Below are positions 1 to 64,000 of a stretch of 64,000 nt of DNA, piece by piece (position 1 is the first letter of the stretch; every line of letters starts with the position of its first letter). The position numbers and the translations under genes were made by a program. The stretch is from Candidatus Helarchaeota archaeon (lineage in GTDB: Archaea; Asgardarchaeota; Lokiarchaeia; Helarchaeales; RDOG01), in contig JAHPZH010000003.1 of assembly GCA_019058315.1 (NCBI GenBank), forward strand, positions 364,451 to 428,450, in the 5' to 3' direction. The notes below the pieces were generated by a model. The model saw only the letters and a program-made list of their open reading frames with translations, made no database searches and had not been told where the DNA came from.

Positions 1-561
1 AGCTTTCTTTTCAGATGCGAAAGCAATATATTTAGGACTGGCATAAAGGTGTAATGGTTTAATTCCTATTAAATCGCGAAAGAGAAAGATTTTATCTTTA
101 ATAAAGAGTGCCCCTGCATACATTCCTTCTATTTGGTTAAGAGTTTTTTTAAGAATTTCAGTTATTTCAAGATTCCTCTTTTCTAGTTCTTCTATTAAGT
201 GAAGAATCATTCCTGAATTTTTAATATTTTCCTTATGTGGCTCTTTTAACTCTTTTAATAATTGTGAATTATTAAAAATCCTCCCATCTAGTAATAAAGA
301 ATTCTTTTCATTACAATCTGTATAGGGTATTGTTTCGTTTTTTTTGTCTAATATTAAATGTCTTCCAACAATCCCAAATGAAGTCCTATTACTTAGAATC
401 TCTTTCGGATTATTATAATTTATCGATTTCCAACCATTAAAATCTTTCGTGAAAAGAGAAAATTCAGAATTTCCTCTGTGACGTAATTTATAACTCATTT
501 TATACAATAGTTCAGAAATATCACTTTGGTCTTTTGATAAGATTCCTGTAATTAGTCCCAT
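1..561 (-). CDS. Asparagine synthetase-like protein, N-terminal Ntn/GATase domain (partial, runs off window start)
   Basis: Manual translation from ATG 561: MGLITGILSKD..KLRHRG..LDGRIFN..FRDLIGIKPL..AFASEKKA; AsnB N-terminal motifs, but no Cys2. Not in ORF track. Confidence 0.75.
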   Translation of the reverse strand, partial: MGLITGILSKDQSDISELLYKMSYKLRHRGNSEFSLFTKDFNGWKSINYNNPKEILSNRTSFGIVGRHLILDKKNETIPYTDCNEKNSLLLDGRIFNNSQLLKELKEPHKENIKNSGMILHLIEELEKRNLEITEILKKTLNQIEGMYAGALFIKDKIFLFRDLIGIKPLHLYASPKYIAFASEKKA

Positions 562-692
562 CAGTCTCAATAAACCTAATTCTTTTTATTAATATCTATA
601 ATTTATTATGATTTGTAGACATTTTTATATAAGAGTTACAAATTGAATTATTACAAAACTTTATAATTCATACTATGATTTATTAATAGCAA

Positions 693-2237
693 ATGTCTAG
701 AAAAAAACCAAATATTATTTTTTTGGTTAATGATCACCAAGCTTTTTACGGACATGGTGAAATGGCTGGTGGTCCAAAGATTCAGCGTCCAAATTATGAA
801 AGATTAGCTAAGGGAGGAGCGGAATTTCTCCGTACTTATACTTCTTGTCCTTTATGTTGCCCTTCTAGACGTAGTATGCTTACGGGATTGTTTCCCCATA
901 ATCATGGAGAAATAAAAAATCTTACTTATCATCCCTTTGACAAAATTACATATTTAGAAATTCTCTCTAAAAATGGTTATAAAAACTATTTTTATGGTAA
1001 ATGGCATGCAGGACCTGGAACTGCGTATGATCATAAATGTGAGGGTTTCAATTATCGAGGTTATGGAAATCCGTATACAAAACCAGAATATAAAAAATAT
1101 TTAAAAAAATATAATCTGCCCCCTTTTCAAGTTCATATTGAGCGTATTTTTTATAAACCAAATGGATTTATTGCGAGATTATATGGCATAAAAGTAAATA
1201 AGCCTTTTAGGCCAAAGAGAAGATGGAATAATGAACATGCAATGGGAATAATGAAAACACCAAAAGAAACGCATGAGTCATTCTTTTTAGCAAAAATAGC
1301 TTGTGAAAAACTTAGAGAATTAGTTAATTCAGGAAATCAAAAGCCATTCCATTTAAGAGTGGATTTTTGGGGACCTCATCAGCCTTATTATATCACCCCA
1401 GAATTTTTAGATATGTATGAAGCCTCAAAAATTCCTGAATACCCCAGTTTTAACGAAAATTTAAGACATAAACCAAAAATCTACAAAACGGAATTTAATT
1501 ATCCATTAAATAAAAAACACGAATTAATCTATCCAAATCCTTTACCATGGTCTGAATGGCAGAAAATATTAGTGTTTAATTATGCTCACCAAACCATGAT
1601 AGATCAAGCAGGAGGGCTCATTCTCGACGCTCTAGATGAACTTGATTTAACAGATAATACATTAGTAATGTGGACTGCGGATCATGGTGATGCCATCGCA
1701 TCGCATGGAGGACATTTTGATAAGCATAGTTATATGCCTGAAGAAGTTATACGTATTCCTTTAGCAATAAGATATCCAGTTGAAATTCCACCTGGTCAAA
1801 AAATTGAAAATCTTGTTAGCAATATTGACTTTGCTCCGACTATTCTTGATGTAGCGGAAACTTCATTCGAAAAAAAAATTGATGGTCAAAGTTTAATACC
1901 TTTATGTTCTGGAAACGAAATAGATTGGCGTGATGATTTGATGATTGAAACCCATGGGCATCATTTTAGACTTCATATAGGTCGTTCGATTGTAACAAAA
2001 CGGTATAAATACATTTGGAATGATAGAGATATGGATGAATTATATGATTTGGATGAAGATCCTTATGAATTAAATAATCTAATTTATAAAAGTGAGTATT
2101 CTGAAATTCTGGGAAATATGAAAATGCGATTAGCAGACTGGCGACGTAAAGTGGGGGATTCTGTAAAAAGAGATATGATTAAGAAAAAAATGTTAGGTAT
2201 TACGCACCGTTTAAGAGCTAAAAATATCCCAAAATAA
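693..2237 (+). CDS. Formylglycine-type sulfatase
   Basis: KPNIIFLVND, CCPSRRSMLTG (CxPxR), GKWH, ADHG, ELYDLDEDPYELNN. Confidence 0.9.
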   Translation: MSRKKPNIIFLVNDHQAFYGHGEMAGGPKIQRPNYERLAKGGAEFLRTYTSCPLCCPSRRSMLTGLFPHNHGEIKNLTYHPFDKITYLEILSKNGYKNYFYGKWHAGPGTAYDHKCEGFNYRGYGNPYTKPEYKKYLKKYNLPPFQVHIERIFYKPNGFIARLYGIKVNKPFRPKRRWNNEHAMGIMKTPKETHESFFLAKIACEKLRELVNSGNQKPFHLRVDFWGPHQPYYITPEFLDMYEASKIPEYPSFNENLRHKPKIYKTEFNYPLNKKHELIYPNPLPWSEWQKILVFNYAHQTMIDQAGGLILDALDELDLTDNTLVMWTADHGDAIASHGGHFDKHSYMPEEVIRIPLAIRYPVEIPPGQKIENLVSNIDFAPTILDVAETSFEKKIDGQSLIPLCSGNEIDWRDDLMIETHGHHFRLHIGRSIVTKRYKYIWNDRDMDELYDLDEDPYELNNLIYKSEYSEILGNMKMRLADWRRKVGDSVKRDMIKKKMLGITHRLRAKNIPK

Positions 2238-2284
2238 CCTAATATAAATTTAAAATAAAAATTATAATTTTATAATTAAAATAC

Positions 2285-2518
2285 TCAATCTATATATCCA
2301 AGATTTCTTAATCTTTCTTTTACCTTTTCTTCCTCTTCCTTAGAAAAAGCTTCTTTTTCTTTTTCTTCCGCCTCGATTTGATAAATTATTTTTCTTAAAA
2401 TATAGGTTACATATTCAGAAATTGAATTAAAATCAGTCCCTTCCATTCGTTTTTTAATTTTTTCTGCTAGAGAATTAGGAATGGAGACATTTGTGTATTC
2501 TGATTCTTTCTCGGTCAA
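2285..2518 (-). CDS. CopG/ribbon-helix-helix protein
   Basis: TNVSIPNSLAEKIKK..SISEYVTYILR; C-terminal ERLRNLGYID. Confidence 0.8.
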   Translation of the reverse strand: MTEKESEYTNVSIPNSLAEKIKKRMEGTDFNSISEYVTYILRKIIYQIEAEEKEKEAFSKEEEEKVKERLRNLGYID

Positions 2519-2595
2519 TTAAAACTCACCGAAATATATTTTAATTATTCATTTAAAAAGATTTAGAATAAAATTGGGTAAGAAAAATAATTTAT

Positions 2596-4158
2596 TTATA
2601 TATCGATTTTAATTTCTGCAATTGCATTTAATATCTTCTTTTTCTCGGAAATATCAACAAGGTTTATTTCATCGGATTCTTTAATATGATTGATTACTTT
2701 TTTCCTAAATTTTCTAATTAATTTCGGAAATTTTTTGTTAAGATTTACCTTTTCCTTCGGATCTTTTTCTAAATCATACAACTCTTCTAATTTTGATTCT
2801 TCATCAATAATATATTTCCATTTTTTCGTCCGATATGAAATAATTCGCATTATTCTAGGATCGCTGTTTTTAGCAAATCGAGTAATTTTATTTTTATGAT
2901 ATGATTCACTAAAAACTCCATCTTCTATTGGATCATCGATATATTTTTCATCTGAAAAAATTAGATGTGTAAAACTTTTACCATTAAAACTTGATTCTGG
3001 AGGTAAACCCAATAAGTCCAATATTGTTGGCGCTAAGTCTAGCATATTTATTAAATTAGTTCTAAAGTTAATTTTGGAATAATTTTTTGGGAATTTCCTA
3101 GTTTTATCTTTTTTTACTTTTTTAAGTGGTTCAGGAACAATTATAAGAGGAACTTTAAGTAACTCATCATATAATTGAGCATTATGACCATACATTCCAT
3201 GCTCATTGAATTCTTCCCCATGATCTGCAGTAATAATAACCAGAGTATTTTTTAAAGTTTCTCTTTTCTTATATTTTAATTTTCTGAAAAATTTTCTCAT
3301 CATAGCATTTAAATATCTTATTTCTGCATCATAGAGATTTAATAATTTTTGCCTTTTGTTATATTCTCTTAAAATATGCATATACTCAGGATGATCACGT
3401 ATATATTCAATTTCAGTATATGATAATCTCTTTGCTTTTATTTTTCTTAAATATCGATTATAAGGAAAATATGGGTCATGTGGCTCCATTAAATGTACCC
3501 AAAGAAAAAATGGCTTTTTTTCAGCTTTTTGTTTATATTTCTTTATCCATTTATAAGCCATTGTTAGGAGTTTTTTAGCCTTTTCATAATATTTTTTTCT
3601 ACCTACAATTTTAGTATAAAAAGCAACTTGAAAATAATAAAGGAATTTTTTTGGTATTTTGATACTTTGAATCCAATTCATGAAATCATTTAAAAAATCT
3701 CCTTTAGTCAAAAAGCTACTGAATAAAGATTTTTTAAGCGTACTGTCATCTTTTGAAAACATACCATCGTAAAAGATGTCGAACCCTCTATCATATCCGT
3801 AGAATCTTGATAAAAGTGGTGTGGAATGGATTGCAACAGTTTTATAACCATTAGCTCTCATAACTTCTGCTAGAGTTGTTTTATTATAAGGTAATGGTAA
3901 ATAACCATCTTGATGAAATGGGTATGTTGATGTAAATATAGATGAAAATGATGGAGGCGTACAAGGACCATTTACTATTGTATTTGTAAAAAAATAACCT
4001 TTTTTAGCAACTTTATCTATGAATGGAGTGGTTTTTTTCTTATATCCTGTTATGCTTAAGTGATCTAATCTTAGTGCATCGATGGTGATTAACAGTAAAT
4101 TCTTTTTAACTGTCTTTAGTTTACTTCTCATACGTTTAAAGCCCCTAGGCTTTTGCAA
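2596..4158 (-). CDS. Sulfatase-like alkaline-phosphatase-superfamily hydrolase
   Basis: LLITIDALRLDH, CTPPSFSSIFTS (no CxPxR), HLMEPHDPY, ADHGEEF, ELYDLEKDPKE. Confidence 0.85.
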   Translation of the reverse strand: MQKPRGFKRMRSKLKTVKKNLLLITIDALRLDHLSITGYKKKTTPFIDKVAKKGYFFTNTIVNGPCTPPSFSSIFTSTYPFHQDGYLPLPYNKTTLAEVMRANGYKTVAIHSTPLLSRFYGYDRGFDIFYDGMFSKDDSTLKKSLFSSFLTKGDFLNDFMNWIQSIKIPKKFLYYFQVAFYTKIVGRKKYYEKAKKLLTMAYKWIKKYKQKAEKKPFFLWVHLMEPHDPYFPYNRYLRKIKAKRLSYTEIEYIRDHPEYMHILREYNKRQKLLNLYDAEIRYLNAMMRKFFRKLKYKKRETLKNTLVIITADHGEEFNEHGMYGHNAQLYDELLKVPLIIVPEPLKKVKKDKTRKFPKNYSKINFRTNLINMLDLAPTILDLLGLPPESSFNGKSFTHLIFSDEKYIDDPIEDGVFSESYHKNKITRFAKNSDPRIMRIISYRTKKWKYIIDEESKLEELYDLEKDPKEKVNLNKKFPKLIRKFRKKVINHIKESDEINLVDISEKKKILNAIAEIKIDI

Positions 4159-4274
4159 ATTAACCCAGAAAATTAACTTAAAGCTTTTTTAGTTAATTTT
4201 CAGTTTCTAGAGAAATTATTGATATTACTCCATTTTGTTTGAAATAAAAGTAATAAAAATTAAGAACTCTTAAA

Positions 4275-4694
4275 CTAATGTGTAGGCCTAGTTATATTAG
4301 GGAATGCATTATATATAAAATCAACTGGTTCTTTTGTTGGTGTCCCGGGTCCATAGACCCCTTTGACTCCAATTTCTTTCAATTTTTTAATATCATCTGG
4401 CAAGACAATAGTTCCACCAGCCAAGATCATTACAGTTCCAATTCCATTTTCTTTAGCTAATTCTACTACTTTAGGAACTAACGTCATATGTGCACCGGAT
4501 AATATTGATAAACCGATAACATCAGCATCTTCTTGAATAGCAGTTTCAACAATTTGTTCGGGAGTTTGGTGCAGTCCAGTATAAATAACTTCCATTCCAG
4601 CATCTCTTAAAGCCATGCACACTACCTTTGCTCCTCTATCATGCCCATCTAATCCCGGTTTTGCCATTAGGAATCGAATTCTCTTTTTTTCCAT
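4275..4694 (-). CDS. Cobalamin-binding small subunit of acyl-CoA mutase (IcmB/McmB-like)
   Basis: [11 protein letters not shown] (DxHxxG), [10 protein letters not shown]; divergent from the large subunit gene. Confidence 0.92.
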
Positions 4695-4846
4695 TTTCTT
4701 GACCTACCAACTTTTTAAATCTTTTTCAATTTTTCAAGCTTAAATAATTTATTATTCAGTGATAAATAATAAATATCTAACAAAGAATCTTTATTAAATT
4801 TTTATTATCATTTAATATAGTAATAAAATACTTTTTACGAAAGGTT

Positions 4847-6517
4847 TTGAAAATATTGGAAGAGTCTAAGAAGAAATGGGAAGAAAATACCCTAAAAAAT
4901 ATATTAAATCAGAAACCAGAGCGATATGAAAGTTTTGAATCACTTTCAGACATTGAGATTGATCGTATATATTTGCCCACTAAAGAATCTGATGAAATTT
5001 ATTTAGATAAATTAGGGCTTCCAGGTGAATTTCCATTCACTCGTGGTGTTTATCCTACAATGTATAGAGGACGTTTATGGACAATGCGCCAATTTGCAGG
5101 ATTTGGTACTAGTATTGACACAAATAAACGCTTTAAATATCTATTGGCAAATGGTCAAACTGGTTTATCTGTAGCATTTGATTTCCCGACCCTTTATGGT
5201 TATGATTCAGATCATCAAATGTCATTAGGAGAAGTGGGGCGTTGTGGAGTGGCAATTTCATCCTTGGCAGATATGGAAACCTTGTTTGATGGAATCCCCT
5301 TGGATAAAGTAAGTACAAGCATGACAATTAATGGTCCCGCAGCTGTTGTATGGGCATTTTATATTGCAGCTGCAGAAAATCAAGGAGTGGATAAACGCAA
5401 ACTCCGTGGGACTATACAAAATGACATATTAAAAGAATATATTGCCCAAAAATCTTGGATTTTTCCACCCGAACCTTCAATGAGATTAATTATTGATACT
5501 TTCGAATTTGGTTCAAAAGAACTTCCAAAATGGAATACAATTTCTATTTCAGGATACCATATTCGTGAGGCGGGTTCTACAGCAGTTCAAGAATTAGCTT
5601 TTACATTAGCTGATGGTCTTTGTTATGTGGATGCTGCAATAAAGCGTGGCTTAGATATTGATTCATTTGCTCCTAGATTAAGTTTCTTTTTCAACGCTCA
5701 TAATTATTTCTTTGAGGAAGTAGCTAAATATCGTGCTGCTCGCAGAATATGGGCAAAAGAAATGAAAAAACGTGGCGCTGAAAGCCCAAGATCCATGATG
5801 TTAAGATTCCACACTCAAACAGCAGGAGTTTCATTACTAGCACAACAACCTGAAAATAATATTATGCGAACAACCTTACAAGCATTAGCTGCTATTTTAG
5901 GTGGTACTCAATCACTTCATACAAACTCATTTGATGAAACTTTAGCACTTCCAACAGAAAATGCGGTCAGATTAGCTTTAAGAACTCAACAGATAATAGC
6001 TCACGAAAGCGGTGTAACTGATACAATAGATCCATTGGGTGGTTCTTTTTTTATTGAGCAATTAACAGATAAAATGGAAGAAGACACGTATTCTTATTTC
6101 AATAAAATTGAAAAACTAGGTGGTGTTATTCCAGCTATACATAAAGGTTTCTTTCAACGAGAAATAGCCAGAGCTGCTTATAAATATCAAAGACAAGTTG
6201 AACAAAAAAAACGGATTATCGTTGGATTAAATGACTACCGCGTTGAAGGTGATGATAAAATTAATATAGAATTATTGAAGATCGGGCCTGAAGTGGAAAA
6301 ATTACAGCACGAAAGGTTGAAAAAATTAAGGCAGACGAGAGATAATAAGGAAGTTAAAAGAACTCTAAAAGAAGTAGAAAATGCAGCTAAATCCGAAGAT
6401 ACGAATCTAATGCCATGCTTAATAGATGCAGCTCATGCATACGCAACTTTAGGCGAATTTAGAGAAGTTTTGGTTGGGGTCTTTGGAACTTATAAAGAAG
6501 CTACTGATTTATTTTAA
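4847..6517 (+). CDS. icmA: Acyl-CoA mutase large subunit, isobutyryl-CoA mutase type
   Basis: [18 protein letters not shown] (F rather than MCM Y), [12 protein letters not shown] (Q rather than MCM R), [19 protein letters not shown]. Confidence 0.8.
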
Positions 6518-6608
6518 AACAAATATTTTATTTACTTTTTGATTATTGGATTATATAAGAAAAAATTTTTTAGTGTTTAGATACTCTTTATTAATTAGTG
6601 AAGCATTA

Positions 6609-7604
6609 ATGAGCATGCAACAAACTGAATTAGTAAAAAATGTTCAAAATACGTTAGTTAGTTCGGGGTATATCACTTCTAAAGGTTTTAAAAGTAGAAG
6701 TAGCTGTTTTGATTTAACTGCAAGAAAAGAGCGATTATTATTTATTAAATGCTTATTAAATGTTGATAATTTTAAGCAAAGCCAGAAAAGTGAATTGAAA
6801 CTTATTTCCAATATGTTTACTGGCTCACCCATCTTGATTGGAGAGCGTAATAAACATAAGGAAATGGAAAATGGTGTAGTATATAATAAAAGTGGTATAC
6901 CAACTTTAAGTTTTAGTACATTTCAAGATCTCGTCCTTAATGATATTATCCCATATATTTATGCTCGAAGAGGAGGATTTTTTGTAAAAATTGACGAATC
7001 TACTTTTGAAAGTGAACGTTCAGAACTTGACTTTTCTTTATCTGATTTAGCTGAAAAAGTAGGTGTTTCAAGAAAAACTATTTACTCATACGAACACGGG
7101 AAAATGGATGCGTCTTTAAAAATTTATAAGAAACTCAAAAAGTTCTTTACAAATCAAATTCAAAAACCTATTGAAATATACACTTGGGAATTGGAAGTAG
7201 AGGAAGATTATATAAATGAACTTAAAGACAAATTAGATAACCTTCGGAATGATATTAACGAAATATTTATGGATTTAGGTTTAGAGGCGATTTGGCCAAA
7301 AAAAGCACTTTTTGATGCCATAACAACAGAGGATGAAGAATCAAAAGAAGAAGTCTCTACTAGTTCTAAAGATATTAAAATTATTACCGGGCTTGGTTCT
7401 AAAGAAGAAAAAACAAAGGTTATTTATCAAAAAATCCAGCAGATTGAAAGCATCTCACAAGTCATACCATCTCCTAATTTATTTATTACTGAAGATAAAA
7501 GAAATCTACCAGGTGTAATAAAAGTTCCTATTATAGAGAAAAAGAAATTAGAAAAATTAGGAAAAGCCGATTTATTTAAAAAAATTAGTAAATTACTTAA
7601 TTAA
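6609..7604 (+). CDS. Archaeal Cro/C1-type HTH transcription regulator (COG1395-like)
   Basis: FDLTARK..LFIKCLLNVD, ARRGGFFVKID, SLSDLAEKVGVSRKTIYSYEHG; ATG 6609 preferred over TTG 6546. Confidence 0.8.
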   Translation: MSMQQTELVKNVQNTLVSSGYITSKGFKSRSSCFDLTARKERLLFIKCLLNVDNFKQSQKSELKLISNMFTGSPILIGERNKHKEMENGVVYNKSGIPTLSFSTFQDLVLNDIIPYIYARRGGFFVKIDESTFESERSELDFSLSDLAEKVGVSRKTIYSYEHGKMDASLKIYKKLKKFFTNQIQKPIEIYTWELEVEEDYINELKDKLDNLRNDINEIFMDLGLEAIWPKKALFDAITTEDEESKEEVSTSSKDIKIITGLGSKEEKTKVIYQKIQQIESISQVIPSPNLFITEDKRNLPGVIKVPIIEKKKLEKLGKADLFKKISKLLN

Positions 7605-7698
7605 TTCCTCATTTTTATGATTATAGCCTTATTTTTATAAGGATAATTCCGTATTTTTTAATATTAAATAATTTAGATTAGTTTTAAGGTGTTTTTTA

Positions 7699-8841
7699 AT
7701 GGCAGATGATATTTACGATTTAATTAGAAGAAATATGAACAAAACTTGGCCTTTACAGCTCCCAAAACATAAAACAGTTATAGATTTTTTAAAAATAATA
7801 ATCCCAACCGAAGAAGAAGCCAAGATTTTATCGATTTTTAAAGAACCTATGGTAGAAATAAAAAGTGTAAAGAAAATTTCAAAACTTACAGGAATTGCAC
7901 TTGATAAGGTTACTGAAATCTGTGAAAAAATGGCTGAAAAGGGAACCATTTTAAAAACAGGAAAAAGCTATGCACTCCTTCCAATAATGCCTGGATTATT
8001 TGAATTTTACTTTGTCAGTAGAAAAGATTCGGAGGAAAATTTAAAAAAAGCATCAAAAAAATTTCATGAATTATTAGATAAAGGACTTTTAGATGAATGG
8101 TACAACTCAGAATATCCTTTTTTTAGAACTTTGCCATCTTCAAGTATTCAACAAAAAGCAAAAAAAATAGATGTCAATAAATCTATCGACGTTAAACATG
8201 AAGTTTTAGTTTATGAGGATGTCGAATCCTATATAAATATGGCAAGTAGCATCACTATCGTTAATTGCGCTTGCCGAACGACCTCATCCTATATAGGAGA
8301 TGTATGTGAGAAACCTGCTGATTATAATATTTGTATGGCTTTAAATATAGCAAGCGAAGCTTTAAAATCATATGGATTAGGGAAAAGTGTTTCTAAAGAA
8401 GAAGCTTTGGATATCTTAAAAAAAGCTGAGGAATATGGACTGGTTCACACTATTATTAATTCATCTGGACAAGATTCAATGATGTTGATTTGTAATTGTT
8501 GCACTTGCCATTGCGGAGTATTACGTGGTCTAACGGATTTCAATAATCCAAGAGCATTTGCAAGGTCTAATTATAGACCTGAAATTAATCAGGAGATTTG
8601 TAAAAAATGCGAAAAATGTATGAAGATTTGTCCAATGAAAGCAATTTGGCACCATTGGCCTCATGAAGAAGATCTTGAAGATAATTTTATGGTAATTAAA
8701 GAAAATATGTGTATTGGTTGCGGTTTGTGTGCCCAGCACTGTCCAAATGATGCAATTACCATGAATAAAATATATAATGATGTTCCAGAAGCAACTCTTC
8801 CTGGCGTTTTTCGAAAAATTGAAGAAACAAAGAAACATTAA
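7699..8841 (+). CDS. 4Fe-4S dicluster ferredoxin-domain protein with N-terminal wHTH-like region
   Basis: CACR, ICNCCTCHC, CKKCEKCMKICP, CIGCGLCAQHCP. Confidence 0.8.
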   Translation: MADDIYDLIRRNMNKTWPLQLPKHKTVIDFLKIIIPTEEEAKILSIFKEPMVEIKSVKKISKLTGIALDKVTEICEKMAEKGTILKTGKSYALLPIMPGLFEFYFVSRKDSEENLKKASKKFHELLDKGLLDEWYNSEYPFFRTLPSSSIQQKAKKIDVNKSIDVKHEVLVYEDVESYINMASSITIVNCACRTTSSYIGDVCEKPADYNICMALNIASEALKSYGLGKSVSKEEALDILKKAEEYGLVHTIINSSGQDSMMLICNCCTCHCGVLRGLTDFNNPRAFARSNYRPEINQEICKKCEKCMKICPMKAIWHHWPHEEDLEDNFMVIKENMCIGCGLCAQHCPNDAITMNKIYNDVPEATLPGVFRKIEETKKH

Positions 8842-8872
8842 TTTTTTTCTTTACTATTGACTGGGAGAATTT

Positions 8873-9394
8873 TTGGAAAAAAATATTTTAATCACAGGAA
8901 AACCAAGAACTGGAAAATCTACACTTATATCTAGATTAATCAAATTATTAGAATCCAAAGGGAAAAAAATTGGGGGATTATCAACTCCTGAAATCAAAGA
9001 GAAATCACGATTAGGATTTAAAATTATAGATATAGGTTTAAAAAAAGAAGGGATACTAGCACATCTTAACCAAAAAAGCGGACCACGAGTCTCTAAATAT
9101 CGAGTTAATATGAACGATCTTAAAGAAATTGGTGTAAATGCAATAAAATATGCAATTGCTAATTGTGATTTTATCATAATTGATGAAATTGGGAAAATGG
9201 AGCTATTTTCTAAAGATTTCTGTGATGAAATATTAAATGCTCTGGATACCAAAAAAGTATTGGGGACTATTGGGTTTAAACTCTCACATCCTTTAGCTAA
9301 CCAGATAAAAAGTCGTGAAGATGTTGAATTAATAAAGTTGACTATTGAAAATCGTGACAATATATTAAAATATTTAGAAAATAAACTCACTTAA
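8873..9394 (+). CDS. Nucleoside-triphosphatase (THEP1/COG1618)
   Basis: ITGKPRTGKST, GPRVSKYRV, IIIDEIGKMELFS. Confidence 0.9.
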   Translation: MEKNILITGKPRTGKSTLISRLIKLLESKGKKIGGLSTPEIKEKSRLGFKIIDIGLKKEGILAHLNQKSGPRVSKYRVNMNDLKEIGVNAIKYAIANCDFIIIDEIGKMELFSKDFCDEILNALDTKKVLGTIGFKLSHPLANQIKSREDVELIKLTIENRDNILKYLENKLT

Positions 9395-9427
9395 AAGAAT
9401 AAGTTTATCCTTTACATTATTTCTAAT

Positions 9428-10654
9428 TTATCTTGGCTGCAATTTCTTTATGATTTGTGTAATTTTCTCCCGAGTTGCGTTAGTTCTTATTGCGCTTTGA
9501 GAGAAATGTGTTCTATTGACTGAAAATTTTTCTTGCCTTAAACTTTTTATGATATTTTCAAACGGTGGAATAATAAAATTTTCTTTCTTACATATTTTAG
9601 GAATTTCATGATAGGTGATTATTTCATGATCCTCATTAATTATAAGTTGGATTATTTTCTCAATTCTATTTTTAGTTTTTAATTCTAGATCATCAAGATT
9701 TTTTAACATTTCTTGGCAAAACTCTTTATCGGCATAGTCTCCAAGCCATAATGGACCAGCAAATTTTAGCTTATTTCCACAATTTATGCATTTATTTGAA
9801 ATTTCAGGAATATATCCTTTGAAAGAAACTCGATTTCCACATTTAAAACAATGGCCAATATAGCCAATTTCTGTTAAAATCTGATTGGCTAATAGAATTC
9901 CATGTATTAATTTAACAAATACTTGTATATAATGGTTCGAACTATGGGAAAATAAGATTTTTGCTGCATGATTATATTTTGCAGCTTCTCGGACAATATA
10001 ACCTATTAAAATTCTTAAGGCAATTTCATGTGAATATTCAGTTTTTAAAGGTACACTTCCATAGTTTCTCACACATGCTTGTATATTATTTCTAATGCCT
10101 ACAAGAGGTGGCATATCAGTTGCAGTACAAGAAATTAGTCCATCCCCTCTTATTGAAAATAAGGCAGAATTTAAGAATGGAACGGGAGTTCCAAAAGGAT
10201 CAATGTCTATTATATCAAATCTTTTAATTTTTTTAGCACATTCAATCAAAAAATTATTAGCATATCCGTTTGAAATATTTATATTATCTAATTTATTGTG
10301 ATCAACACTTTTTTCTATCAATGCTATAGCTTTTTTACTTATATCATTTATATAAACCGTAATACCTTCTAATTCGTTTGCAACTCGTATTCCCATTGCT
10401 CCCGTGGCTGCTAAAGGTTCAGCAAATGTGATTTTTTGTAATTTCTTAGATTTGTAGGTTTTAATCGCTAAAATTGAAATGTCTCTCCTAAACTCCATAG
10501 TTGGATTAAAAAATACGGGTAATTTTGATGGAAGATATTCACTTATATCCATTTTATAGTAATCTAAATCAGGAATATAAAATGAAGTAGAACCTTCTTT
10601 ATGTAAGATTATTGGGAAATTCAAATGCTGCTCTGTTTCTTCAGTTTTTGACAA
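9428..10654 (-). CDS. trm1: tRNA (guanine26-N2)-dimethyltransferase
   Basis: PVFFNPTMEFRRDIS, IDIDPFGTP, TATD, CxxC..CxxC, AGPLWLG, RTHF. Confidence 0.92.
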   Translation of the reverse strand: MSKTEETEQHLNFPIILHKEGSTSFYIPDLDYYKMDISEYLPSKLPVFFNPTMEFRRDISILAIKTYKSKKLQKITFAEPLAATGAMGIRVANELEGITVYINDISKKAIALIEKSVDHNKLDNINISNGYANNFLIECAKKIKRFDIIDIDPFGTPVPFLNSALFSIRGDGLISCTATDMPPLVGIRNNIQACVRNYGSVPLKTEYSHEIALRILIGYIVREAAKYNHAAKILFSHSSNHYIQVFVKLIHGILLANQILTEIGYIGHCFKCGNRVSFKGYIPEISNKCINCGNKLKFAGPLWLGDYADKEFCQEMLKNLDDLELKTKNRIEKIIQLIINEDHEIITYHEIPKICKKENFIIPPFENIIKSLRQEKFSVNRTHFSQSAIRTNATREKITQIIKKLQPR

Positions 10655-10768
10655 GGATAATTAATTCTCCATAAACATTTTCGTTACTTATTAGAATAAG
10701 TTTCAAATGAATTTATTATGTTTTAATTTAATTATTAAATTGAAAATAGAAAAAAATGATCTGATTTT

Positions 10769-12022
10769 ATGTCTAAAGAAACTACAATGGAATTAATTAA
10801 AAGGAGAATGATTGGAGAAGAATTATCTGAAAATGAAATAATGAAGATTATAAACGATATATCAAATGAAAAATTGAATGATATTGAAATTGCAGGTTTT
10901 ATTTTTTCCCAAGCATTAAAAGGTATGACAAATAATGAAGTATTATCAATGATAAAAGCTATGGTAGAGACTGGGAAAAAGATATCTTTTGAAAATCAGG
11001 TTATTTATGACAAACACAGTCTAGGTGGTGTACCCGGCAATAAAGTTACCCTATTGATAGTTCCGATTGTCGCAGCCTATGGTTTAATGATTCCAAAAAC
11101 CAGCAGCCGTGCTATAACTTCACCATCTGGCACTGCAGATACAATGGAAGTATTAGCACCAGTTGAGTTTAAAGCAGAAGAAGTTATTTCGATGGTAAAA
11201 AAAACAAAAGGGGTAGTTGTGGAAGCAGATAATGATATATGTCCTGTTGATGCAGATATAATAAAAATTGAGCATTATTTGGGATTAAATCCAGAATCAA
11301 TGATGATTTCGAGTATATTAGCAAAAAAAATAGCAATGGGTATAAATCGTTTAGTTATTGATGTTCCTGTTGAAGGAACTAAAGTATGTTCCATGGAAGA
11401 TGGACAAAAAATAAGTCAGAGAATTGTAAAAATAGGAAAGAAACTAGGATTAGAAATTAAAGCTGGGCTTACATATGGTGGACAACCTATTGGTAATAAT
11501 ATTGGACCCACTTTAGAAGCTCAAGAAGCTATAGAATCATTACAAATAACCCATCCAGATAAAACCAATTCCCTTATTGAAAAGTCGACTGATCTAGCTG
11601 GAATTCTTTTTGAAATGAGTGGAGTTGAGAAAGGTAAAGGAAAATCAATAGCTATGGATCTATTGATCTCGGGCAAAGCTTTAGATAAAATGAAACAAAT
11701 TATAGAAATACAGGGAGGAAATACTAAAATTATCGATGAAATACCAAAAAGTCAATATCAAGAGACAATAGAATGTCCTAGAACGGGCTATATCACTCAT
11801 GTTGATAACTCAAAGTTAGTAAAAATTGCTCGTTTGGCAGGAGCTCCAGAAGATAAAACCGCAGGAATAGTTATTTTTGGAAAGCGAGGCGATAAAATAA
11901 GAAAAGGAGGTCCTTTACTTAATATTTATGCCAATAATAGTAATAATCTTTCAAAAGCTTTGGATCTCGCATTAACTTCCAAACCATTAAAAATTGAAGG
12001 GATGTTATTAAAGCAAATTTAG
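10769..12022 (+). CDS. AMP phosphorylase/thymidine phosphorylase family (short form)
   Basis: DKHSLGGVPGNK, PKTSSRAITSPSGTADTMEVLAPV, ARLAGAPEDKTAG. Confidence 0.88.
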   Translation: MSKETTMELIKRRMIGEELSENEIMKIINDISNEKLNDIEIAGFIFSQALKGMTNNEVLSMIKAMVETGKKISFENQVIYDKHSLGGVPGNKVTLLIVPIVAAYGLMIPKTSSRAITSPSGTADTMEVLAPVEFKAEEVISMVKKTKGVVVEADNDICPVDADIIKIEHYLGLNPESMMISSILAKKIAMGINRLVIDVPVEGTKVCSMEDGQKISQRIVKIGKKLGLEIKAGLTYGGQPIGNNIGPTLEAQEAIESLQITHPDKTNSLIEKSTDLAGILFEMSGVEKGKGKSIAMDLLISGKALDKMKQIIEIQGGNTKIIDEIPKSQYQETIECPRTGYITHVDNSKLVKIARLAGAPEDKTAGIVIFGKRGDKIRKGGPLLNIYANNSNNLSKALDLALTSKPLKIEGMLLKQI

Positions 12023-12045
12023 TCGAAATAGATTACTTTCGATTA

Positions 12046-12216
12046 TTAAAAATAGGAACTTTTTTTCTCGGAACGCCAAATATTACCACATTTTCGACAT
12101 TCAAATTCATCCCAATAATCAGCATATCCACCACCAGTGTATTCCGACTGAGATTCACGTTTTATATCTTTGCTTCCACATTGGGGACATTTAATTGGCC
12201 ACTCTTCTTCGCTCAA
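12046..12216 (-). CDS. Small zinc-ribbon protein (56 aa)
   Basis: Manual: TTG start after GAGG; MSEEEWPIKCPQCGSKDIKRESQSEYTGGGYADYWDEFECRKCGNIWRSEKKSSYF. Confidence 0.7.
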   Translation of the reverse strand: MSEEEWPIKCPQCGSKDIKRESQSEYTGGGYADYWDEFECRKCGNIWRSEKKSSYF

Positions 12217-12238
12217 ATTTCCTCAACCAAATTTAATC

Positions 12239-13429
12239 CTAAAAGAACTTATCTAAAGTAATTAAAGAATTAGTAAAATTTTGATAAATCTTTACATCCA
12301 CAACTGGAAATTTATTAAGAATTGATGTGCTAATTTTTTTTTCATTAATTTTATAAGATTTTAAAGGTTTTTTTCCTTCTAATTTTAAATACAAAATAGG
12401 CATCTCGGTAATCGATGGTTTTATATCAGAACTTAAATGTTTTAACGATGAGGTTAAATGCTTTAGTATGAACGTTGTTAAATCATTATTATTTTTAAAT
12501 ATTATAGGTAATTTTAAAGTAACCCAAATATATTTTCGGTTTTTTAATTTGATTATTTGGATCTTTTTTGTAAATGCTTTATTCCCTAAAATTTCTACAA
12601 GAAATACTCCTCGTTGATATGAGTAATCAATCGAACAAACAGCTTCTGATGATCCTGGATTATAAATCCAATCATCTAAAATAAATTGCTTATGATAATG
12701 ACCTAATGCTAGGTAATCAACTCGATCTTTTAATATTGAAACTTCTAGTAATTTCATTCCAGGTACATTTACCATCTGACCTTCAATACCAAAATGTTGT
12801 AGTAAGATATGGAATAACCCATCATCCTTTTTAATACCATCTTTGACCTTTAGTAAATAATCTCCATTTCTATCACCAAGAAACTTAGTCCCATATATCA
12901 TTACATTTCGTATTTGGATTTTACCACCTTTGCATTTCTTAAAATCATAGGATGAAAACATATTTTCGGGAGACTGGGTTATATCTGCATCAAGAAGAAT
13001 AAGTAATCCCAAATTTGAAATAAATTTTAGCCAAGATTGCCCGTTGTCTACTTTAATACCTTTCGAATATTTACGTAGGTCGTGATTACCCTCAATTGCT
13101 ATTATTGGAATCGATTCCTCAGTATAAATTTTAAAATCTTTTAAAATATTGAATATTTTATTCAATTTTTCAGGTAAAATGTCTAAAGAGGTAAATATAT
13201 CACCGCCCAATAGAATAAAATCTACTTTATTGATTATGGCAAGCGATAATATCTCTTCAAACGCGTTTATAAAATCATTCGATCGAAAATAATTCCTATA
13301 TTGTTGACACCCCAGATGGATATCACTTACATGAATAAAACTTACGGATTTATTGCTATTTTTCTGAAATTTCGTTTTATTTCCAAATTTATTCTCGAAA
13401 ATATTAAAATTGGTCATAAAATTCAGCAT
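12239..13429 (-). CDS. Mre11/SbcD-family metallophosphoesterase
   Basis: HVSDIHLG, GGDIF, IEGNHD, QHFG, DYLALGHYH, YNPGSSE. Confidence 0.88.
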   Translation of the reverse strand: MLNFMTNFNIFENKFGNKTKFQKNSNKSVSFIHVSDIHLGCQQYRNYFRSNDFINAFEEILSLAIINKVDFILLGGDIFTSLDILPEKLNKIFNILKDFKIYTEESIPIIAIEGNHDLRKYSKGIKVDNGQSWLKFISNLGLLILLDADITQSPENMFSSYDFKKCKGGKIQIRNVMIYGTKFLGDRNGDYLLKVKDGIKKDDGLFHILLQHFGIEGQMVNVPGMKLLEVSILKDRVDYLALGHYHKQFILDDWIYNPGSSEAVCSIDYSYQRGVFLVEILGNKAFTKKIQIIKLKNRKYIWVTLKLPIIFKNNNDLTTFILKHLTSSLKHLSSDIKPSITEMPILYLKLEGKKPLKSYKINEKKISTSILNKFPVVDVKIYQNFTNSLITLDKFF

Positions 13430-13517
13430 GCTAATTTGAATGTTAAAAAATTATGATTTAAATAAAAATTCAGTTATAAAAATAATGAAAGCCAAAGAAA
13501 GAAGTGAAATATCATAA

Positions 13518-14138
13518 ATGAGTATTAAGAAACATCGAAATGATTATTACTACAAAAAAGCGAAAGTTGATAAATTTAAATCGAGAGCAGCTTATAAACT
13601 CTTGGAACTAAATAAAAATTTTAAAATACTTAAAAATGCGAAAGTAATAATTGATTTGTGTTGTGCTCCAGGAAGTTGGTTGCAAGTATTAAAGCGAGAG
13701 TTAACAGATGAGAAAGACCTTTCTATCATAGCGGTAGATTTAGTAAATATTGATGTGTTTGAGGATTATATAAAATTTATTCGAGGGGACATAACAGAGG
13801 AGATAATTATTTCTAAATTAAATAATGAACTTCCACGACCTGCAGACTTGGTAATTTCCGATTGTTCTCCCAAACTAATTGGTGCCAAAGATACTGATCA
13901 TGCTAGACAAATTTACTTAGCGGAATGCTCTTTTAATATAGCAAAAAATTGTCTTAGAATAGGAGGAAACTTTCTAACTAAAATCTTTTATGGCGATATG
14001 TTAGACCAATTTAAGAAAAAAATTATGAAAAATTTTCATAGTTACCGTATTTTTAAACCCAAAGCATCTCCTAGAAAATCTAGAGAAGCATATTTATTAG
14101 CTTTTGGACTTAAAACCAAGAAATTCATAAAGCAATAG
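13518..14138 (+). CDS. rlmE: 23S rRNA Um2552 methyltransferase RlmE/FtsJ
   Basis: KSRAAYKLLE, DLCCAPGSWLQV, VISDCSP, KPKASPRKSREAY. Confidence 0.92.
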   Translation: MSIKKHRNDYYYKKAKVDKFKSRAAYKLLELNKNFKILKNAKVIIDLCCAPGSWLQVLKRELTDEKDLSIIAVDLVNIDVFEDYIKFIRGDITEEIIISKLNNELPRPADLVISDCSPKLIGAKDTDHARQIYLAECSFNIAKNCLRIGGNFLTKIFYGDMLDQFKKKIMKNFHSYRIFKPKASPRKSREAYLLAFGLKTKKFIKQ

Positions 14139-14165
14139 AGAAATAATTGTAATTCTAAAGAAATT

Positions 14166-14567
14166 TTATTCTAATTCTTCAGAATTATCATCATCTTCAT
14201 CCTTACTATCAATTTGTTGAATAATCCAGATATCAAGTTCATTACATTGAATTGGATTTACGGTTTGACCGGCTCCACAGATTTTAGCATTGATACAGAC
14301 AAAACATGGACAATTATCCAAATTAGTCCAAGAGAATTTTTTAATTGGTCGATTTTTGTCATTAGAATAGAGTCTATAAGTCCATCTCCCACCGGACAAT
14401 TCTTTAACCCTTCTAAGTAATCCCTGTTTTTCCAATTTTACTGCAATTCGAGAACCCTCTCGGCTATTGAGTTTCAATTCCCTCCAAAGATCACTTTGTA
14501 AGATCCCCTTATTACCAGCTAATTGTACATGAGTGACAGCAGCCTCTTCAGCCTCTTTTATGTCCAA
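14166..14567 (-). CDS. TFE beta subunit / RPC34-like wHTH plus 4Fe-4S protein
   Basis: GILQSDLWRELKLNSREGSRIAVKLEKQGLLRR wHTH; CPCFVCINAKIC..NPIQC..LDIW Fe-S tail. Confidence 0.8.
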   Translation of the reverse strand: MDIKEAEEAAVTHVQLAGNKGILQSDLWRELKLNSREGSRIAVKLEKQGLLRRVKELSGGRWTYRLYSNDKNRPIKKFSWTNLDNCPCFVCINAKICGAGQTVNPIQCNELDIWIIQQIDSKDEDDDNSEELE

Positions 14568-15029
14568 TCAACAAACACCTTAATTTACTCTGCTATATAC
14601 AAATATACTTTGTAAAATCAAACGTAAAAAACTAATTAATTTCAATGTTATTTTGTGCGAAATTGATAAGTGAACTTCAAAGGTTCTCTAAATAAATAAT
14701 CACTTATACCCTTAATAAAATTAATTCAATAATTGTAGAATTGCATTGATTTGAATTTCATTCATTTTAGTTACATCTTGAATAATTAAATTAATTCAAA
14801 AAATAATTTGGTTTCTTTTTCAAAGGACGAAAATTTTTTGAAGCAATTATGATTAATTAATAATAGTCGATGAAGAAAATAAACGGTCTAATGAGAAAAC
14901 CGATGAAGAAGAAATCCAACAACCGAGACTTCCTTTTTTTTATTTTAAGTTGAATTGAAGTTTGAATAATATTTTTATTGTTTTATTACTTTTTATTTAT
15001 AAAAAACAAGGAAAGAGCTAGAAAAAAGA

Positions 15030-15740
15030 ATGAAAAACACTAAAGAAATAGCATTTCTCTTTGATTTAGATGGAACATTGTTAGATGCAATTCCTTTCTT
15101 TAATCAATTAGTTCTAGAATCAATCGAGGAAATGGGAATCAAGTTAGATGAAGATATGAAGAAGACTTTATTATTTGAGGCGATTAATCAAACTACAGAT
15201 AAATCCAGCAAGGATTTCATCTTTAATTTGTTTTTTACAATAGGTAAAATGATAGGAGTTACAGAGAAATCAAAAATCTATAAACTTCAAGTGAATGCGG
15301 GAATGAAATATCTCAAAGGAATGACAAAAGTAGATTTAATCGAAGGTACACCCGAAACTCTGCATTTTTTAAGTTCGAAAGGGTATAAAATTGGGTTAGT
15401 TACTACTTCTTCTCAAAGAGATTTAGCACCAAAACTTGGGGATTTGAGGGAATTATTTGATATAATTTGTACTAGAGAAGATACTAAAAAAATGAAACCC
15501 CATCCTGAACCAATTCTAAAAGCTGCAAACGATTTGAATATCATGCCTAATAGGTGTGTGATGATTGGTGATACACCTGACGACATTTTGGCTGGGCAAA
15601 ATGCTAAAGTAGGATGTACAGTTGGTGTTTTAACTGGTTTCTCAAGTTTAGAAATTTTTAAAGAATTTAAAGCTAATTTAATTTTTAAAAGTGTTGCTGA
15701 AATCCCTGATAGATTATCTGATATTTTGGATTTTTTTTAG
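15030..15740 (+). CDS. HAD-superfamily phosphatase (phosphoglycolate phosphatase-like)
   Basis: FDLDGTLLD, KPHPEP, MIGDTPDD. Confidence 0.9.
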   Translation: MKNTKEIAFLFDLDGTLLDAIPFFNQLVLESIEEMGIKLDEDMKKTLLFEAINQTTDKSSKDFIFNLFFTIGKMIGVTEKSKIYKLQVNAGMKYLKGMTKVDLIEGTPETLHFLSSKGYKIGLVTTSSQRDLAPKLGDLRELFDIICTREDTKKMKPHPEPILKAANDLNIMPNRCVMIGDTPDDILAGQNAKVGCTVGVLTGFSSLEIFKEFKANLIFKSVAEIPDRLSDILDFF

Positions 15741-15924
15741 ATTACTTAATTCGTGCAAATTATTTTTTTAAAATATATTTAAAATGGTTTAAAAATTTCT
15801 CAAATTAATTTTTTCTGATTTTACACTATATATTACAAGAATATTCCCTAGATATTCGTGAAATTTAACTGCAAGGTTTATCAATCTTCAAATAACCGAA
15901 TATGAAATTTAAGGTGATATAAAA

Positions 15925-16155
15925 GTGGATAAAAAAATGTGTAAAAAGTGTGTAGATTTTAAGAAATTAAAGTCATTTGATGAATTACAAGCTGTTTTTC
16001 ATAATTGGTGTGCTCATTCTGAACTACCTTGTGCTCTATTATCTTCCTGTCAAAAAATTCCAGATTTTAAAAATTCAGTTGAATTTCAAAATCAAATAGA
16101 AAAGGCTTATGAAGCTCTAGGAAAAATTAATCCAGTACGATATAATAATTTATAA
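15925..16155 (+). CDS. Small Cys-containing hypothetical protein
   Basis: GGTGA SD-like sequence before GTG; CKKC..HNWC..C..C. Confidence 0.55.
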   Translation: MDKKMCKKCVDFKKLKSFDELQAVFHNWCAHSELPCALLSSCQKIPDFKNSVEFQNQIEKAYEALGKINPVRYNNL

Positions 16156-16234
16156 TTAATATTATTAGCTCCCACATATTCTTTCTTAAATCATTCTCAA
16201 TAAGAGTTTTTAAGCTCTTACATGTCCCTTTTTG

Positions 16235-16606
16235 TTAAGATGCATCTATAAACTTTAAAAGATTGAGCAGAATTTGTTCAAAAATTAATTGATAATAAGG
16301 TAAAATAAAAAAAAATTTGTAATTCCTTGTAATTTGTAGTTTTAATTCATCTATTATTTCTAATTCTATATCATTTTTAACCAAATCTACAACATCTTTT
16401 ATAAATTCTTCTGTTTTCTCCAATACAAGAACTGATATTATATCTTGTAACAAATTTTTCCTATAATTATCTTGAATTTCGTGAAATCTATTGAATATTT
16501 TCTTAATTTTAATAAAATGGGCATTTCCCTTATTTAATATATCTTGGAATAATTGAATTTTATCTAAACCCTGATTTCTCATTAAATTTATCTCCTCTAT
16601 TATCAA
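16235..16606 (-). CDS. Hypothetical protein, possibly a degraded fragment
   Basis: ORF track only; weak TTG start, and the frame stays open past the TAA. Confidence 0.3.
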   Translation of the reverse strand: MIIEEINLMRNQGLDKIQLFQDILNKGNAHFIKIKKIFNRFHEIQDNYRKNLLQDIISVLVLEKTEEFIKDVVDLVKNDIELEIIDELKLQITRNYKFFFILPYYQLIFEQILLNLLKFIDAS

Positions 16607-16966
16607 TTTTTTTTGATAAAATTATCGAATATAATTAATAATCTATGAAGACATATATTAATTTTTTTTAAATATTCAAGGAGAAATCTATAATTTTAAT
16701 TGCTTTCTCAAAAAGTCAATAAAAATTTTAATTATTTTACCAGAAGTTATTAGAAATTTCATGTATTTCTTTTTTAGATAAAAAATAGAATATTTTTTTT
16801 AACAAAAGTTCGGAATAAAAATTATAAAGCGAAAATAATCAATTAACTTTAATCAAAAATTTTAATTTAAAAAATTTAAAATGCATTAATTAAAAAATTT
16901 TTCAATAATAATTACTATACCAAATTAGCTTTTCACAAATATTTTTGGAATTAAGTGAATTAAAAA

Positions 16967-18130
16967 ATGAGTAGATCAGAAATAGAACGTGGGATGGCTA
17001 AGGCTGAAAATTATGAACGGAGAGCTTTGACTTTAATTAATAAAGGAGATTATCCAGCTGCATTAGGAGAATTAATTAAGGCAATAGAGAAATATAAAAC
17101 ATTAGCAGCTCGTTTTCAAAGATCTGTTCTTTATGATCGATGGCTTGAAAAGGCTGATGAATTATTAGTTTTAGCTAAAAAGATAAAAGGTAAAGCTAAA
17201 ACTACTCCAGAAATGGTAAAAGAAGGGGCTCCAATTTCAATCAAAGATTGTGATGAAGTTGGTGAAAGAGTAGATCCAGAGACAAACAAATTAGATTTTT
17301 CTAAATTAGCAGGAATGGATAAAATCAAAAAAATTCTAAGGCGAACAATAGAATGGTCATTAAAAGAGAAAGAAAAAATGGAGGAACATGGATTAGAACC
17401 TACGAAAGGAATACTCTTGGTAGGTCCTCCTGGATGTGGAAAAACATATTTAGTTAAATGTGCTGCTGGTGAATTTAAAATTAGACTTTTAATCGCTTCT
17501 CCAGCCTCAACTTTCAATAAATATGTGGGAGAAACCCCAAAAGCTGTTCGTAAAGTATTTCAATGCGGAGAAAAAATGACCCCCTCAATTATTTTTGTTG
17601 ATGAAATTGATAAATTGCTTCCTGATCCTTCAAGATCAAGCGATTCATCTGGAGTAACTGGTCAAGCTTTATCAACTTTCCAACAAGAGATGGATGGTGC
17701 TCAATCAGGAACGGGTTTTATTGTTATGATGGCAACGAATGACCCTGAACTCCTCCACCCAGCCCTTTCGCGTACCGGAAGAGTATCATATCGACTCTAT
17801 ATTCCTCCTCCTGATAAACCTACTAGAGCTGCTGTATTTAGAATTAATTTAGAAGCACCAAAACTTATCCTTGAACCGGAAGTACAAAATTTTGATTTAT
17901 TAGCAGATTTAACTGCCCCTCAAGATGGTTGGTATTATGCATCTTCTGATATTGAGGAAATGTGTCGCCGAGCAAAGGAAAAGAGATTTGAGATTATAAT
18001 AGAATCTGGTAATGAAGAAATTCCTTTAACTTTAGATATGTTAAAAGAAGCGATCAACTCATTAAAGCCATCAATCTCGCCCAAACAAATACATAGATAT
18101 GAAAAATGGGCAGATGAGTTTAGTGGCTAA
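16967..18130 (+). CDS. MIT-domain AAA+ ATPase (Vps4/katanin-like architecture)
   Basis: N-terminal three-helix MIT-like segment (ALTLINKGDYPAALGELIKAIE), GPPGCGKT, KYVGET, IFVDEID, C-terminal PSIS..YEKWADEF helix. Confidence 0.8.
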   Translation: MSRSEIERGMAKAENYERRALTLINKGDYPAALGELIKAIEKYKTLAARFQRSVLYDRWLEKADELLVLAKKIKGKAKTTPEMVKEGAPISIKDCDEVGERVDPETNKLDFSKLAGMDKIKKILRRTIEWSLKEKEKMEEHGLEPTKGILLVGPPGCGKTYLVKCAAGEFKIRLLIASPASTFNKYVGETPKAVRKVFQCGEKMTPSIIFVDEIDKLLPDPSRSSDSSGVTGQALSTFQQEMDGAQSGTGFIVMMATNDPELLHPALSRTGRVSYRLYIPPPDKPTRAAVFRINLEAPKLILEPEVQNFDLLADLTAPQDGWYYASSDIEEMCRRAKEKRFEIIIESGNEEIPLTLDMLKEAINSLKPSISPKQIHRYEKWADEFSG

Positions 18131-18200
18131 ATAAATTTAAATTTTTTTAAAAAATAAGAATAAAACGATTTAATTTGTTGAAAGAGAATTAAATAGGAAC

Positions 18201-18746
18201 TTACTCGTTAAGATTTTTAAAATATTCTACTGATGCATTTGTTAATTTTGTAAATGCTTCATCTACACCATTACCTGTTTTTGCTGATGTCTCGAAGCAA
18301 TCAACGGCTCCAATTTCTTTAGCTTTTTTTTCCATTTCTTCTTTAGAGATTTTTCTCTTATCTTTTAAATCATTTTTATTGCCAATTATAATGAATGGGA
18401 TATCACCAGCAAACTTTTTCAGCTCGGTAAGCCAATTTTCAAGATGTTCATAAGTTTCTTTATCTGTTAAATCAAATACAATAAAACAGCAATGGGAACC
18501 TTCTAAATAACTTTCTCGAATGTCCTTGAAAATTGCTTGGCCTCCAATGTCCCATAATAAAAGTTCAGCTTTAGCTTCCTCAACTGGAACTGTTTTTAGC
18601 GAAATATCGAATCCTAAGGTGGGTTTATATTCTTGATCAAACTTCTTATCTACATGTCGAACAATTAATGAGGTCTTCCCTACTCCGCCGTCTCCAATTA
18701 CAACTGCTTTAAGAAATATCTTTCTATCTGAAATCAAAAACATCAC
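18201..18746 (-). CDS. Rab-like small GTPase
   Basis: GDGGVGKTS, YKPTLG, WDIGGQ, GNKND, ETSAK; no prenylation motif. Confidence 0.93.
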   Translation of the reverse strand: MMFLISDRKIFLKAVVIGDGGVGKTSLIVRHVDKKFDQEYKPTLGFDISLKTVPVEEAKAELLLWDIGGQAIFKDIRESYLEGSHCCFIVFDLTDKETYEHLENWLTELKKFAGDIPFIIIGNKNDLKDKRKISKEEMEKKAKEIGAVDCFETSAKTGNGVDEAFTKLTNASVEYFKNLNE

Positions 18747-19215
18747 TTTTTTATTTTAAATTCAAATATCTGGTTTTATTATCCACAAATAAAAATTCTA
18801 GTATAATTTCATATTTGTTTCTTTATTTTTAATATTTCACTTAAATATTGAGCTAATTAATTCAACATAAATCTAATTGAAATCATTTTTATATCACTCA
18901 TTTAGTGTGTAGACTTATTTCTTAAAAAATAATTTCAATATTTTGACCGAAAAATAAATACAATAAACTTCAAATCTATATTTGGATTAGTGGTTGATAG
19001 ATTTTTATTTATATAAGAATATTAATTTAAAATTTATTTCTCCATTCTGATTTCTGAAGAATCCAGAGCTCCGAATTTTAAGATAAATTCTCCAGAAACT
19101 TTAATAAAATAAGAATTTTTAAATTAATTGTTTAAATATAAAATTAAATACATAATATTCTAAATAACATCTAATTAAAATTTCAATTCTTAGCTATGTT
19201 TCTGGAGTAGTCAAG

Positions 19216-19749
19216 GTGGAAAAGAAACAACATTACGTCTTCAAGATTCTATTACTTGGAGATGGTGGAGTGGGAAAGACTAGCTTATTACGCCGCTTTA
19301 TTGATAACACTTTTACTCCAGATTACAAAAGTACGATTGGCGTCCAATTTATGACTAGGACGGTTGATTTAAACGACGAAAAATCGATTAAATTAGTAAT
19401 TTGGGATGTTGCAGGTCAGTCAAAATTTACCTCATATCGACATTTGTATTATAAGGACGCAGAAGGTATTATTTTAGTCTATGACATAACTCGACCAGAT
19501 AGTTTCGATAATCTTGAAATGTGGATCTCGGATGCTGTAAAGCATACAGCTAGAAATGCACATATTGCAATTCTAGGAAATAAAGTGGATTTAGAAGATA
19601 AAAGATCCATTTCAAAAAGTAAAGGTCGAGAATATTCAACTGAAAAGAAAGCGGTTTTATTTTCAGAAACTTCAGCTAAAACAGGTTTTAATGTTGATAA
19701 TGCCTTTTTAGAGCTTACTAAAAATATTTTATCAAGGGGATTTATCTAG
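19216..19749 (+). CDS. Rab-like small GTPase (copy 1)
   Basis: GDGGVGKTS, YKSTIGVQF, WDVAGQ, GNKVD, ETSAK; GTG start after GGAG. Confidence 0.93.
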   Translation: MEKKQHYVFKILLLGDGGVGKTSLLRRFIDNTFTPDYKSTIGVQFMTRTVDLNDEKSIKLVIWDVAGQSKFTSYRHLYYKDAEGIILVYDITRPDSFDNLEMWISDAVKHTARNAHIAILGNKVDLEDKRSISKSKGREYSTEKKAVLFSETSAKTGFNVDNAFLELTKNILSRGFI

Positions 19750-19752
19750 CTT

Positions 19753-20511
19753 ATGTCTAGTGTAGAAGTTATAAAAGCAATTTTTATATTTGACAAAAAA
19801 TCGGGACGGCCTTTTATTCGTTACAGGCCTTCTAGAGATTTTCAGATAGAACCATTTTTAGTTATTGGATTTTTAACTGCAATTATGAAATTTTCAAAAG
19901 AAGTTGGTCGTTCTGATTTAAAAATGATTGACATGGAAAATTTAAGGTTTGTTTTTACAGAAAAAGATGGTATAATTTTCAATGCAATAACCACAAAATT
20001 GGTTAAGCCAATTGATTTGATGTTTAAATTAAATACGATTTCAACTATTTTTCTGAATGAATATACAATGGAAGAATTGTTAGATCCCAAAATTGCATTA
20101 GAATATTATGATGGCTTTAAAAATACAATACATGAAATTATCCATGGGACTGTTCGTGGTTTAGAAAGTGAAAAAGAATTAAAAATTAAAGAAATTTTAT
20201 CTAAATTCAATAAGAATAATGAAATTTGTGGTTCCGGAATTATCTCATTTACGGGAGATTTCCTTGTAACCGCTTTTGAAAGAGTAGAGGATGAAGATAT
20301 TGTTCATAATATTTTCAACTCAATTTTTGAAACTAAAATTTTTGGTATAAATAACTTCACGATTACAATATTAAAACAACATATTATTATAACAAGAATA
20401 GAAGAGGAAAGTTTATTAGTAATTATAATGAGAGAAGATCAAGTATGTTCAGCTATAGAGGATAATATTGATAAAATAAAGAAGAGAATAAGAAAAATAT
20501 TGAGAGCATAG
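19753..20511 (+). CDS. Longin plus roadblock/profilin-like protein (copy 1)
   Basis: IFIFDKKSGRPFI..LVIGFLTAIMKFSKEV longin pattern; C-terminal ICGSGIISFTGDFLV roadblock-like. Confidence 0.7.
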   Translation: MSSVEVIKAIFIFDKKSGRPFIRYRPSRDFQIEPFLVIGFLTAIMKFSKEVGRSDLKMIDMENLRFVFTEKDGIIFNAITTKLVKPIDLMFKLNTISTIFLNEYTMEELLDPKIALEYYDGFKNTIHEIIHGTVRGLESEKELKIKEILSKFNKNNEICGSGIISFTGDFLVTAFERVEDEDIVHNIFNSIFETKIFGINNFTITILKQHIIITRIEEESLLVIIMREDQVCSAIEDNIDKIKKRIRKILRA

Positions 20512-20572
20512 TGATAATTTAAATATATGTTATAAATTATTTAGATAAAACATTAAAATTGAGGTTTTTAAG

Positions 20573-21109
20573 ATAGAACATCAAGAGCATTACGTCTTCA
20601 AGATTTTACTGTTGGGGGATGGTGCTGTTGGAAAAACTAGTCTACTAAAGAGATTCATTGAAAATACCTTTGATCCTGACTATAAAGGGACGATTGGCGT
20701 CCAATTCATGACTAAAAAAGTTGAACTTGAAAATCAATTTGTTAAATTAGTAATTTGGGATGTTGCAGGGCAATCTCGTTTTACATCTTATCGTCATTTG
20801 TACCTTAAAGATGCAGATGGAGTAATATTAGTTTATGATATAACTCGCTACCCAACATTTGAGAATTTAGAGAAGTGGGTTGAAGACGCAGTTAAATATA
20901 CAGAACAAGATATTCAAATTGCTGTATTAGCTAATAAGAAAGATTTAAGTGGCAATAGGAATGTTACTGAAGAAGAGGGGAGACTTTATTCTGCACTTAG
21001 AGAAGCAGTTCTATTTAGCGAGACCTCAGCAAAAACCGGAGAAAATGTAGAGAAAGCCTTTTTAGAACTAGCAAAAAATATGATCAAAGTCTCAAGACAG
21101 AATAAATAG
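20573..21109 (+). CDS. Rab-like small GTPase (copy 2), probable ATA start
   Basis: Paralog of 19216; N-terminal HYVFKILLLG lies upstream of the TTG called at 20612; ATA 20573 aligns with the paralog start. Confidence 0.88.
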   Translation: MEHQEHYVFKILLLGDGAVGKTSLLKRFIENTFDPDYKGTIGVQFMTKKVELENQFVKLVIWDVAGQSRFTSYRHLYLKDADGVILVYDITRYPTFENLEKWVEDAVKYTEQDIQIAVLANKKDLSGNRNVTEEEGRLYSALREAVLFSETSAKTGENVEKAFLELAKNMIKVSRQNK

Positions 21110-21125
21110 GAGATTAATATCGCAT

Positions 21126-21881
21126 ATGACTAAAGAGAAAATTATTGAATCCTTATTAATAGTTGATAAAAAAACAGGTAATATTTTTATTAATTATGTT
21201 CCTGCTAAAGATTTTGATAAAGATCCCAACTTAATTATAGGCTTATTAACTTCTTTTTTAAAATATACAAAAGATCTTGAACAAAAAAATTTAAAAATGT
21301 TGGATTTGGAAAGTTTTCGACTAATTTTTACGGAAAAATATGATATTATCTTTGTTGCAATTAGCAACCGATTAGTAAATCCGATGAATTTATTATTTAA
21401 GTTGAATACTATTCAGACTTTATTTCTAAACGAATTTACAGAAGATGAATTGTCTAATCCAAATATTCCTCCAAATTATTTTGATGACTTTATTGAGAAG
21501 ATACGTGAAATAATGAATGGTGATTTAAGAGTTCTAGAGAATAAACAGAGCGTTAAGAAAATTTTAGAGAGATTCAGTAAAGATAAAATCGTTATTGGCT
21601 CAGCAGTTTTATCATTTGCTGGAAATTTTCTTGTAAGTACTTTCACTAAAGATGAAACTAATCTAATTCAAGCTTTATTTAACACCAATTTTGAATTGAT
21701 AATCTCTGGTATAAAAAAGGCATTTATTGAGTTTCTAAATAGGACTTTTTATATTAGAAAAATTGATGATCAAACATTATTTGTAGTCATTATTAAAAAT
21801 GTTGAAGATTTTGAAAAAATACAGATAAAAATAGAGAAAGTTGAAAAAGAAATTATTAATGTGGTTAAGAAAACTAAATAA
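21126..21881 (+). CDS. Longin plus roadblock/profilin-like protein (copy 2)
   Basis: Paralog of 19753 (DKKTG, LIIGLLTS, LLFKLNTIQTLFLNE, GSAVLSFAGNFLV). Confidence 0.7.
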   Translation: MTKEKIIESLLIVDKKTGNIFINYVPAKDFDKDPNLIIGLLTSFLKYTKDLEQKNLKMLDLESFRLIFTEKYDIIFVAISNRLVNPMNLLFKLNTIQTLFLNEFTEDELSNPNIPPNYFDDFIEKIREIMNGDLRVLENKQSVKKILERFSKDKIVIGSAVLSFAGNFLVSTFTKDETNLIQALFNTNFELIISGIKKAFIEFLNRTFYIRKIDDQTLFVVIIKNVEDFEKIQIKIEKVEKEIINVVKKTK

Positions 21882-21901
21882 TTCTTGCAATTAATATGAA
21901 A

Positions 21902-23464
21902 TTATGGAGGTTTTGATGTAGATTTTTTTTCTTCTTCTTTTTCCATAAAATTTTTCATTGATAGATAATAAGAAGTATCAGATTTTAGCTTTTCTTGAAG
22001 AACTTGCTTTTGAAGTGATTTTAAATTTCTAGATCTTTTCCCATTAGATAATTTCTTTAATAATTTTATACCAAATGGCTTTTCTTTTTCAATTTCTTTG
22101 GTAATAATATAACCTTCCTTGATTGCATTTTGAAAGAGTTCTTCACCAATTTTTGTTCTAGTTATTACTGTATTCCAACCTCCAGGTGATCCAATGGACC
22201 CGGATGATATATCAGAGAGCTCATTTGTTAGGTCCACACATAAATGGCATGCGTGGCGAGCATATTTTGTTACATCTTTGATTGGTACCTGAACTGGTTC
22301 TCCCTCACCGCGATGGACAAAGAATTTTCCCTTATCAATATTCATTTTTGTAGCTTCGGTAAGAGAAGTTTGACAATTCTCTTCTACTATTTTAATTAAA
22401 TTTGGATAGGGAAAACTTTCCATACAAAAAATCCCAATAATATATTTAACATTTCCCCATATTTCTGACATTATATTAGATGTGACTTGATATTTTCGCA
22501 TTGCTTGAACTTGGCAGGGAGTTCCTACAAAGGCAATAGATTTTAGTCCAGAGACTTTTATTAGATCTAGTGCTGATAAGTTTGCTGCGACTGAATATAT
22601 TGTACCTGCGGCTTTAATTGCCTCATCTTTATTTCTAATTAAAATTGGTTGTGTATTCCAAGGTTCACCTTCTTTTTGAACTACTCCAATAGCCCCATCA
22701 ATAAGATTCTTATCAAACAGATAAGTCAAAAGTGTTGTTACTATCCCTCCATCTTGGGCTACTTTTTTAATTTTTTGATCTTTGGTTTGAGCAGAAACTA
22801 CAGTTATATTCAAACCAACTGGATCAGCTTTAAGTTCTTTAATAAAATCAACTTTTTTATCATTCATATATCCTTTTAATACATTTATATGTAGAAAAGT
22901 CCTCGGACAACTCGCCCAACAGAGCCCGCAATGAATACATTTATTTTCATCAACAGTGGGTGTTTCTCCCATTGTGATTGCTTTTACTGGGCAAATACTA
23001 AAGCATGCCCCACAACCACAACATAATTCCTTTTCAACAATAGGAGTTATCGGCTCTAATGGCACTTTATATGTTGTGGCAGAAGTTAATTTTAAAAAAA
23101 TATTACCATTTTCTTCAGACATTATAATTTTTGGTTTAAAACTTAATTCAGAGGTCCCTTGTTTTATATCTATTAAATTATCACCAATTAATTCAGCAAG
23201 GGCTTTGTAAACTTCAAATTCTGTAAATTCAGTATTTTCAATAATTTCTGGAACGGTTAAAAATCCATTTTTTTTAATTAATAATAGAATCCTATGTTTA
23301 ATCAACTCAATATCATAAATTTTATCAATTATTGCATCTAATTCTAAAGGAGAAATACGTCCACTATTCAATATTACCTTCTGGTTTTCCAATAAATTTT
23401 TTATCTTAAAACTTATTGCTGCTTCACAAACTGCATTGAATGTTTCTTTATCTACTTTTTCCAT
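21902..23464 (-). CDS. FrhB/FdhB-family F420-binding flavoprotein with N-terminal wHTH and ferredoxin domains
   Basis: CCGCGACFSICP, CIHCGLCWASCP, AQDGGIVT, VGTPCQ, IGIFCME, ACHLCVD, SSGSIGSPGGWNTV; ATG 23464 after GGTGA. Confidence 0.88.
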   Translation of the reverse strand: MEKVDKETFNAVCEAAISFKIKNLLENQKVILNSGRISPLELDAIIDKIYDIELIKHRILLLIKKNGFLTVPEIIENTEFTEFEVYKALAELIGDNLIDIKQGTSELSFKPKIIMSEENGNIFLKLTSATTYKVPLEPITPIVEKELCCGCGACFSICPVKAITMGETPTVDENKCIHCGLCWASCPRTFLHINVLKGYMNDKKVDFIKELKADPVGLNITVVSAQTKDQKIKKVAQDGGIVTTLLTYLFDKNLIDGAIGVVQKEGEPWNTQPILIRNKDEAIKAAGTIYSVAANLSALDLIKVSGLKSIAFVGTPCQVQAMRKYQVTSNIMSEIWGNVKYIIGIFCMESFPYPNLIKIVEENCQTSLTEATKMNIDKGKFFVHRGEGEPVQVPIKDVTKYARHACHLCVDLTNELSDISSGSIGSPGGWNTVITRTKIGEELFQNAIKEGYIITKEIEKEKPFGIKLLKKLSNGKRSRNLKSLQKQVLQEKLKSDTSYYLSMKNFMEKEEEKKSTSKPP

Positions 23465-23487
23465 GGGATTCACCTAATTTTTTTTAT

Positions 23488-23553
23488 ACCCCTTTGGTTG
23501 CATTCCAAAGAATTTCTGTTAGACTCTAAGTTTTTTTCTAACAGATTTTGGGT
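23488..23553 (-). ncRNA. Candidate SECIS-like structured 3' element of mvhD
   Basis: ACCC-AAAA-UCUGUUAGA-(13 nt A-rich loop)-UCUAACAGA-AAUU-CUUUGG-AAUGCAA-CCAAAG-GGGU, 1 nt after the stop; second copy after hdrA. Confidence 0.7.
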
Positions 23554-23554
23554 T

Positions 23555-23971
23555 TTAAACATTAACAGAACGAATAGGATTAGGACCTAATTTTTGCAGG
23601 TGACCAATCGTATCTTCAACCGCTTGCACAAACCTATTTACTTCAGCCGCACTACATTGGTAAAGGTTGACTCTACCTCCACCTAAACCGGACTTATCGA
23701 GGACTCTTTTGATAAATAGAATTCTTTCGTTAGCCCTGATATTACCATCTTTGAAATCACACTCGCCAAAGTGTCATCCAACAACCATAACAGCATCTGC
23801 ACCAGCTCGAATTGCATGCATTATATGGGCAATATCAATACGTCCAGTGCATCTAAGACGAATTATTTTAACACCAGTATTATATTTCATTCGGCAAGTT
23901 CCAGTTAAATCAGCAGCAGAATAACCTCATTTATCACATGCAAATAGGACCACATTAAATTTGGGATCCAT
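23555..23971 (-). CDS. mvhD: MvhD/VhuD [2Fe-2S] subunit, selenoprotein (Sec15, Sec66), 138 aa
   Basis: Manual translation MDPKFNVVLFACDK-U-GYSAADLTG..RLRCTGRID..VMVVG-U-HFGECDF..CSAAE..LGPNP; TGA at 23927-23929 and 23774-23776 occupy conserved Cys positions. Confidence 0.93.
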
Positions 23972-24010
23972 ATAAATACCTTCTTTTTCATCACCTTTTA
24001 TAAATTTTTA

Positions 24011-24078
24011 ACCCCCTTTGGTTGCATTCCAAAGGATTTTCTATTAGATTAAATCTTTTTCTCTAATAGAATTTGGGT
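24011..24078 (-). ncRNA. Candidate SECIS-like structured 3' element of hdrA
   Basis: ACCC-AAA-UUCUAUUAGA-(13 nt A-rich loop)-UCUAAUAGAA-AAU-CCUUUGG-AAUGCAA-CCAAAGG-GGGU, 2 nt after the stop. Confidence 0.7.
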
Positions 24079-24080
24079 GT

Positions 24081-26072
24081 TTAAGTTTGAATTTCTTCTT
24101 CTAACATAGCTTCAACTTGGTTATCAATTGTCTCGTCCCTATAGTATCTAAGACTTAAGGCACGTGCAGGACAACTCGCAACACAAATTCCACAGCCTTT
24201 ACAAAGCATCTCATCTACTTCAGCGATACCATTTTCATTAATAGTAATTGCACCATAAGGGCAATTTCTTTCGCACGTTCCACAACCAACACATAATTCT
24301 TCGATAACGCTTGGATTAATAAGCTCCAATAGAAACCTTTCAGCTAATACAAAGTCAGTAGCTGCAATAGCTGCGGCTTTAGCAGTTGATACTGAGTATG
24401 GCACATTCTTTGGACCATGAGCAGCACCGCATATATATACTCCGCTGACTTTAGTTTCTTGTGGGCTCAAACATCCATGTATTTCTTTTAGAAAACCACT
24501 AGGTGCTTTATCAAGTCCTAAAATATCCATTATTTTCTTTGTAGAACTTGCAGGAACCATCGCCACCGATAAAACCACAAGGTCAAATTCTTCTTTAATT
24601 ACTTTTCCTTGAAGTGTATCCTCGCCTCGTAATATAAGATTCTTTGTCTCTGGATCTTCTTTAACTACTCCAATTTTTCCACGAATGAACCGTATATCGG
24701 GATTTTGTCCGCGTATTCTTGAATAATATTCTTCTTGATCTTTGTCAGCAGTTCTTATATCAATGTAGAAGATTGAAAGGTCCATATTATCAAATTCTTG
24801 CATTAGTAATTGAGCATTTTTAATTGCAACCATACAGCAGACACCACCTGAACAATAAGCGTTATCTTTTAGATTTCGTGATCCAACACATTGTATCATT
24901 GCTACTTTTTTTGGAACCTTACCATCACTCGGTCTTGTTATATGCCCACCAGTAGGCCCTGTCGGGCTTAACATGCGCTCAAGTTCAATTTGGGTAACAA
25001 CATTTAGATATTTACCATATCCATATTCGCCAGTTGGATCATATATATCAAATCCCGTAGCTATTATAATTGCGCCGACGTCCAATTCAATTTCTTCAGG
25101 CTCTTGTTCGTATTTTATTGCTCCTGCGAGACAATTTTTTTCACATTGTTTACAATTAATACAGTATTCTTTTGAAATATATGCAACTTTTGGGACTGCT
25201 TGGGGAAATAATATGTTGATTGCCTTTCTAGTACCTAAACCATAATTAAATTCGTTTGGGATATTTATCGGACAAACTTCCATACATCTACCACAGCCCG
25301 TGCAGACATTTTCATCAACGAATTTGGCATTTTTCTTAATTTTAACCTTAAATTGTCCTGCAGTTCCTGAAATATCCTCAACTTCAGAATAAGTAAGTAT
25401 TTGAACATTAGGATGTTTTGCTACTTCGACCATTTTAGGGGCCAATATTCAGATTGCACAATCATCTGTAGGAAATACTCGATCTAATTGTGCCATTTTT
25501 CCTCCAATACTTGGGGATGACTCAATAAGATAAACGGGAGTTCCAGTATTAGCAACACCTAAAGCGGCTGAGATACCACCAATTCCACCACCAATGACCA
25601 TCACCGATTTATATACATCCATTTCTTTTATTGGAACATCTTCCATTTGATTTGCTCTTGCAATACCGCCTTTCATTAATTGGATAGCTTTTTCAGTAGC
25701 AGCTTTAGGATCCTTCGAATGAACAAATGATACTTGTTCTCGTAAGTTAACCATTTCAAAGAAGTATTTACTTATACCAGCAGATTCAAGAAGGGCTCTA
25801 TAAGTCGGTTCATGAATTTTTGGGGTTCATGCACCAACAACAACTCGGTTAAGTCCGAGTTTTTCAATATCTTCCTTAATCATATTTTGTGGAGTAGAAC
25901 TACACATAAATGCGGCTGTTTTAGATAGAACTACGTTTGGTTCGTTTTCTAAAGCTTTAGCGACTTTCTCAACGTCCACCACACCACCGATGTTTACGCC
26001 TCAAAAGCAGACATAAACACCTATCTTTATCGAACTTTCAATATTTTTTCCAATGCTGTTTTCATCTTGCAT
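24081..26072 (-). CDS. hdrA: Heterodisulfide reductase subunit A, selenoprotein (Sec24, Sec82, Sec208), 663 aa
   Basis: One frame from ATG 26072: IGVYVCF-U-GVNIGG (TGA 26001-26003), VVVGA-U-TPKIHE (25827-25829), TDDCAI-U-ILAPKM (25449-25451); GGGIGG FAD motif, IQCVGSR, ferredoxin motifs. Joins ORF-track pieces 25449..25754 and 24081..25445. Confidence 0.93.
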
Positions 26073-26128
26073 TTTACACACCTTTCTTTACATCACTCCT
26101 AAAAAGGATTTTGAAATAATAATAATTC

Positions 26129-26299
26129 TTAATGTCCAATTAAAGCTCGTTTTGCTCTAAAAATAACTTTATTTCTATCACAATTTTCTTCTTCAGCTAT
26201 AGTTATTAGCAATTTCAACGTCTTACCGCCCTTGAGATCAAGAGCTGTCATAATTTCTTTAGCAAAATCGCGAATTTTTGGATCTACTTTTTTGGCCAT
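26129..26299 (-). CDS. Small basic hypothetical protein (56 aa) upstream of hdrA
   Basis: Manual: MAKKVDPKIRDFAKEIMTALDLKGGKTLKLLITIAEEENCDRNKVIFRAKRALIGH; co-oriented within the gene run. Confidence 0.6.
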   Translation of the reverse strand: MAKKVDPKIRDFAKEIMTALDLKGGKTLKLLITIAEEENCDRNKVIFRAKRALIGH

Positions 26300-26410
26300 T
26301 TAAAACACGGTTTATCTTTTTCCAATAATGGTAAAATACAATAAGATTTAAAATATTATCCAAGATTACGGATATGAGAGAAATAATATAAAAAATAGGG
26401 GAGATTTTTA

Positions 26411-27571
26411 TTATGAAATATTTTTAGAAACAGTATTTTGATTATTATCTTCTATTTTAAGTTGTAACATTGTAATATCGGGATTATATTTATAATTGAC
26501 TGTTATATCTTGATTAGAATCCCATTTAATCTTTCCTAACATGTTAGGTGGTAGTTCAAAGAATTCAGATTGAATCCCACTAACTTGTATAGTAACTCCT
26601 TCGAAATTATTTTTAGTTTTATTTTTCAAAGTAATTTTTATGCTATTTCCGTCAATTTCCTTTTTTACAAGTTCAATTTGATCGGGGGTTATTATTTTAC
26701 CCAAAGCATTACTCTTTTCTCCTACAATAGGACTAAATAAGTCCGGTTCGGTTACTTTACCTTCGATGATATTTATAGGGATTGTAAATTGGGTTTTTTC
26801 ACCTTTAAAACTGGTTGCCTCTATCTTTAAATACCAGCTATTTTGGTCCCCAACTCTATGATTTACTCCTAGACTGACTTGTGTTTCCCATAGATAGTTA
26901 TGAGAAGGTTCTGCATCAGTTGGGATCTTTAAATTAAGCTTTCCATTCGTAGGGGGATTTTTAATATTGGATTTGGCTTTTTGAATTGGAGGTTTCTTTT
27001 TATTATGAACACATTGCTTCCAGAACTCAGGGCATTGGCAAATTGTGTTAATATCTTGGATTAATTCAACGTTAAGTTCCTTATAATTTTCCAAAGTATA
27101 TTCCAAATCTATATTTTCATCAGGCATAAAAGTATCTTTAGATATACTAATTGCTACCCCTTTTATCTTTACATCAATAGGATGAGAGGACATACGTTCT
27201 GTAGCTGTTGCTTTAATAAATATTGATTTATCGCTAAAATAATTCTCTTCCTGTTTTGTTTTATTATTGATTAGGGACAGGTTTGCTCTTATAAAATAGG
27301 TAATACGTGAGTCAATGCTTGGCACTACACGGCGACTGATAGGTATGCTTCTTAATCTTTTATAAGTACCATTTTCAAAAATACCTTTATAAAAAATATC
27401 ATTTTTTGATATAATCAGCTCTTTCGCACAAGGTCGTTTAATATATAAACGTACACCGCCCCATGTAATGTCTATCTGTTCTTCTTCAAGTTCGTTCATA
27501 TTAAATTTAGACGAAACTGTAGTGGGAATTCCGACTTTCGCAATTTTTTCTGTTTCGAGATTTACTAACAT
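26411..27571 (-). CDS. Arrestin-fold (N+C) protein with C-terminal shared beta domain
   Basis: GTYKRLRSIPISRRVVPS..ITYFIRANL; ISISKDTFMPDENIDL..LKIPTDAEPS..WYLKIE..IPINI arrestin-like patterns; C-terminal IQSEFFE domain. Confidence 0.65.
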   Translation of the reverse strand: MLVNLETEKIAKVGIPTTVSSKFNMNELEEEQIDITWGGVRLYIKRPCAKELIISKNDIFYKGIFENGTYKRLRSIPISRRVVPSIDSRITYFIRANLSLINNKTKQEENYFSDKSIFIKATATERMSSHPIDVKIKGVAISISKDTFMPDENIDLEYTLENYKELNVELIQDINTICQCPEFWKQCVHNKKKPPIQKAKSNIKNPPTNGKLNLKIPTDAEPSHNYLWETQVSLGVNHRVGDQNSWYLKIEATSFKGEKTQFTIPINIIEGKVTEPDLFSPIVGEKSNALGKIITPDQIELVKKEIDGNSIKITLKNKTKNNFEGVTIQVSGIQSEFFELPPNMLGKIKWDSNQDITVNYKYNPDITMLQLKIEDNNQNTVSKNIS

Positions 27572-27598
27572 ATAAATTTCACATAAAAAAAAGGAATT

Positions 27599-28510
27599 TT
27601 ATTCTTGATGTGCTCTAACGACTAAATCTGCAAATAGTTCCATGTCAACGAGTAGAGTTTTTATTTGATCTTTAGAAGCACTGTCCAAATCCTTAGGTCT
27701 CATTAAAAGAACGCTTAAAATGTACTTGAAAATATATATTTCAATTTCTTTATCAGCTTCTTTTGATTCACCTTTAAAATAAACGGAATCTGCATTAAAG
27801 AAATTTTCTCGCATCGTATTACAAGAACTAATGAAATCTCTAAGATCAGCTCTTAATTGTAAACCAGCAGAAATTCCAGGAACATTATGAACTATTACAT
27901 TACCATTTATGTCGCTAATTATGATTTTTGCTTTTATTTCAGATAATTGCTTTTCTGCATTTTCTACATGTGATTGTAGATCTTTATAATTTGCGACAAG
28001 TAAATCCCGAAAAACTATAGATAACTTCTCTTGTTCATAGATTGAGGTAATTCGTTCTTCTGGGTTCCAATTTTCAAAAATCTTTGGGAAAATTCCTTTT
28101 GCCTTTTGTAAATTTGTATCTAGAAGTTCTTTTTGGTAGCCTTGAGCATCATATTTATGATAGAAAATTAAAACGGTAGGTTTAATATTTAAATCATCAA
28201 ATGCTTTCTTTAGTTTCTTAAAGTAATCTACTGCTGTGTCAAATTTATCTGGGTCATGTAAATCGATAATTGGGATTAAAACATCAGTTTCCTTAAAGAT
28301 TTCAGGTTTAGCTAAGTAATCTGCTCTGAATTGATCTTGTCCTCCAAAATCGAAGAAACTAACATTTAGTCCGAGATATGGATGAGATCTAACTTCATAC
28401 ATTACAGTAGGTCGAAATGATTTTGTATCTTCTGGACTTTTTGATGCGAATGTTGTTGCGTATATACTTGTCTTTCCACAACCACTTATTCCTACAAGCG
28501 ATATTTTCAT
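27599..28510 (-). CDS. Rag/Gtr-like small GTPase with C-terminal roadblock-like domain
   Basis: GISGCGKTS, RPT switch I, DFGGQ, HKYD G4 (Rag-type His); C-terminal IIISDINGNVIV. Confidence 0.8.
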   Translation of the reverse strand: MKISLVGISGCGKTSIYATTFASKSPEDTKSFRPTVMYEVRSHPYLGLNVSFFDFGGQDQFRADYLAKPEIFKETDVLIPIIDLHDPDKFDTAVDYFKKLKKAFDDLNIKPTVLIFYHKYDAQGYQKELLDTNLQKAKGIFPKIFENWNPEERITSIYEQEKLSIVFRDLLVANYKDLQSHVENAEKQLSEIKAKIIISDINGNVIVHNVPGISAGLQLRADLRDFISSCNTMRENFFNADSVYFKGESKEADKEIEIYIFKYILSVLLMRPKDLDSASKDQIKTLLVDMELFADLVVRAHQE

Positions 28511-28577
28511 TTTTTCTTCACTTCACCTAATTACATTTTTTATAATATTTTTAATTTTTTCAATTATCAAGAAATTA

Positions 28578-30059
28578 TTACTTTTTAGCTTGTTTTTTCT
28601 CAAGTATTTTTTGAATGTTTGCAACTCGTGAGAGTACTAGACCCTTATAGTCATTTAATTGAATTAAATATTCAGTATCATCTTTAGTTCTTGGATACTC
28701 GAATTCTAGTTCCTCGAAAGGATACCATACTTTAATATTAGTTTCCCAAGATGCCACTTCAAAGAAATCTTGAACGCTTGCAATATGAACCTTAACATTA
28801 TCTAGTGTTTCCCCGCTAGAATTTGTTACTATAAATCTAATGAACTTATTATCTAAGTCTGTTTTTACTAATTTAACCATCTTTCGTGCAGCTGCTTTAA
28901 TAATATCATCCTTAGTAGCAGGTTCATATTTTGGTCTTTCAACTACTTCTTGAGGAGCTTGATATACAAATTTTCTCCTTGATTTAATTGTGTATAGACT
29001 TTGTTTTTTCATTTTCGCTAGATTTAGAACAAATCGTAATTTACCTCTTTCTAAAGGTTTTGCTTCAATATAACCATTATCAATAGCATCTTGAAAAAGT
29101 TCCCAACCTAGCCCTGTTCGGATTAGAACTGTTGAATATCCATCAGCAGATCCTACGGAACCTACAGAAATGTCTGAATGCTCAGAAGTGAGGTCTGTAC
29201 AATAATAACAAGAACTTGACTTATATCTGTTTAAAGCATGAACCTTTCTTACTATTTCTTCTCCATTTTTAAGATGAAAAATGAATTTACCCTTAGAGAT
29301 TGAACATTTTTGAACATTATTCCAACTAGAATTATTATCTGCTAGGAATCCGCTTAATCCTTCATACGAAAAAGAATCCATACAAAATAAACCAATCTTA
29401 AATATATTAGCCCGCATAAATAGTTTCAATAGTCCAAATGGTGATTTTTGCATTTTATCAACAGAATCGATGTTGCATGGAGTTCCTACGAACCCGATAG
29501 AGTGAGCTCCTTTCCTTAAAGAGTCGATTAATGGAATTACTGTCTGAGAATGGCAATATATCGAACCTGATGACTCTAATAGTTCTTCCTTTGAAGTTAC
29601 ATATTTAGGAATTGGTTTCCAAGGTTCTTCTTTGCTTTTAAGAGTAACTATTACACCATCAAATAGTTTCGAATCGAGACCATAAAGTAATAATGCAGTA
29701 ACTACGCCTCCATCTTGACCTTTAATTTCAGTATTAGTAGCTTTTGCAGTAAAAGCAGCTTTATATTCACCGATTAAGCCAGGAATAGTAGTTATTGTTC
29801 GTGGACACTGATTGTAACAAATTCCACATCCTGTACATTTACCACTTAATTTGGGTCGGTCTGTAATAGGATCCCATATCAGCACATCACAAGTTGCCAC
29901 ACAAGCGGAACATTTTGTGCAAACTCCACTATCAACTATTTCTCGCATTAATTTTCCAAAGCTATCCTTTCTTTCTTCAGCCTCTAGACGTTTTCCAGCG
30001 TATTTGAATGATTCCAAGTAACTTTCAGTTTCTTTTTCTGTGTCTTCAGTATTAGACAT
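28578..30059 (-). CDS. FrhB-family protein with C-terminal shared beta domain
   Basis: CTKCSACVATC, CTGCGICYNQCP, GQDGGVVT, VGTPCN, IGLFCMD, SCYYCTD, ISVGSVGS; ~100-aa extra C-terminal domain. Confidence 0.88.
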   Translation of the reverse strand: MSNTEDTEKETESYLESFKYAGKRLEAEERKDSFGKLMREIVDSGVCTKCSACVATCDVLIWDPITDRPKLSGKCTGCGICYNQCPRTITTIPGLIGEYKAAFTAKATNTEIKGQDGGVVTALLLYGLDSKLFDGVIVTLKSKEEPWKPIPKYVTSKEELLESSGSIYCHSQTVIPLIDSLRKGAHSIGFVGTPCNIDSVDKMQKSPFGLLKLFMRANIFKIGLFCMDSFSYEGLSGFLADNNSSWNNVQKCSISKGKFIFHLKNGEEIVRKVHALNRYKSSSCYYCTDLTSEHSDISVGSVGSADGYSTVLIRTGLGWELFQDAIDNGYIEAKPLERGKLRFVLNLAKMKKQSLYTIKSRRKFVYQAPQEVVERPKYEPATKDDIIKAAARKMVKLVKTDLDNKFIRFIVTNSSGETLDNVKVHIASVQDFFEVASWETNIKVWYPFEELEFEYPRTKDDTEYLIQLNDYKGLVLSRVANIQKILEKKQAKK

Positions 30060-30325
30060 AATTATAACTTCCCTTTCTTGATTTTTACTTATTCTATAAA
30101 TTAATTTCTAATTGATTAAAAAATATTGTTAATGAGTATTTTTTTAATTTTGTTATACAAAAATTGGTAAAAATGCATAAAATCAATTAATAAAAAATTT
30201 AAAATTTCTAAAAACATAAATAAATCCTTATATTTTTTAATGAAATTTAACAACCCGCTCTTTTTTAATTTAATATTAAAAATTTAATATATTTCTAAAA
30301 TATACAAAAAATTAAATCAAAAATA

Positions 30326-32221
30326 TTAGTAAGCTCCTTCTGCTTTTTTTATGTCTAATCTTAGAATGTCGGTATTTGAGATAATTCCTAGAATTTCATT
30401 TGGATTCTCTTCGGAAGCAATTACAAGATAGCTAATATCCTTCGTTATCATCATTCTATTAGCCTCATTTATTTTGGTTTTTGGGCTAATAGTCACAAGA
30501 GGCGAGCTCATTATCTCATTCACTTTTGTGGAACGTGGATCCTTGCCTTTCTCTATAATTTCTCTCATAATATCCCTTTCTGTTATAATTCCAACAGATT
30601 TCCCGTTATCTGTTATTAAAACACTCCCTATTTTCTTTTCAAACAGTACGTCTAATAAGGTTGCAATATTTTCATCTAGGGGTAATTTCACAACGTCGCT
30701 AATCATTATTTCTTCAACCATTTTTTCTCCTAAGTTTCTTATTTCAACAAAATTTGTTTCTTCTTCTGTTTCTAATCGTTGGGAGAGGTATGCGTTAATT
30801 ATATCGTTATGTCTTATAATTCCAGCTAATTGACCATCATCTAAGACTGGCAACTTTTTCACATCGTATTGAATAACCATCATAGCTGCCTTACGTATAT
30901 TGTCATTAATATTAAGAACTCGAATAGGCGAAGTCATAATGTCTTTACATTGTATTTTACTGGGATCTGCAGAACGGCGAAGCAGACAACTTCTTATGAC
31001 CTTTCGAAGAATATCACGGTTTGTAATAATACCTATCGGTTTTTCGCCTAATGTGACTAATAAATAATCACTTTTTTTAGAATTCATTAATGAAACAGCA
31101 TCACTAATCATTGCAGAGTAAGAAATAGTTAATGGCTCTTTATCCATAAATTCTTTAACTAAAATTTTTTCAAAGAATGATTCTTCTTTCGGAATGAGTT
31201 GTTTTGGTTGGATCTCTTTCACAAGTAATTTCCGATCAGGACCACTTATCTCAAAAATATAGTGACTATTTAAATCACTTATTGGATATTGAAAAACCAA
31301 ATCTTCACCTGCAAACCAAGTATCTATATTAGTTTCCCAATGACTTGTCTCAAAAAATTCTTGAACTTGTGAGATTTCTATGCTAATATTGAATAAATCT
31401 TTTAGGCTTACATTTTTTACAGCAATTTTAATTTTTTTTCGGTTTTCAATTAATTCAAGTTTAGTAAACATTGCAATTCTCTTAAAATATTCAGATTTAT
31501 CTTCAGTTTCAGCAATATTTGAAATCTCAAATTGTCTTGGAGTAGATGGGGGTGAAGATCTTGAAATATCATGAAATAATAAATATGCTAATTTTTCATT
31601 TTTCTTTGTAGTAGCACTAGCAAGCGAATTTATAGCATCTGGAGAAATTTGTGGCAATAAAGTCTTGAAAATATTATGTAAATCTTTTTCTATGGCTTTT
31701 CCTTCCTCAATTGTAGTGCGATCTTTTTCCGACTTTACCACTTTATAAATTGCGTGCTCTTTTTCGATCAAAATATAAAGTCTATCAGCAAGTGCTTTAA
31801 TTTTTGAATATAATGACACAAGTAGATCAGATCCTAAAAAAGAATAATCTTTAGGTAAACTCAACATTAAAACATAGGTTTCAGGAGTTTTTTCATCCAT
31901 CCCAGAACGTTCTTTTTTTCTATATGATACACCAGCAAATTTCATTGCTAAATAGATACGATCTCCAAATTCTAAATCGACATGATCCAAATCTTCTTGG
32001 GATTCAGTATCTAAAAACCAAATTGAGTGGATTTTGATAATTCTCTCTTGATTTTTATCATTTTTCAAATATTCTGGATAAGTATACAAAGTTAAATGAC
32101 CTCTAGCCTCATCGAAGAAACAAAGAAATATTTCATAAAGTGATTTATCCCGACTAATAATCGGAGTTCTTGATTCTATATCATTATTTTCAATTGGAGA
32201 TTCTTTTCTATTTTGAAACAA
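30326..32221 (-). CDS. Longin/uDENN-like plus shared beta domain plus four CBS domains
   Basis: N-terminal IFLCFFDEARGHLTLYTYP; central VQEFFE..WETNI; four CBS motifs (GIITNRD, GIIRHND, GIITERD, GIISNTD). Confidence 0.75.
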   Translation of the reverse strand: MFQNRKESPIENNDIESRTPIISRDKSLYEIFLCFFDEARGHLTLYTYPEYLKNDKNQERIIKIHSIWFLDTESQEDLDHVDLEFGDRIYLAMKFAGVSYRKKERSGMDEKTPETYVLMLSLPKDYSFLGSDLLVSLYSKIKALADRLYILIEKEHAIYKVVKSEKDRTTIEEGKAIEKDLHNIFKTLLPQISPDAINSLASATTKKNEKLAYLLFHDISRSSPPSTPRQFEISNIAETEDKSEYFKRIAMFTKLELIENRKKIKIAVKNVSLKDLFNISIEISQVQEFFETSHWETNIDTWFAGEDLVFQYPISDLNSHYIFEISGPDRKLLVKEIQPKQLIPKEESFFEKILVKEFMDKEPLTISYSAMISDAVSLMNSKKSDYLLVTLGEKPIGIITNRDILRKVIRSCLLRRSADPSKIQCKDIMTSPIRVLNINDNIRKAAMMVIQYDVKKLPVLDDGQLAGIIRHNDIINAYLSQRLETEEETNFVEIRNLGEKMVEEIMISDVVKLPLDENIATLLDVLFEKKIGSVLITDNGKSVGIITERDIMREIIEKGKDPRSTKVNEIMSSPLVTISPKTKINEANRMMITKDISYLVIASEENPNEILGIISNTDILRLDIKKAEGAY

Positions 32222-32244
32222 ACTAAACCATCTAATAAGTAATA

Positions 32245-32679
32245 TTAAGAAAATTCTACTTTAAAATGGCGAGAATATCTTTTAAATCGTTCTAAAAATT
32301 TCTTTCTAACTACTCCAATAATTATATCATCTCTGGTGACAGCGACCCGTTTAACTTTCGATTTATTTATCAGATCCCGGAACTCCTCAATTGAGTAAAT
32401 TGGCTCTTCTGCTTTCACCGATATAAATGGTTTATACATCACATCTTTAGCTTTGAGTATTCGAGGATCTTTTTCTCTTGCAACCAAGTCCCAAATAATT
32501 CCATCAGTTATTATACCCACAACTTTATCGTTTTTATCTCTAACAAAAACAGAATCCGTCCATTTATCACGCATCAATTTTGCAACCTGGGGTATAAGAT
32601 CATCTATTGAACAAAAAACAACAGTCGGGGACATTATATCTTCAAAAGTAGCTGATTTTTCAGAAGTTTTAGAGGACAT
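32245..32679 (-). CDS. Stand-alone CBS-pair protein
   Basis: DIMSPTVV, VGIITDG, AKDVM, IIGVV. Confidence 0.85.
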   Translation of the reverse strand: MSSKTSEKSATFEDIMSPTVVFCSIDDLIPQVAKLMRDKWTDSVFVRDKNDKVVGIITDGIIWDLVAREKDPRILKAKDVMYKPFISVKAEEPIYSIEEFRDLINKSKVKRVAVTRDDIIIGVVRKKFLERFKRYSRHFKVEFS

Positions 32680-32817
32680 GTTTCTATTTCCTATTAAAAA
32701 TCTATTAAACTTTTTATTAAAACTTTTCTAATTATTATAATTCAGTATTTCATTAAATATTAAATAATTAGATTTTATTGATTTTAAATTTAAGCATATA
32801 ACAATTATATCTTGAAA

Positions 32818-33237
32818 TTAACTTCTCAAACGTATGGCGTTCATTTTACACGCATTAGCATCCGAATATTTACCTATTCTTTCGTAGCATTCTGCCAAAT
32901 TTTCCCAGATGGATGGTTTATCAGGTTTTATATTTATTGCTTTTCTGAAATAGGAAATTGCTTCATCGAATTTTCCCTCTTGGACATGAATAACTCCTAA
33001 ATTATTTAAAGCAACAAATTGTTGGGGATTTAACTCAAGAGATTTATTAAAACATTCCACCGCTTTATTAAAATTATCTAAATTAAGATAAGCAGTGCCT
33101 AAATTATTCCATACCTCAGAATTATTTTTTTCCTTTAAAATTTCTTCATAATATTTTATAGATTCCTCAAATTCACAGTTTTCCATTGCTTTTTTAGCTT
33201 TTTCTTCCAAAGTTTCGTTTGAGGATGAGGATTCCAT
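32818..33237 (-). CDS. TPR-repeat protein
   Basis: WNNLGTAY..AVECFNKSLELNP; LNNLGVIH..AISYFRKAINIKP. Confidence 0.9.
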   Translation of the reverse strand: MESSSSNETLEEKAKKAMENCEFEESIKYYEEILKEKNNSEVWNNLGTAYLNLDNFNKAVECFNKSLELNPQQFVALNNLGVIHVQEGKFDEAISYFRKAINIKPDKPSIWENLAECYERIGKYSDANACKMNAIRLRS

Positions 33238-33309
33238 ACCACCACATTTTATTTTGCTCTTAAAAAATTTTCCAAATTCAGAAGATTTAATTCATTTTTA
33301 TAAAAGAAA

Positions 33310-34269
33310 TTATAAAATTGCTGATACTTCAGCTTCCAAATTCTTTAAATTTAATATCATTATCCCTAAGCTAAACTTTTTTGCATTAACAACGGAGAAA
33401 AAAGCCACTTGGGGAGTAATATCAGCTAGAATTATACAATCATTATCTTTGGAACGCCAAAACCGAATATCAGTCTCGTCTGATGATAAAAATCCAATTT
33501 TTTTCATATGTGAAAAGACTTCCTCTTTTTCTTTTTCTGCTTCGACAAGAGCTTTTAGACAAACATATTCTAATTCTTCAGAAGTGAGATATTTTGATTT
33601 ACTAGCTGATGCAATTTCTAATCCATCATCTTTATTAATTAAAATACATGCGTCAGTTTTAGTTTTTTTATTGAATTGATCACATAGATTTTGCAACCGC
33701 GTTTGTTTACCCTTTAAAACTTTTTCATTTCTTATAATATTATCCAATATTTGACCTAATGTCTTACGTGCTGTATTTTTAGGAATAGAACTTGAATATA
33801 TTTGAATCTTTGCTTTTTCCCAAATAAGTTCATGCCCTTTTTTCAATTTATTTTCGATTTGCTTTAAAGTTAGCTTTTTTATGTCATTTTTTGTAGCAAT
33901 CACATAAATTAAGCAAGAGGGATTATATCGTGTTACAATTTGAAATGCTCTCCAAAATTCTAGAATAGCCAGTTCAAATTCCAAAGAGTTAGAAGAGTCG
34001 AGTATAAATAAAAATATATCAATTCTAGAAAATATCTTCGATGACCAACTTTCAGTATAATATTCCTCAATAAATTGCTTTTGACCACCTAAATCAAAAC
34101 TGACTATTTCCAAAAGATTTCGATATTTATAATTTCTAGTCTCCAGAAATTCTGTGGGTTTTAAGTTCTCGATTTCTTCCCATTCTTTCCCCAAAAATAC
34201 ATGTTGTATTAATGAAGTCTTCCCAGAATTCTTTAATCCCATAATAACTAATTTCATTTTACATCCCAA
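33310..34269 (-). CDS. Rag/Gtr-like small GTPase with C-terminal roadblock domain
   Basis: GLKNSGKTS, LKPT, DLGGQKQF, TKND; C-terminal DACILINKDDGLEIAS. Confidence 0.8.
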   Translation of the reverse strand: MGCKMKLVIMGLKNSGKTSLIQHVFLGKEWEEIENLKPTEFLETRNYKYRNLLEIVSFDLGGQKQFIEEYYTESWSSKIFSRIDIFLFILDSSNSLEFELAILEFWRAFQIVTRYNPSCLIYVIATKNDIKKLTLKQIENKLKKGHELIWEKAKIQIYSSSIPKNTARKTLGQILDNIIRNEKVLKGKQTRLQNLCDQFNKKTKTDACILINKDDGLEIASASKSKYLTSEELEYVCLKALVEAEKEKEEVFSHMKKIGFLSSDETDIRFWRSKDNDCIILADITPQVAFFSVVNAKKFSLGIMILNLKNLEAEVSAIL

Positions 34270-34384
34270 TTAGAATGTTTTTTTGTCATTTTAGGGCTAG
34301 ATTTTTTGGTAATGGATTTTATAGTTAATTACAGTAGTAAATTTTTTAATTGTTTTTCCTAATCATCAATTTGAGGTTAAAAAT

Positions 34385-35239
34385 TTGACCTATAAATTCG
34401 ACAAATTCCACGGATCCGATGATTATATTGCGGATGAAATGATACAAAGAATAGTCAACGCTGCGATAGCTTTAGAGCGCCCCTTACTTGTTCGGGGAGA
34501 GCCTGGAACTGGAAAGACCTTGTTAGCACACAGTATAGCTGATGCATTAAATAAAAAGCTCATTATTTGGAATATAAAAAGCACTACAAAAGCATCTGAT
34601 GGTCTCTATGTATACGATCAAGTGATGCGGCTTAACGATGCTAGATTTGGTGACCGGGATATTTCTGACATACGTCAATACATTAAATTAGGTAAGCTAG
34701 GAGAAGCCTTCGCCTCTGAAGAGCAAGTCGTATTATTAATTGATGAAATTGATAAAGCAGATATTGAATTCCCTAATGATCTCTTGAATGAATTAGATGA
34801 AATGAGTTTTTATATTAATGAGACAGGTGATGAAATAAAGGCAAAAACTAGACCTATTGTCGTTATCACAAGTAATGCGGAAAAAGAATTACCAGACGCT
34901 TTTTTACGTCGCTGTGTATTTCACTATATTGACTTTCCTGAAAAAAAATTAATGAGAGATATTGTTAAAGTCCACCATCCAAACATACAAGATAAGTTAT
35001 TAGAACAAGTTTTAGATAAATTCTATCACCTAAGGAGTTTGAATTACCTACGTAAAAAACCATCAACCAGTGAACTTATTGATTGGATTGCGATTCTTAT
35101 AAAAGCAGGGATGAGTGAGAAGAAAATTGAAGAAAAAATCCCATTTATCGGATCACTAATTAAGAAAGAACAAGATATGGATGAATATCAGAGAAAGAAA
35201 ACAGTTACTCAACAACCTGGTAGGAGTTATTATTATTAA
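34385..35239 (+). CDS. MoxR-family AAA+ ATPase
   Basis: PLLVRGEPGTGKT, LLIDEIDKA, TSNAEKELPDAFLRRC. Confidence 0.92.
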   Translation: MTYKFDKFHGSDDYIADEMIQRIVNAAIALERPLLVRGEPGTGKTLLAHSIADALNKKLIIWNIKSTTKASDGLYVYDQVMRLNDARFGDRDISDIRQYIKLGKLGEAFASEEQVVLLIDEIDKADIEFPNDLLNELDEMSFYINETGDEIKAKTRPIVVITSNAEKELPDAFLRRCVFHYIDFPEKKLMRDIVKVHHPNIQDKLLEQVLDKFYHLRSLNYLRKKPSTSELIDWIAILIKAGMSEKKIEEKIPFIGSLIKKEQDMDEYQRKKTVTQQPGRSYYY

Positions 35240-36394
35240 ATGTTTCTAGATTTCTTCCTTCTTTTAAGAAAACATAAAGTTCCTGTTACTATTACAGAAT
35301 ATTTAACATTTTTAAAGGCACTTCCCTTGGTGGATTGTGATTTAACCAATTTTTATTATCTAGCGAGGGCTTTCTTAGTTAAAAATGAAGGTTATTTTGA
35401 TATTTATGATCAATGTTTTGCCAATTACTTTAAAGATGTTCCTATGACATTAACCATAGATGAATCTATCCTTGAATGGTTGATGAACCCTAAAAATAGA
35501 AAATATTTAACTGAGGAAGAATTAGCTTTATTAAAATCTCTAGATTTAGAAGAATTAAAAAGATTATTCGAACAAAGGTTAAGGGAACAAAAAGAGCGAC
35601 ATGATGGAGGAGACAAATGGATTGGAACTGGTGGAACATCTCCATTTGGTAGAGAGGGAGTTCATCCTACTGGAATTTCGCTAGGACTTTATCACAACTC
35701 GGGAACAGCAGTTAAATTAGCATTTCAACGTAGATACCAAAATTATCGTCATGATATTGCCTTGAACATTCGCCAGATTCAAATGGCATTAAAAAAATTG
35801 AGACGATTTAAACGTGAAGGACTTGAAGAGGAACTAGACATTGACGAGACAATAGATGAAACTTGCAAGAATTGTGGAGATATAGAATTAATATTCAGAC
35901 CAGAAAGGAAGAATCGTGTGAAGATTTTACTCCTAATGGATGCGGGGGGAAGTATGGACCCTTATGCTAATACTTGCAGTCAACTTTTCTCTGCGGCATA
36001 CAATGTGAAATTTTTTAAAGATTTCAAATATTATTATTTCCACAATTGTGTTTACACTTATTTATATAAAAGTATAGAACAAACTGAAAAATCTAAAATT
36101 GCTACTCAAGATATTATGCGGAAATATGATAAACATTATAAATTGATATTTGTTGGAGATGCTATGATGCATCCAGATGAACTCTTAGCACGCAATGGCA
36201 GCATGTACTATAATGATCCCGATGGAGTTCCAGCAATTTTATGGTTAAAAAGACTAAGAGATCATTTTGAAAAGGCTGTTTGGTTAAATCCTGCTAATTA
36301 TGGAGGTTTTACGAGACAACAAATTGAAAAACTTTTCCCAATGTTTCCACTTACTATTGACGGTTTGGAAGAAGCTATAAGAAAGTTAATCTAA
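35240..36394 (+). CDS. VWA-domain (CoxE-like) MoxR partner
   Basis: GGDKWIGTGGTSPFG, LLMDAGGSM, YYYFHNC, VGDAMMHP, WLNP; abuts the MoxR gene. Confidence 0.88.
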   Translation: MFLDFFLLLRKHKVPVTITEYLTFLKALPLVDCDLTNFYYLARAFLVKNEGYFDIYDQCFANYFKDVPMTLTIDESILEWLMNPKNRKYLTEEELALLKSLDLEELKRLFEQRLREQKERHDGGDKWIGTGGTSPFGREGVHPTGISLGLYHNSGTAVKLAFQRRYQNYRHDIALNIRQIQMALKKLRRFKREGLEEELDIDETIDETCKNCGDIELIFRPERKNRVKILLLMDAGGSMDPYANTCSQLFSAAYNVKFFKDFKYYYFHNCVYTYLYKSIEQTEKSKIATQDIMRKYDKHYKLIFVGDAMMHPDELLARNGSMYYNDPDGVPAILWLKRLRDHFEKAVWLNPANYGGFTRQQIEKLFPMFPLTIDGLEEAIRKLI

Positions 36395-36433
36395 AAAACC
36401 TAAAGATGTAAAAAAAAATAGTTTAATTATTTT

Positions 36434-36601
36434 TTAATCAAAGTCCCAGATCGTTCTACCTTTAGAAAATTGCATTATGAATTTACAATTTTCACATATC
36501 ATCAATATAACTTTATGTGCAGTGAAACCCCATTTGCTGTCCATTTTTCCTTCTTCTTTTTTAAATTTTGTTCCTTTACAAAGAGGACACTCAAGATCCA
36601 T
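36434..36601 (-). CDS. Small zinc-ribbon protein (55 aa)
   Basis: Manual: GGAG SD; MDLECPLCKGTKFKKEEGKMDSKWGFTAHKVILMICENCKFIMQFSKGRTIWDFD. Confidence 0.7.
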   Translation of the reverse strand: MDLECPLCKGTKFKKEEGKMDSKWGFTAHKVILMICENCKFIMQFSKGRTIWDFD

Positions 36602-36687
36602 TTATAAAACTCCTTTTTTTGTTTATTGATATTAAAAAATTAAGATACATTAATAAAAATTATGATTAACGTTTGAATTTTATCATT

Positions 36688-37626
36688 TTACATGATATTC
36701 AAATGTTTTGCTTCACTTTGAGATAATATATCGATTAAGGTATATTCTTTCCATATAGAGGGTCTAAGTCTTGCTAATTCCTTTAATTTATAATCACCCA
36801 GCATTATTTCCCCTAATTTATCTTTAAATTGACTATAGGGAACTTTAACCCTTACGCCTCTTAATTTAGGTACAATGGGGGCAGGTGAAGCAATATCATC
36901 ATATTCAGGCAATTGTCTTTCAATTTCATCTTTAATTGCAAATGGAGATATTAGAAGTGGATCCGCTGCAAGATAACTCCTTCTTTCATCTAAACATAAA
37001 ATTAGTGCTTGTATGATATCGTCTAGCTTATCAATCTGACTTAATAAAGTGAATCTATAGGGTAACCGACCAATTCCAGATATATAATATTTTATTCCAA
37101 GAGAGTCTAATTCTACTTGAGTTAATTTCGGACCTCCTGTTACAACATACGGAATTGATAAGTCAGATATTAATTTTGATTTATAATTAAGTATACAATG
37201 TTTAAAATTTCCTAGAACTATAATAGCTGCATCGTGTTCTTCTATTAATTTAATTTCCTTTGTCGTAATTTGGCAAATTCTCTGTCCTACACCCCTACCT
37301 AACCCAATCATATTATTTTTAGCACCCATTCGTCGAACAAATTCAGCCACATCGCATAAAACATGAGGTAGATGATGTCTAGCTATTGTAGGTGATACAA
37401 CTGCAATCTCTGTGCCGAGCAAAGGTGATTCACGATATGCTGCTTGGAGCTGTAAAATCAAATCTCGAATTAAAGAAGAATCCCTTTCAGGAATAGTAAA
37501 TGTTATAGTGCATTCTTGAGCTAAAATCTTTTTACTAATAGTCCAACCGCCCAAGTCTTCTATTAATTCCATTAATAATTCGTGTTGATATGCGGCTCCT
37601 TCAAAAGTATAGCTTTTTAAATTCAT
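36688..37626 (-). CDS. Methanogenesis marker protein 7
   Basis: ELIEDLGG, GTEIAVVSPTIARHHLPHVLCDVAEFVRRMGAK..GLGRGVG, IEEHD, LGNFKHC. Confidence 0.85.
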   Translation of the reverse strand: MNLKSYTFEGAAYQHELLMELIEDLGGWTISKKILAQECTITFTIPERDSSLIRDLILQLQAAYRESPLLGTEIAVVSPTIARHHLPHVLCDVAEFVRRMGAKNNMIGLGRGVGQRICQITTKEIKLIEEHDAAIIVLGNFKHCILNYKSKLISDLSIPYVVTGGPKLTQVELDSLGIKYYISGIGRLPYRFTLLSQIDKLDDIIQALILCLDERRSYLAADPLLISPFAIKDEIERQLPEYDDIASPAPIVPKLRGVRVKVPYSQFKDKLGEIMLGDYKLKELARLRPSIWKEYTLIDILSQSEAKHLNIM

Positions 37627-38435
37627 TTTGTATTTTCCTTTTTCTTTTCCTTCTTCTTCTTTTTTCTTTTCACTTGACCAGAAAGAAATTTAACTGCATC
37701 TACTCTCTGTTTAGTGCTAAATTCTTCGAAATCGTAGGTTTTCCAAGGTGTAAGAATTTTTCTTGTATAACTAGCTCTATCCAACTTTTTATCGAGTGAA
37801 TGTATATATCTTGGGGCTTTTTTTAATGTTTCTAATAATTTAATTGGAATAGGTCGAGGAGGACGTTCTAATATTTTATACACTTTATCTAACCATTCAT
37901 TTTCAATTGGATTTTCTGAAAAAATGAATTTTAATAGCTCAGGAGTAGATAAATTCATTTGAACACGAAATCCTTCCGGAACAATGCGATAAATAAAATC
38001 GGATAATTTATCCATAGTTACTTGTACAGGATCGAAAATTACTGAATTTCTAAGAAGACTTAAATCAATTATTTCGTGGGGAATGACTGATTCCCATCTA
38101 TCAAGTTGATCTACATTTTTTCGTCCTATCTTAGCCCATAAAAATCGGAGTAATTGGGGAGCATATGTTTCATCTCGAATTGTAATATGAATTCCATCTT
38201 CCATCTTTTCAACTTCAGCAATATCATTGATTCTTTTTGGGGCCTCACTACCTTTCCCGAGCTGGATTTGGATGTAAAAAAAAGGAGCTTCATGATCAAT
38301 AATAATTCGAACGTTTTCTATTACAGAAAGCTGAATGTCATTCATATAATACTCAGTAATTACTTGATACGCCATAATTCCATATTCAAAAGGGTCTTTT
38401 TCATCCACCGATTCTACAAAGACTTTAGTAGACAT
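37623..38435 (-). CDS. Methanogenesis marker protein 17 (with Lys-rich C-terminal extension)
   Basis: DETYAPQLLRFLW..GRKNVDQLDRWE, RIVPEGFRV; lies between markers 15 and 7. Confidence 0.8.
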   Translation of the reverse strand: MSTKVFVESVDEKDPFEYGIMAYQVITEYYMNDIQLSVIENVRIIIDHEAPFFYIQIQLGKGSEAPKRINDIAEVEKMEDGIHITIRDETYAPQLLRFLWAKIGRKNVDQLDRWESVIPHEIIDLSLLRNSVIFDPVQVTMDKLSDFIYRIVPEGFRVQMNLSTPELLKFIFSENPIENEWLDKVYKILERPPRPIPIKLLETLKKAPRYIHSLDKKLDRASYTRKILTPWKTYDFEEFSTKQRVDAVKFLSGQVKRKKKKKEKKKENTK

Positions 38436-38444
38436 TTAAACCAC

Positions 38445-39665
38445 TTAAAGTAAACCCGATACTAAAACTGCTGCCCCTACAGCACCACAAAATTGTGAAT
38501 ATGGAGGAACAATTATTTCTCGCCCTAAAACTGCTTTCATTTGTTGAACAAGTCCTTTTAATAAGGATGTGCCACCCACTTCAAGTATTGGTTCCCTCAG
38601 ATCAATTTCTTGTAATTGCTGTTCAAATACTTGTTCAGCAACAGAACGACATGCTGCGGCTGCGACATCAGCTTCAGCTTTACCTTCTGCAAGGGCTGAA
38701 ACTAGGTCCTGCATTCCGAAGATACTACAGTATGAATCCATTGAAACTGTCCCTATTTTTCCTTTAGTTGCAATTTCACCAAATTCTAAAATATCTTTAC
38801 CCAATCTGTGAGCTGCAATTTCAAGGAATCTACCACTAGCACCTGCACATAAGCCACCTACAGTAAAAGCATCAGGTATTCCATTTAATAGAGTAATGAC
38901 TTTGTTATCTAGACCACCAATATCAACAACTGTTGCTTCACCACGTTGTCTATCCGCTAAATAAACTGCACCCTTTGATACAACAGTAAGTTCTTCTTGA
39001 GTTAGTTGTGCTTTTAATTCCTTACCAACTGTAAATCTACCATATCCTGTAACTGCAAGACCTTCAATATCTTTTAAAGTGACTCCAGCAGCCTCTAGAG
39101 CTTTTTCCCTAACTTTGGAGGCAGAACCGACCACATCGTATGTTCTATCCCAATGATATCCAATTATTTCATTATCTTTCATGACTACAGCTTTTGTCGT
39201 AGAAGATCCCGAATCTATCCCTAAAGTTAATCCTTGCTGTTTTTCTCTTGCCAATAATGCTTTTCTTTCTACAACGGTAGTTAATGCTTCCATTCGGATA
39301 AGCAATTCACCTATTTTTGGCATCTCAGTAATTGAATACATAATTACGGGTAAACCCGTTTCTTCAATATATTTACGCAATGCATGACGAACAATCATTC
39401 CTTCTGCGCACCGAAAACAAGAAACAATGAAAACTGAATCAGCTTCAGTATCTCCTCGTGCAATTGATAAAGCTCTTGCTATCATTAATTTGAGATTTGG
39501 ACTTGCAACCTCCAATCCGAATTCATTGACAGCTTCTTTAATATAATCAAGGTCAATTTCTGGTGTAATAAGTTTAGCACCAACTAAATCGGCAGCTTTT
39601 TCCAATTCGTCTTGAACGCCACTCCATTCAGTCCCACAGCTTATCTCTGCAATTTTTATAGGCAA
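38445..39665 (-). CDS. Methanogenesis marker protein 15 (ASKHA/BcrAD-type activase)
   Basis: [57 protein letters not shown]; probable TTG start at 39665. Confidence 0.88.
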
Positions 39666-39803
39666 ATAAATCACTCTAGGCAAAATCAATTAAAAAAAAA
39701 AATTAAATCATTTCAACTTATTATGTAACGGAACGAAAATTTAATTAAATATTTTTAGGTTTCTATCAGACTACTTAGATATGAAAAAGTGTAGAGAAAC
39801 AAA

Positions 39804-41285
39804 ATGAAAGCTTGTTTTATTAATCCAGCACCTCGTTCATATATAGTTGAAAGAGGGCATGAGAAAACGGGAGCATATCCTCCTTTAGGTATTCTTTATA
39901 TTATGGCATACCTTAAAAAGGAGGGCTATGATTGTAAATTAATTGATCAGCACGCAACTAAAATCCCAACTGCTCGTGTTCTTGATCAAGTCAAGAAATA
40001 TGACCCCCAAGTAGTCGGTTTTAACAGTTTGACAGATATTAATATGGGACTACGAGCTTCATTTATCGCTAAAAAAATAAAGAATTGGAATCCAAATGTT
40101 AAGATTGTATTTGGAAATTGCCATGCGACCTTTAACCATGATAGAATATTAAAGAAATATTCATTCGTCGATATTTGTGTCAGGGGAGAGGGAGAATTAA
40201 CATTTTATGAATTAATTAGGGCTTTAGAAAAAAATAAAGACCTAAAAGATGTTCTTGGAATCACTTATCGAGATAATGGGAATATTCACATCAATCCAGA
40301 TCGACCTTTGATTAAGGACCTTGATTCCTTACCATTTCCTGATAGAAGAGCATGTGCGGATATAAAATATTCCCAGAATTATGGAGGTTTTAATGCTGAT
40401 TATGGTCGGTTTACAACAATTCAATCAAGTCGTGGTTGCACGTATAATTGTACTTTCTGTTGTCAAAGTAAAATATCTCAACGCAAATGGAGAACTAGAT
40501 CGATTTCACATGTTATTAAGGAATTGGAACAATTAAAAAGTGAGGGGTACACTAATCTATATTGGGTTGACGATAATTTTACAAATAATCCGCGAAGAGC
40601 AATAAAATTGTTTCGTGAAATGCAGAAACGTAGATTTAATTTTATTTGGGTCTGTGATCAAAGAGTAGACCTAGTTAGTAACCCATTGATTCATGAAATG
40701 AGAAAGGCAGGATGTCGCACTATGGCATTAGGCATTGAAAGTGCAAATCAAAGAATATTGGATTATTTAAATAAGGGAATTACCCCAAAGATCGCAATGG
40801 AGGCTTGTAGGAAAGTAAAAAGAATGGGGATAGACTTTATTATGGGATCATTTGTAATTGGTTTTCCTACTGAAACACTTGATGAGATTAAAAAAACCCT
40901 TTTCTTCGCACAAAAATTAGACATTGATATTCCACAATTTCATATTTTTGGAGCCATTCCTGGGACTTCAATTTGGGATAAATTAGTTCAGAATGGAAAA
41001 ATTGATCCCAATAAATATTGGGAGAACGGTGTTAAAACTTTAGTCCCTCCCTTAGAAATAGTTGAAAAAGAAATGCGGAGAGCGTATTTTAATTTTATTA
41101 AACGCCCAAAATATATTTTCGATCAATTTTTACGCACTATAGGAAGTCTACATAGAATAAAAATAATTTTTTCTAATAGAAAAGTTCTCGCAAGCTATAA
41201 AGATTCCAGAAGGTTTTTTGAATTTGCAACTGAAACTTGGACTCATGGAGTTTCTCCAAGTTCTACACAGAATTTAGAAAAATAA
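39804..41285 (+). CDS. Cobalamin-dependent radical SAM protein
   Basis: PPLGILY B12-binding N-terminus, GEGE, SRGCTYNCTFC, GIESANQRIL. Confidence 0.9.
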   Translation: MKACFINPAPRSYIVERGHEKTGAYPPLGILYIMAYLKKEGYDCKLIDQHATKIPTARVLDQVKKYDPQVVGFNSLTDINMGLRASFIAKKIKNWNPNVKIVFGNCHATFNHDRILKKYSFVDICVRGEGELTFYELIRALEKNKDLKDVLGITYRDNGNIHINPDRPLIKDLDSLPFPDRRACADIKYSQNYGGFNADYGRFTTIQSSRGCTYNCTFCCQSKISQRKWRTRSISHVIKELEQLKSEGYTNLYWVDDNFTNNPRRAIKLFREMQKRRFNFIWVCDQRVDLVSNPLIHEMRKAGCRTMALGIESANQRILDYLNKGITPKIAMEACRKVKRMGIDFIMGSFVIGFPTETLDEIKKTLFFAQKLDIDIPQFHIFGAIPGTSIWDKLVQNGKIDPNKYWENGVKTLVPPLEIVEKEMRRAYFNFIKRPKYIFDQFLRTIGSLHRIKIIFSNRKVLASYKDSRRFFEFATETWTHGVSPSSTQNLEK

Positions 41286-41308
41286 AACATTTTTAAAATT
41301 TTACTATT

Positions 41309-41992
41309 TCACTTTTTTCCTAATTCTTTCATTTCTCTATCTTCAAGCTTTTTTGAATATTTTTCCCAGACTTGATCTTCTCCTGGTTTTCTTTTCCAAA
41401 CTTTAAAATGACACGTTTCTGCCCCTTTTGGAATTAATTCAGTTACTTCAACATTCATGTTCAAAAAGTTTGAAAAATCAGCACCAGAATATCTTTCTTT
41501 TAATACATCTTGTAAAGAGCTGATAACACCTGCCATAAATCCAGATACTACCCATCTCTGTATTCTACAATCCCTTGCACTATAAATATCTTGATGTGGA
41601 CACCAAATAATATCAAAATAACCCTCATCTTTATTAACTAATTTCACGGAATCCGGAGAGGCGTAGATATTCCGGTTCATCCATGAAAGTATTTTCAACC
41701 ATGTTTCAACTTGATTTTTTTCATCAATTTTTTCTGGTAGAAGGGGTTTTAGATATTTACTGCTCTCTTGTCCTAATTTCATACCATAATCAAAAGATAC
41801 GTTTTTGCAGATTCTTTGTCCTTTTTTTCCGAATTTCTTTTCAACAGCCTTAATTGTATTTAAGAGAATTGTTGCCATTATCTGCCCCCATTTTAATACT
41901 GAAATAGGTTCAAATTCGGCGTCATCTTTAATATCCTTTAAAAATTTTTGTTCTATTTCAGTCAATTCTCTTGTTTGCTTGAATAATTTCAT
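41309..41992 (-). CDS. Hypothetical protein, V4R/ATC-hydrolase-like fold
   Basis: WCPHQ..DCRIQ..IPKGAETCHF Cys pattern. Confidence 0.5.
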   Translation of the reverse strand: MKLFKQTRELTEIEQKFLKDIKDDAEFEPISVLKWGQIMATILLNTIKAVEKKFGKKGQRICKNVSFDYGMKLGQESSKYLKPLLPEKIDEKNQVETWLKILSWMNRNIYASPDSVKLVNKDEGYFDIIWCPHQDIYSARDCRIQRWVVSGFMAGVISSLQDVLKERYSGADFSNFLNMNVEVTELIPKGAETCHFKVWKRKPGEDQVWEKYSKKLEDREMKELGKK

Positions 41993-42060
41993 AAATAATC
42001 TTTGTTCAGTTTGTTTTTATAACTTTTATGTTGAAATTAGATAATTGCAAAAAAATGAGT

Positions 42061-42564
42061 TTAATGGTCGACTTTTTTAACAATTTTTAAAGCCCAATCT
42101 TCTGCTTTTTTCAAATCTGATTCATCAGGATGACCTTCAGAAGTTTCTCGGACCCAATCAACCTTATCGGGGAATATTTTAGAAAATTCCTTTAAATGAT
42201 TATGTTTCCCTAGACAAGAGTAAGCGCCTAAAAAATTAAGGGAATAGTTATTGCAATAATATTCGGTTATATCAATAGCACCCTTGTAAAATTTTTCTAA
42301 TTGGACTCCATAAGTGATAAATAATGCGATATTTGGGTGGTAATCAGGAGGCATATTTTTAAAGAATTCTTTTACCTTTTTTGGTAAGGTATGAATGTGA
42401 ACAGGGCTTCCTAAGAAGATGGTGTCCCAATTTGTAATTTCTTTATAATTTATTTCATTGATTGTTTTTATTGCCTTTTCTATATCTGGTAAAACATAAA
42501 AAATTCTCTTTGCTACTTTTTCTGTATTACCAGTTTGTGAATAATAAACAACTAATGGTTTCAT
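42061..42564 (-). CDS. Flavodoxin-family protein
   Basis: YYSQTGNTEKVA, FLGSPVH, HPDESDLKKAEDW. Confidence 0.88.
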   Translation of the reverse strand: MKPLVVYYSQTGNTEKVAKRIFYVLPDIEKAIKTINEINYKEITNWDTIFLGSPVHIHTLPKKVKEFFKNMPPDYHPNIALFITYGVQLEKFYKGAIDITEYYCNNYSLNFLGAYSCLGKHNHLKEFSKIFPDKVDWVRETSEGHPDESDLKKAEDWALKIVKKVDH

Positions 42565-42716
42565 ATGTAGTCCCTTATCGCATTTAAAAAAATTTACAAA
42601 TTAATTATTGGTTAACCATAAATAATTTTTTGAATATGTAATAAATAATATATCAAAATTTTATAATTGGATCATGTAAAAGTTAAGTCTATATTAATTA
42701 TTTTGTTTGAATAATT

Positions 42717-43316
42717 TCATAAATTATTTTTATTCATTTTGTTTTTATCACCGTCTGCATCATTGATTGATTTACCCCTGCATGTTGGACACCATGAACC
42801 TATTTTAATATTATTAGGTATCGCTTCCCAAATATGTCCTTCCTCACATTGCCATTTTAATTTTGTTTGAGAATTGATATACATAGTTGATAGACATTTG
42901 CCACCTCTTTTCTCTGCTAATTTATGCATTTCTTCGATATTTAAAGGCACATTTCGTGCACAAACTGGGCACCAAGTGCCCCTTTTTATATTATCAGGTG
43001 TGGCTTCCCAGATATGTCCTTCCTTACATTGCCATTTTAATTTTGTTCGAGTATTGATATATATAGTTGATAGACATTTACCACCTTTCTCCTCCGCTAA
43101 TTTATTCATTTCTTCGATAGTCAGTGGTGCATTACCCGCACAAATTGGACACCAATGACCATCTTTAATATGTTTAGGTTTAGCTTCCCAAATATGTCCA
43201 TTTTCACATTCCCATTTTAAATTCGTTGATACATTGATATATTCAGTTGATAGACATTTACCACCCTTTTTTTCTGCCAAATTATTCATTTCTTCAATTG
43301 TTAATTTTCTTGTCAT
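42717..43316 (-). CDS. Protein of three tandem zinc-ribbon (treble-clef-like) repeats
   Basis: 3x GGKCLST.YIN..TKLKWQC.EGHIWEA.P.NIK.G.WCP.C. Confidence 0.85.
   Translation of the reverse strand: MTRKLTIEEMNNLAEKKGGKCLSTEYINVSTNLKWECENGHIWEAKPKHIKDGHWCPICAGNAPLTIEEMNKLAEEKGGKCLSTIYINTRTKLKWQCKEGHIWEATPDNIKRGTWCPVCARNVPLNIEEMHKLAEKRGGKCLSTMYINSQTKLKWQCEEGHIWEAIPNNIKIGSWCPTCRGKSINDADGDKNKMNKNNL
42775..43305 (-). repeat. Three 180-bp tandem coding repeats
   Basis: gcttccca(a/g)atatgtcc recurs at about 42823, 43003 and 43183. Confidence 0.9.
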
Positions 43317-43335
43317 TATAACATCTCATCAAATA

Positions 43336-44781
43336 CTAAGTTTTGATGGTTGTTTCTGATAAAATTTCAGCTAATTCCATAGCACTGTTTGCAGCAAGCT
43401 CAGTACCAATTCCATGACCTCCAGCCTCACAACCAACAATATATAGTCCTTTAATAGGCGTAATTTGTGATGGACGGCGTTCATGGATTTGTTTTACAGT
43501 CTGTGCAACTCCAATTATATTTCCACCTTCTCCAGCATATTGTTCTACCAGGGCAGGAGTGTCTGTTCGATACCACATGACATGCCCTTTAATTTCTGGA
43601 AGACATTCAATTAATGATTCCATACACCCTTCACCCCATCTCTCATATTCTTTTTGACTTAACCCAGGTCTACAACCTGACCCGAAAAATATTAGTTGTT
43701 TTCCTTTTGGGGCAAGTGCTGGATCAAAATTGCTTGGGCTTGTTATCATGCCTCCAAATTTTTCTGGAGGCTCTTTACCTCCCTTTTTAGGCATCATTTT
43801 GAATGATTCTTTAAATGGAACTGGAATATACATTACTAATTTCTGGTCAGTCACAACTTTATCCAAGGCAACCTTTATTGCCATACAATGGGTAGCATAC
43901 TTTAATTTTTTAACTCTTTCAATATAATCTGAAGGAAAATATTTCTCTCCTATTAAATTTAAAACAGTATTTTGGATATCCGCATTACTTATAATTAGAT
44001 CAGATTCGAAATGAGATCCATCTTCTAATTCTACTCCTTTGGCTTGTTCATCTTCAATTATAATCTTCGAAACCTTTGCATCCATTTGAACTTCCCCTCC
44101 ATATTTTTTTATTGCATCAGCATAAGCAGCAGGTATAGCAATGCAACCACCAATGGGATATGCAGATGATTTTGCCTTGGTAACTTGTTGAAAACATCGA
44201 ATAAATTCACCAGCTGAGGCGATGAATGGATCAACACAAAAATATTGCATACAAATTTGGCCTGCAAACATCAATAACATAGGATTTTTTGAATATTTTG
44301 ATACAAAATTTGCCAATTTGGTATAATATAAATCTTCTATTTGGTCCATAGGCATATTCATACAATCGGACCAAAATTTACTGCCAGCTTCTTTTTCTTT
44401 CTTTTTAGCATCTGAATTAACTTTTCCCTTTTTTTTACTACCAAGCATTCCGCTCATTGTATCGCGAGAATAGACCTTTCTTTCACCACAGTAGTTTAGA
44501 ATTGGACGTGGATTTCGAGCAATAACCCATTTTATCGCATTTGGCATTTCTATCATTCGACAGACATCACCAAGATAACCATTTTCTGCTACACCAAAAA
44601 GATGCACCCCGAGATCAATCTTAAATCCTTTGTGGTCATAAGTTGTGCAACGACCACCAATTATTTTATTTTTATCAAAAAGTTTAATCTTATATCCACT
44701 ATGAGCCAATAAAGCTCCAATTGCAGTGCCTCCAACTCCCCCACCCACAATTAAAGCATCATACTTATCAGTATTAGACAT
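43336..44781 (-). CDS. FAD-dependent oxidoreductase, phytoene desaturase family
   Basis: IVGGGVGG, GGRCTT, DLGVH, YPIGG, ISNAD, TPIKGLYIVG. Confidence 0.85.
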   Translation of the reverse strand: MSNTDKYDALIVGGGVGGTAIGALLAHSGYKIKLFDKNKIIGGRCTTYDHKGFKIDLGVHLFGVAENGYLGDVCRMIEMPNAIKWVIARNPRPILNYCGERKVYSRDTMSGMLGSKKKGKVNSDAKKKEKEAGSKFWSDCMNMPMDQIEDLYYTKLANFVSKYSKNPMLLMFAGQICMQYFCVDPFIASAGEFIRCFQQVTKAKSSAYPIGGCIAIPAAYADAIKKYGGEVQMDAKVSKIIIEDEQAKGVELEDGSHFESDLIISNADIQNTVLNLIGEKYFPSDYIERVKKLKYATHCMAIKVALDKVVTDQKLVMYIPVPFKESFKMMPKKGGKEPPEKFGGMITSPSNFDPALAPKGKQLIFFGSGCRPGLSQKEYERWGEGCMESLIECLPEIKGHVMWYRTDTPALVEQYAGEGGNIIGVAQTVKQIHERRPSQITPIKGLYIVGCEAGGHGIGTELAANSAMELAEILSETTIKT

Positions 44782-44831
44782 TTTTGTTCAACATGAAGTG
44801 AGTTTAAATTTCTTTGGGTAATAATACTTAA

Positions 44832-44942
44832 TTAATCTTCATCTTCTTCTAATTCTTCCTCTAACTCCTCAAGATCGTCTATAAGCTCCTTTAACTTTTT
44901 CTTTTCTTTCTTTTTTTTCTGAATTTTATCTACAAATCCCAC
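44832..44942 (-). CDS. Possible 36-aa basic/acidic peptide
   Basis: Manual: (GTG)GFVDKIQKKKKEKKKLKELIDDLEELEEELEEDED. Confidence 0.35.
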   Translation of the reverse strand: MGFVDKIQKKKKEKKKLKELIDDLEELEEELEEDED

Positions 44943-45224
44943 GATTTTTACGCCTTATATTTTTTAGAAGATTAATTATTTCTAATAATAAGATTTTTCT
45001 TAATAAGCTTAAGGTGGAATTTGTCAATAAAAGTTGTTTAAATCATTTAAAATAAAAATGAAGAATCATGAAATATATTATCATAATTTCACAACTTAGA
45101 ACGCTTCAAAGTAAAGTTAAGTTAATTTTACCAAAAATTTGAGATGTACTAATTCTAATTTACTTAATACTTTAAATAGTGCCTTTTTTCAATTATTTAT
45201 AAAGTAGATTAGAGGTTTTGTAAA

Positions 45225-45944
45225 TTGGCAGCATTTGGAACTTTATTCACTCCGATAATTTATATTCAATCAATTATGTGGTTTGGATTTATAGTAATTC
45301 TTAGTTATTTAGTTATTAAAAATAAGCTAACATATATTGAACAATTCAGAAGGAGATGGTTAATAGGATTAATCTTTTATTTAATTGCTGTATCAATCCA
45401 TATAATTTTTCATTATATCTTTCAATTTAGTGAACAATTTTACAATGTTTTAGATATGATTATTTTAATGGGTGCAGTGGTTGCTTTCTTATTGATTATT
45501 TCTGGACTTGTTGAATTAAGTAATTATCTATCCTCAATAATTGATCTGGAAGGGATAAAAAATCGAAGAAATACATTCATAATATCATTAATTCCATCAG
45601 CAGGCATTTTCATTTTGAATTTATTTATCAGAGGATTAATAATCGAGCAATTTTTTCTTTCGCTGGTTCTCTTGGTCACATCACTTTGTTATTTCTATGC
45701 TGCTATTTATTCTTATTATTTAGATCGAGAGTTGAAAATCATGAAAATTAATATGATGGTTTACTTTGCCACTGGATTTCTATTGAATGATGTTGACCAA
45801 TTCTTGACGATATTTTGGGGTTATATAGATCAGGGGCTTTATTGGGTTATTCACAATAGTTTTGCTATCATTATGGTTATATTTTTAGTTATTGGATATT
45901 TAAATTTTAAAAATCGAATACAAAACATCAATAAAATGATTTAA
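45225..45944 (+). CDS. Polytopic (about 7 TM) membrane protein
   Basis: Seven hydrophobic stretches; GAGG upstream of TTG. Confidence 0.7.
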   Translation: MAAFGTLFTPIIYIQSIMWFGFIVILSYLVIKNKLTYIEQFRRRWLIGLIFYLIAVSIHIIFHYIFQFSEQFYNVLDMIILMGAVVAFLLIISGLVELSNYLSSIIDLEGIKNRRNTFIISLIPSAGIFILNLFIRGLIIEQFFLSLVLLVTSLCYFYAAIYSYYLDRELKIMKINMMVYFATGFLLNDVDQFLTIFWGYIDQGLYWVIHNSFAIIMVIFLVIGYLNFKNRIQNINKMI

Positions 45945-46261
45945 TTAAATCATTTTTCATCCTGATGATACGAAAATATTTCTTGCATCGCTTCTCATAT
46001 CACTTCTTCGACCACAACAAATAGCAGCAAAGCAATTAGCTGAAAAACATCTTGAATAATTTATCAGGTGTTTATTGATAAGCTGAAATTTTCAGTTGGT
46101 AGACGTATTGTTGCTATTTGGAATTTTTGGATTTACTTATAATCAATTGTCGATTATTCATAAAATTTTTTTTGTGTTAGAAATTATTATAGTCACTCAA
46201 TTTGAAATTAAAAAACCAAAATATTCTAAAAAGAATAATAGATATGTTTTTACGATAAAAA

Positions 46262-46645
46262 ATGAAAAAAGAAATTATTAAAATCAAGGGAATTACTAAT
46301 CCATCTGATCCTTTTAATCATGTTATTAAAGCAGGTAATTTATTATTTCTTTCAAGTCAGTTATCTGCCGATTTAAAAAAGCAAAAAATCCTCAACGGAA
46401 ATATTCGCGAACAGACAAAACAGGCTTTAGAGAATATAAAATTCTTGCTAGAATCTTCTGGATCATCAATGGAAAATATAGTAAAAGTTAAGATATATAT
46501 GAGGAATATTAATGATTTTGACGAAATGAACAAGATATATAGTAAATATTTTGAAAAGGGTCAAGAACCTGCCAGAGTGACGATTCAAGCTGTATCTCCA
46601 ATTAAAAATATTGATATAGAAATCGAAGTAATTGCAGTCTTGTGA
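46262..46645 (+). CDS. ridA: RidA/YjgF/UK114 family imine deaminase
   Basis: AGNLLFLSSQ, EQTKQALENI, VKVKIY, PARVTI, IEIEVIA. Confidence 0.88.
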   Translation: MKKEIIKIKGITNPSDPFNHVIKAGNLLFLSSQLSADLKKQKILNGNIREQTKQALENIKFLLESSGSSMENIVKVKIYMRNINDFDEMNKIYSKYFEKGQEPARVTIQAVSPIKNIDIEIEVIAVL

Positions 46646-46777
46646 AATTCCCACTAAATTTGGATACAGATTTCTCTTCGAACTGAATTTTTAAGCTTTA
46701 ATGGTTGTTTTGCTTCGAAAACACCTTTTTATCACTAATTCTCTATGCTATTACCTATTTATTTTATATGATTTATT

Positions 46778-47338
46778 TTGGTTTTTATAATGAAGATGAT
46801 TGAGTTGAATAATAGTAAGAATAAGATTTTAGCTTCAACTTTAGTTAAAGATGCAAGCCAAAATACTTTATATAAACAAGCCAAAGAATATTTAATTTAT
46901 CAAATATATCTTGCAGCCGAATACATTTACGATAATTCTGGTATGGATGCAGTGAGAGATTATTTTAATTTCAATCAAAATCAGTATATTAACTTAAAAA
47001 TGAGTAATTTTTATAAAATAATTGGAGGAGTAATTAAAAAGCTTCCTAAAAGTTTAAAATTGAAAGAAGGCTTGAAAATGATGGTTGATCAATTCCAATT
47101 TATAGAACCCCCTAAAAATATTGCAATTGTTAAAAACAATAAATATGGAGCAATATTTGAAGTTATTAAATGCAGTTTAAGAAAAGAATTTAATAAATTA
47201 GCTAAAAAATCAAATAAATTGGAATTAATCGATAAATGCTGTTTATGGTGTATGGCAACTATTAGTTATGCCAAAGAAAATGGTTTTGATTATCAAATAG
47301 AATTGACTAAGAAAGGTTGTTTGAATTATCTAAAATGA
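46778..47338 (+). CDS. Hypothetical protein (V4R-like Cys pattern)
   Basis: KCSLRK..CCLWC..KGC. Confidence 0.5.
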   Translation: MVFIMKMIELNNSKNKILASTLVKDASQNTLYKQAKEYLIYQIYLAAEYIYDNSGMDAVRDYFNFNQNQYINLKMSNFYKIIGGVIKKLPKSLKLKEGLKMMVDQFQFIEPPKNIAIVKNNKYGAIFEVIKCSLRKEFNKLAKKSNKLELIDKCCLWCMATISYAKENGFDYQIELTKKGCLNYLK

Positions 47339-47352
47339 ATTTATTTTAATAG

Positions 47353-48114
47353 CTATTTATTTTGCATTATGTAAAATACATAACCATAATAATCTGAATA
47401 TTTTCTAAAAAGATCTATTTCCTTCTGTGTTGAATCTAAAAGTTTGTTTATTTCAGAGGCTTTTTCATATTTTTTTCGTAAAAATTTTACTCTTTTTTCA
47501 AGAGGAATATAATAATTTTCCCACCAAGCAGATTTTGGTAGAATGAAATGGTTAATTAATAGATATCCTAAACTATCTATAACTTCGATATTTTGCTTAA
47601 TTGACTGCATAGCAGGATATTCAGCCTGAAAAAAATTTCTAGCTTCTTCCGGACGATCTTTTCTTAGCCAAGATAATTCGGAGACGACTACATAACCTTT
47701 TGGTTTTAAGAATTGTTTTATTTCTTTTAAGCCTTTTTCAAAACCTATAATATAAATTGATCCCTCAGCCCAGATTATATCAAAAATGTTATCTTCGAAA
47801 TCCATTGAGAGCATTGAACTTTTAATAGTCGTAATTCTTTCGAAAACCCCCTCTTTTTTTGCTTTTTTATTTAATCTATCTAAAAATTCTTGATTTATAT
47901 CTAAAGCTTGAATATTGCCTTCCGAAATTTTTGCTAGCTCTACTGTCTGTGCTCCTGATCCGCAACCTAAATCTAGAATTTTAGGATTAAAGGGTAAGTT
48001 TTTTAATAAAGAATAAGCTTTACGTGTAGATTCACTATCACCAGGTCCTTCTCGAGGTAGATTCTCAAAAATTTCAAATAATATTTCTAATTCTTTCGAA
48101 TTAATTCGAGACAC
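47353..48114 (-). CDS. Class I SAM-dependent methyltransferase
   Basis: LPREGPG, ILDLGCGSG, FDIIWAEGS, YGYVFYI. Confidence 0.9.
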   Translation of the reverse strand: MSRINSKELEILFEIFENLPREGPGDSESTRKAYSLLKNLPFNPKILDLGCGSGAQTVELAKISEGNIQALDINQEFLDRLNKKAKKEGVFERITTIKSSMLSMDFEDNIFDIIWAEGSIYIIGFEKGLKEIKQFLKPKGYVVVSELSWLRKDRPEEARNFFQAEYPAMQSIKQNIEVIDSLGYLLINHFILPKSAWWENYYIPLEKRVKFLRKKYEKASEINKLLDSTQKEIDLFRKYSDYYGYVFYIMQNK

Positions 48115-48161
48115 CTAAGGGTAATAATTTCTAATAAATTAGGTCGAATTAGAATTTTTAA

Positions 48162-48668
48162 TCAATCGCTTTCTCGCGTATCGTCTTTTGATTCATCATC
48201 TGACTCTTCTTCTTCGGCCTCTTCTTCTTTTAAAGATTTATAAAAAGAAAATTGAGCCATTTTTTTAGCCTTGTTGATAGTTTCATAAGAATCTAAAATC
48301 CTCATATATGTCTCTCTTTCGCGAAGAATACCTTCAGACATCAAGTATGCAGCCGCAGATGAACGTGAAGGGGCAAGTTCCAACTCTACAAGAGCATCCA
48401 AGATTTTGGAAGTCTTTTCATCTATTCTTGCCATAACATTGGTCGTTCTATTTTTAAGACCGAATTTGGGTTGACTGAAAGCAGATTTTAATTCTTTAGT
48501 AATTTCATCATAGATCCCTTTTTTTTCTTCAGAATATTTGGATGTATCTATATCAGTGGATTCGGTTATTATTTCTTCCAAAGGTTCAATTCCCTCAAAT
48601 TCCTTTTTCAGTTTTTCCAGCTTAGACAAACTACCCTTTTTTTTTGGTTTTACCATTGTATCACTCAA
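48162..48668 (-). CDS. Hypothetical protein with RHH-like segment and acidic tail
   Basis: NVMARIDEKTSKILDALVELELAPSRSSAAAYLMSEG. Confidence 0.6.
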   Translation of the reverse strand: MSDTMVKPKKKGSLSKLEKLKKEFEGIEPLEEIITESTDIDTSKYSEEKKGIYDEITKELKSAFSQPKFGLKNRTTNVMARIDEKTSKILDALVELELAPSRSSAAAYLMSEGILRERETYMRILDSYETINKAKKMAQFSFYKSLKEEEAEEEESDDESKDDTRESD

Positions 48669-48822
48669 GTTATAATATTAAAAAATTACACTTAAATAAT
48701 ATTACTTTTTGTCAATATTAATATCATTACACAATTCCATATATTTAAATAGTAAGATGTAATAAATAAAGTAAGTTGATAAGTATTACATCTTACAAAA
48801 AAAAGAGGTTGAAAATAAAAAA

Positions 48823-49356
48823 ATGTCAAGTTTAGTTTTGAATAAAAATGAAACAGATAAAGATGTTTTAAAGAATGTTGCGAATTTTTTTTATGAATCA
48901 ATTAATTCTTTTAAGAGTACATTAAATGAATTATCTGTTTCGATTGAAAATTTTTTAAATTCTTTAGAAAATATTGAAGCACAACTTAATGAACACGGTT
49001 TTGACTATCCAGAAAATTCCTCAAACCTATTATATGAGAGATTAACAAAAAATAAAACCGAACGTGTGGAAAGACAAAAAGAATTTATTTCAAAATTAAC
49101 AGAAGGATTCAACCCTACCCAAGGGGAGACTAACATTTCACAAACTGAAACCATAAAAGAAACTGAACAATTAACTCCTCCACCATCAATTGAATCAATG
49201 CTTAATAAAAATCAATTTAATGACAGGCCTAAACCTCCGATAATTATTGAGCATGAAAAACCAGAATTAACAAAACCTCCGGTATTATCTGAAAACTTAA
49301 AGAAAGAAATGTTAGATAATATAAAAAAAATCAAGAAAATGATGAGAAATCAGTAA
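48823..49356 (+). CDS. Coiled-coil plus Pro-rich hypothetical protein
   Basis: N-terminal heptads, PPP/KPP segments, C-terminal amphipathic helix. Confidence 0.6.
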   Translation: MSSLVLNKNETDKDVLKNVANFFYESINSFKSTLNELSVSIENFLNSLENIEAQLNEHGFDYPENSSNLLYERLTKNKTERVERQKEFISKLTEGFNPTQGETNISQTETIKETEQLTPPPSIESMLNKNQFNDRPKPPIIIEHEKPELTKPPVLSENLKKEMLDNIKKIKKMMRNQ

Positions 49357-49369
49357 CGGGAGGAATCTA

Positions 49370-49594
49370 ATGGAAAATAGCAAGGAAATTGAAATTCCAT
49401 TTAAAAAATCTAATAAAAATTGGAGAACTAAGAAAAGTATACTAAAAGATGGAATAAAAATTCTTGTAAAAAGTTATTTTATTTACGATAAAATCCAGAA
49501 AAACCTCATTTTTACTGAGGAGGATGAACAAGAGTTTATGAACTCAATCGAATTAAATAATAAAACTAAAAAGGCGTATATAAATGCCAAGTAA
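49370..49594 (+). CDS. Hypothetical protein
   Basis: GGAGG SD; tightly packed with neighbours. Confidence 0.6.
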   Translation: MENSKEIEIPFKKSNKNWRTKKSILKDGIKILVKSYFIYDKIQKNLIFTEEDEQEFMNSIELNNKTKKAYINAK

Positions 49595-49793
49595 TGTTGT
49601 GATAGAAGTGGGAGAAACCACTGAAACAGGGAGAAATGGAAAGGATCTCCCAGTCGTAACTAATAAAGTGGGTCAATTTCTAGACTGGTTTGTTAAATCT
49701 CACAAACTTTTAGAATCCATAATCCATGATGCAGGTTTTCTACCTTATAGTTACGAATATTATTTAAAAATTAAAATGGAGGCGAAAATCTAA
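49584..49793 (+). CDS. Hypothetical protein
   Basis: Overlaps the upstream stop and abuts the downstream ATG. Confidence 0.55.
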   Translation: MPSNVVIEVGETTETGRNGKDLPVVTNKVGQFLDWFVKSHKLLESIIHDAGFLPYSYEYYLKIKMEAKI

Positions 49794-50747
49794 ATGTCAA
49801 GCACTAATCAAGATATAATGGATAATTTTGCGACTGAAATCCCTGGTCTAAATTTTGGCGATGTTATTGAAGTGGGAGCAGGATATGTAGTTCCACTTAT
49901 TGATGATCCTAATGTAGAAAGAGATTATATTACCTTTGAAGAAGCATTAAAAGCAAAAGTTTTGAAATTCACTGATACAGGAAATATTAATCAATTGAAA
50001 ATAAAAAATACTGGAGATAAAGACGTCTTAATTCTTGCAGGACAAATTGTTTCATCCCAAGGAACTCAAGACCGAATTTTTGCTGAAACAACTTTCATAA
50101 TGTCTCATGAGACAGTGACGCTTACTTGTAATTGTTGTGAAGCTTCAAAACCCATTTCAGGCGGAACTGAATTCAAAGGATCTGTAGTTGCTTCTCCTAG
50201 AAATATTAAATATTGCTCTATTATGACCGATGTAGCTCATTACCAACGACAAGACAAGATTTGGAGCAAAGTAGAATCAACTAGAACTAAACTAAAAAAT
50301 CAAGGTGTTTATAAATCTGGAAAAAGCACTGATAAATTGGAAGAAATTGCAGAAGAATCGAAAAAGACAACTAAAAACTTGTTAAATAAAGCAAAGTTAG
50401 TTAATAATCAAAGAGGCGTTGTAGTTCTAAATAACGATGCAAAAATCGTAGGTGTAGAGATTTTTGATAGCCCTGAAACTTATAAGAATCTTCATGAAAA
50501 AATTATCGAGAGTTATTTGGAAGATTTTACAGATAAACCAAAGCCAAAACCTACTGCAGGTCTAAAAACAGTCTTACAAAATGAATTAAAATGCATGTTT
50601 TCAAATCAAATCGAAGTAGATAATAAGAAAGACAGATGTCTCTTCAGAAAAGAAGATATGAAATTAAACGGGGAAGTTATATTTAGTCCGAGTGAAAAAA
50701 AGAAAAAGCAGAAACGAATTGTAATGTTCAGAGCAGGAATGGAGTAA
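49794..50747 (+). CDS. ARPP-1 (DUF6569)-like protein
   Basis: YITFEEAL, INQLKIKN..VLILAG..GTQDRI, CCE, QDKIW, GVEIFDSP. Confidence 0.7.
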   Translation: MSSTNQDIMDNFATEIPGLNFGDVIEVGAGYVVPLIDDPNVERDYITFEEALKAKVLKFTDTGNINQLKIKNTGDKDVLILAGQIVSSQGTQDRIFAETTFIMSHETVTLTCNCCEASKPISGGTEFKGSVVASPRNIKYCSIMTDVAHYQRQDKIWSKVESTRTKLKNQGVYKSGKSTDKLEEIAEESKKTTKNLLNKAKLVNNQRGVVVLNNDAKIVGVEIFDSPETYKNLHEKIIESYLEDFTDKPKPKPTAGLKTVLQNELKCMFSNQIEVDNKKDRCLFRKEDMKLNGEVIFSPSEKKKKQKRIVMFRAGME

Positions 50748-50793
50748 TTTACATTTATTTTTTTATTTTTTTTTTCTTTTATAAAATAATCAG

Positions 50794-51039
50794 ATGATAT
50801 TAATGATTTCATATTATTCCCTTTGTTTATTGAAAGCTCCCAACAAACATAGATATAAAATTTACGCTGAAAAACACCCTGAAAGTGATTATTATCCCAA
50901 ATGGTTAATATTGGAAATGAAACAAATCTATACAAATATTAGATCAGCGGCTTGGAATCTAGAGAATATTCAGCAACGAATGACAAGTGAAGGAATAAAA
51001 TCAGTAATATACTATGAATGTCTAGAAGTAGACTTTTAA
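50794..51039 (+). CDS. Hypothetical protein
   Basis: ORF track only. Confidence 0.35.
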   Translation: MILMISYYSLCLLKAPNKHRYKIYAEKHPESDYYPKWLILEMKQIYTNIRSAAWNLENIQQRMTSEGIKSVIYYECLEVDF

Positions 51040-51137
51040 ATCAGAAATAAAATGAATTTTCTTACTTTATTATATGCAATCTTATGGATTTGCTCTCACT
51101 GGTTTTTAATTAAGATTGAATAATAATTATCTTAAAT

Positions 51138-51839
51138 TTATTTTTGAACTTTTTCAAGATATTCATTAGCTTCTTTGATGAGTGCATCACACTCTTTATG
51201 TACTTCTTCTTTATCTGAGTTGTTTTTTATTTTTTCAAAGAATTTTATATAATCATTATAAAATTTTATGACTTTTTCATCTCCAACAAATTCATCTAGG
51301 GCATGTAAGACATAGCTTTTAAAGATTGGTTCGATTTGTAAAGTGATATAATACAAAGTTTTTAAGTGTTGATTCGCAATTTTTCGTAAAATCCAATATG
51401 CAATATGACATGCTCCCTCAATCGTTTCAAGTATATCTCTATATTTTTTAAAAACATCTGCATCTTCAGGAAAATCTTGTCGTAAAATTTCCTCGATTTT
51501 CTCGCATTCAACTAATGCTCCCATTTCACATGATGCAAAGAGGTACCGAAACCCACTTGGGTCATATTTGCCATCTAAGTAACCAAGAGTGTAAGTTCCT
51601 AGAGCAGCTATTGAATCAACATCAATTCTCTCCTTATGTTTCATCAATAAATCCATAATATTTTCTTGTACTTCTATGATGTCTTTATGTTTCCAAGTAT
51701 ATAAGTGATAAATGCCACATATTTGACGAAAATCTTCCGTTTCTATTTCAACATCCTTAGCTTCGTCTAATGAATCACGTATTGTATTTAAGGTATCAAC
51801 ATATTCCTTAAAAGATTCTGATTTTAATCCTTCTATCAT
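51138..51839 (-). CDS. Hypothetical helical protein
   Basis: 233-aa ORF with AGGT upstream. Confidence 0.65.
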   Translation of the reverse strand: MIEGLKSESFKEYVDTLNTIRDSLDEAKDVEIETEDFRQICGIYHLYTWKHKDIIEVQENIMDLLMKHKERIDVDSIAALGTYTLGYLDGKYDPSGFRYLFASCEMGALVECEKIEEILRQDFPEDADVFKKYRDILETIEGACHIAYWILRKIANQHLKTLYYITLQIEPIFKSYVLHALDEFVGDEKVIKFYNDYIKFFEKIKNNSDKEEVHKECDALIKEANEYLEKVQK

Positions 51840-51992
51840 TTTTATAACCTATTTTTACTATACAATGGATATTAAATAATTTACAAATTAATTTTTCAAT
51901 TTAAATTCTGAATATTTATATACTTTTAGTCAGATAAATCGAGCTGTTTTAATTTAATATGTTGAAAAAAAAAAGGAATATTATTTGAGAAT

Positions 51993-52260
51993 TTAGGGGA
52001 TAAGGGTTTGGATCAATAGGCTATAATCAACTATAAAACAATTTGAGAAAAATGTGTTTACAGACCAATATTCCACCGATATATTGTGATTTCCAGCCAT
52101 CAAAGTAAAAGTTAAATTTTGGAGATTAAAACTGATAAAACTGCCAGTAGTATAATTGCTTGCTGTAATATGTGTTCTTGAAAAAGTTTCTGATGAACCA
52201 TCAATCTTAAATTGAAATGTAACATCATAATACAAATTTGGTGAAACAGTCTTTAGACTT
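51993..52260 (-). pseudogene. Probable C-terminal remnant of a beta-rich secreted-type protein
   Basis: Ser/Thr/Asn-rich frame with sequons ending IQTLIP; its only start lies inside the GTPase stop region. Confidence 0.4.
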
Positions 52261-53155
52261 TCAAAGAATTTGAAGAAATTTTTTCTAGACTTGAAAAACA
52301 TTTAGGACACACGTATGTTCCGTCATTCCTTACTGAGAAGAATTTATTACAACTTATACATGTAAAAATTACTCCTTTTATTTCAGTGGGCATTGGAACA
52401 TTCAACATCTGGGCAATATAGACGATTTGGTCTTCACACCAACGAGCTCCATCTTCGAATTCAGCTTTTTTAGCCCAATATAACGCTTGTTTAAGAAATT
52501 CCAAAGCTAGTAATTTTCTATTGTCTTGAAAATATTGAATAGCTTGATTTGCGAATTTATCGTATTTTTGAAATGACTCGGTAGTGATAATTTTAGATTG
52601 TTCATATTCGACTCCAACTTCTTTTAATTTATCTGCGTATTTTGGATCTATAATCATCTTGACGAGAGTTTCAAAAATTATATCCACAGATTGCCCTGAT
52701 TTCGCACTAGAGTCAAAATAGATTGTATTGAATTTTTTAGCTAAATTTCTAGCTTCTTCAGTGGTTACTTGGATATCAGGTAAGTCAATTTTATTTCCAA
52801 CTAGAATAAGTGGAATGTTTCCGCTATTATCATATGCTTCTTTAAACCATCTACCTACATTATAAAAACTTCTTCTGTTAGTTTTATCAAAAACAACAAG
52901 ACCGCCAATACTGCCTTGATAATATAATGGGCGAATATAATTAAACTGTTCTTGACCCCCCGTATCCCAAATTTGGAATTTGACTCGATAACCATCAACT
53001 TCCATTAATTTTATACTAAATCCGACACCGATTGTCATTCTATAATCGTCTTTAAATATTCCATCCGTAAACCGGACAGATAAAGCAGTTTTCCCTACCG
53101 CACCGTCTCCCACAACAATAATTTTTAAAAGATAATCATATTTTTCAGATACCAT
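52253..53155 (-). CDS. Rab-like GTPase with C-terminal helical hairpin and zinc ribbon
   Basis: GDGAVGKT, YRMTIGV, WDTGGQEQF, GNKID, SSAK; C-terminal CISC..CPKC. Confidence 0.9.
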   Translation of the reverse strand: MVSEKYDYLLKIIVVGDGAVGKTALSVRFTDGIFKDDYRMTIGVGFSIKLMEVDGYRVKFQIWDTGGQEQFNYIRPLYYQGSIGGLVVFDKTNRRSFYNVGRWFKEAYDNSGNIPLILVGNKIDLPDIQVTTEEARNLAKKFNTIYFDSSAKSGQSVDIIFETLVKMIIDPKYADKLKEVGVEYEQSKIITTESFQKYDKFANQAIQYFQDNRKLLALEFLKQALYWAKKAEFEDGARWCEDQIVYIAQMLNVPMPTEIKGVIFTCISCNKFFSVRNDGTYVCPKCFSSLEKISSNSLKV

Positions 53156-53255
53156 TTTTTTCAGCTACTAGCTAATATAATATTTAAATTTTGAAGTTTA
53201 AATTACCTCCAACGTGATTCTTATCCTTTTATTCCTATAAAAACATTATCTTACT

Positions 53256-53367
53256 AGTTTAATGAGATCTTCGCAATCCTTTTCTTATACAGACTACTAA
53301 AGTTCAAATCTAATCAGTTTTAATGAGATTTTCGCAAATTGTTTTAATGATACAATTTTGTTCGCAA
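53256..53367. repeat. Three imperfect direct repeats, gttt(t)aatga...ttcgcaa
   Basis: Copies at 53256-53276, 53316-53337 and 53341-53367. Confidence 0.6.
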
Positions 53368-53465
53368 GTTGAATATTCTTTTTTTAAAAACGAATTGGAA
53401 AAAATTAGGTAATTTATTACTAATTTAATAATGTTTTTCTTAAATTTGGATTTTTTCCTTTTTTA

Positions 53466-56400
53466 TCATTTTCTTTTTTGTTTTGATTTTCTCTTATTTT
53501 TGATTACTTTTTGTTTACCTTTCTTTTTAGCCTCTATTTTTTTAAAATATGCTTCAAGAATTTTGAATGGACTGGTATGATACATTAAAAGGTCTTTTGG
53601 AATATCTAATTTATTATCTTCTAATTCCAGAAATCCCAGTTTTTCACATTTTAAAATTTCCTTCGGGAGTGATGTAAGTTGATTTCCAGATAAGCAGAGT
53701 GAGTATAACTTTTTAAGATTGCCTATTTCTGGTGGAAGGGTTTTTAATTTATTACCACTCAGGTATAAAGATTCCAATTCAGTTAGATCTCCAATTTCTT
53801 TAGGAAGTTCTTCCAAATCGTTATCATAAAATTCAATACCTTTTAGTTTTTTCTGTTTGAATACGAATTTTGGAATTTTATTTAGTCCTGGATTATCACT
53901 TAAAATGATATAGTCAAGATTTTCAAGATTAACCATTTCTTCTGGTAATTTAGTTAATTGATTGTTTCCTAATGACAAATGATGTAGCTTAATTAAATTA
54001 CCAAATGATTTTGGAATCGATTTTAATTTATTTCTATGAAGTTCTAGAGACTCAAGATTTTGTAAATTCCCAAACTCTTCAGGCAACGATTCAAGTTCGT
54101 TATCTGTTAATTGAAGATATCTGAGATTTGTAAGATTCCCGAACTCAGGTGGTAGTGTTTTAAGTTTATTACGATATAAATAAAGAGTTTCAAGATTTTT
54201 TAGATTACCAAATTCGGGAAGTAGTGATTTCAATTTATTACTTTGTGCATTAAGTTGTTTAAGATTCTTCAACTGCCCTATTTCCTTGGGGAGGAATGTA
54301 AAATCATTAGAAGAAAGATTGAGTTCAGTACATTCTTTTAATAACCCAATTTCGGGTGGTAACACAAGCAAACTTCTTACATCGAGAGATTGTCCAGATA
54401 GACTGAAAGATTTTTTTTTCTTTTTTGCAGCTGATTTTATTTTTTTTACGACTCCTATATTATCTTTTTCCTTAACATAAGATATCAGGACCGGATTATC
54501 CCCATATTCCTCATATTTTAAGTTTTGAAGAAGATCTTTTTTTGTTTTTTTATCTGATCTTTCTAAAATGCTTATGATTTCTTCTGGTTGATCATTTTTG
54601 AGATAATAACTTATTAGACTATTGCCAACGTACCATTTTACATTTTTATTTTTATCAGAGATGCTTTTTTGTAAATCGTCAATTATTGGAGTAATTAATT
54701 TCCAATAAGCTTCCGGTGATGTTTTTTGTTTTTTATCACCATATGAATCGTAAATAAACGAGCAAATTTTATAAATAATTGATGCGGCATAACTACGAGT
54801 TTCTGCTTTAGGATTTTTTAATGATTTCGTAATAATTGGGATAGTTAGGGCTAAATCATCGATTTTTTTAGATCTTTCAACTATGGTTTTTGCAGTAACT
54901 AATTGGACATCTTCACTTTCATCAGTAAGGAGTTTTTTTAAGGATGGGAAGAGCGAAGAAATCTTGATACCGTATTTAACACTTGCTAATGTACCAGCTG
55001 TTTCTTGCCTCACATCTTTATTTTTGTGTTTTAGTAACTTTTCAATTTCTTCAAATTTACGTTTATTAGCGTAATGTAGTGTTAGTACATCAGCTACACC
55101 CCAATTTACGGAAAGAGCTTTTTTAAGCTCAGGTAGAAATTTAGCAACATTAAATCCTTCTTTTACTTCATCGCGTAAAAGTAAAATAGCCATATCTTGA
55201 ATTTTTTTATCTTTATGAGTTATTATATTCAACACTGTAGGTAGAGCATCAGATATATTCATCTTATCGCTTCTTGCAGCATGCATGGCACTCAAGGCAC
55301 TTTTTATTATTCCAGCATTTTCATCGGATAGTAACACTGCAAGTGCTGGCATAAAAAATGAAATATCACGTTCATCTCTATCGCTAACCATATCATACCC
55401 GGGAAAAGAGGCGAGCCAATCAGCTGATGATTTTCTCGTAGTAGCATTAAGATCTTTTAACTCATAAGTAGTCTTTCCATACATGCTAAATTTCCAGTCT
55501 CCATAATGGAGACCAAAATGCTTGTAGTAATACATCATTGCATCAGCTGCAGACCATCTAATCGCTAAATTGTCATCATAAAGTGCATCCCTGAGATAAG
55601 GAATGAAAGGTTTTAATTCAACCCGATTTTTTGCAGCTTCCTCTAATAGCAGAATAGTTTTTTGCCTTATTGAAAGTTCTGGACTTTCTAATCGATCAAT
55701 TAATTCTTTTAGAGTTAATTTAACTGTCTCTTGAGTATGACCTTCAATAGTTCGTAAAAGTTTTCCTTTTGACAAATCCCATATTTTAATGATGTGTGCA
55801 GATTTAGTAATAAGGTATTTACCATCAGTAGTAAAATACATCTGCTTTACATAATATTTATATCCTTTGAGCGTGCGGACGTGAGTTCCAGTCTTAAATT
55901 CTTCTAGCCAGACATCTTGGTCATATCCTGCACTAGCTACGATCTTATTATCGGGGGAAACGGCTACGGCATAAAGGGAAGATGGATGTCTACCTAACGT
56001 TCGAATAAGCTTTCCCATTTCAGGATAAAGCTCCCATATTCTCGTATAATGATCACCACCACAACTTACGATAAGTTTTCCATCAGAAGTAAGTGCAACT
56101 GACCACACAATGCCAGAATGAGCTTTGATCGAATGAATTTCTTCTCCAGTTGTAACTTCCCAAATCCTTATCGTTGTGTCCCATGAACCACTAATAACAT
56201 ATCTATCATCTAGAGAGAAAACTACGGATTCGACTTGTTTTTTATGTCCACTTAAAGTTTTGATTTTTTTCCCTGTATTCATGGCCCAAATTTTTATAGT
56301 TTTGTCAACTGAACCGCTTGCAATTAATTTTCCATCAGAAGAAAAAGCAAGTGAAGTTATTGCATTATCATGCCCTGTAAGCGTTTTAATAAGTTTCCCT

Positions 56401-58439
56401 GTTTTAACTTCCCAAATTTTTATACTATTATCATTTCCTGACCCACCACTTACGATAAAGTTACCATCTGGTGATATAGTTACTGATGTAACCACATCTG
56501 TATGTCCCTTGAGAACTTGTTCAAGTTTCCATTTTTCCAAATCCCAAATTTGAACAGTTTTTTTATTAGAACCTACAATAATTTTTTTTCCATTAGGAGA
56601 TACTGCAAACGAATTTGCACCATGAGCTTTTAAATCGTATGTTTGAACGAATTCTCCAATTGGAAATCCCCAGACCTTTATACTCCCATTCCACGATCCA
56701 CTAACAATATATTTACTATCATTAGAAACAGCTACTGTATGAACAGAATTTGTATGTCCCTCAAGTGTAAAAAGAGATTTACCTGTTTTTAAATCCCAAA
56801 ATTTTACTGATTTATCATAAGATCCACTAATAATATATTTTCCATCAGGAGACACACAAACGCATAACACTCCAAGATAATGAGCATCGATAGAATGTTC
56901 TAGCCTCCCGCTATTTAAATCCCATACCTTAACTGTATTATCATCAGACCCGCTGACGATAAAATCAGGAGATATTGAGACTGATAACACATTGTCTTTA
57001 TGCTCCTTAAGCGTCCTAATACAAATCCCAGTCCCAAATTGCCAGACTTTAATAGTCCTATCACGAGAACCACTTACAATATAAACTCCATCTTGGGAGA
57101 CCGTAACTGATTTGACAGAAGCTGTATGACCTTTAAGTGTCTTAACCAGTTCCCCAGTTTCTAGCTCCCAAATTTTTAAAGTAGCGTCAGACGAACCACT
57201 GACGATATTTTTTCCATTAGAGGTAATTTTAACAGAATTTACGTGCCCTTGATGCCCTTCAAGTGTGTGGAGGAGTTTTTTAGTCTTAAATTCCCACACT
57301 CTTATGGAATTATCACGGGATCCGCTTATTATATACTTTCCATTTGGAGAAATATCCACACATAAAACACCAGATGAATGTCCTTCTAGCATATTGACAA
57401 ATTTTCCGCTAGATAATTCCCATATTTTAATTGTTGAGTCATTGGACCCATGAATTATATATTTCCCATCCGAGGAAATTGCTATTGACCAAACTATTTC
57501 GGCAGGATTAAGATTACTTAATGATTTTTCTTTGGCAGATTTTGCTTCTTCGGTACTCCATATCTTAATTGTCTTATCCCCAGATCCGCTTATTATAAAT
57601 TTTCCGTCAAGAGAGAACTTAACAGAACTCACCCAACGACTATGTTTTTTAAATTTGTATAATAATTCTCCTTTATCTATATCCCATAGTATTACAGTTT
57701 GATCTCCTGATCCACTTAGAAGATATTTTCCATCGGGAGATAATGCTAAAGAATATATAAGTGCTTCATGCCCATCAAGAATGTGGATAAATTTTCCAGT
57801 CTTAAAATCCCATACAATTACTGTTTCATCCTCTGATGCACTATAGATATATCTTCCGTCTTTAGAAAGTTCGATTGCACGGATGGCCGCTGAATGACCC
57901 TCAAGTAGACGGAAATCTCCCGTCTCTATATTATATATTCTAAGATCTACGCCGTTGCCATGGAGAAGATATTTTCCATCATTAGAGAATGAGATTGAAG
58001 TTACATAATATTCCATTTTAAATGTTTTAATACATTTTCCAGTCATTAACTCCCATAAAATGAGATTACTATCTTTGGCACCACTAGCTATATATTTTCC
58101 ATCAGGGGAAATGGCGACACATTCTATCCAATCTTCATGGTCTTTTAGAGTATGAATCAATTTGCCTGTTATAAATTCCCATATTTTGATAGTTTTATCC
58201 CAAGATCCACTAACAATATATTTTCCATCAGGAGAGATAGCAATACAATAAACGGTGTTATTATGTGCTTCAATAGTACGGACACATTTCCCGGTAGCAT
58301 ACTCCCATACCTTGATAGTTTTATCATAAGATCCACTTATAATATATTTCCCATCAGGGGAAATTGCGATTGTGGTTATAGAGTCTTCATGTCCAGTAAT
58401 TACCTTTTCCATTTTTTTCAAAATCCAAAAGTCCCCCAT
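53466..58439 (-). CDS. Large WD40 (about 21 repeats) - HEAT/ARM - LRR (about 12 repeats) protein
   Basis: GH..SPDGKYIVSGS.DKTIKIW repeats, HEAT-like middle, L.L..N.L..LP.EIG.L repeats. Confidence 0.92.
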   Translation of the reverse strand: MGDFWILKKMEKVITGHEDSITTIAISPDGKYIISGSYDKTIKVWEYATGKCVRTIEAHNNTVYCIAISPDGKYIVSGSWDKTIKIWEFITGKLIHTLKDHEDWIECVAISPDGKYIASGAKDSNLILWELMTGKCIKTFKMEYYVTSISFSNDGKYLLHGNGVDLRIYNIETGDFRLLEGHSAAIRAIELSKDGRYIYSASEDETVIVWDFKTGKFIHILDGHEALIYSLALSPDGKYLLSGSGDQTVILWDIDKGELLYKFKKHSRWVSSVKFSLDGKFIISGSGDKTIKIWSTEEAKSAKEKSLSNLNPAEIVWSIAISSDGKYIIHGSNDSTIKIWELSSGKFVNMLEGHSSGVLCVDISPNGKYIISGSRDNSIRVWEFKTKKLLHTLEGHQGHVNSVKITSNGKNIVSGSSDATLKIWELETGELVKTLKGHTASVKSVTVSQDGVYIVSGSRDRTIKVWQFGTGICIRTLKEHKDNVLSVSISPDFIVSGSDDNTVKVWDLNSGRLEHSIDAHYLGVLCVCVSPDGKYIISGSYDKSVKFWDLKTGKSLFTLEGHTNSVHTVAVSNDSKYIVSGSWNGSIKVWGFPIGEFVQTYDLKAHGANSFAVSPNGKKIIVGSNKKTVQIWDLEKWKLEQVLKGHTDVVTSVTISPDGNFIVSGGSGNDNSIKIWEVKTGKLIKTLTGHDNAITSLAFSSDGKLIASGSVDKTIKIWAMNTGKKIKTLSGHKKQVESVVFSLDDRYVISGSWDTTIRIWEVTTGEEIHSIKAHSGIVWSVALTSDGKLIVSCGGDHYTRIWELYPEMGKLIRTLGRHPSSLYAVAVSPDNKIVASAGYDQDVWLEEFKTGTHVRTLKGYKYYVKQMYFTTDGKYLITKSAHIIKIWDLSKGKLLRTIEGHTQETVKLTLKELIDRLESPELSIRQKTILLLEEAAKNRVELKPFIPYLRDALYDDNLAIRWSAADAMMYYYKHFGLHYGDWKFSMYGKTTYELKDLNATTRKSSADWLASFPGYDMVSDRDERDISFFMPALAVLLSDENAGIIKSALSAMHAARSDKMNISDALPTVLNIITHKDKKIQDMAILLLRDEVKEGFNVAKFLPELKKALSVNWGVADVLTLHYANKRKFEEIEKLLKHKNKDVRQETAGTLASVKYGIKISSLFPSLKKLLTDESEDVQLVTAKTIVERSKKIDDLALTIPIITKSLKNPKAETRSYAASIIYKICSFIYDSYGDKKQKTSPEAYWKLITPIIDDLQKSISDKNKNVKWYVGNSLISYYLKNDQPEEIISILERSDKKTKKDLLQNLKYEEYGDNPVLISYVKEKDNIGVVKKIKSAAKKKKKSFSLSGQSLDVRSLLVLPPEIGLLKECTELNLSSNDFTFLPKEIGQLKNLKQLNAQSNKLKSLLPEFGNLKNLETLYLYRNKLKTLPPEFGNLTNLRYLQLTDNELESLPEEFGNLQNLESLELHRNKLKSIPKSFGNLIKLHHLSLGNNQLTKLPEEMVNLENLDYIILSDNPGLNKIPKFVFKQKKLKGIEFYDNDLEELPKEIGDLTELESLYLSGNKLKTLPPEIGNLKKLYSLCLSGNQLTSLPKEILKCEKLGFLELEDNKLDIPKDLLMYHTSPFKILEAYFKKIEAKKKGKQKVIKNKRKSKQKRK

Positions 58440-58461
58440 TTTTTGCCATATAAACGAAAAA

Positions 58462-59280
58462 TCAAAATTTTACAGAACTACGGCTTTTTGTCCTTACATA
58501 ATCTTGATATTCAACAACTAATTCTCTAAGATTCATTAATTTCATTGCATCTTTATAATCCCCATCTATTTGAATGTCTCCTTTTAGATACATGCGTGAA
58601 GCATTACCCTGACCAGAAAAAAGAGCAATAGCTGATTTATTATCACTCATAGTAATAGTTACATTAGGATCAGGATATTGGACATCCATAACTCCAGAGA
58701 ACGATCCATCTTTAAAATGAAAATAACATTGAGGACCATTAATTACATTAAATTGAATGACAACATTTACACCTTTCATCTCAATTTGAACGTTTTCATC
58801 AACTTCGGTAATTTCTTGGAATCCAATCAAGTGCCCATATAATAAAGTTTTGGCAAGTAAATAATCATCTTGAGATGTTAATTCATCGCCATAATTATAA
58901 TTTGAATATGGTAAAGCTAGATTCATGAGGTCTACACAAATATTCTTAAATTTAGGTTCTTCTTTAAGTATTATTTTTCCTTCTGATTTTAATTGCTCAA
59001 AATTAAGCTGTTCTCTTCTCAATATTTTGAATAAAGTATTTGGGTCATTAAAATGAATTCTCGCTTGATAATCAGGAGCTTTTTTTCGTCTTTCAAAAAT
59101 GATTTTATTATTTTTTATTTCTAGATATTCTACCGGTCCCTCTTCAACTGAAAATTGAATATTTAATTCATAATCCTTTATTTTACTCTTTACGTCATCA
59201 TTATATTTGCCTAATTCACTCATTGTGTATAAGAGAGTGTCTAAGACCATTCTTGATGTAATTAGATCATAATAGTTCAT
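58462..59280 (-). CDS. Tandem SCP2 sterol/lipid-binding domain protein
   Basis: Two IQF.V..GP..Y repeats; YLKGDIQIDGD. Confidence 0.8.
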   Translation of the reverse strand: MNYYDLITSRMVLDTLLYTMSELGKYNDDVKSKIKDYELNIQFSVEEGPVEYLEIKNNKIIFERRKKAPDYQARIHFNDPNTLFKILRREQLNFEQLKSEGKIILKEEPKFKNICVDLMNLALPYSNYNYGDELTSQDDYLLAKTLLYGHLIGFQEITEVDENVQIEMKGVNVVIQFNVINGPQCYFHFKDGSFSGVMDVQYPDPNVTITMSDNKSAIALFSGQGNASRMYLKGDIQIDGDYKDAMKLMNLRELVVEYQDYVRTKSRSSVKF

Positions 59281-59440
59281 TTCTAATCTTCCATATTCTT
59301 AATGTAATTTGGAATGAATTAAAAAATTAAAATTTGATTATTTAATATTTTTGAGTTAGTGAAAATGTAAAAAATTGAATATACATTTATTAACAGTTGC
59401 TATGATTAAATTTTAATAGTTTTTAAGAAAAGGGATAAAT

Positions 59441-60319
59441 TTGCCGGAAAAAAAAGTTATAGATTTTCATACTCAAATGACTACAAAGAAAGGAGCTTTA
59501 TTCCCGAAATCAATGAAGCCATTTTTTGAAAAACAATTCAAATGTGAAATGCCCTATTATCAGTCAGAAGAAGAAATGATTGAGGTTTATAAGAAAGCAA
59601 ACATTAAGGCAATATTAGTTCCTCCAACATCAACTAAATCTAATTTCACAAAAATTCGAGAAATCAACGACTATGTTGGAGGACTTATTTCTAAATACCC
59701 AGATGTAATATTAGGAGCATGGGTAATGAATAATATTAAAATTAATGAAGAAGATTGGTTAAAAGAGACGAAAAGATGTATTATTGATCTTGGTTTTTTT
59801 GGTCCATGGCATAATGGAGTCAATACTAATATTCCTGCCACTTCACCAAAATTACAACCATTTTTTGATCTATGTAAAGACCAAAAAGTTCCGGTTAAGC
59901 TAAGTGTAGGTCATACAGCTGCAGGAGCAGGGCTTCCCGGTGGTGGGGGTATGAAGTTGGAGTATGAACGACCTATTCCATATGTAGATAATGTGGCTGC
60001 AGATAATCCTGAATTAATTATAATTTGTGCACACATGCCATGGCCCTTTCATGCAGAAATGGCATCCGTTCTGATCCATAAAGGTAATGTTTATAATGAA
60101 GTACATGGATGGAGTCCGAAATATTTCCCTGAAGATTTTAAAAGAGAAATTAATGGCCGATGTAAAAAAAAGATACTTTTTGGTTCTGACTGGCCTTTTC
60201 TAAAACATGATAGATTATATAAAGATTGGGAATCCGAAAATTATAAACCAGAAGTTTTAGAAAATATATATTATCAAAATGCGGAGAGATTATTTAAAAA
60301 ATTAAAAAAAACAATATAA
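59441..60319 (+). CDS. Amidohydrolase_2 family protein
   Basis: IDFHT, GHTAAGAGLPGGGG, CAHMPWP, GWSPKY, LFGSDWP. Confidence 0.88.
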   Translation: MPEKKVIDFHTQMTTKKGALFPKSMKPFFEKQFKCEMPYYQSEEEMIEVYKKANIKAILVPPTSTKSNFTKIREINDYVGGLISKYPDVILGAWVMNNIKINEEDWLKETKRCIIDLGFFGPWHNGVNTNIPATSPKLQPFFDLCKDQKVPVKLSVGHTAAGAGLPGGGGMKLEYERPIPYVDNVAADNPELIIICAHMPWPFHAEMASVLIHKGNVYNEVHGWSPKYFPEDFKREINGRCKKKILFGSDWPFLKHDRLYKDWESENYKPEVLENIYYQNAERLFKKLKKTI

Positions 60320-60370
60320 TCAAATAATAAGAGAATTATATGAAATTTAAAAAAATAATAATCAAGAATA

Positions 60371-61495
60371 TTACTTAGAATATGCTTTTTCTAGTAATTC
60401 AAGATGTTTAATTGCAACTTCTTCTCTGATTTTTCTCTGGTTGAATTCCGTTCTGATTTTTTCTATAAGATATTCTGGAAAGAATAAATTTACATTGATA
60501 TTTGACAGTAGAAAAACCCATTCGTTATTTTTATTATCTGTTATCTTTGTAAGAATATTTTTCTCAATCAATTCATTAATAATATTTCTTAATTCTTCTC
60601 CTCCAACTTCTGGCCCCTTAGGGATTTTGTTTAATTTATAGAAATTATCAGTAAATAACTTAAAAACATCATATTTATCGGGATGTTTTAAAATCGAAGC
60701 TATTTTTAAACTATCATCTGTTGAAGGTAGATAACGTGAAAAGAATTCATTTACTTGTTTTAGATATAATTGAGCTACATCTGAAGATGGTCTGTTTTTC
60801 TTTGCAAATTCAATTATTTTTAAGGCAGGACCTCTTAATATTGAAAAATCATTTAATAAAAACAAAAATTGATCACGAAAACCTGCGATCCAATCTTCTT
60901 TAATAATTCCTGTTTGAATAAACGATTCAAGGGAAATATCGAGATTTGTTATAATTTGCTTCAGATTTTCTTCGAGATATATTTTTAATTCTTTTTTAGA
61001 AAGTGGGCTCTCTTGTAATTTTCCTAGAATCTGACGTCCTTTTGGACTGGAATAGATTTGAGCTATTTTCTGTTCTTTATTAAGATTTCCCAAACGTTTT
61101 AGAAAATCAAACATTTTGGCCAAATATTTATCAAGATCTTTATAAATTTCGAATTTTTGAGATGGGTTTTCATTTAGTTTATCTAAATACTGTAAGATAT
61201 TGTTATTAATGTCAGTAACAACATCTCCGAACATCTCTGGGTCTTCACCTAGCTCTAATATTAAATTTATCATATAGGGAACGGGTGATTCAATACCCGT
61301 AAAATGGCTACTAATGTTTGATTGTGCTTTCTCTAGACGAACAATTACATTTCCCTTCTCCCCAGTTCCAGTTATATGAGCATAAAAAACTCGCATCATA
61401 TCGTCAAGATCAATTTCTAGAGTTTCCGGGAATTTTTTATTTAAAACTAATCCTTCTTCCATTGTCCATTCTAAAATTGCAAAACCTTTTGGCAA
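60371..61495 (-). CDS. Longin/uDENN-like domain followed by two wHTH-like domains
   Basis: GFAILEWTMEEGLVLNKKFP N-terminus; two helix-turn-helix-wing segments. Confidence 0.55.
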   Translation of the reverse strand: MPKGFAILEWTMEEGLVLNKKFPETLEIDLDDMMRVFYAHITGTGEKGNVIVRLEKAQSNISSHFTGIESPVPYMINLILELGEDPEMFGDVVTDINNNILQYLDKLNENPSQKFEIYKDLDKYLAKMFDFLKRLGNLNKEQKIAQIYSSPKGRQILGKLQESPLSKKELKIYLEENLKQIITNLDISLESFIQTGIIKEDWIAGFRDQFLFLLNDFSILRGPALKIIEFAKKNRPSSDVAQLYLKQVNEFFSRYLPSTDDSLKIASILKHPDKYDVFKLFTDNFYKLNKIPKGPEVGGEELRNIINELIEKNILTKITDNKNNEWVFLLSNINVNLFFPEYLIEKIRTEFNQRKIREEVAIKHLELLEKAYSK

Positions 61496-61512
61496 ATAAA
61501 TTAACTCCTTTA

Positions 61513-63999
61513 TTATTTCTTAAAAGAACTACTTTTTTCTTCTTTTAATGGCATATCTTTTAATATTTTTTCAAGATCAACGGTTTTTAATTGATTATAT
61601 AATTGTGAATTGATAATTAATTCTCTCTTTGAAGTTTGTATTGGTTTTTTTGCTTTTCTTTTTCTAATTTTCTTTTTGAGTTTTCTAATTTTCCGAATTA
61701 TCGGAGGATATCTAAAATATCCAAAATATGCTCCAAAAGAAATTAATAATACAGCAATAACGGCAATTAATAAATAAATTATAGGAGTCCAATCAGTAGC
61801 TGATGGATTAAATATAGGTATATTTTCTTTTTCCTCAATAATTGTTACATTAAGAATTGTTCGATTAATATAAAGGGTTATGTTATCAATTGAGAGTGTT
61901 AAATTATCCGTCAAAATAAAATTATCTGCAAGATTTACTTCTAATGAAAGTGAAATATTTTCATTTTTCACTAAAAGTGGAATGACATTAAATCCACCAG
62001 ATTTTGCATCCTCAAATGAAGTATTTGCACTTGTAAGTTTTATAGTTTCAGGATAAATATTATCATTAATAATAATTTTAAATTCTGAATTTGGAGATTT
62101 ATTTACTGGCCAAAGAGAATCAATTTTATATTGAAATGATAAATTAGCTTCATTTATTATGAAGTCCTTTTCATTGGCTGTTAAATTTTCACTAATTTGG
62201 CTCCAAGAACCCCGGGTATTTTGATCGATGTTTTTATCATATGAAAAAGTCAAATTTATTGCTTTTATATATGTGTAGGCCCATTCATCTACATCCCAAG
62301 CTTCATTATCTTCACACCAAAAATTGATACCCATGGTTATTGTAAAATTAAAACCGTCATTTTCTAAAACTGAAGATAGATAAAATATAAGATCTGATTC
62401 AGTAACATTATTCATAGGGGTGTCTGGAAGGTTTGTATCACCTTCATTAATATAGTTTGCTACTTCATATGTATAATTTCCACTAAGATCCGAAATTCTG
62501 ATGAAAAAATAAACATAATCACCTCTTCCTGTTTGACTTCCCTCATTGTAATCTTCGACATTTGTATTAGGACTAGCACTAATTAATGTTGATAATTCGG
62601 CAGATGTTATTGTATAGTCGCTTATATTGTTGGAGAGCGTTATATTTCTTTTCCAAATGACTCCTGGATCTTGACCTAATTGATCTCCTGCGTTTTCGTT
62701 CCAACTATGGTTTGCAAATGCACCATTACTATCAATCCAACAATAACCAATCTCAGTAGGTTCGATGGTTGTATCATTTGGGAATGTTGGATGGTCCGGA
62801 TCTCTCATCATAGTCCAATCACTAGCTAATGGAGGATTATTGATATAATTTTCATTCATATTCTTGCCTACTACTACATAATTGACATATCCAATGTCCT
62901 CAGTTAAATCTATATCAGATATATCCTCTGTTTTTGAATTGGTCCAATTTTGGGATATATTGAAATCAAAGAACGGATCTTTTATCCATTGTTTTATTTC
63001 TGTATAATCTTTAGTCTGAAGTCTAAAATCTGAAGGATTAGAACCACTTCCTTCATCATTAAAAATAGGAGTTGATATGGGAGATATATTGGAGGTTAAT
63101 AATGAAAATATCGCAAGAAATAGAATACAGAAAAATAAAAGCATCAACAGAATACTTTTTAGTTTATTTTTTGAGGAGCTGGCTTGTTTTTTTAATTGGC
63201 TTGATTCTTGAGCTGGTTTTTGTGAATATTTTTCGATTTTAAATGGTTCTAATTGTTTTTGAAGATTTGTTTGAACAATAGATTCTCTTTTAGAGACGGA
63301 GATTGGATTTTTTGCTTTTCTTTTTTTAATATTTTTCTTTAATTTTCTAATCTTACGAACAGTAGGAGGATATTTAAAATATCCTTGATAAGCTCCAAAA
63401 ACAACTAATAAACCAACAATTACTGTAATTAATAGATAAATTATTGGTGCCCAATCAGGACCTGGAGGAATATATATCGGAGGTAGTGCCTCGGGTGACT
63501 CGAAAATCGTTCGTGTAATGTATAATAATACATTATCAATGGATACTGTTAGATTATCTTCTAAAATAAAATTATCTGCTAAGTATATTTCTAATGAAAG
63601 CAAAATGCTTTTGTTTGCAATTATAAGATTTGTAACATCAAATCCACCACTTTTAGCATCTTGAAATGATAAATCTGCCTTCGATAGTTTTATCGTTTCT
63701 GAATGAGTAATATTATTTATAATAATTTGAATTTCTGAATTTGGAGAGCTATTTTCAGGCCATTCAGCATCTATTTTATATTCAAAATAGAGTTTAGCTT
63801 CATTTATTATGAATTTTCGACCATTTACAGTATCTGTGGTTTGTTTCCAAGAAGCATGGGTATTTTGATTAATCTTTTTTTCATAAGAAAATGTTAAATT
63901 AACTGATTTGATGCGGGCATAATACCATCTATCAGTATCTTGTGACCCAGGACCATTATCTTCACAAAAGAAATTTATTACTAAATATATACTAAAATC
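61513..63999 (-). CDS. Membrane-anchored surface glycoprotein with duplicated units (partial, starts beyond window end)
   Basis: Frame stays open from 63999; repeated CEDN..NLTFSY..SPNSE..ETIKL..DAKSGGF..LADNFIL..DWxPIIYLLI TM..IRKLKK units; many NxS/T sequons. Confidence 0.85.
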   Translation of the reverse strand, partial: DFSIYLVINFFCEDNGPGSQDTDRWYYARIKSVNLTFSYEKKINQNTHASWKQTTDTVNGRKFIINEAKLYFEYKIDAEWPENSSPNSEIQIIINNITHSETIKLSKADLSFQDAKSGGFDVTNLIIANKSILLSLEIYLADNFILEDNLTVSIDNVLLYITRTIFESPEALPPIYIPPGPDWAPIIYLLITVIVGLLVVFGAYQGYFKYPPTVRKIRKLKKNIKKRKAKNPISVSKRESIVQTNLQKQLEPFKIEKYSQKPAQESSQLKKQASSSKNKLKSILLMLLFFCILFLAIFSLLTSNISPISTPIFNDEGSGSNPSDFRLQTKDYTEIKQWIKDPFFDFNISQNWTNSKTEDISDIDLTEDIGYVNYVVVGKNMNENYINNPPLASDWTMMRDPDHPTFPNDTTIEPTEIGYCWIDSNGAFANHSWNENAGDQLGQDPGVIWKRNITLSNNISDYTITSAELSTLISASPNTNVEDYNEGSQTGRGDYVYFFIRISDLSGNYTYEVANYINEGDTNLPDTPMNNVTESDLIFYLSSVLENDGFNFTITMGINFWCEDNEAWDVDEWAYTYIKAINLTFSYDKNIDQNTRGSWSQISENLTANEKDFIINEANLSFQYKIDSLWPVNKSPNSEFKIIINDNIYPETIKLTSANTSFEDAKSGGFNVIPLLVKNENISLSLEVNLADNFILTDNLTLSIDNITLYINRTILNVTIIEEKENIPIFNPSATDWTPIIYLLIAVIAVLLISFGAYFGYFRYPPIIRKIRKLKKKIRKRKAKKPIQTSKRELIINSQLYNQLKTVDLEKILKDMPLKEEKSSSFKK

Positions 64000-64000
64000 A

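Follow-up and report, generated by a model that had tools for sequence, protein, structure and literature searches.

A three-way-junction lokiSECIS variant without the AUGA..GA core follows each of two selenoprotein genes, hdrA and mvhD, in a Helarchaeales genome

Introduction

For the SECIS elements of Lokiarchaeota (lokiSECIS), Mariotti et al. 2016 (PMC4989117) describe a core that is always AUGA and, in Loki, a single element shared by hdrA and vhuD. The Asgard model of Huang et al. 2024 (PMC11227280) requires 5′-GA_[G/A]A-3′; an eSECIS-like structure is reported there for 85% of Asgard selenoprotein genes, with about 15% lacking it, and it is considered that further patterns may exist. By the criteria for lokiSECIS and for the Asgard eSECIS-like type I, the upper stem measures about 9 bp (7-15 bp, with at most two mismatches), and the loop has 8-20 nt (11 nt in Loki), with adenines coming first. 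All published Asgard SECIS searches are anchored on GA_[G/A]A; a conserved locus without this core provides a concrete example of a further pattern.

Here we describe such a locus in a 64,000-nt stretch of DNA (the window, with positions counted from its first nucleotide), which corresponds to C11:364451-428450 of G000, a 5.8-Mb assembly of 30% G+C and 94% completeness. The elements following hdrA and mvhD are best described as lokiSECIS three-way junctions without the GA quartet, duplicated so that there is one per cistron, and not as a new class.

Results

The hdrA-mvhD operon and the selenocysteine machinery

The operon under study (Table 1) encodes HdrA, in which Pfam identifies Fer4 and FAD_oxidored domains, MvhD, which matches FlpD at 3e-40, and an FrhB/FdhB-like protein. 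All five UGA sites (three in HdrA and two in MvhD) align with Cys in paralogues from G000, and mvhD homologues with two TGA codons at matching places are present in more than 100 Lokiarchaeia genomes. The same gene order is seen in L057-L061, L068 and L070. Beyond the FrhB/FdhB-like gene lies a gene in convergent orientation, so that there is no space for another 3′ UTR element.

Upstream of hdrA, a 56-aa ORF with no Pfam match (window 26129-26299, minus strand) has kept its place in L057-L061, where it is 56-58 aa long. Further upstream, in window 26411-28510 of the minus strand, a 303-aa ORF at 27599-28510 matches the 303-aa Arf/Roc-type small GTPase gene of the relatives.

A genome devoid of SelB and tRNA-Sec, which the preliminary description named as evidence against a SECIS, is not what we found: G000 has tRNA-Sec, an EFSec-like gene, SepSecS and a Sec-containing SelD. 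In the cluster at C5:124363-127232, the EFSec/SelB-like gene (at about 124.4-125.8 kb), SepSecS and tRNA-Sec are adjacent and are followed by an AIR-synthase-like gene.

Table 1. Genes and RNA elements of the operon and of the rest of G000. Positions are those of the window unless a contig (C) is named.
Feature	Position	Strand	Remarks
hdrA (heterodisulfide reductase subunit A-like)	24081..26072	-	TAA 24083-24081; putative start 26072, the first ATG past the upstream stop
hdrA in-frame UGA, three	26003-26001, 25829-25827, 25451-25449	-	from translation
mvhD/vhuD (FlpD family)	23555..23971	-	TAA 23557-23555
mvhD in-frame UGA, two	23929-23927, 23776-23774	-	from translation
FrhB/FdhB-like iron-sulfur flavoprotein, third operon gene	21902..23464	-	Pfam; no in-frame UGA
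Element copy 1, 3′ of hdrA	24078-24011	-	68 nt; P2 of 10 bp
Copy 1 P1	24078-24075 with 24014-24011	-	ACCC/GGGU
Copy 1 J12	24074-24072	-	AAA
Copy 1 P2	24071-24062 with 24048-24039	-	10 bp, no mismatches
Copy 1 apical loop	24061-24049	-	GAAAAAGAUUUAA; 13 nt, opens GAAAAA
Copy 1 J23	24038-24036	-	AAU
Copy 1 P3	24035-24029 with 24021-24015	-	loop AAUGCAA, 24028-24022
Element copy 2, 3′ of mvhD	23553-23488	-	66 nt; P2 of 9 bp
Copy 2 P1	23553-23550 with 23491-23488	-	ACCC/GGGU, only 4 bp
Copy 2 J12	23549-23546	-	AAAA
Copy 2 P2	23545-23537 with 23523-23515	-	9 bp, no mismatches
Copy 2 apical loop	23536-23524	-	AAAAAACUUAGAG; 13 nt, opens AAAAAA
Copy 2 J23	23514-23511	-	AAUU
Copy 2 P3	23510-23505 with 23497-23492	-	loop AAUGCAA, 23504-23498
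tRNA-Sec	C5:127141-127232		
SelD	C11:696903-697751		one in-frame TGA (Sec-containing); away from the C5 cluster
Other Sec-containing hdrA/mvhD of G000	C5:663.8-666.2 kb, C11:675.3-675.8 kb, C3:41.5-43.6 kb		3′ elements with the lokiSECIS signature
Canonical three-way-junction elements of G000	C5:666161-666233 (3′ of mvhD), C11:675792-675859, C5:1207626-1207694		
Further candidate selenoproteins with canonical SECIS	C3:494749-495411, C10:42167-42442, C2:186051-186386, C3:786452-786865	-, -, -, +	

Two elements without the AUGA..GA core

As reported in the preliminary description, an element of about 67 nt (68 and 66 nt in our delimitation) begins 1-2 nt after the TAA of both hdrA and mvhD, and the sequence together with RNAfold bears out the ACCC/GGGU stem, the 9-10 bp helix with a compensatory change, the 13-nt A-rich loop and the hairpin CUUUGG-AAUGCAA-CCAAAG listed there. 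RNAfold yields the same three-way junction for copy 1 (-22.1 kcal/mol, z -4.7) and copy 2 (-19.3 kcal/mol, z -4.6), and none of 200 shuffles folded as well. In the pairwise alignment the copies share 87-90% column identity; one compensatory change, A-U / G-C, distinguishes their P2 helices (columns 15/39), and P3 reads C(C)UUUGG-AAUGCAA-CCAAAG(G) in both. Strain variants were seen in short contigs of four sediment runs, for instance A in place of U at position 24026, in the P3 loop.

The four bases 5′ of P2 are AAAU or AAAA, and those 3′ of it are AAAU or AAUU. Both copies are devoid of UGA, there is no G in any junction strand, and the AUGA (at minimum GA) core expected before the upper stem is missing from both. 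After the upper stem both have AA, a variant of the 3′ core that the Huang et al. model (PMC11227280) allows. No consistent alternative pairing came out of a manual search for a K-turn in some other register, either in the twin elements or in relatives with an AUGC_AA core (see below). In K-turns, no position is more conserved than the G of the first sheared pair (1b), and without it K-turn folding and L7Ae-type binding are usually lost.

The window contains exactly two occurrences of the 19-nt P3 motif, as compared to 0.01 expected. Two covariance models, R1 built from the two window copies and R2 from seven related sequences, retrieved these two copies only from the whole 5.8-Mb genome, with E-values of 1e-15 to 1e-19, so that the preliminary statement that the element is found nowhere else in the window can be extended to the genome; in 40 relatives R1 gave no significant match. 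A stable, hairpin-rich element located just past stop codons could also be a transcription terminator, or a generic repeat of the REP or MITE kind, that follows both genes by chance. Two copies in 5.8 Mb exclude a dispersed repeat, and the lack of a T run after either copy, along with a ribosome-binding site and the next cistron within 20-40 nt, argues against a terminator; indeed, the AGGUGA ribosome-binding site of the FrhB/FdhB-like gene is situated directly 3′ of copy 2. As orthologous elements also occupy the same place in relatives, we consider this explanation effectively refuted by copy number and synteny. Copies behind genes that do not code for selenoproteins, which the preliminary description had singled out as adverse, were not encountered, both copies being located behind Sec genes.

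The expectation that models of the twin elements would also match behind selD, vhuU and other UGA-containing genes failed: R1 and R2 find none of them. The UGA genes that were read, including a VhuU-like gene, are followed by [A/G/U]UGA..GA cores. Searched against Rfam, the window elements gave no match, either at the gathering score or with E<=10, and neither did canonical lokiSECIS controls from G000; Rfam therefore has no model of such elements, and its negative result is uninformative.

The junction and side hairpin in canonical lokiSECIS elements

The other Sec-containing hdrA and mvhD genes of G000 are followed by elements with [A/U]UGA, a 9-bp stem, an 11-nt A-rich loop and GA, and this GA precedes a small hairpin with a loop of (U/C)GCAA or AUGCAA. 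A lower helix of 6-7 bp encloses the C5 and C11 elements, and the C3 element has a short, uncertain one. The same P1/P2/P3 layout with a canonical core is present 3′ of several other candidate Sec genes, among them those for a VhuU-like C-terminal peptide and for a DsbA-like protein with UPWC. The four further candidate selenoproteins with canonical SECIS (Table 1) are one DsbA-like protein that contains UPWC, one small membrane protein that contains UPLC, and a pair of small single-U proteins. A descriptor scan for three-way junctions was noisy at 30% G+C, and its extra matches on C8, C9 and C3 fell inside ordinary coding regions without UGA.

Downstream regions of two-TGA vhuD genes from 29 relatives' genomes nearly all display the order P1, AUGA, P2, GA, P3, so that the typical Lokiarchaeia vhuD element is composed of P1, AUGA, a 9-bp P2, an 11-nt A loop, GA and P3. 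In the vhuD set of family f4 (17 non-redundant elements; loci L036-L055), the 5′ core is ATGA in 17/17 cases and the 3′ core is GA in 15/17 and AA in the other two. Its P3 is a hairpin of 3-5 bp between the 3′ GA and the 3′ strand of P1, with a GNRA-like YGCRA loop in most members, and its P1 covaries (ACUCCC/GGGAGU, ACCCCU/AGGGGU, UCCCUA/UAGGGA, AACACCU/AGGUGUU, CUCUCUC/GGGAGAG). In this family one element, 3′ of vhuD, is available for both hdrA and vhuD.

The idea that a junction and a second hairpin replaced the K-turn core in the window thus has to be abandoned, since P1, P2 and P3 occur together with AUGA..GA both in G000 and in 17/17 f4 vhuD elements: they accompany the core as an ancestral part of the SECIS, and do not substitute for it. 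Judging from these comparisons, canonical lokiSECIS elements that follow hdrA/vhuD, as well as those of several other G000 Sec genes, are predicted three-way junctions with a GNRA-like side hairpin. The main texts of PMC4989117, of PMC11227280 and of a May 2026 review speak of neither the junction nor the side hairpin.

In many Loki vhuD/hdrA genes (L036, L040, L041 and others, as well as G000 C3:41496-41560), the AUGA core takes its UGA from the stop codon, and the last codons of these genes contain the 5′ strand of P1.

A series of cores in related Helarchaeales

In five loci of the same order, all from species-representative genomes, hdrA and mvhD each have their own element, in agreement with the preliminary view that one copy per cistron is a real arrangement. 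The hdrA-proximal elements of this order start with ACAC.. or ACAU.. right after the stop codon and have a P3 loop of the form NNN(U/A)GC(A/G)A, examples being AAAUGCAA, AUAAGCAA and GAAAGCGA. Their core is AUGA_GA in L028, L029 and L070, AUGA_AA in L068, and AUGC_AA in L027, L030/L067, L031 and L069. The contrast between AUGA_AA and AUGC_AA recurs at orthologous elements of another mvhD paralogue (G003 vs G005).

A protein search with a C-terminal fragment of HdrA identified three lineages closer to the window, L056 (90% identical), L057/L058 (86%) and L059-61 (84%); like all relatives considered here, they are represented by metagenomic contigs. A scan of metagenome contigs for MvhD relatives gave no match. 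In all three lineages hdrA is followed by the core-less type, with P1 ACACCC/GGGUGU, J12 AAA(U), an identical P2 and J23 (A/G)(A/U)U, and the 3′ core position in the close relatives reads AA, AG or GA. Among the core-less relatives P3 has undergone double changes (CUUUUAG/CUAAAAG, CAUUUGG/CCAAAUG). In the seven-sequence alignment A4, a small sample of related sequences, 96% of cells are paired, four pairs are changed on both sides, and the covariation score was reached by 0/500 shuffles. All instances of the core-less type (8/8) are located behind a Sec-containing hdrA or mvhD.

As in the window, L057/L058 have a second core-less copy 3′ of mvhD, and L059-61 have kept a canonical AUGA..GA element at that position, which in L059 presumably represents the earlier state. 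The same location, the ACAC.. start of P1 and the P3 loop motif indicate that the window elements share descent with accepted lokiSECIS members.

The middle HdrA site (..VVGAU.., window 25829-25827) holds Sec in the window and L057 and Cys in L056 and L059, a recent Cys/Sec switch among close relatives.

Absence of a canonical element from the operon

A canonical SECIS for hdrA and mvhD would be at odds with a role of the twin elements in recoding, as the preliminary description pointed out; none is present in the operon, and a pattern scan revealed no AUGA..GA element within about 10 kb on either side of it. The covariance model of canonical elements (R3), run with filters off over 15-32 kb of the window, yielded no canonical SECIS; the twin copies were its sole non-coding matches, with scores of 16.7 and 16.6 bits in alignments that skip the AUGA columns as deletions. 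With filters on, in the whole-genome search, R3 missed two canonical elements of G000, and is for that reason an insensitive detector. Its best match in the window (31127-31204, minus strand) lies inside a 631-aa ORF without UGA, and was dismissed as a spurious chance match. No AUGA..GA element was seen in those parts of the L057/L058 contigs that were read.

Discussion

Do the core-less elements direct selenocysteine insertion?

We favor the reading in which the window elements are a functional SECIS variant of the Lokiarchaeota (eukaryote-like) lineage, with one element per cistron, and estimate its probability, from sequence comparison, at roughly 0.6. The preliminary proposal of a SECIS-related element that keeps the helix and the apical As and lacks AUGA..GA is supported to this extent. 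Copy 1 would direct UGA-to-Sec recoding at the three hdrA sites, 1.4-1.9 kb upstream, and copy 2 at the two mvhD sites, 0.2-0.4 kb upstream. The parts retained in common with canonical elements would be the lower helix P1, a P2 of 9-10 bp with an 11-13 nt loop that opens in a run of As, and the small hairpin P3 with a loop ending in (U/A)GC(A/G)A. As there is no linker between P3 and P1, these two can stack, with P2 branching off. Where canonical relatives have tandem sheared G.A/A.G pairs at the P2 base, the window elements would have A.A (or A.U) appositions, and a fixed junction geometry might then present P2 and its apical As at the angle which a kink-turn otherwise gives; the AAA of J12, which is invariant, is in a good position to contact the G-C-rich P1 and could dock in its minor groove. 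An archaeal SECIS reader, be it EFSec, the ribosome or an accessory protein, would still accept such an element, recognizing the apical As, the length of P2 and perhaps the GNRA-like P3 loop. We infer that the element may suffice for Sec insertion and that its other parts may compensate for the lost core. Points that speak against this reading are the missing G of the first sheared pair, the short P1 of the mvhD copy, and the fact that all relatives are metagenomic contigs.

The window and L057/L058 retain all five Sec codons, including a third HdrA Sec at the position where L056 and L059 have Cys. Retention of Sec codons with no canonical SECIS is expected if the core-less element suffices, and is hard to reconcile with decay, although the window and L057 may be sisters, as judged from the third Sec found in both, in which case Sec retention may represent one event, not two. 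Decay would mean that the core was lost, that Sec insertion is failing, and that hdrA and mvhD are turning into pseudogenes while a Cys-type or another Sec-type paralogue takes over. The missing G.A core would fit such a course, as would the many hdrA/mvhD paralogues of G000, some with canonical SECIS, which include at least 12 FlpD-like matches; the self-BLAST screen for selenoprotein genes was dominated by repeats and was used only to find these paralogues. Against it, the reading frames remain open over 2 kb in spite of the AT-rich genome, frames, Sec codons and element are kept in four lineages at 10-16% protein divergence, and the compensatory changes in P2 and P3 are indicative of selection on the RNA. 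We regard a decaying locus as highly improbable.

A stronger competitor, albeit an unlikely one in our judgment, is that the SECIS-derived element is insufficient on its own and has acquired another job, such as mRNA stabilization, a processing site, or translational coupling or pausing, with recoding provided by some other signal. In L059-61 the core-less element after hdrA lies beside a canonical one after mvhD, and in family f4 a single element after vhuD serves both genes, so that the hdrA-proximal copy could be dispensable for recoding; its coexistence with the canonical element in L059 means that its original role could be other than Sec insertion. The drift of the core between families, from AUGA_GA and AUGA_AA to AUGC_AA and AAAU_AA, is also compatible with such a change of role. 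Yet the twin copies are the only SECIS candidates of the window operon, and the L057/L058 parts that were read show no other candidate, with all five Sec codons kept in both; the SECIS-specific A-rich loop and 9-10 bp P2 are conserved as strictly as P1 and P3; and we know of no other recoding signal in archaea.

A more far-reaching version of the recoding hypothesis may be put forward tentatively, and is on balance rather doubtful: that SECIS recognition in Asgard archaea in general needs no G.A/A.G quartet, and that its determinant is the three-way junction, with P1 stacked on P3 and a GNRA-like P3 loop, which presents a 9-10 bp helix and apical adenines. If this were true, the Helarchaeales family of the window would be a natural “core-less” mutant proving it, and the K-turn core of eukaryotes would have become obligatory only later, for example with SBP2.

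Implications

AUGA_GA, AUGA_AA, AUGC_AA and AAAU_AA form an evolutionary series within one order, and the GNRA-like side hairpin is a pointer to what else the archaeal SECIS reader might recognize. Should the core-less form prove active, it would have a bearing on the archaea-to-eukaryote SECIS transition that has been proposed, for which the AUGA/GA core is the main argument. Selenoprotein genes missed by motif-anchored searches should come within reach of covariance models in which P1 and P3 are included.

Comparison with known systems

The SECIS of Methanococcales and Methanopyrus are likewise archaeal 3′ UTR elements of hdrA/vhuD, but are built of a GAA_A bulge, a G+C-rich lower stem of 10 bp and an upper stem of three G-C pairs, all of which are absent from the window, where the stems are A+U-rich. 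With respect to the K-turn and k-junction (Wang et al. 2014, as cited in PMC11227280), the canonical relatives have a K-turn sequence layout elaborated into a three-way junction, whereas the window copies, with A at both G positions, fail the sequence definition of the K-turn (tandem sheared G.A and A.G pairs with a 3-nt bulge).

Eukaryotic SECIS, consisting of helix I, an internal loop, the AUGA/GA quartet, helix II and apical AA, share with the window elements the 3′ UTR location and the order of lower helix, upper helix and apical As. The window elements differ in the lack of a G.A quartet, in a shorter upper helix, and in the P3 hairpin on the 3′ side of the internal loop, which turns it into a three-way junction.

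The closest resemblance is to lokiSECIS and the Asgard eSECIS-like type I. The window copies depart from these in having neither AUGA nor GA 5′ of the stem, in the presence of two elements as opposed to one shared element, and in a loop of 13 nt and not 11 nt. They agree with them in their placement in the 3′ UTR near the hdrA/vhuD stop, in a stem of roughly 9 bp, and in the 11-13 nt loop that opens with about five As and, in the mvhD copy, ends in AG. Moreover, they are orthologous in position to the canonical elements of their relatives, with which they have P1 and P3 in common.

Follow-up and report, generated by a model that had tools for sequence, protein, structure and literature searches.

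A shared domain in three neighbouring proteins

Three neighbouring minus-strand proteins of unrelated core folds, namely an FrhB-family flavoprotein (P0002), a longin-CBS protein (P0003) and a predicted arrestin-fold protein (P0001), carry one common domain of ~95 amino acids, and their genes belong to a module conserved across several Asgard families, in which the FrhB+domain gene lies beside that of a RagA/Gtr1-like GTPase (P0004), usually followed by the arrestin+domain gene. The module was found in a 64,000-nucleotide stretch of the genome of a Candidatus Helarchaeota archaeon (GCA_019058315.1, JAHPZH010000003.1:364451-428450; the window), of which an earlier note had claimed that three neighbouring proteins share an unrecognised domain. 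This observation is confirmed: the segments lie where the note had put them (P0002 residues ~389-486, P0003 ~246-342 and P0001 ~290-386), and each module gene is an open minus-strand frame with the coordinates given here. The domain copies occupy positions 28602..28895 in P0002 (residues ~389-486, defined by HMM envelope, BLASTP and hhalign), 31193..31492 in P0003 (residues ~244-343, by AF2 strands, VIA and Foldseek) and 26414..26701 in P0001 (residues ~291-386, by HMM envelope, hhalign and clade), all on the minus strand.

In pairwise BLASTP, the FrhB protein P0002 matched the CBS protein P0003 (E 1e-16, 39% identity), and P0003 matched the arrestin-like P0001 (E 2e-6, 26% identity), with no match between P0002 and P0001. 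Comparisons with hhalign, built on orthologue alignments for each domain type, linked all three pairs: FrhB-type with longin-type (E 1e-25, probability 99.7%), longin-type with arrestin-type (E 5e-10, 96.7%) and FrhB-type with arrestin-type (E 4e-8, 95.0%). By these comparisons, the likeness among the three copies is far above chance, and the domain is homologous across the FrhB, longin/CBS and arrestin-fold proteins.

None of the three copies matched any Pfam family at E <= 10 beyond noise, and the shared domain had no match to curated models for CARDB, DUF11, C2, RhoGDI or FnIII. The 5.8 Mb genome contains exactly three copies. With 106 of 1.84 billion cluster representatives matching at E <= 1e-3, the family is narrow. 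Among matches longer than 250 amino acids, 34 were longin+domain, 15 arrestin+domain and 8 FrhB+domain proteins, the remaining four being spurious repeat proteins. No full-length true match fell outside these three architectures; the domain is confined to them.

The domain is predicted to fold as a seven-stranded Ig-like beta-sandwich. An AF2 model of the P0003 copy had seven predicted strands with pLDDT 73-91; VIA matched it to generic Ig-like sandwiches (Z ~9), and Foldseek to RhoGDI, UNC119, C2 (synaptotagmin) and Kir cytoplasmic domains (E ~1e-4). Because the Ig-like fold is generic, the fold alone says nothing on function or partner. Across all three domain types, N, E and W are invariant and F-E and E-E near-invariant, which fits a common binding surface, and the conserved acidic and aromatic residues are located at strand ends. 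In a phylogenetic tree, the arrestin-type copies formed one clade (support 100/99) and branching broadly tracked families, indicating long vertical inheritance.

Conservation of the gene module across Asgard lineages

Among the loci read from 15 relatives, the GTPase gene adjoined the FrhB+domain gene in 13, and FrhB+domain, GTPase and arrestin+domain genes were contiguous in 8; the CBS pair and the longin+domain gene were adjacent to this core or within ~15 kb. By coordinates, the GTPase gene adjoins the FrhB+domain gene in 34 genomes from 7 families. In a sample of 301 genomes from the phylum, families f2, f3, f4, f11, f16, f21, f22 and f25 carried the domain and all of these but f16 the GTPase orthologue, neither being found in 22 other families, although related genomes are non-independent samples and such co-occurrence counts overstate the case. 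The association also has exceptions. In one family, FrhB+domain occurs while the GTPase orthologue is missing (L048); the cluster of one lineage contains two longin+domain genes but lacks arrestin+domain (L047); and in a 99%-complete genome (G040) longin and arrestin copies were seen with no GTPase orthologue at E <= 1e-50. The neighbourhood is conserved across several Asgard lineages and not scattered, and the lack of conserved synteny that the note had named as counting against its proposal was not observed.

Several further genes surround the core. A stand-alone CBS-pair protein is encoded at 32245..32679 (minus strand; Pfam CBS over two stretches), and L034-L038, L044 and L045 have a homologue immediately upstream of longin+domain. 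The longin+domain part is fused to four CBS domains (4xCBS) in the window, L037 and L038; the two are separate in the sister genomes L034-L036, where the 4xCBS gene overlaps the longin+domain stop. A TPR protein (32818..33237, minus strand; Pfam TPR families), which the note had counted among the module genes, is present in the window and in L034-L036, which belong to f3, a sister family within the same taxonomic order, but did not appear elsewhere among the loci read and is no conserved part of the module. The note had likewise included two Rag-like GTPases. Both match Gtr1_RagA above the cutoff, but only P0004 belongs to the conserved module; the second, P0005 (33310..34269, minus strand; 81.7 bits, 30% identical to P0004), was in the cluster only in the present genome among the genomes examined, its best relatives being 34-44% identical paralogues, all on other contigs.

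Downstream, the HdrA frame and second FrhB that the note had listed were both recovered. The HdrA-like gene (24081..26072, minus strand) has three TGA codons, and its frame is open only if these are read through; translated with TGA=U, it encodes 663 residues, of which 24, 82 and 208 are U. The second FrhB-family gene (21902..23473, minus strand; Pfam FrhB_FdhB_N/C) has an N-terminal extension, does not carry the shared domain, shows weak winged-helix matches and is 34% identical to P0002.

A Rag-like GTPase and an Fe-S flavoprotein at the core

P0004 (27599..28510, minus strand), the hub of the conserved module, scored 65.9 bits against the curated Gtr1_RagA family (PF04670; cutoff 22). No other module protein is as well conserved, its orthologues being 48-67% identical across lineages. 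Compared with solved structures, its profile best matched an uncharacterised 'GTP-binding protein' (8yl2, 1e-29), followed by RagA (5e-21), Gtr1 (2e-20) and then RagC/D and Gtr2; Arf proteins ranked behind Rag/Gtr at ~1e-10. These matches assign P0004 to the Rag family, with RagA and Gtr1 as its nearest named solved relatives. The motifs GxxGxGKT (G1), DFGGQ and HKYD were invariant in 13 orthologues, and the H-K-x-D form of G4 is typical of RagA/Gtr1. The C-terminal half of P0004, ~140 amino acids, is conserved, and sequence matches to solved Rag proteins end near residue 175-211. In Rag/Gtr proteins, a C-terminal roadblock domain mediates dimerisation, and two distinct Rag paralogues form an obligate heterodimer. 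In the loci of relatives that were read, the conserved module contained no second Rag for such a heterodimer and P0004 was the sole conserved GTPase; its partner may be encoded elsewhere, or P0004 may form a homodimer.

The adjoining gene encodes P0002 (28578..30059, minus strand), which has a ferredoxin part (2x[4Fe-4S]) at the N terminus and the shared domain at the C terminus. Matches to FrhB_FdhB_N (79.7 bits), FrhB_FdhB_C (143.8 bits) and Fer4 families, together with intact cysteine motifs (two CxxCxxCxxxC plus those of FrhB), place it in the FrhB/FdhB family on sequence grounds, and its orthologues are 44-57% identical. Proteins of this family, which is named for the beta subunit of F420-reducing hydrogenase, bind FAD and F420 and use various partners. 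As all Fe-S cysteine motifs are kept, P0002 may be an ordinary working enzyme rather than a sensor.

Predicted longin and arrestin folds in the other domain-bearing proteins

P0003 (30326..32221, minus strand) is a 631-residue fusion of a longin domain (residues ~27-197, 31631..32143), a helical linker, the shared domain and four CBS domains in two Bateman modules (30329..31171), with Pfam CBS matching four stretches at E 5e-43. Tandem CBS pairs such as those in adenylate-sensing Bateman proteins, which bind AMP, ATP or SAM, are present in both P0003 and its neighbour. The N terminus, which the note had called a longin domain, is indeed predicted to adopt this fold: in an AF2 model of residues 1-350 (pLDDT 72), VIA matched it to Sec22 (Z 10.2), the Lokiarchaeota roadblock-longin protein 8yqg_B (10.1), the GATOR1 chain 8fw5_C (10.1), VAMP7 (~10), DENND1A (9.7) and the folliculin-complex chain 6nzd_H (9.0). 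No Pfam NPR2, Folliculin or DENN match was found for P0003 and 16 orthologues, even at E <= 1. The only link of this kind was a language-model lead to a cluster with NPR2 in 19% of its members.

G41, R101 and further residues of the longin domain are invariant in 17 orthologues. G41 lies just before strand 2 and is followed by H, Q or N, with a near-invariant proline three residues on (G-H-x-P). In eukaryotic GAP longins (FLCN, NPRL2 and SMCR8), a G-P motif ends the loop before strand 2 (PMC12290439). R101, with the nearly invariant R105, belongs to an S-x-R-x-K-x-R-x-G stretch at the hairpin between two predicted strands. In longin-domain GAPs (FLCN, NPRL2 and SMCR8), this domain supplies an arginine finger for catalysis.

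The third domain-bearing protein, P0001 (26411..27571, minus strand), has 386 residues and carries the shared domain at its C terminus. Its AF2 model had an overall pLDDT of 59, and VIA matched it to Vps26 (Z 13.8 over 218 residues), arrestin (12.1), Rgp1 (12.0) and TXNIP (11.5), predicting a two-lobed arrestin/Vps26 fold in agreement with the identity that the note had given it. As the N-lobe was poorly modelled (pLDDT <50), this match comes mostly from the C-lobe. P0001 itself misses the curated Pfam cutoff for Arrestin_C (19.8 versus 27.7 bits); three relatives matched with E down to 3e-5.

Relation to known systems

The closest parallels lie in eukaryotic Rag/Gtr GTPases and their longin GAPs (FLCN-FNIP and GATOR1 NPRL2-NPRL3, acting on Ragulator/EGO). 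Here, too, a GTPase of the Rag family by Pfam goes with a predicted longin-fold protein, whose longin domain matches GATOR1 and folliculin-complex chains (Z 9-10). That domain has an invariant glycine just before strand 2 and an invariant loop arginine, and the CBS domains of the module are a plausible energy-state input. Unlike the eukaryotic system, the conserved module has no second Rag, and P0003 has no Pfam NPR2/Folliculin match and shows G-H-x-P in place of G-P. A further difference is the private Ig-like domain through which an Fe-S flavoprotein and an arrestin-fold protein would be attached; we know of no eukaryotic counterpart to it.

Asgard 'GP-motif' longins of the FLCN/SMCR8 type and Asgard Rag-like GTPases, which have been reported with no partner known, represent the same protein classes in the same lineages. 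The GTPase partners of Asgard longins have been stated to be open, with genome layout rarely helping (PMC12290439; PMC10933270; 10.1101/2020.10.19.343400). Here, in contrast, one particular longin protein shows synteny with one particular Rag-like GTPase, and the two co-occur in different families. A conserved operon reported earlier comprises a LAMTOR1-like protein, a Rab-like GTPase and a DENN protein, and so differs in its components from the present module.

The order of longin, linker and all-beta domain in P0003 resembles the medium (mu/delta) subunits of adaptor/COPI complexes. In VIA, AP2 mu (2xa7_M) spanned both parts (Z 9.0, rmsd 10.9 A) and small adaptor subunits matched the longin part (Z 9-9.5). 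However, there was no sequence similarity, no other coat subunits are encoded nearby, and the mu-homology domain is much larger (~270 amino acids in two subdomains). The module also resembles AMPK gamma and other Bateman sensors in having four CBS domains in tandem and, next to the longin gene, a conserved separate CBS pair, but lacks kinase subunits, and its CBS part is joined to the longin protein by fusion or as an overlapping gene. P0001 shares its predicted two-lobed fold with the arrestin clan (Z 12-14 to Vps26, arrestin, Rgp1 and TXNIP, the clan comprising Vps26, alpha-/beta-arrestins and Rgp1), but falls below the Arrestin_C cutoff and bears at its C terminus an additional Ig-like domain that the matched structures did not show. 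Rgp1, as part of the Ric1-Rgp1 Rab6 GEF, is a precedent for an arrestin fold acting on a small GTPase.

A possible Rag-centred complex and its alternatives

We favour, with about even confidence, a model of a Rag-centred complex that takes redox and adenylate input and in which the shared domain serves all three proteins for docking. Most likely, the domain would bring P0001, P0002 and P0003 either to a single partner surface or to one another, assembling them into a complex centred on P0004. The longin protein would regulate the GTPase in a GAP- or GEF-like manner, the CBS modules would feed adenylate state into the complex, the FrhB protein would couple the switch to redox metabolism, whether by sensing or by being the enzyme under regulation, and the arrestin-fold protein would be an adaptor. 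This model draws on the homology and narrow spread of the domain, the motif common to its three types, the synteny and co-occurrence with the GTPase, the fusion of longin+domain with 4xCBS, the predicted folds and the strong conservation of P0004. Against it stand the generic Ig-like fold, the retained Fe-S motifs of P0002, the lack of Pfam matches and the G-H-x-P of the longin part, and the genomes with an incomplete set. We infer the physical contacts, the direction of signalling and ligand binding throughout this scheme.

The same domain could instead be a membrane- or small-ligand-binding module of the C2 or RhoGDI/UNC119 type that co-locates the three proteins without direct binding. Synaptotagmin C2, RhoGDI, UNC119 and Kir cytoplasmic domains are indeed among the best Foldseek matches, acidic and aromatic residues are conserved at the strand ends, and no module protein has an evident membrane anchor. 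We nevertheless regard this as unlikely: the fold matches are weak and involve many unrelated Ig-like families with no C2 or RhoGDI relationship prominent, seven strands in ~95 amino acids make a domain smaller than C2, and a domain for general targeting should turn up on more protein types than the three found. That a generic Ig-like domain sits on neighbouring genes by chance, with no functional link, is far less probable still and largely refuted. The fold is common, and the weakest database match to the domain was a CARDB/DUF11 repeat protein (E 8e-4), but the family is tiny, several Asgard families retain the gene order, presence of the domain tracks the GTPase orthologue, and the arrestin-type copies form one well-supported clade branching broadly as families.

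The module might also be mainly metabolic, with FrhB+domain as a functional subunit in an electron-bifurcating complex of the HdrA/MvhD type that the GTPase, longin and arrestin-fold proteins assemble, position or switch; the shared domain would then be a structural attachment point outside nutrient sensing. HdrA and a second FrhB gene directly adjoin the module in the window, L035, L036 and L045 and lie near it in L039, L040, L043 and L046, the FrhB+domain protein retains its ferredoxin-type and FrhB cysteine motifs, and the genes for FrhB+domain and the GTPase form the tightest pair. This adjacency is inconstant, however, as no HdrA was seen in L034, L037, L038, L042, L044 and L047, and the separate FrhB paralogue directly beside HdrA is the more obvious Hdr partner. 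Moreover, CBS, longin and arrestin parts typically serve in regulation or as adaptors and are not known as enzyme-assembly factors, and we consider a mainly metabolic module improbable to a similar degree as a membrane- or ligand-binding domain.

In the literature, we found no paper describing a module of FrhB, arrestin and the shared domain. With the Rag-centred complex as the preferred reading, the module provides a testable partner set for an archaeal relative of the nutrient-sensing switch known from eukaryotes.

A private domain in three neighbouring proteins

Seven open frames lie on the minus strand within 26411-34269. A Rag/Gtr-like GTPase, P0005 (33310-34269; Pfam Gtr1_RagA, 81.7 bits), is followed by a TPR protein (32818-33237) and a CBS pair (32245-32679), both identified by Pfam, and then by P0003 (30326-32221), a 631-aa protein whose C-terminal half holds four Pfam CBS domains. 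Next come P0002 (28578-30059), with both FrhB domains of Pfam and ferredoxin-type 4Fe-4S motifs, a Rag/Gtr-like GTPase, P0004 (27599-28510; Gtr1_RagA, 65.9 bits), and P0001 (26411-27571), a 386-aa protein with a sub-threshold match to Pfam Arrestin_C. Downstream, on the same strand, are an HdrA-like frame (24081-26072), open with readthrough of three TGA codons, and a further FrhB-family gene recognized by Pfam (21902-23473). In NCBI records, near-identical proteins come from metagenome bins labelled 'Promethearchaeota' and 'Helarchaeota' and are named hypothetical, CBS domain-containing, FrhB-like or Arf-like.

The earlier note had proposed that P0001, P0002 and P0003 contain a common domain, and this proved real. 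In pairwise comparison, the C-terminus of P0002 was 39% identical to the middle of P0003 over 75 residues (E 1e-16), and P0003 was 26% identical to the C-terminus of P0001 (E 2e-6); no pairwise similarity was detectable between P0002 and P0001. We gathered orthologues from related genomes, aligned each type on its own (A8, A7 and A6) and compared the profiles with one another, which linked FrhB-type to longin-type copies (99.7%, E 1e-25), longin-type to arrestin-type (96.7%, E 5e-10) and FrhB-type to arrestin-type (95.0%, E 4e-8). An alignment of 34 copies showed N, E and W to be invariant, and F-E and E-E near-invariant, across all three types.

The shared domain forms a small family of its own rather than a generic domain scattered over many proteins. 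No Pfam model matched any of the three copies, which gave only noise when isolated, and the genome contains no copies other than these three. When 1.84 billion cluster representatives were searched exhaustively with the profile, 106 matched at E <= 1e-3; sorted by the rest of the protein, 34 joined the domain to a longin part (one of them fused to CBS domains), 15 to an arrestin-fold part and 8 to FrhB. The remainder were short fragments and four repeat proteins matched by part of the profile. These four (P0064, P0072, P0109 and P0111) consist of low-complexity or CARDB/DUF11 repeats and were set aside as spurious or very remote, and a weak second HMM match in arrestin C-lobes and longin linkers was discarded as too short to be meaningful. 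A search of a second database yielded 406 proteins; among the 120 listed, those with names were hypothetical or CBS-containing and came from bins with Asgard labels, except for one labelled bacterium. A language-model atlas searched with the domain gave nothing at >=0.8. In a tree of 63 domain copies, all arrestin-type copies formed one clade (support 100/99), and FrhB-type and longin-type copies were not separated from each other. Within the arrestin-type clade the branching order largely mirrors the families, in keeping with long vertical inheritance.

The exact 319-aa product of P0005 read from its TTG start is absent from the protein collection, in which the products of its neighbours are present; the annotated start may be an ATG four codons downstream, at ~34257. 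The HdrA-like gene forms a single 663-residue frame only if its in-frame TGA codons 24, 82 and 208 are decoded, presumably as selenocysteine. Under table 11 it is broken at all three, the last two pieces being ORFs of 101 aa and 454 aa, and in five loci from relatives (L035, L036, L039, L040 and L045) the HdrA frame breaks at the position equivalent to the third TGA. The FrhB-family protein encoded at 21902-23473 shares 34% identity with P0002 and does not carry the shared domain; its N-terminal extension of ~140 aa weakly matches winged-helix families (DnaD_N, HTH_9 and TrmB), and a paralogue of this type was found with HdrA in several relatives.

Predicted folds and a possible GAP-type longin

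An AlphaFold2 model of P0003 residues 1-350, built with 17 orthologues, had a mean pLDDT of 72. Residues 27-197 follow the longin strand-helix order and matched, at Z 9-10.2, Sec22, a Lokiarchaeota roadblock-longin protein, a GATOR1 chain, VAMP7 and DENND1A, as well as TRAPP/adaptor small subunits and a folliculin-complex chain. The model of P0001 was weaker (pLDDT 59, with a poor N-lobe), and its best structural matches were Vps26 (Z 13.8), arrestin (12.1), Rgp1 (12.0), TXNIP and ARRDC3. The labels 'longin' and 'arrestin' used in the earlier note thus hold at the level of the fold. For the shared domain, residues 246-342 of P0003 were modelled as seven strands resembling many unrelated Ig-like sandwiches at Z ~9, and the predicted fold itself is generic.

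By sequence, the isolated longin part gave only Pfam noise, the family profile of domain-bearing longin proteins matched no solved structure, and none of the 17 orthologues had a Pfam match to NPR2, Folliculin or DENN. A 2025 survey described a G-P motif common to the eukaryotic GAP longins FLCN, NPRL2, SMCR8 and C9orf72, just before strand 2 and close to the catalytic arginine finger of FLCN, NPRL2 and SMCR8; it also found some Asgard longins with both features and posed their target GTPases as a question (PMC12290439). All of our 17 orthologues have G41 where the loop preceding predicted strand 2 ends, although the motif there is G-H-x-P and not G-P. An S-x-R-x-K-x-R-x-G stretch at a strand hairpin contains the invariant R101 and the almost invariant R105. 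The G41/R101 pattern is no more than suggestive of a GAP-type longin.

One conserved Rag-like GTPase

P0004 is the best-conserved protein of the module, with orthologues 48-67% identical over the full length and G1, DFGGQ and HKYD invariant. Its profile matched, among solved structures, an uncharacterised GTP-binding protein best, followed in order by RagA, Gtr1, RagC/D and Gtr2, and then by Arf proteins. The C-terminal halves of the GTPases gave only Pfam noise. The earlier note had counted two Rag-like GTPases as parts of the module, a claim that had to be given up: P0005 is only 30% identical to P0004, and its nearest relatives (34-44% identical), whether from this genome or from others of the order, are all on other contigs, so that having two Rag-like switches characterises this genome rather than the module. 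For the same reason we rejected P0005 as a conserved, module-wide heterodimer partner of P0004; it may pair with P0004 in this genome.

The module recurs across Asgard families

We inspected 15 loci from relatives. A check for conserved synteny, raised by the earlier note, showed that the gene order of the module recurs across Asgard families and that the shared domain is not scattered. In sister families of the same order (L034-L036), the genes run TPR, CBS pair, longin with domain, 4xCBS, FrhB with domain, GTPase and arrestin with domain, adjoined by HdrA and another FrhB. Here the 4xCBS protein is encoded separately, its start overlapping the end of the longin gene by a few bases; both genes are found in one sister family at L034:1256-3156, L035:6182-8139 and L036:8495-10392. 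The two are fused in L037, L038 and the window. In the window, P0005 and the TPR gene form the upstream end and the three-TGA HdrA directly adjoins the module. Fusions of this kind are a textbook indication that the joined proteins cooperate.

In another family of the same class (L039-L043), the domain-bearing FrhB gene and the GTPase are still adjacent and the domain-bearing arrestin gene follows directly or within ~4 kb, and, where found, one or two domain-bearing longin genes share the contig at a distance of ~8-35 kb, with HdrA between. The same genes recur with variations in four further families outside the window's class (L044-L047). One of these loci, L047 (G264:C1:4150000-4169000), is from a more distant Asgard lineage and combines the domain-bearing FrhB gene and a CBS pair with a GTPase orthologue in divergent orientation and a tandem of domain-bearing longin paralogues, two in number; the cluster has no domain-bearing arrestin gene, and two further Rag-like genes lie within 8 kb. 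L048 (G051:C1:163000-180000) encodes a lone 552-aa domain-bearing FrhB protein: homologues of the GTPase, longin and arrestin genes are absent from the surrounding 8 kb, and its family yielded no P0004 orthologue at E <= 1e-50.

By coordinates, 34 genomes from 7 families have the domain-bearing FrhB gene next to a P0004 orthologue. Among 301 genomes sampled across the phylum, 104 carried the domain and 90 a P0004 orthologue (E <= 1e-50). Families f2, f3, f4, f11, f21, f22 and f25 had both, f16 had only the domain, and in 22 other families neither was found. Because related genomes are not independent, we take this co-occurrence as a supportive pattern and not as statistics. Three near-complete genomes of the main family (G040, G011 and G216) have the domain on longin and/or arrestin proteins and show neither the domain-bearing FrhB nor the P0004 orthologue, which suggests that gain or loss affects the domain-bearing FrhB and the GTPase jointly.

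A putative docking complex around P0004

What these data suggest most strongly is a joint function of the proteins centred on P0004. The domain is confined to three proteins that are inherited together, and its invariant positions are the same in all of them; a shared docking role accounts for this best, and we give a docking complex roughly an even chance of being correct. The domain would dock on the GTPase, on the other domain-bearing proteins or on one further common partner. By analogy with their families elsewhere, the longin protein would regulate the GTPase, the CBS modules would supply an adenylate input, the arrestin-fold protein would serve as adaptor, and the FrhB protein would be a redox sensor or a regulated enzyme. 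A four-chain complex prediction of P0004 with the three domain copies (alignments supplied; FrhB copy as partner chain) scored 0.00 against a mark of 0.32 and counts neither way.

Other explanations were weighed against docking. Foldseek matched the shared domain to RhoGDI, UNC119, C2 and Kir domains at E ~1e-4, and a membrane- or ligand-targeting role for it is conceivable, if unlikely. We think it equally unlikely that the module is mainly metabolic and tied to the neighbouring HdrA. That the domain sits on neighbouring genes by coincidence deserves very little credence. A docking complex remains our preferred reading. Its most elaborate form would be an archaeal forerunner of Rag-based nutrient sensing, in which redox state read by FrhB from F420/ferredoxin pools and adenylate charge read by CBS domains pass through a longin GAP to the Rag-type GTPase and on to an arrestin/Vps26-fold output, all held on one scaffold by the Ig-like docking domain; this we regard as improbable, even more so than either the targeting or the metabolic alternative.

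Relation to known systems

Asgard archaea have GTPases of the Rag-, Rab- and Arf-like kinds in large numbers, and numerous longin and roadblock proteins as well. Among known systems, the closest is found in eukaryotes, where the Rag/Gtr GTPase works with longin GAP complexes; it likewise combines a Rag-family GTPase with a longin-fold partner. Unlike it, the module lacks a conserved second Rag, a Ragulator-like set and a DENN domain; its longin does not belong, at the sequence level, to the FLCN or NPRL2 families, and a new domain ties in two additional proteins, an Fe-S flavoprotein and one with an arrestin fold. Previous surveys of Asgard archaea reported Rag-like GTPases, NPRL2-like longins and a different operon with a LAMTOR1-like protein, a Rab-like GTPase and a DENN protein, most such genes lying outside conserved neighbourhoods (10.1101/2020.10.19.343400; PMC10933270). 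Published work assigns no particular regulator to a particular GTPase in Asgard archaea and notes that gene order is seldom of help (PMC10933270, PMC12290439). A full-text literature search, with most subscription journals outside its coverage, found no paper describing the module.

Of the redox/energy-sensing GTPase module proposed in the earlier note, the shared domain is confirmed and the interpretation is partly supported: a domain that had no name before appears to link a Rag-type GTPase and a longin regulator with redox and arrestin-fold proteins, through a putative mechanism. The domain is a candidate new family for domain databases. The module gives one cognate set, comprising one Rag-like GTPase, a longin protein, an arrestin-fold protein and a redox enzyme, which is tied together by synteny, co-presence across lineages and a private domain and can be directly expressed and tested. 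If the FrhB/Hdr redox and CBS links are functional, a eukaryote-type switch would have been wired to energy metabolism before eukaryotes arose.
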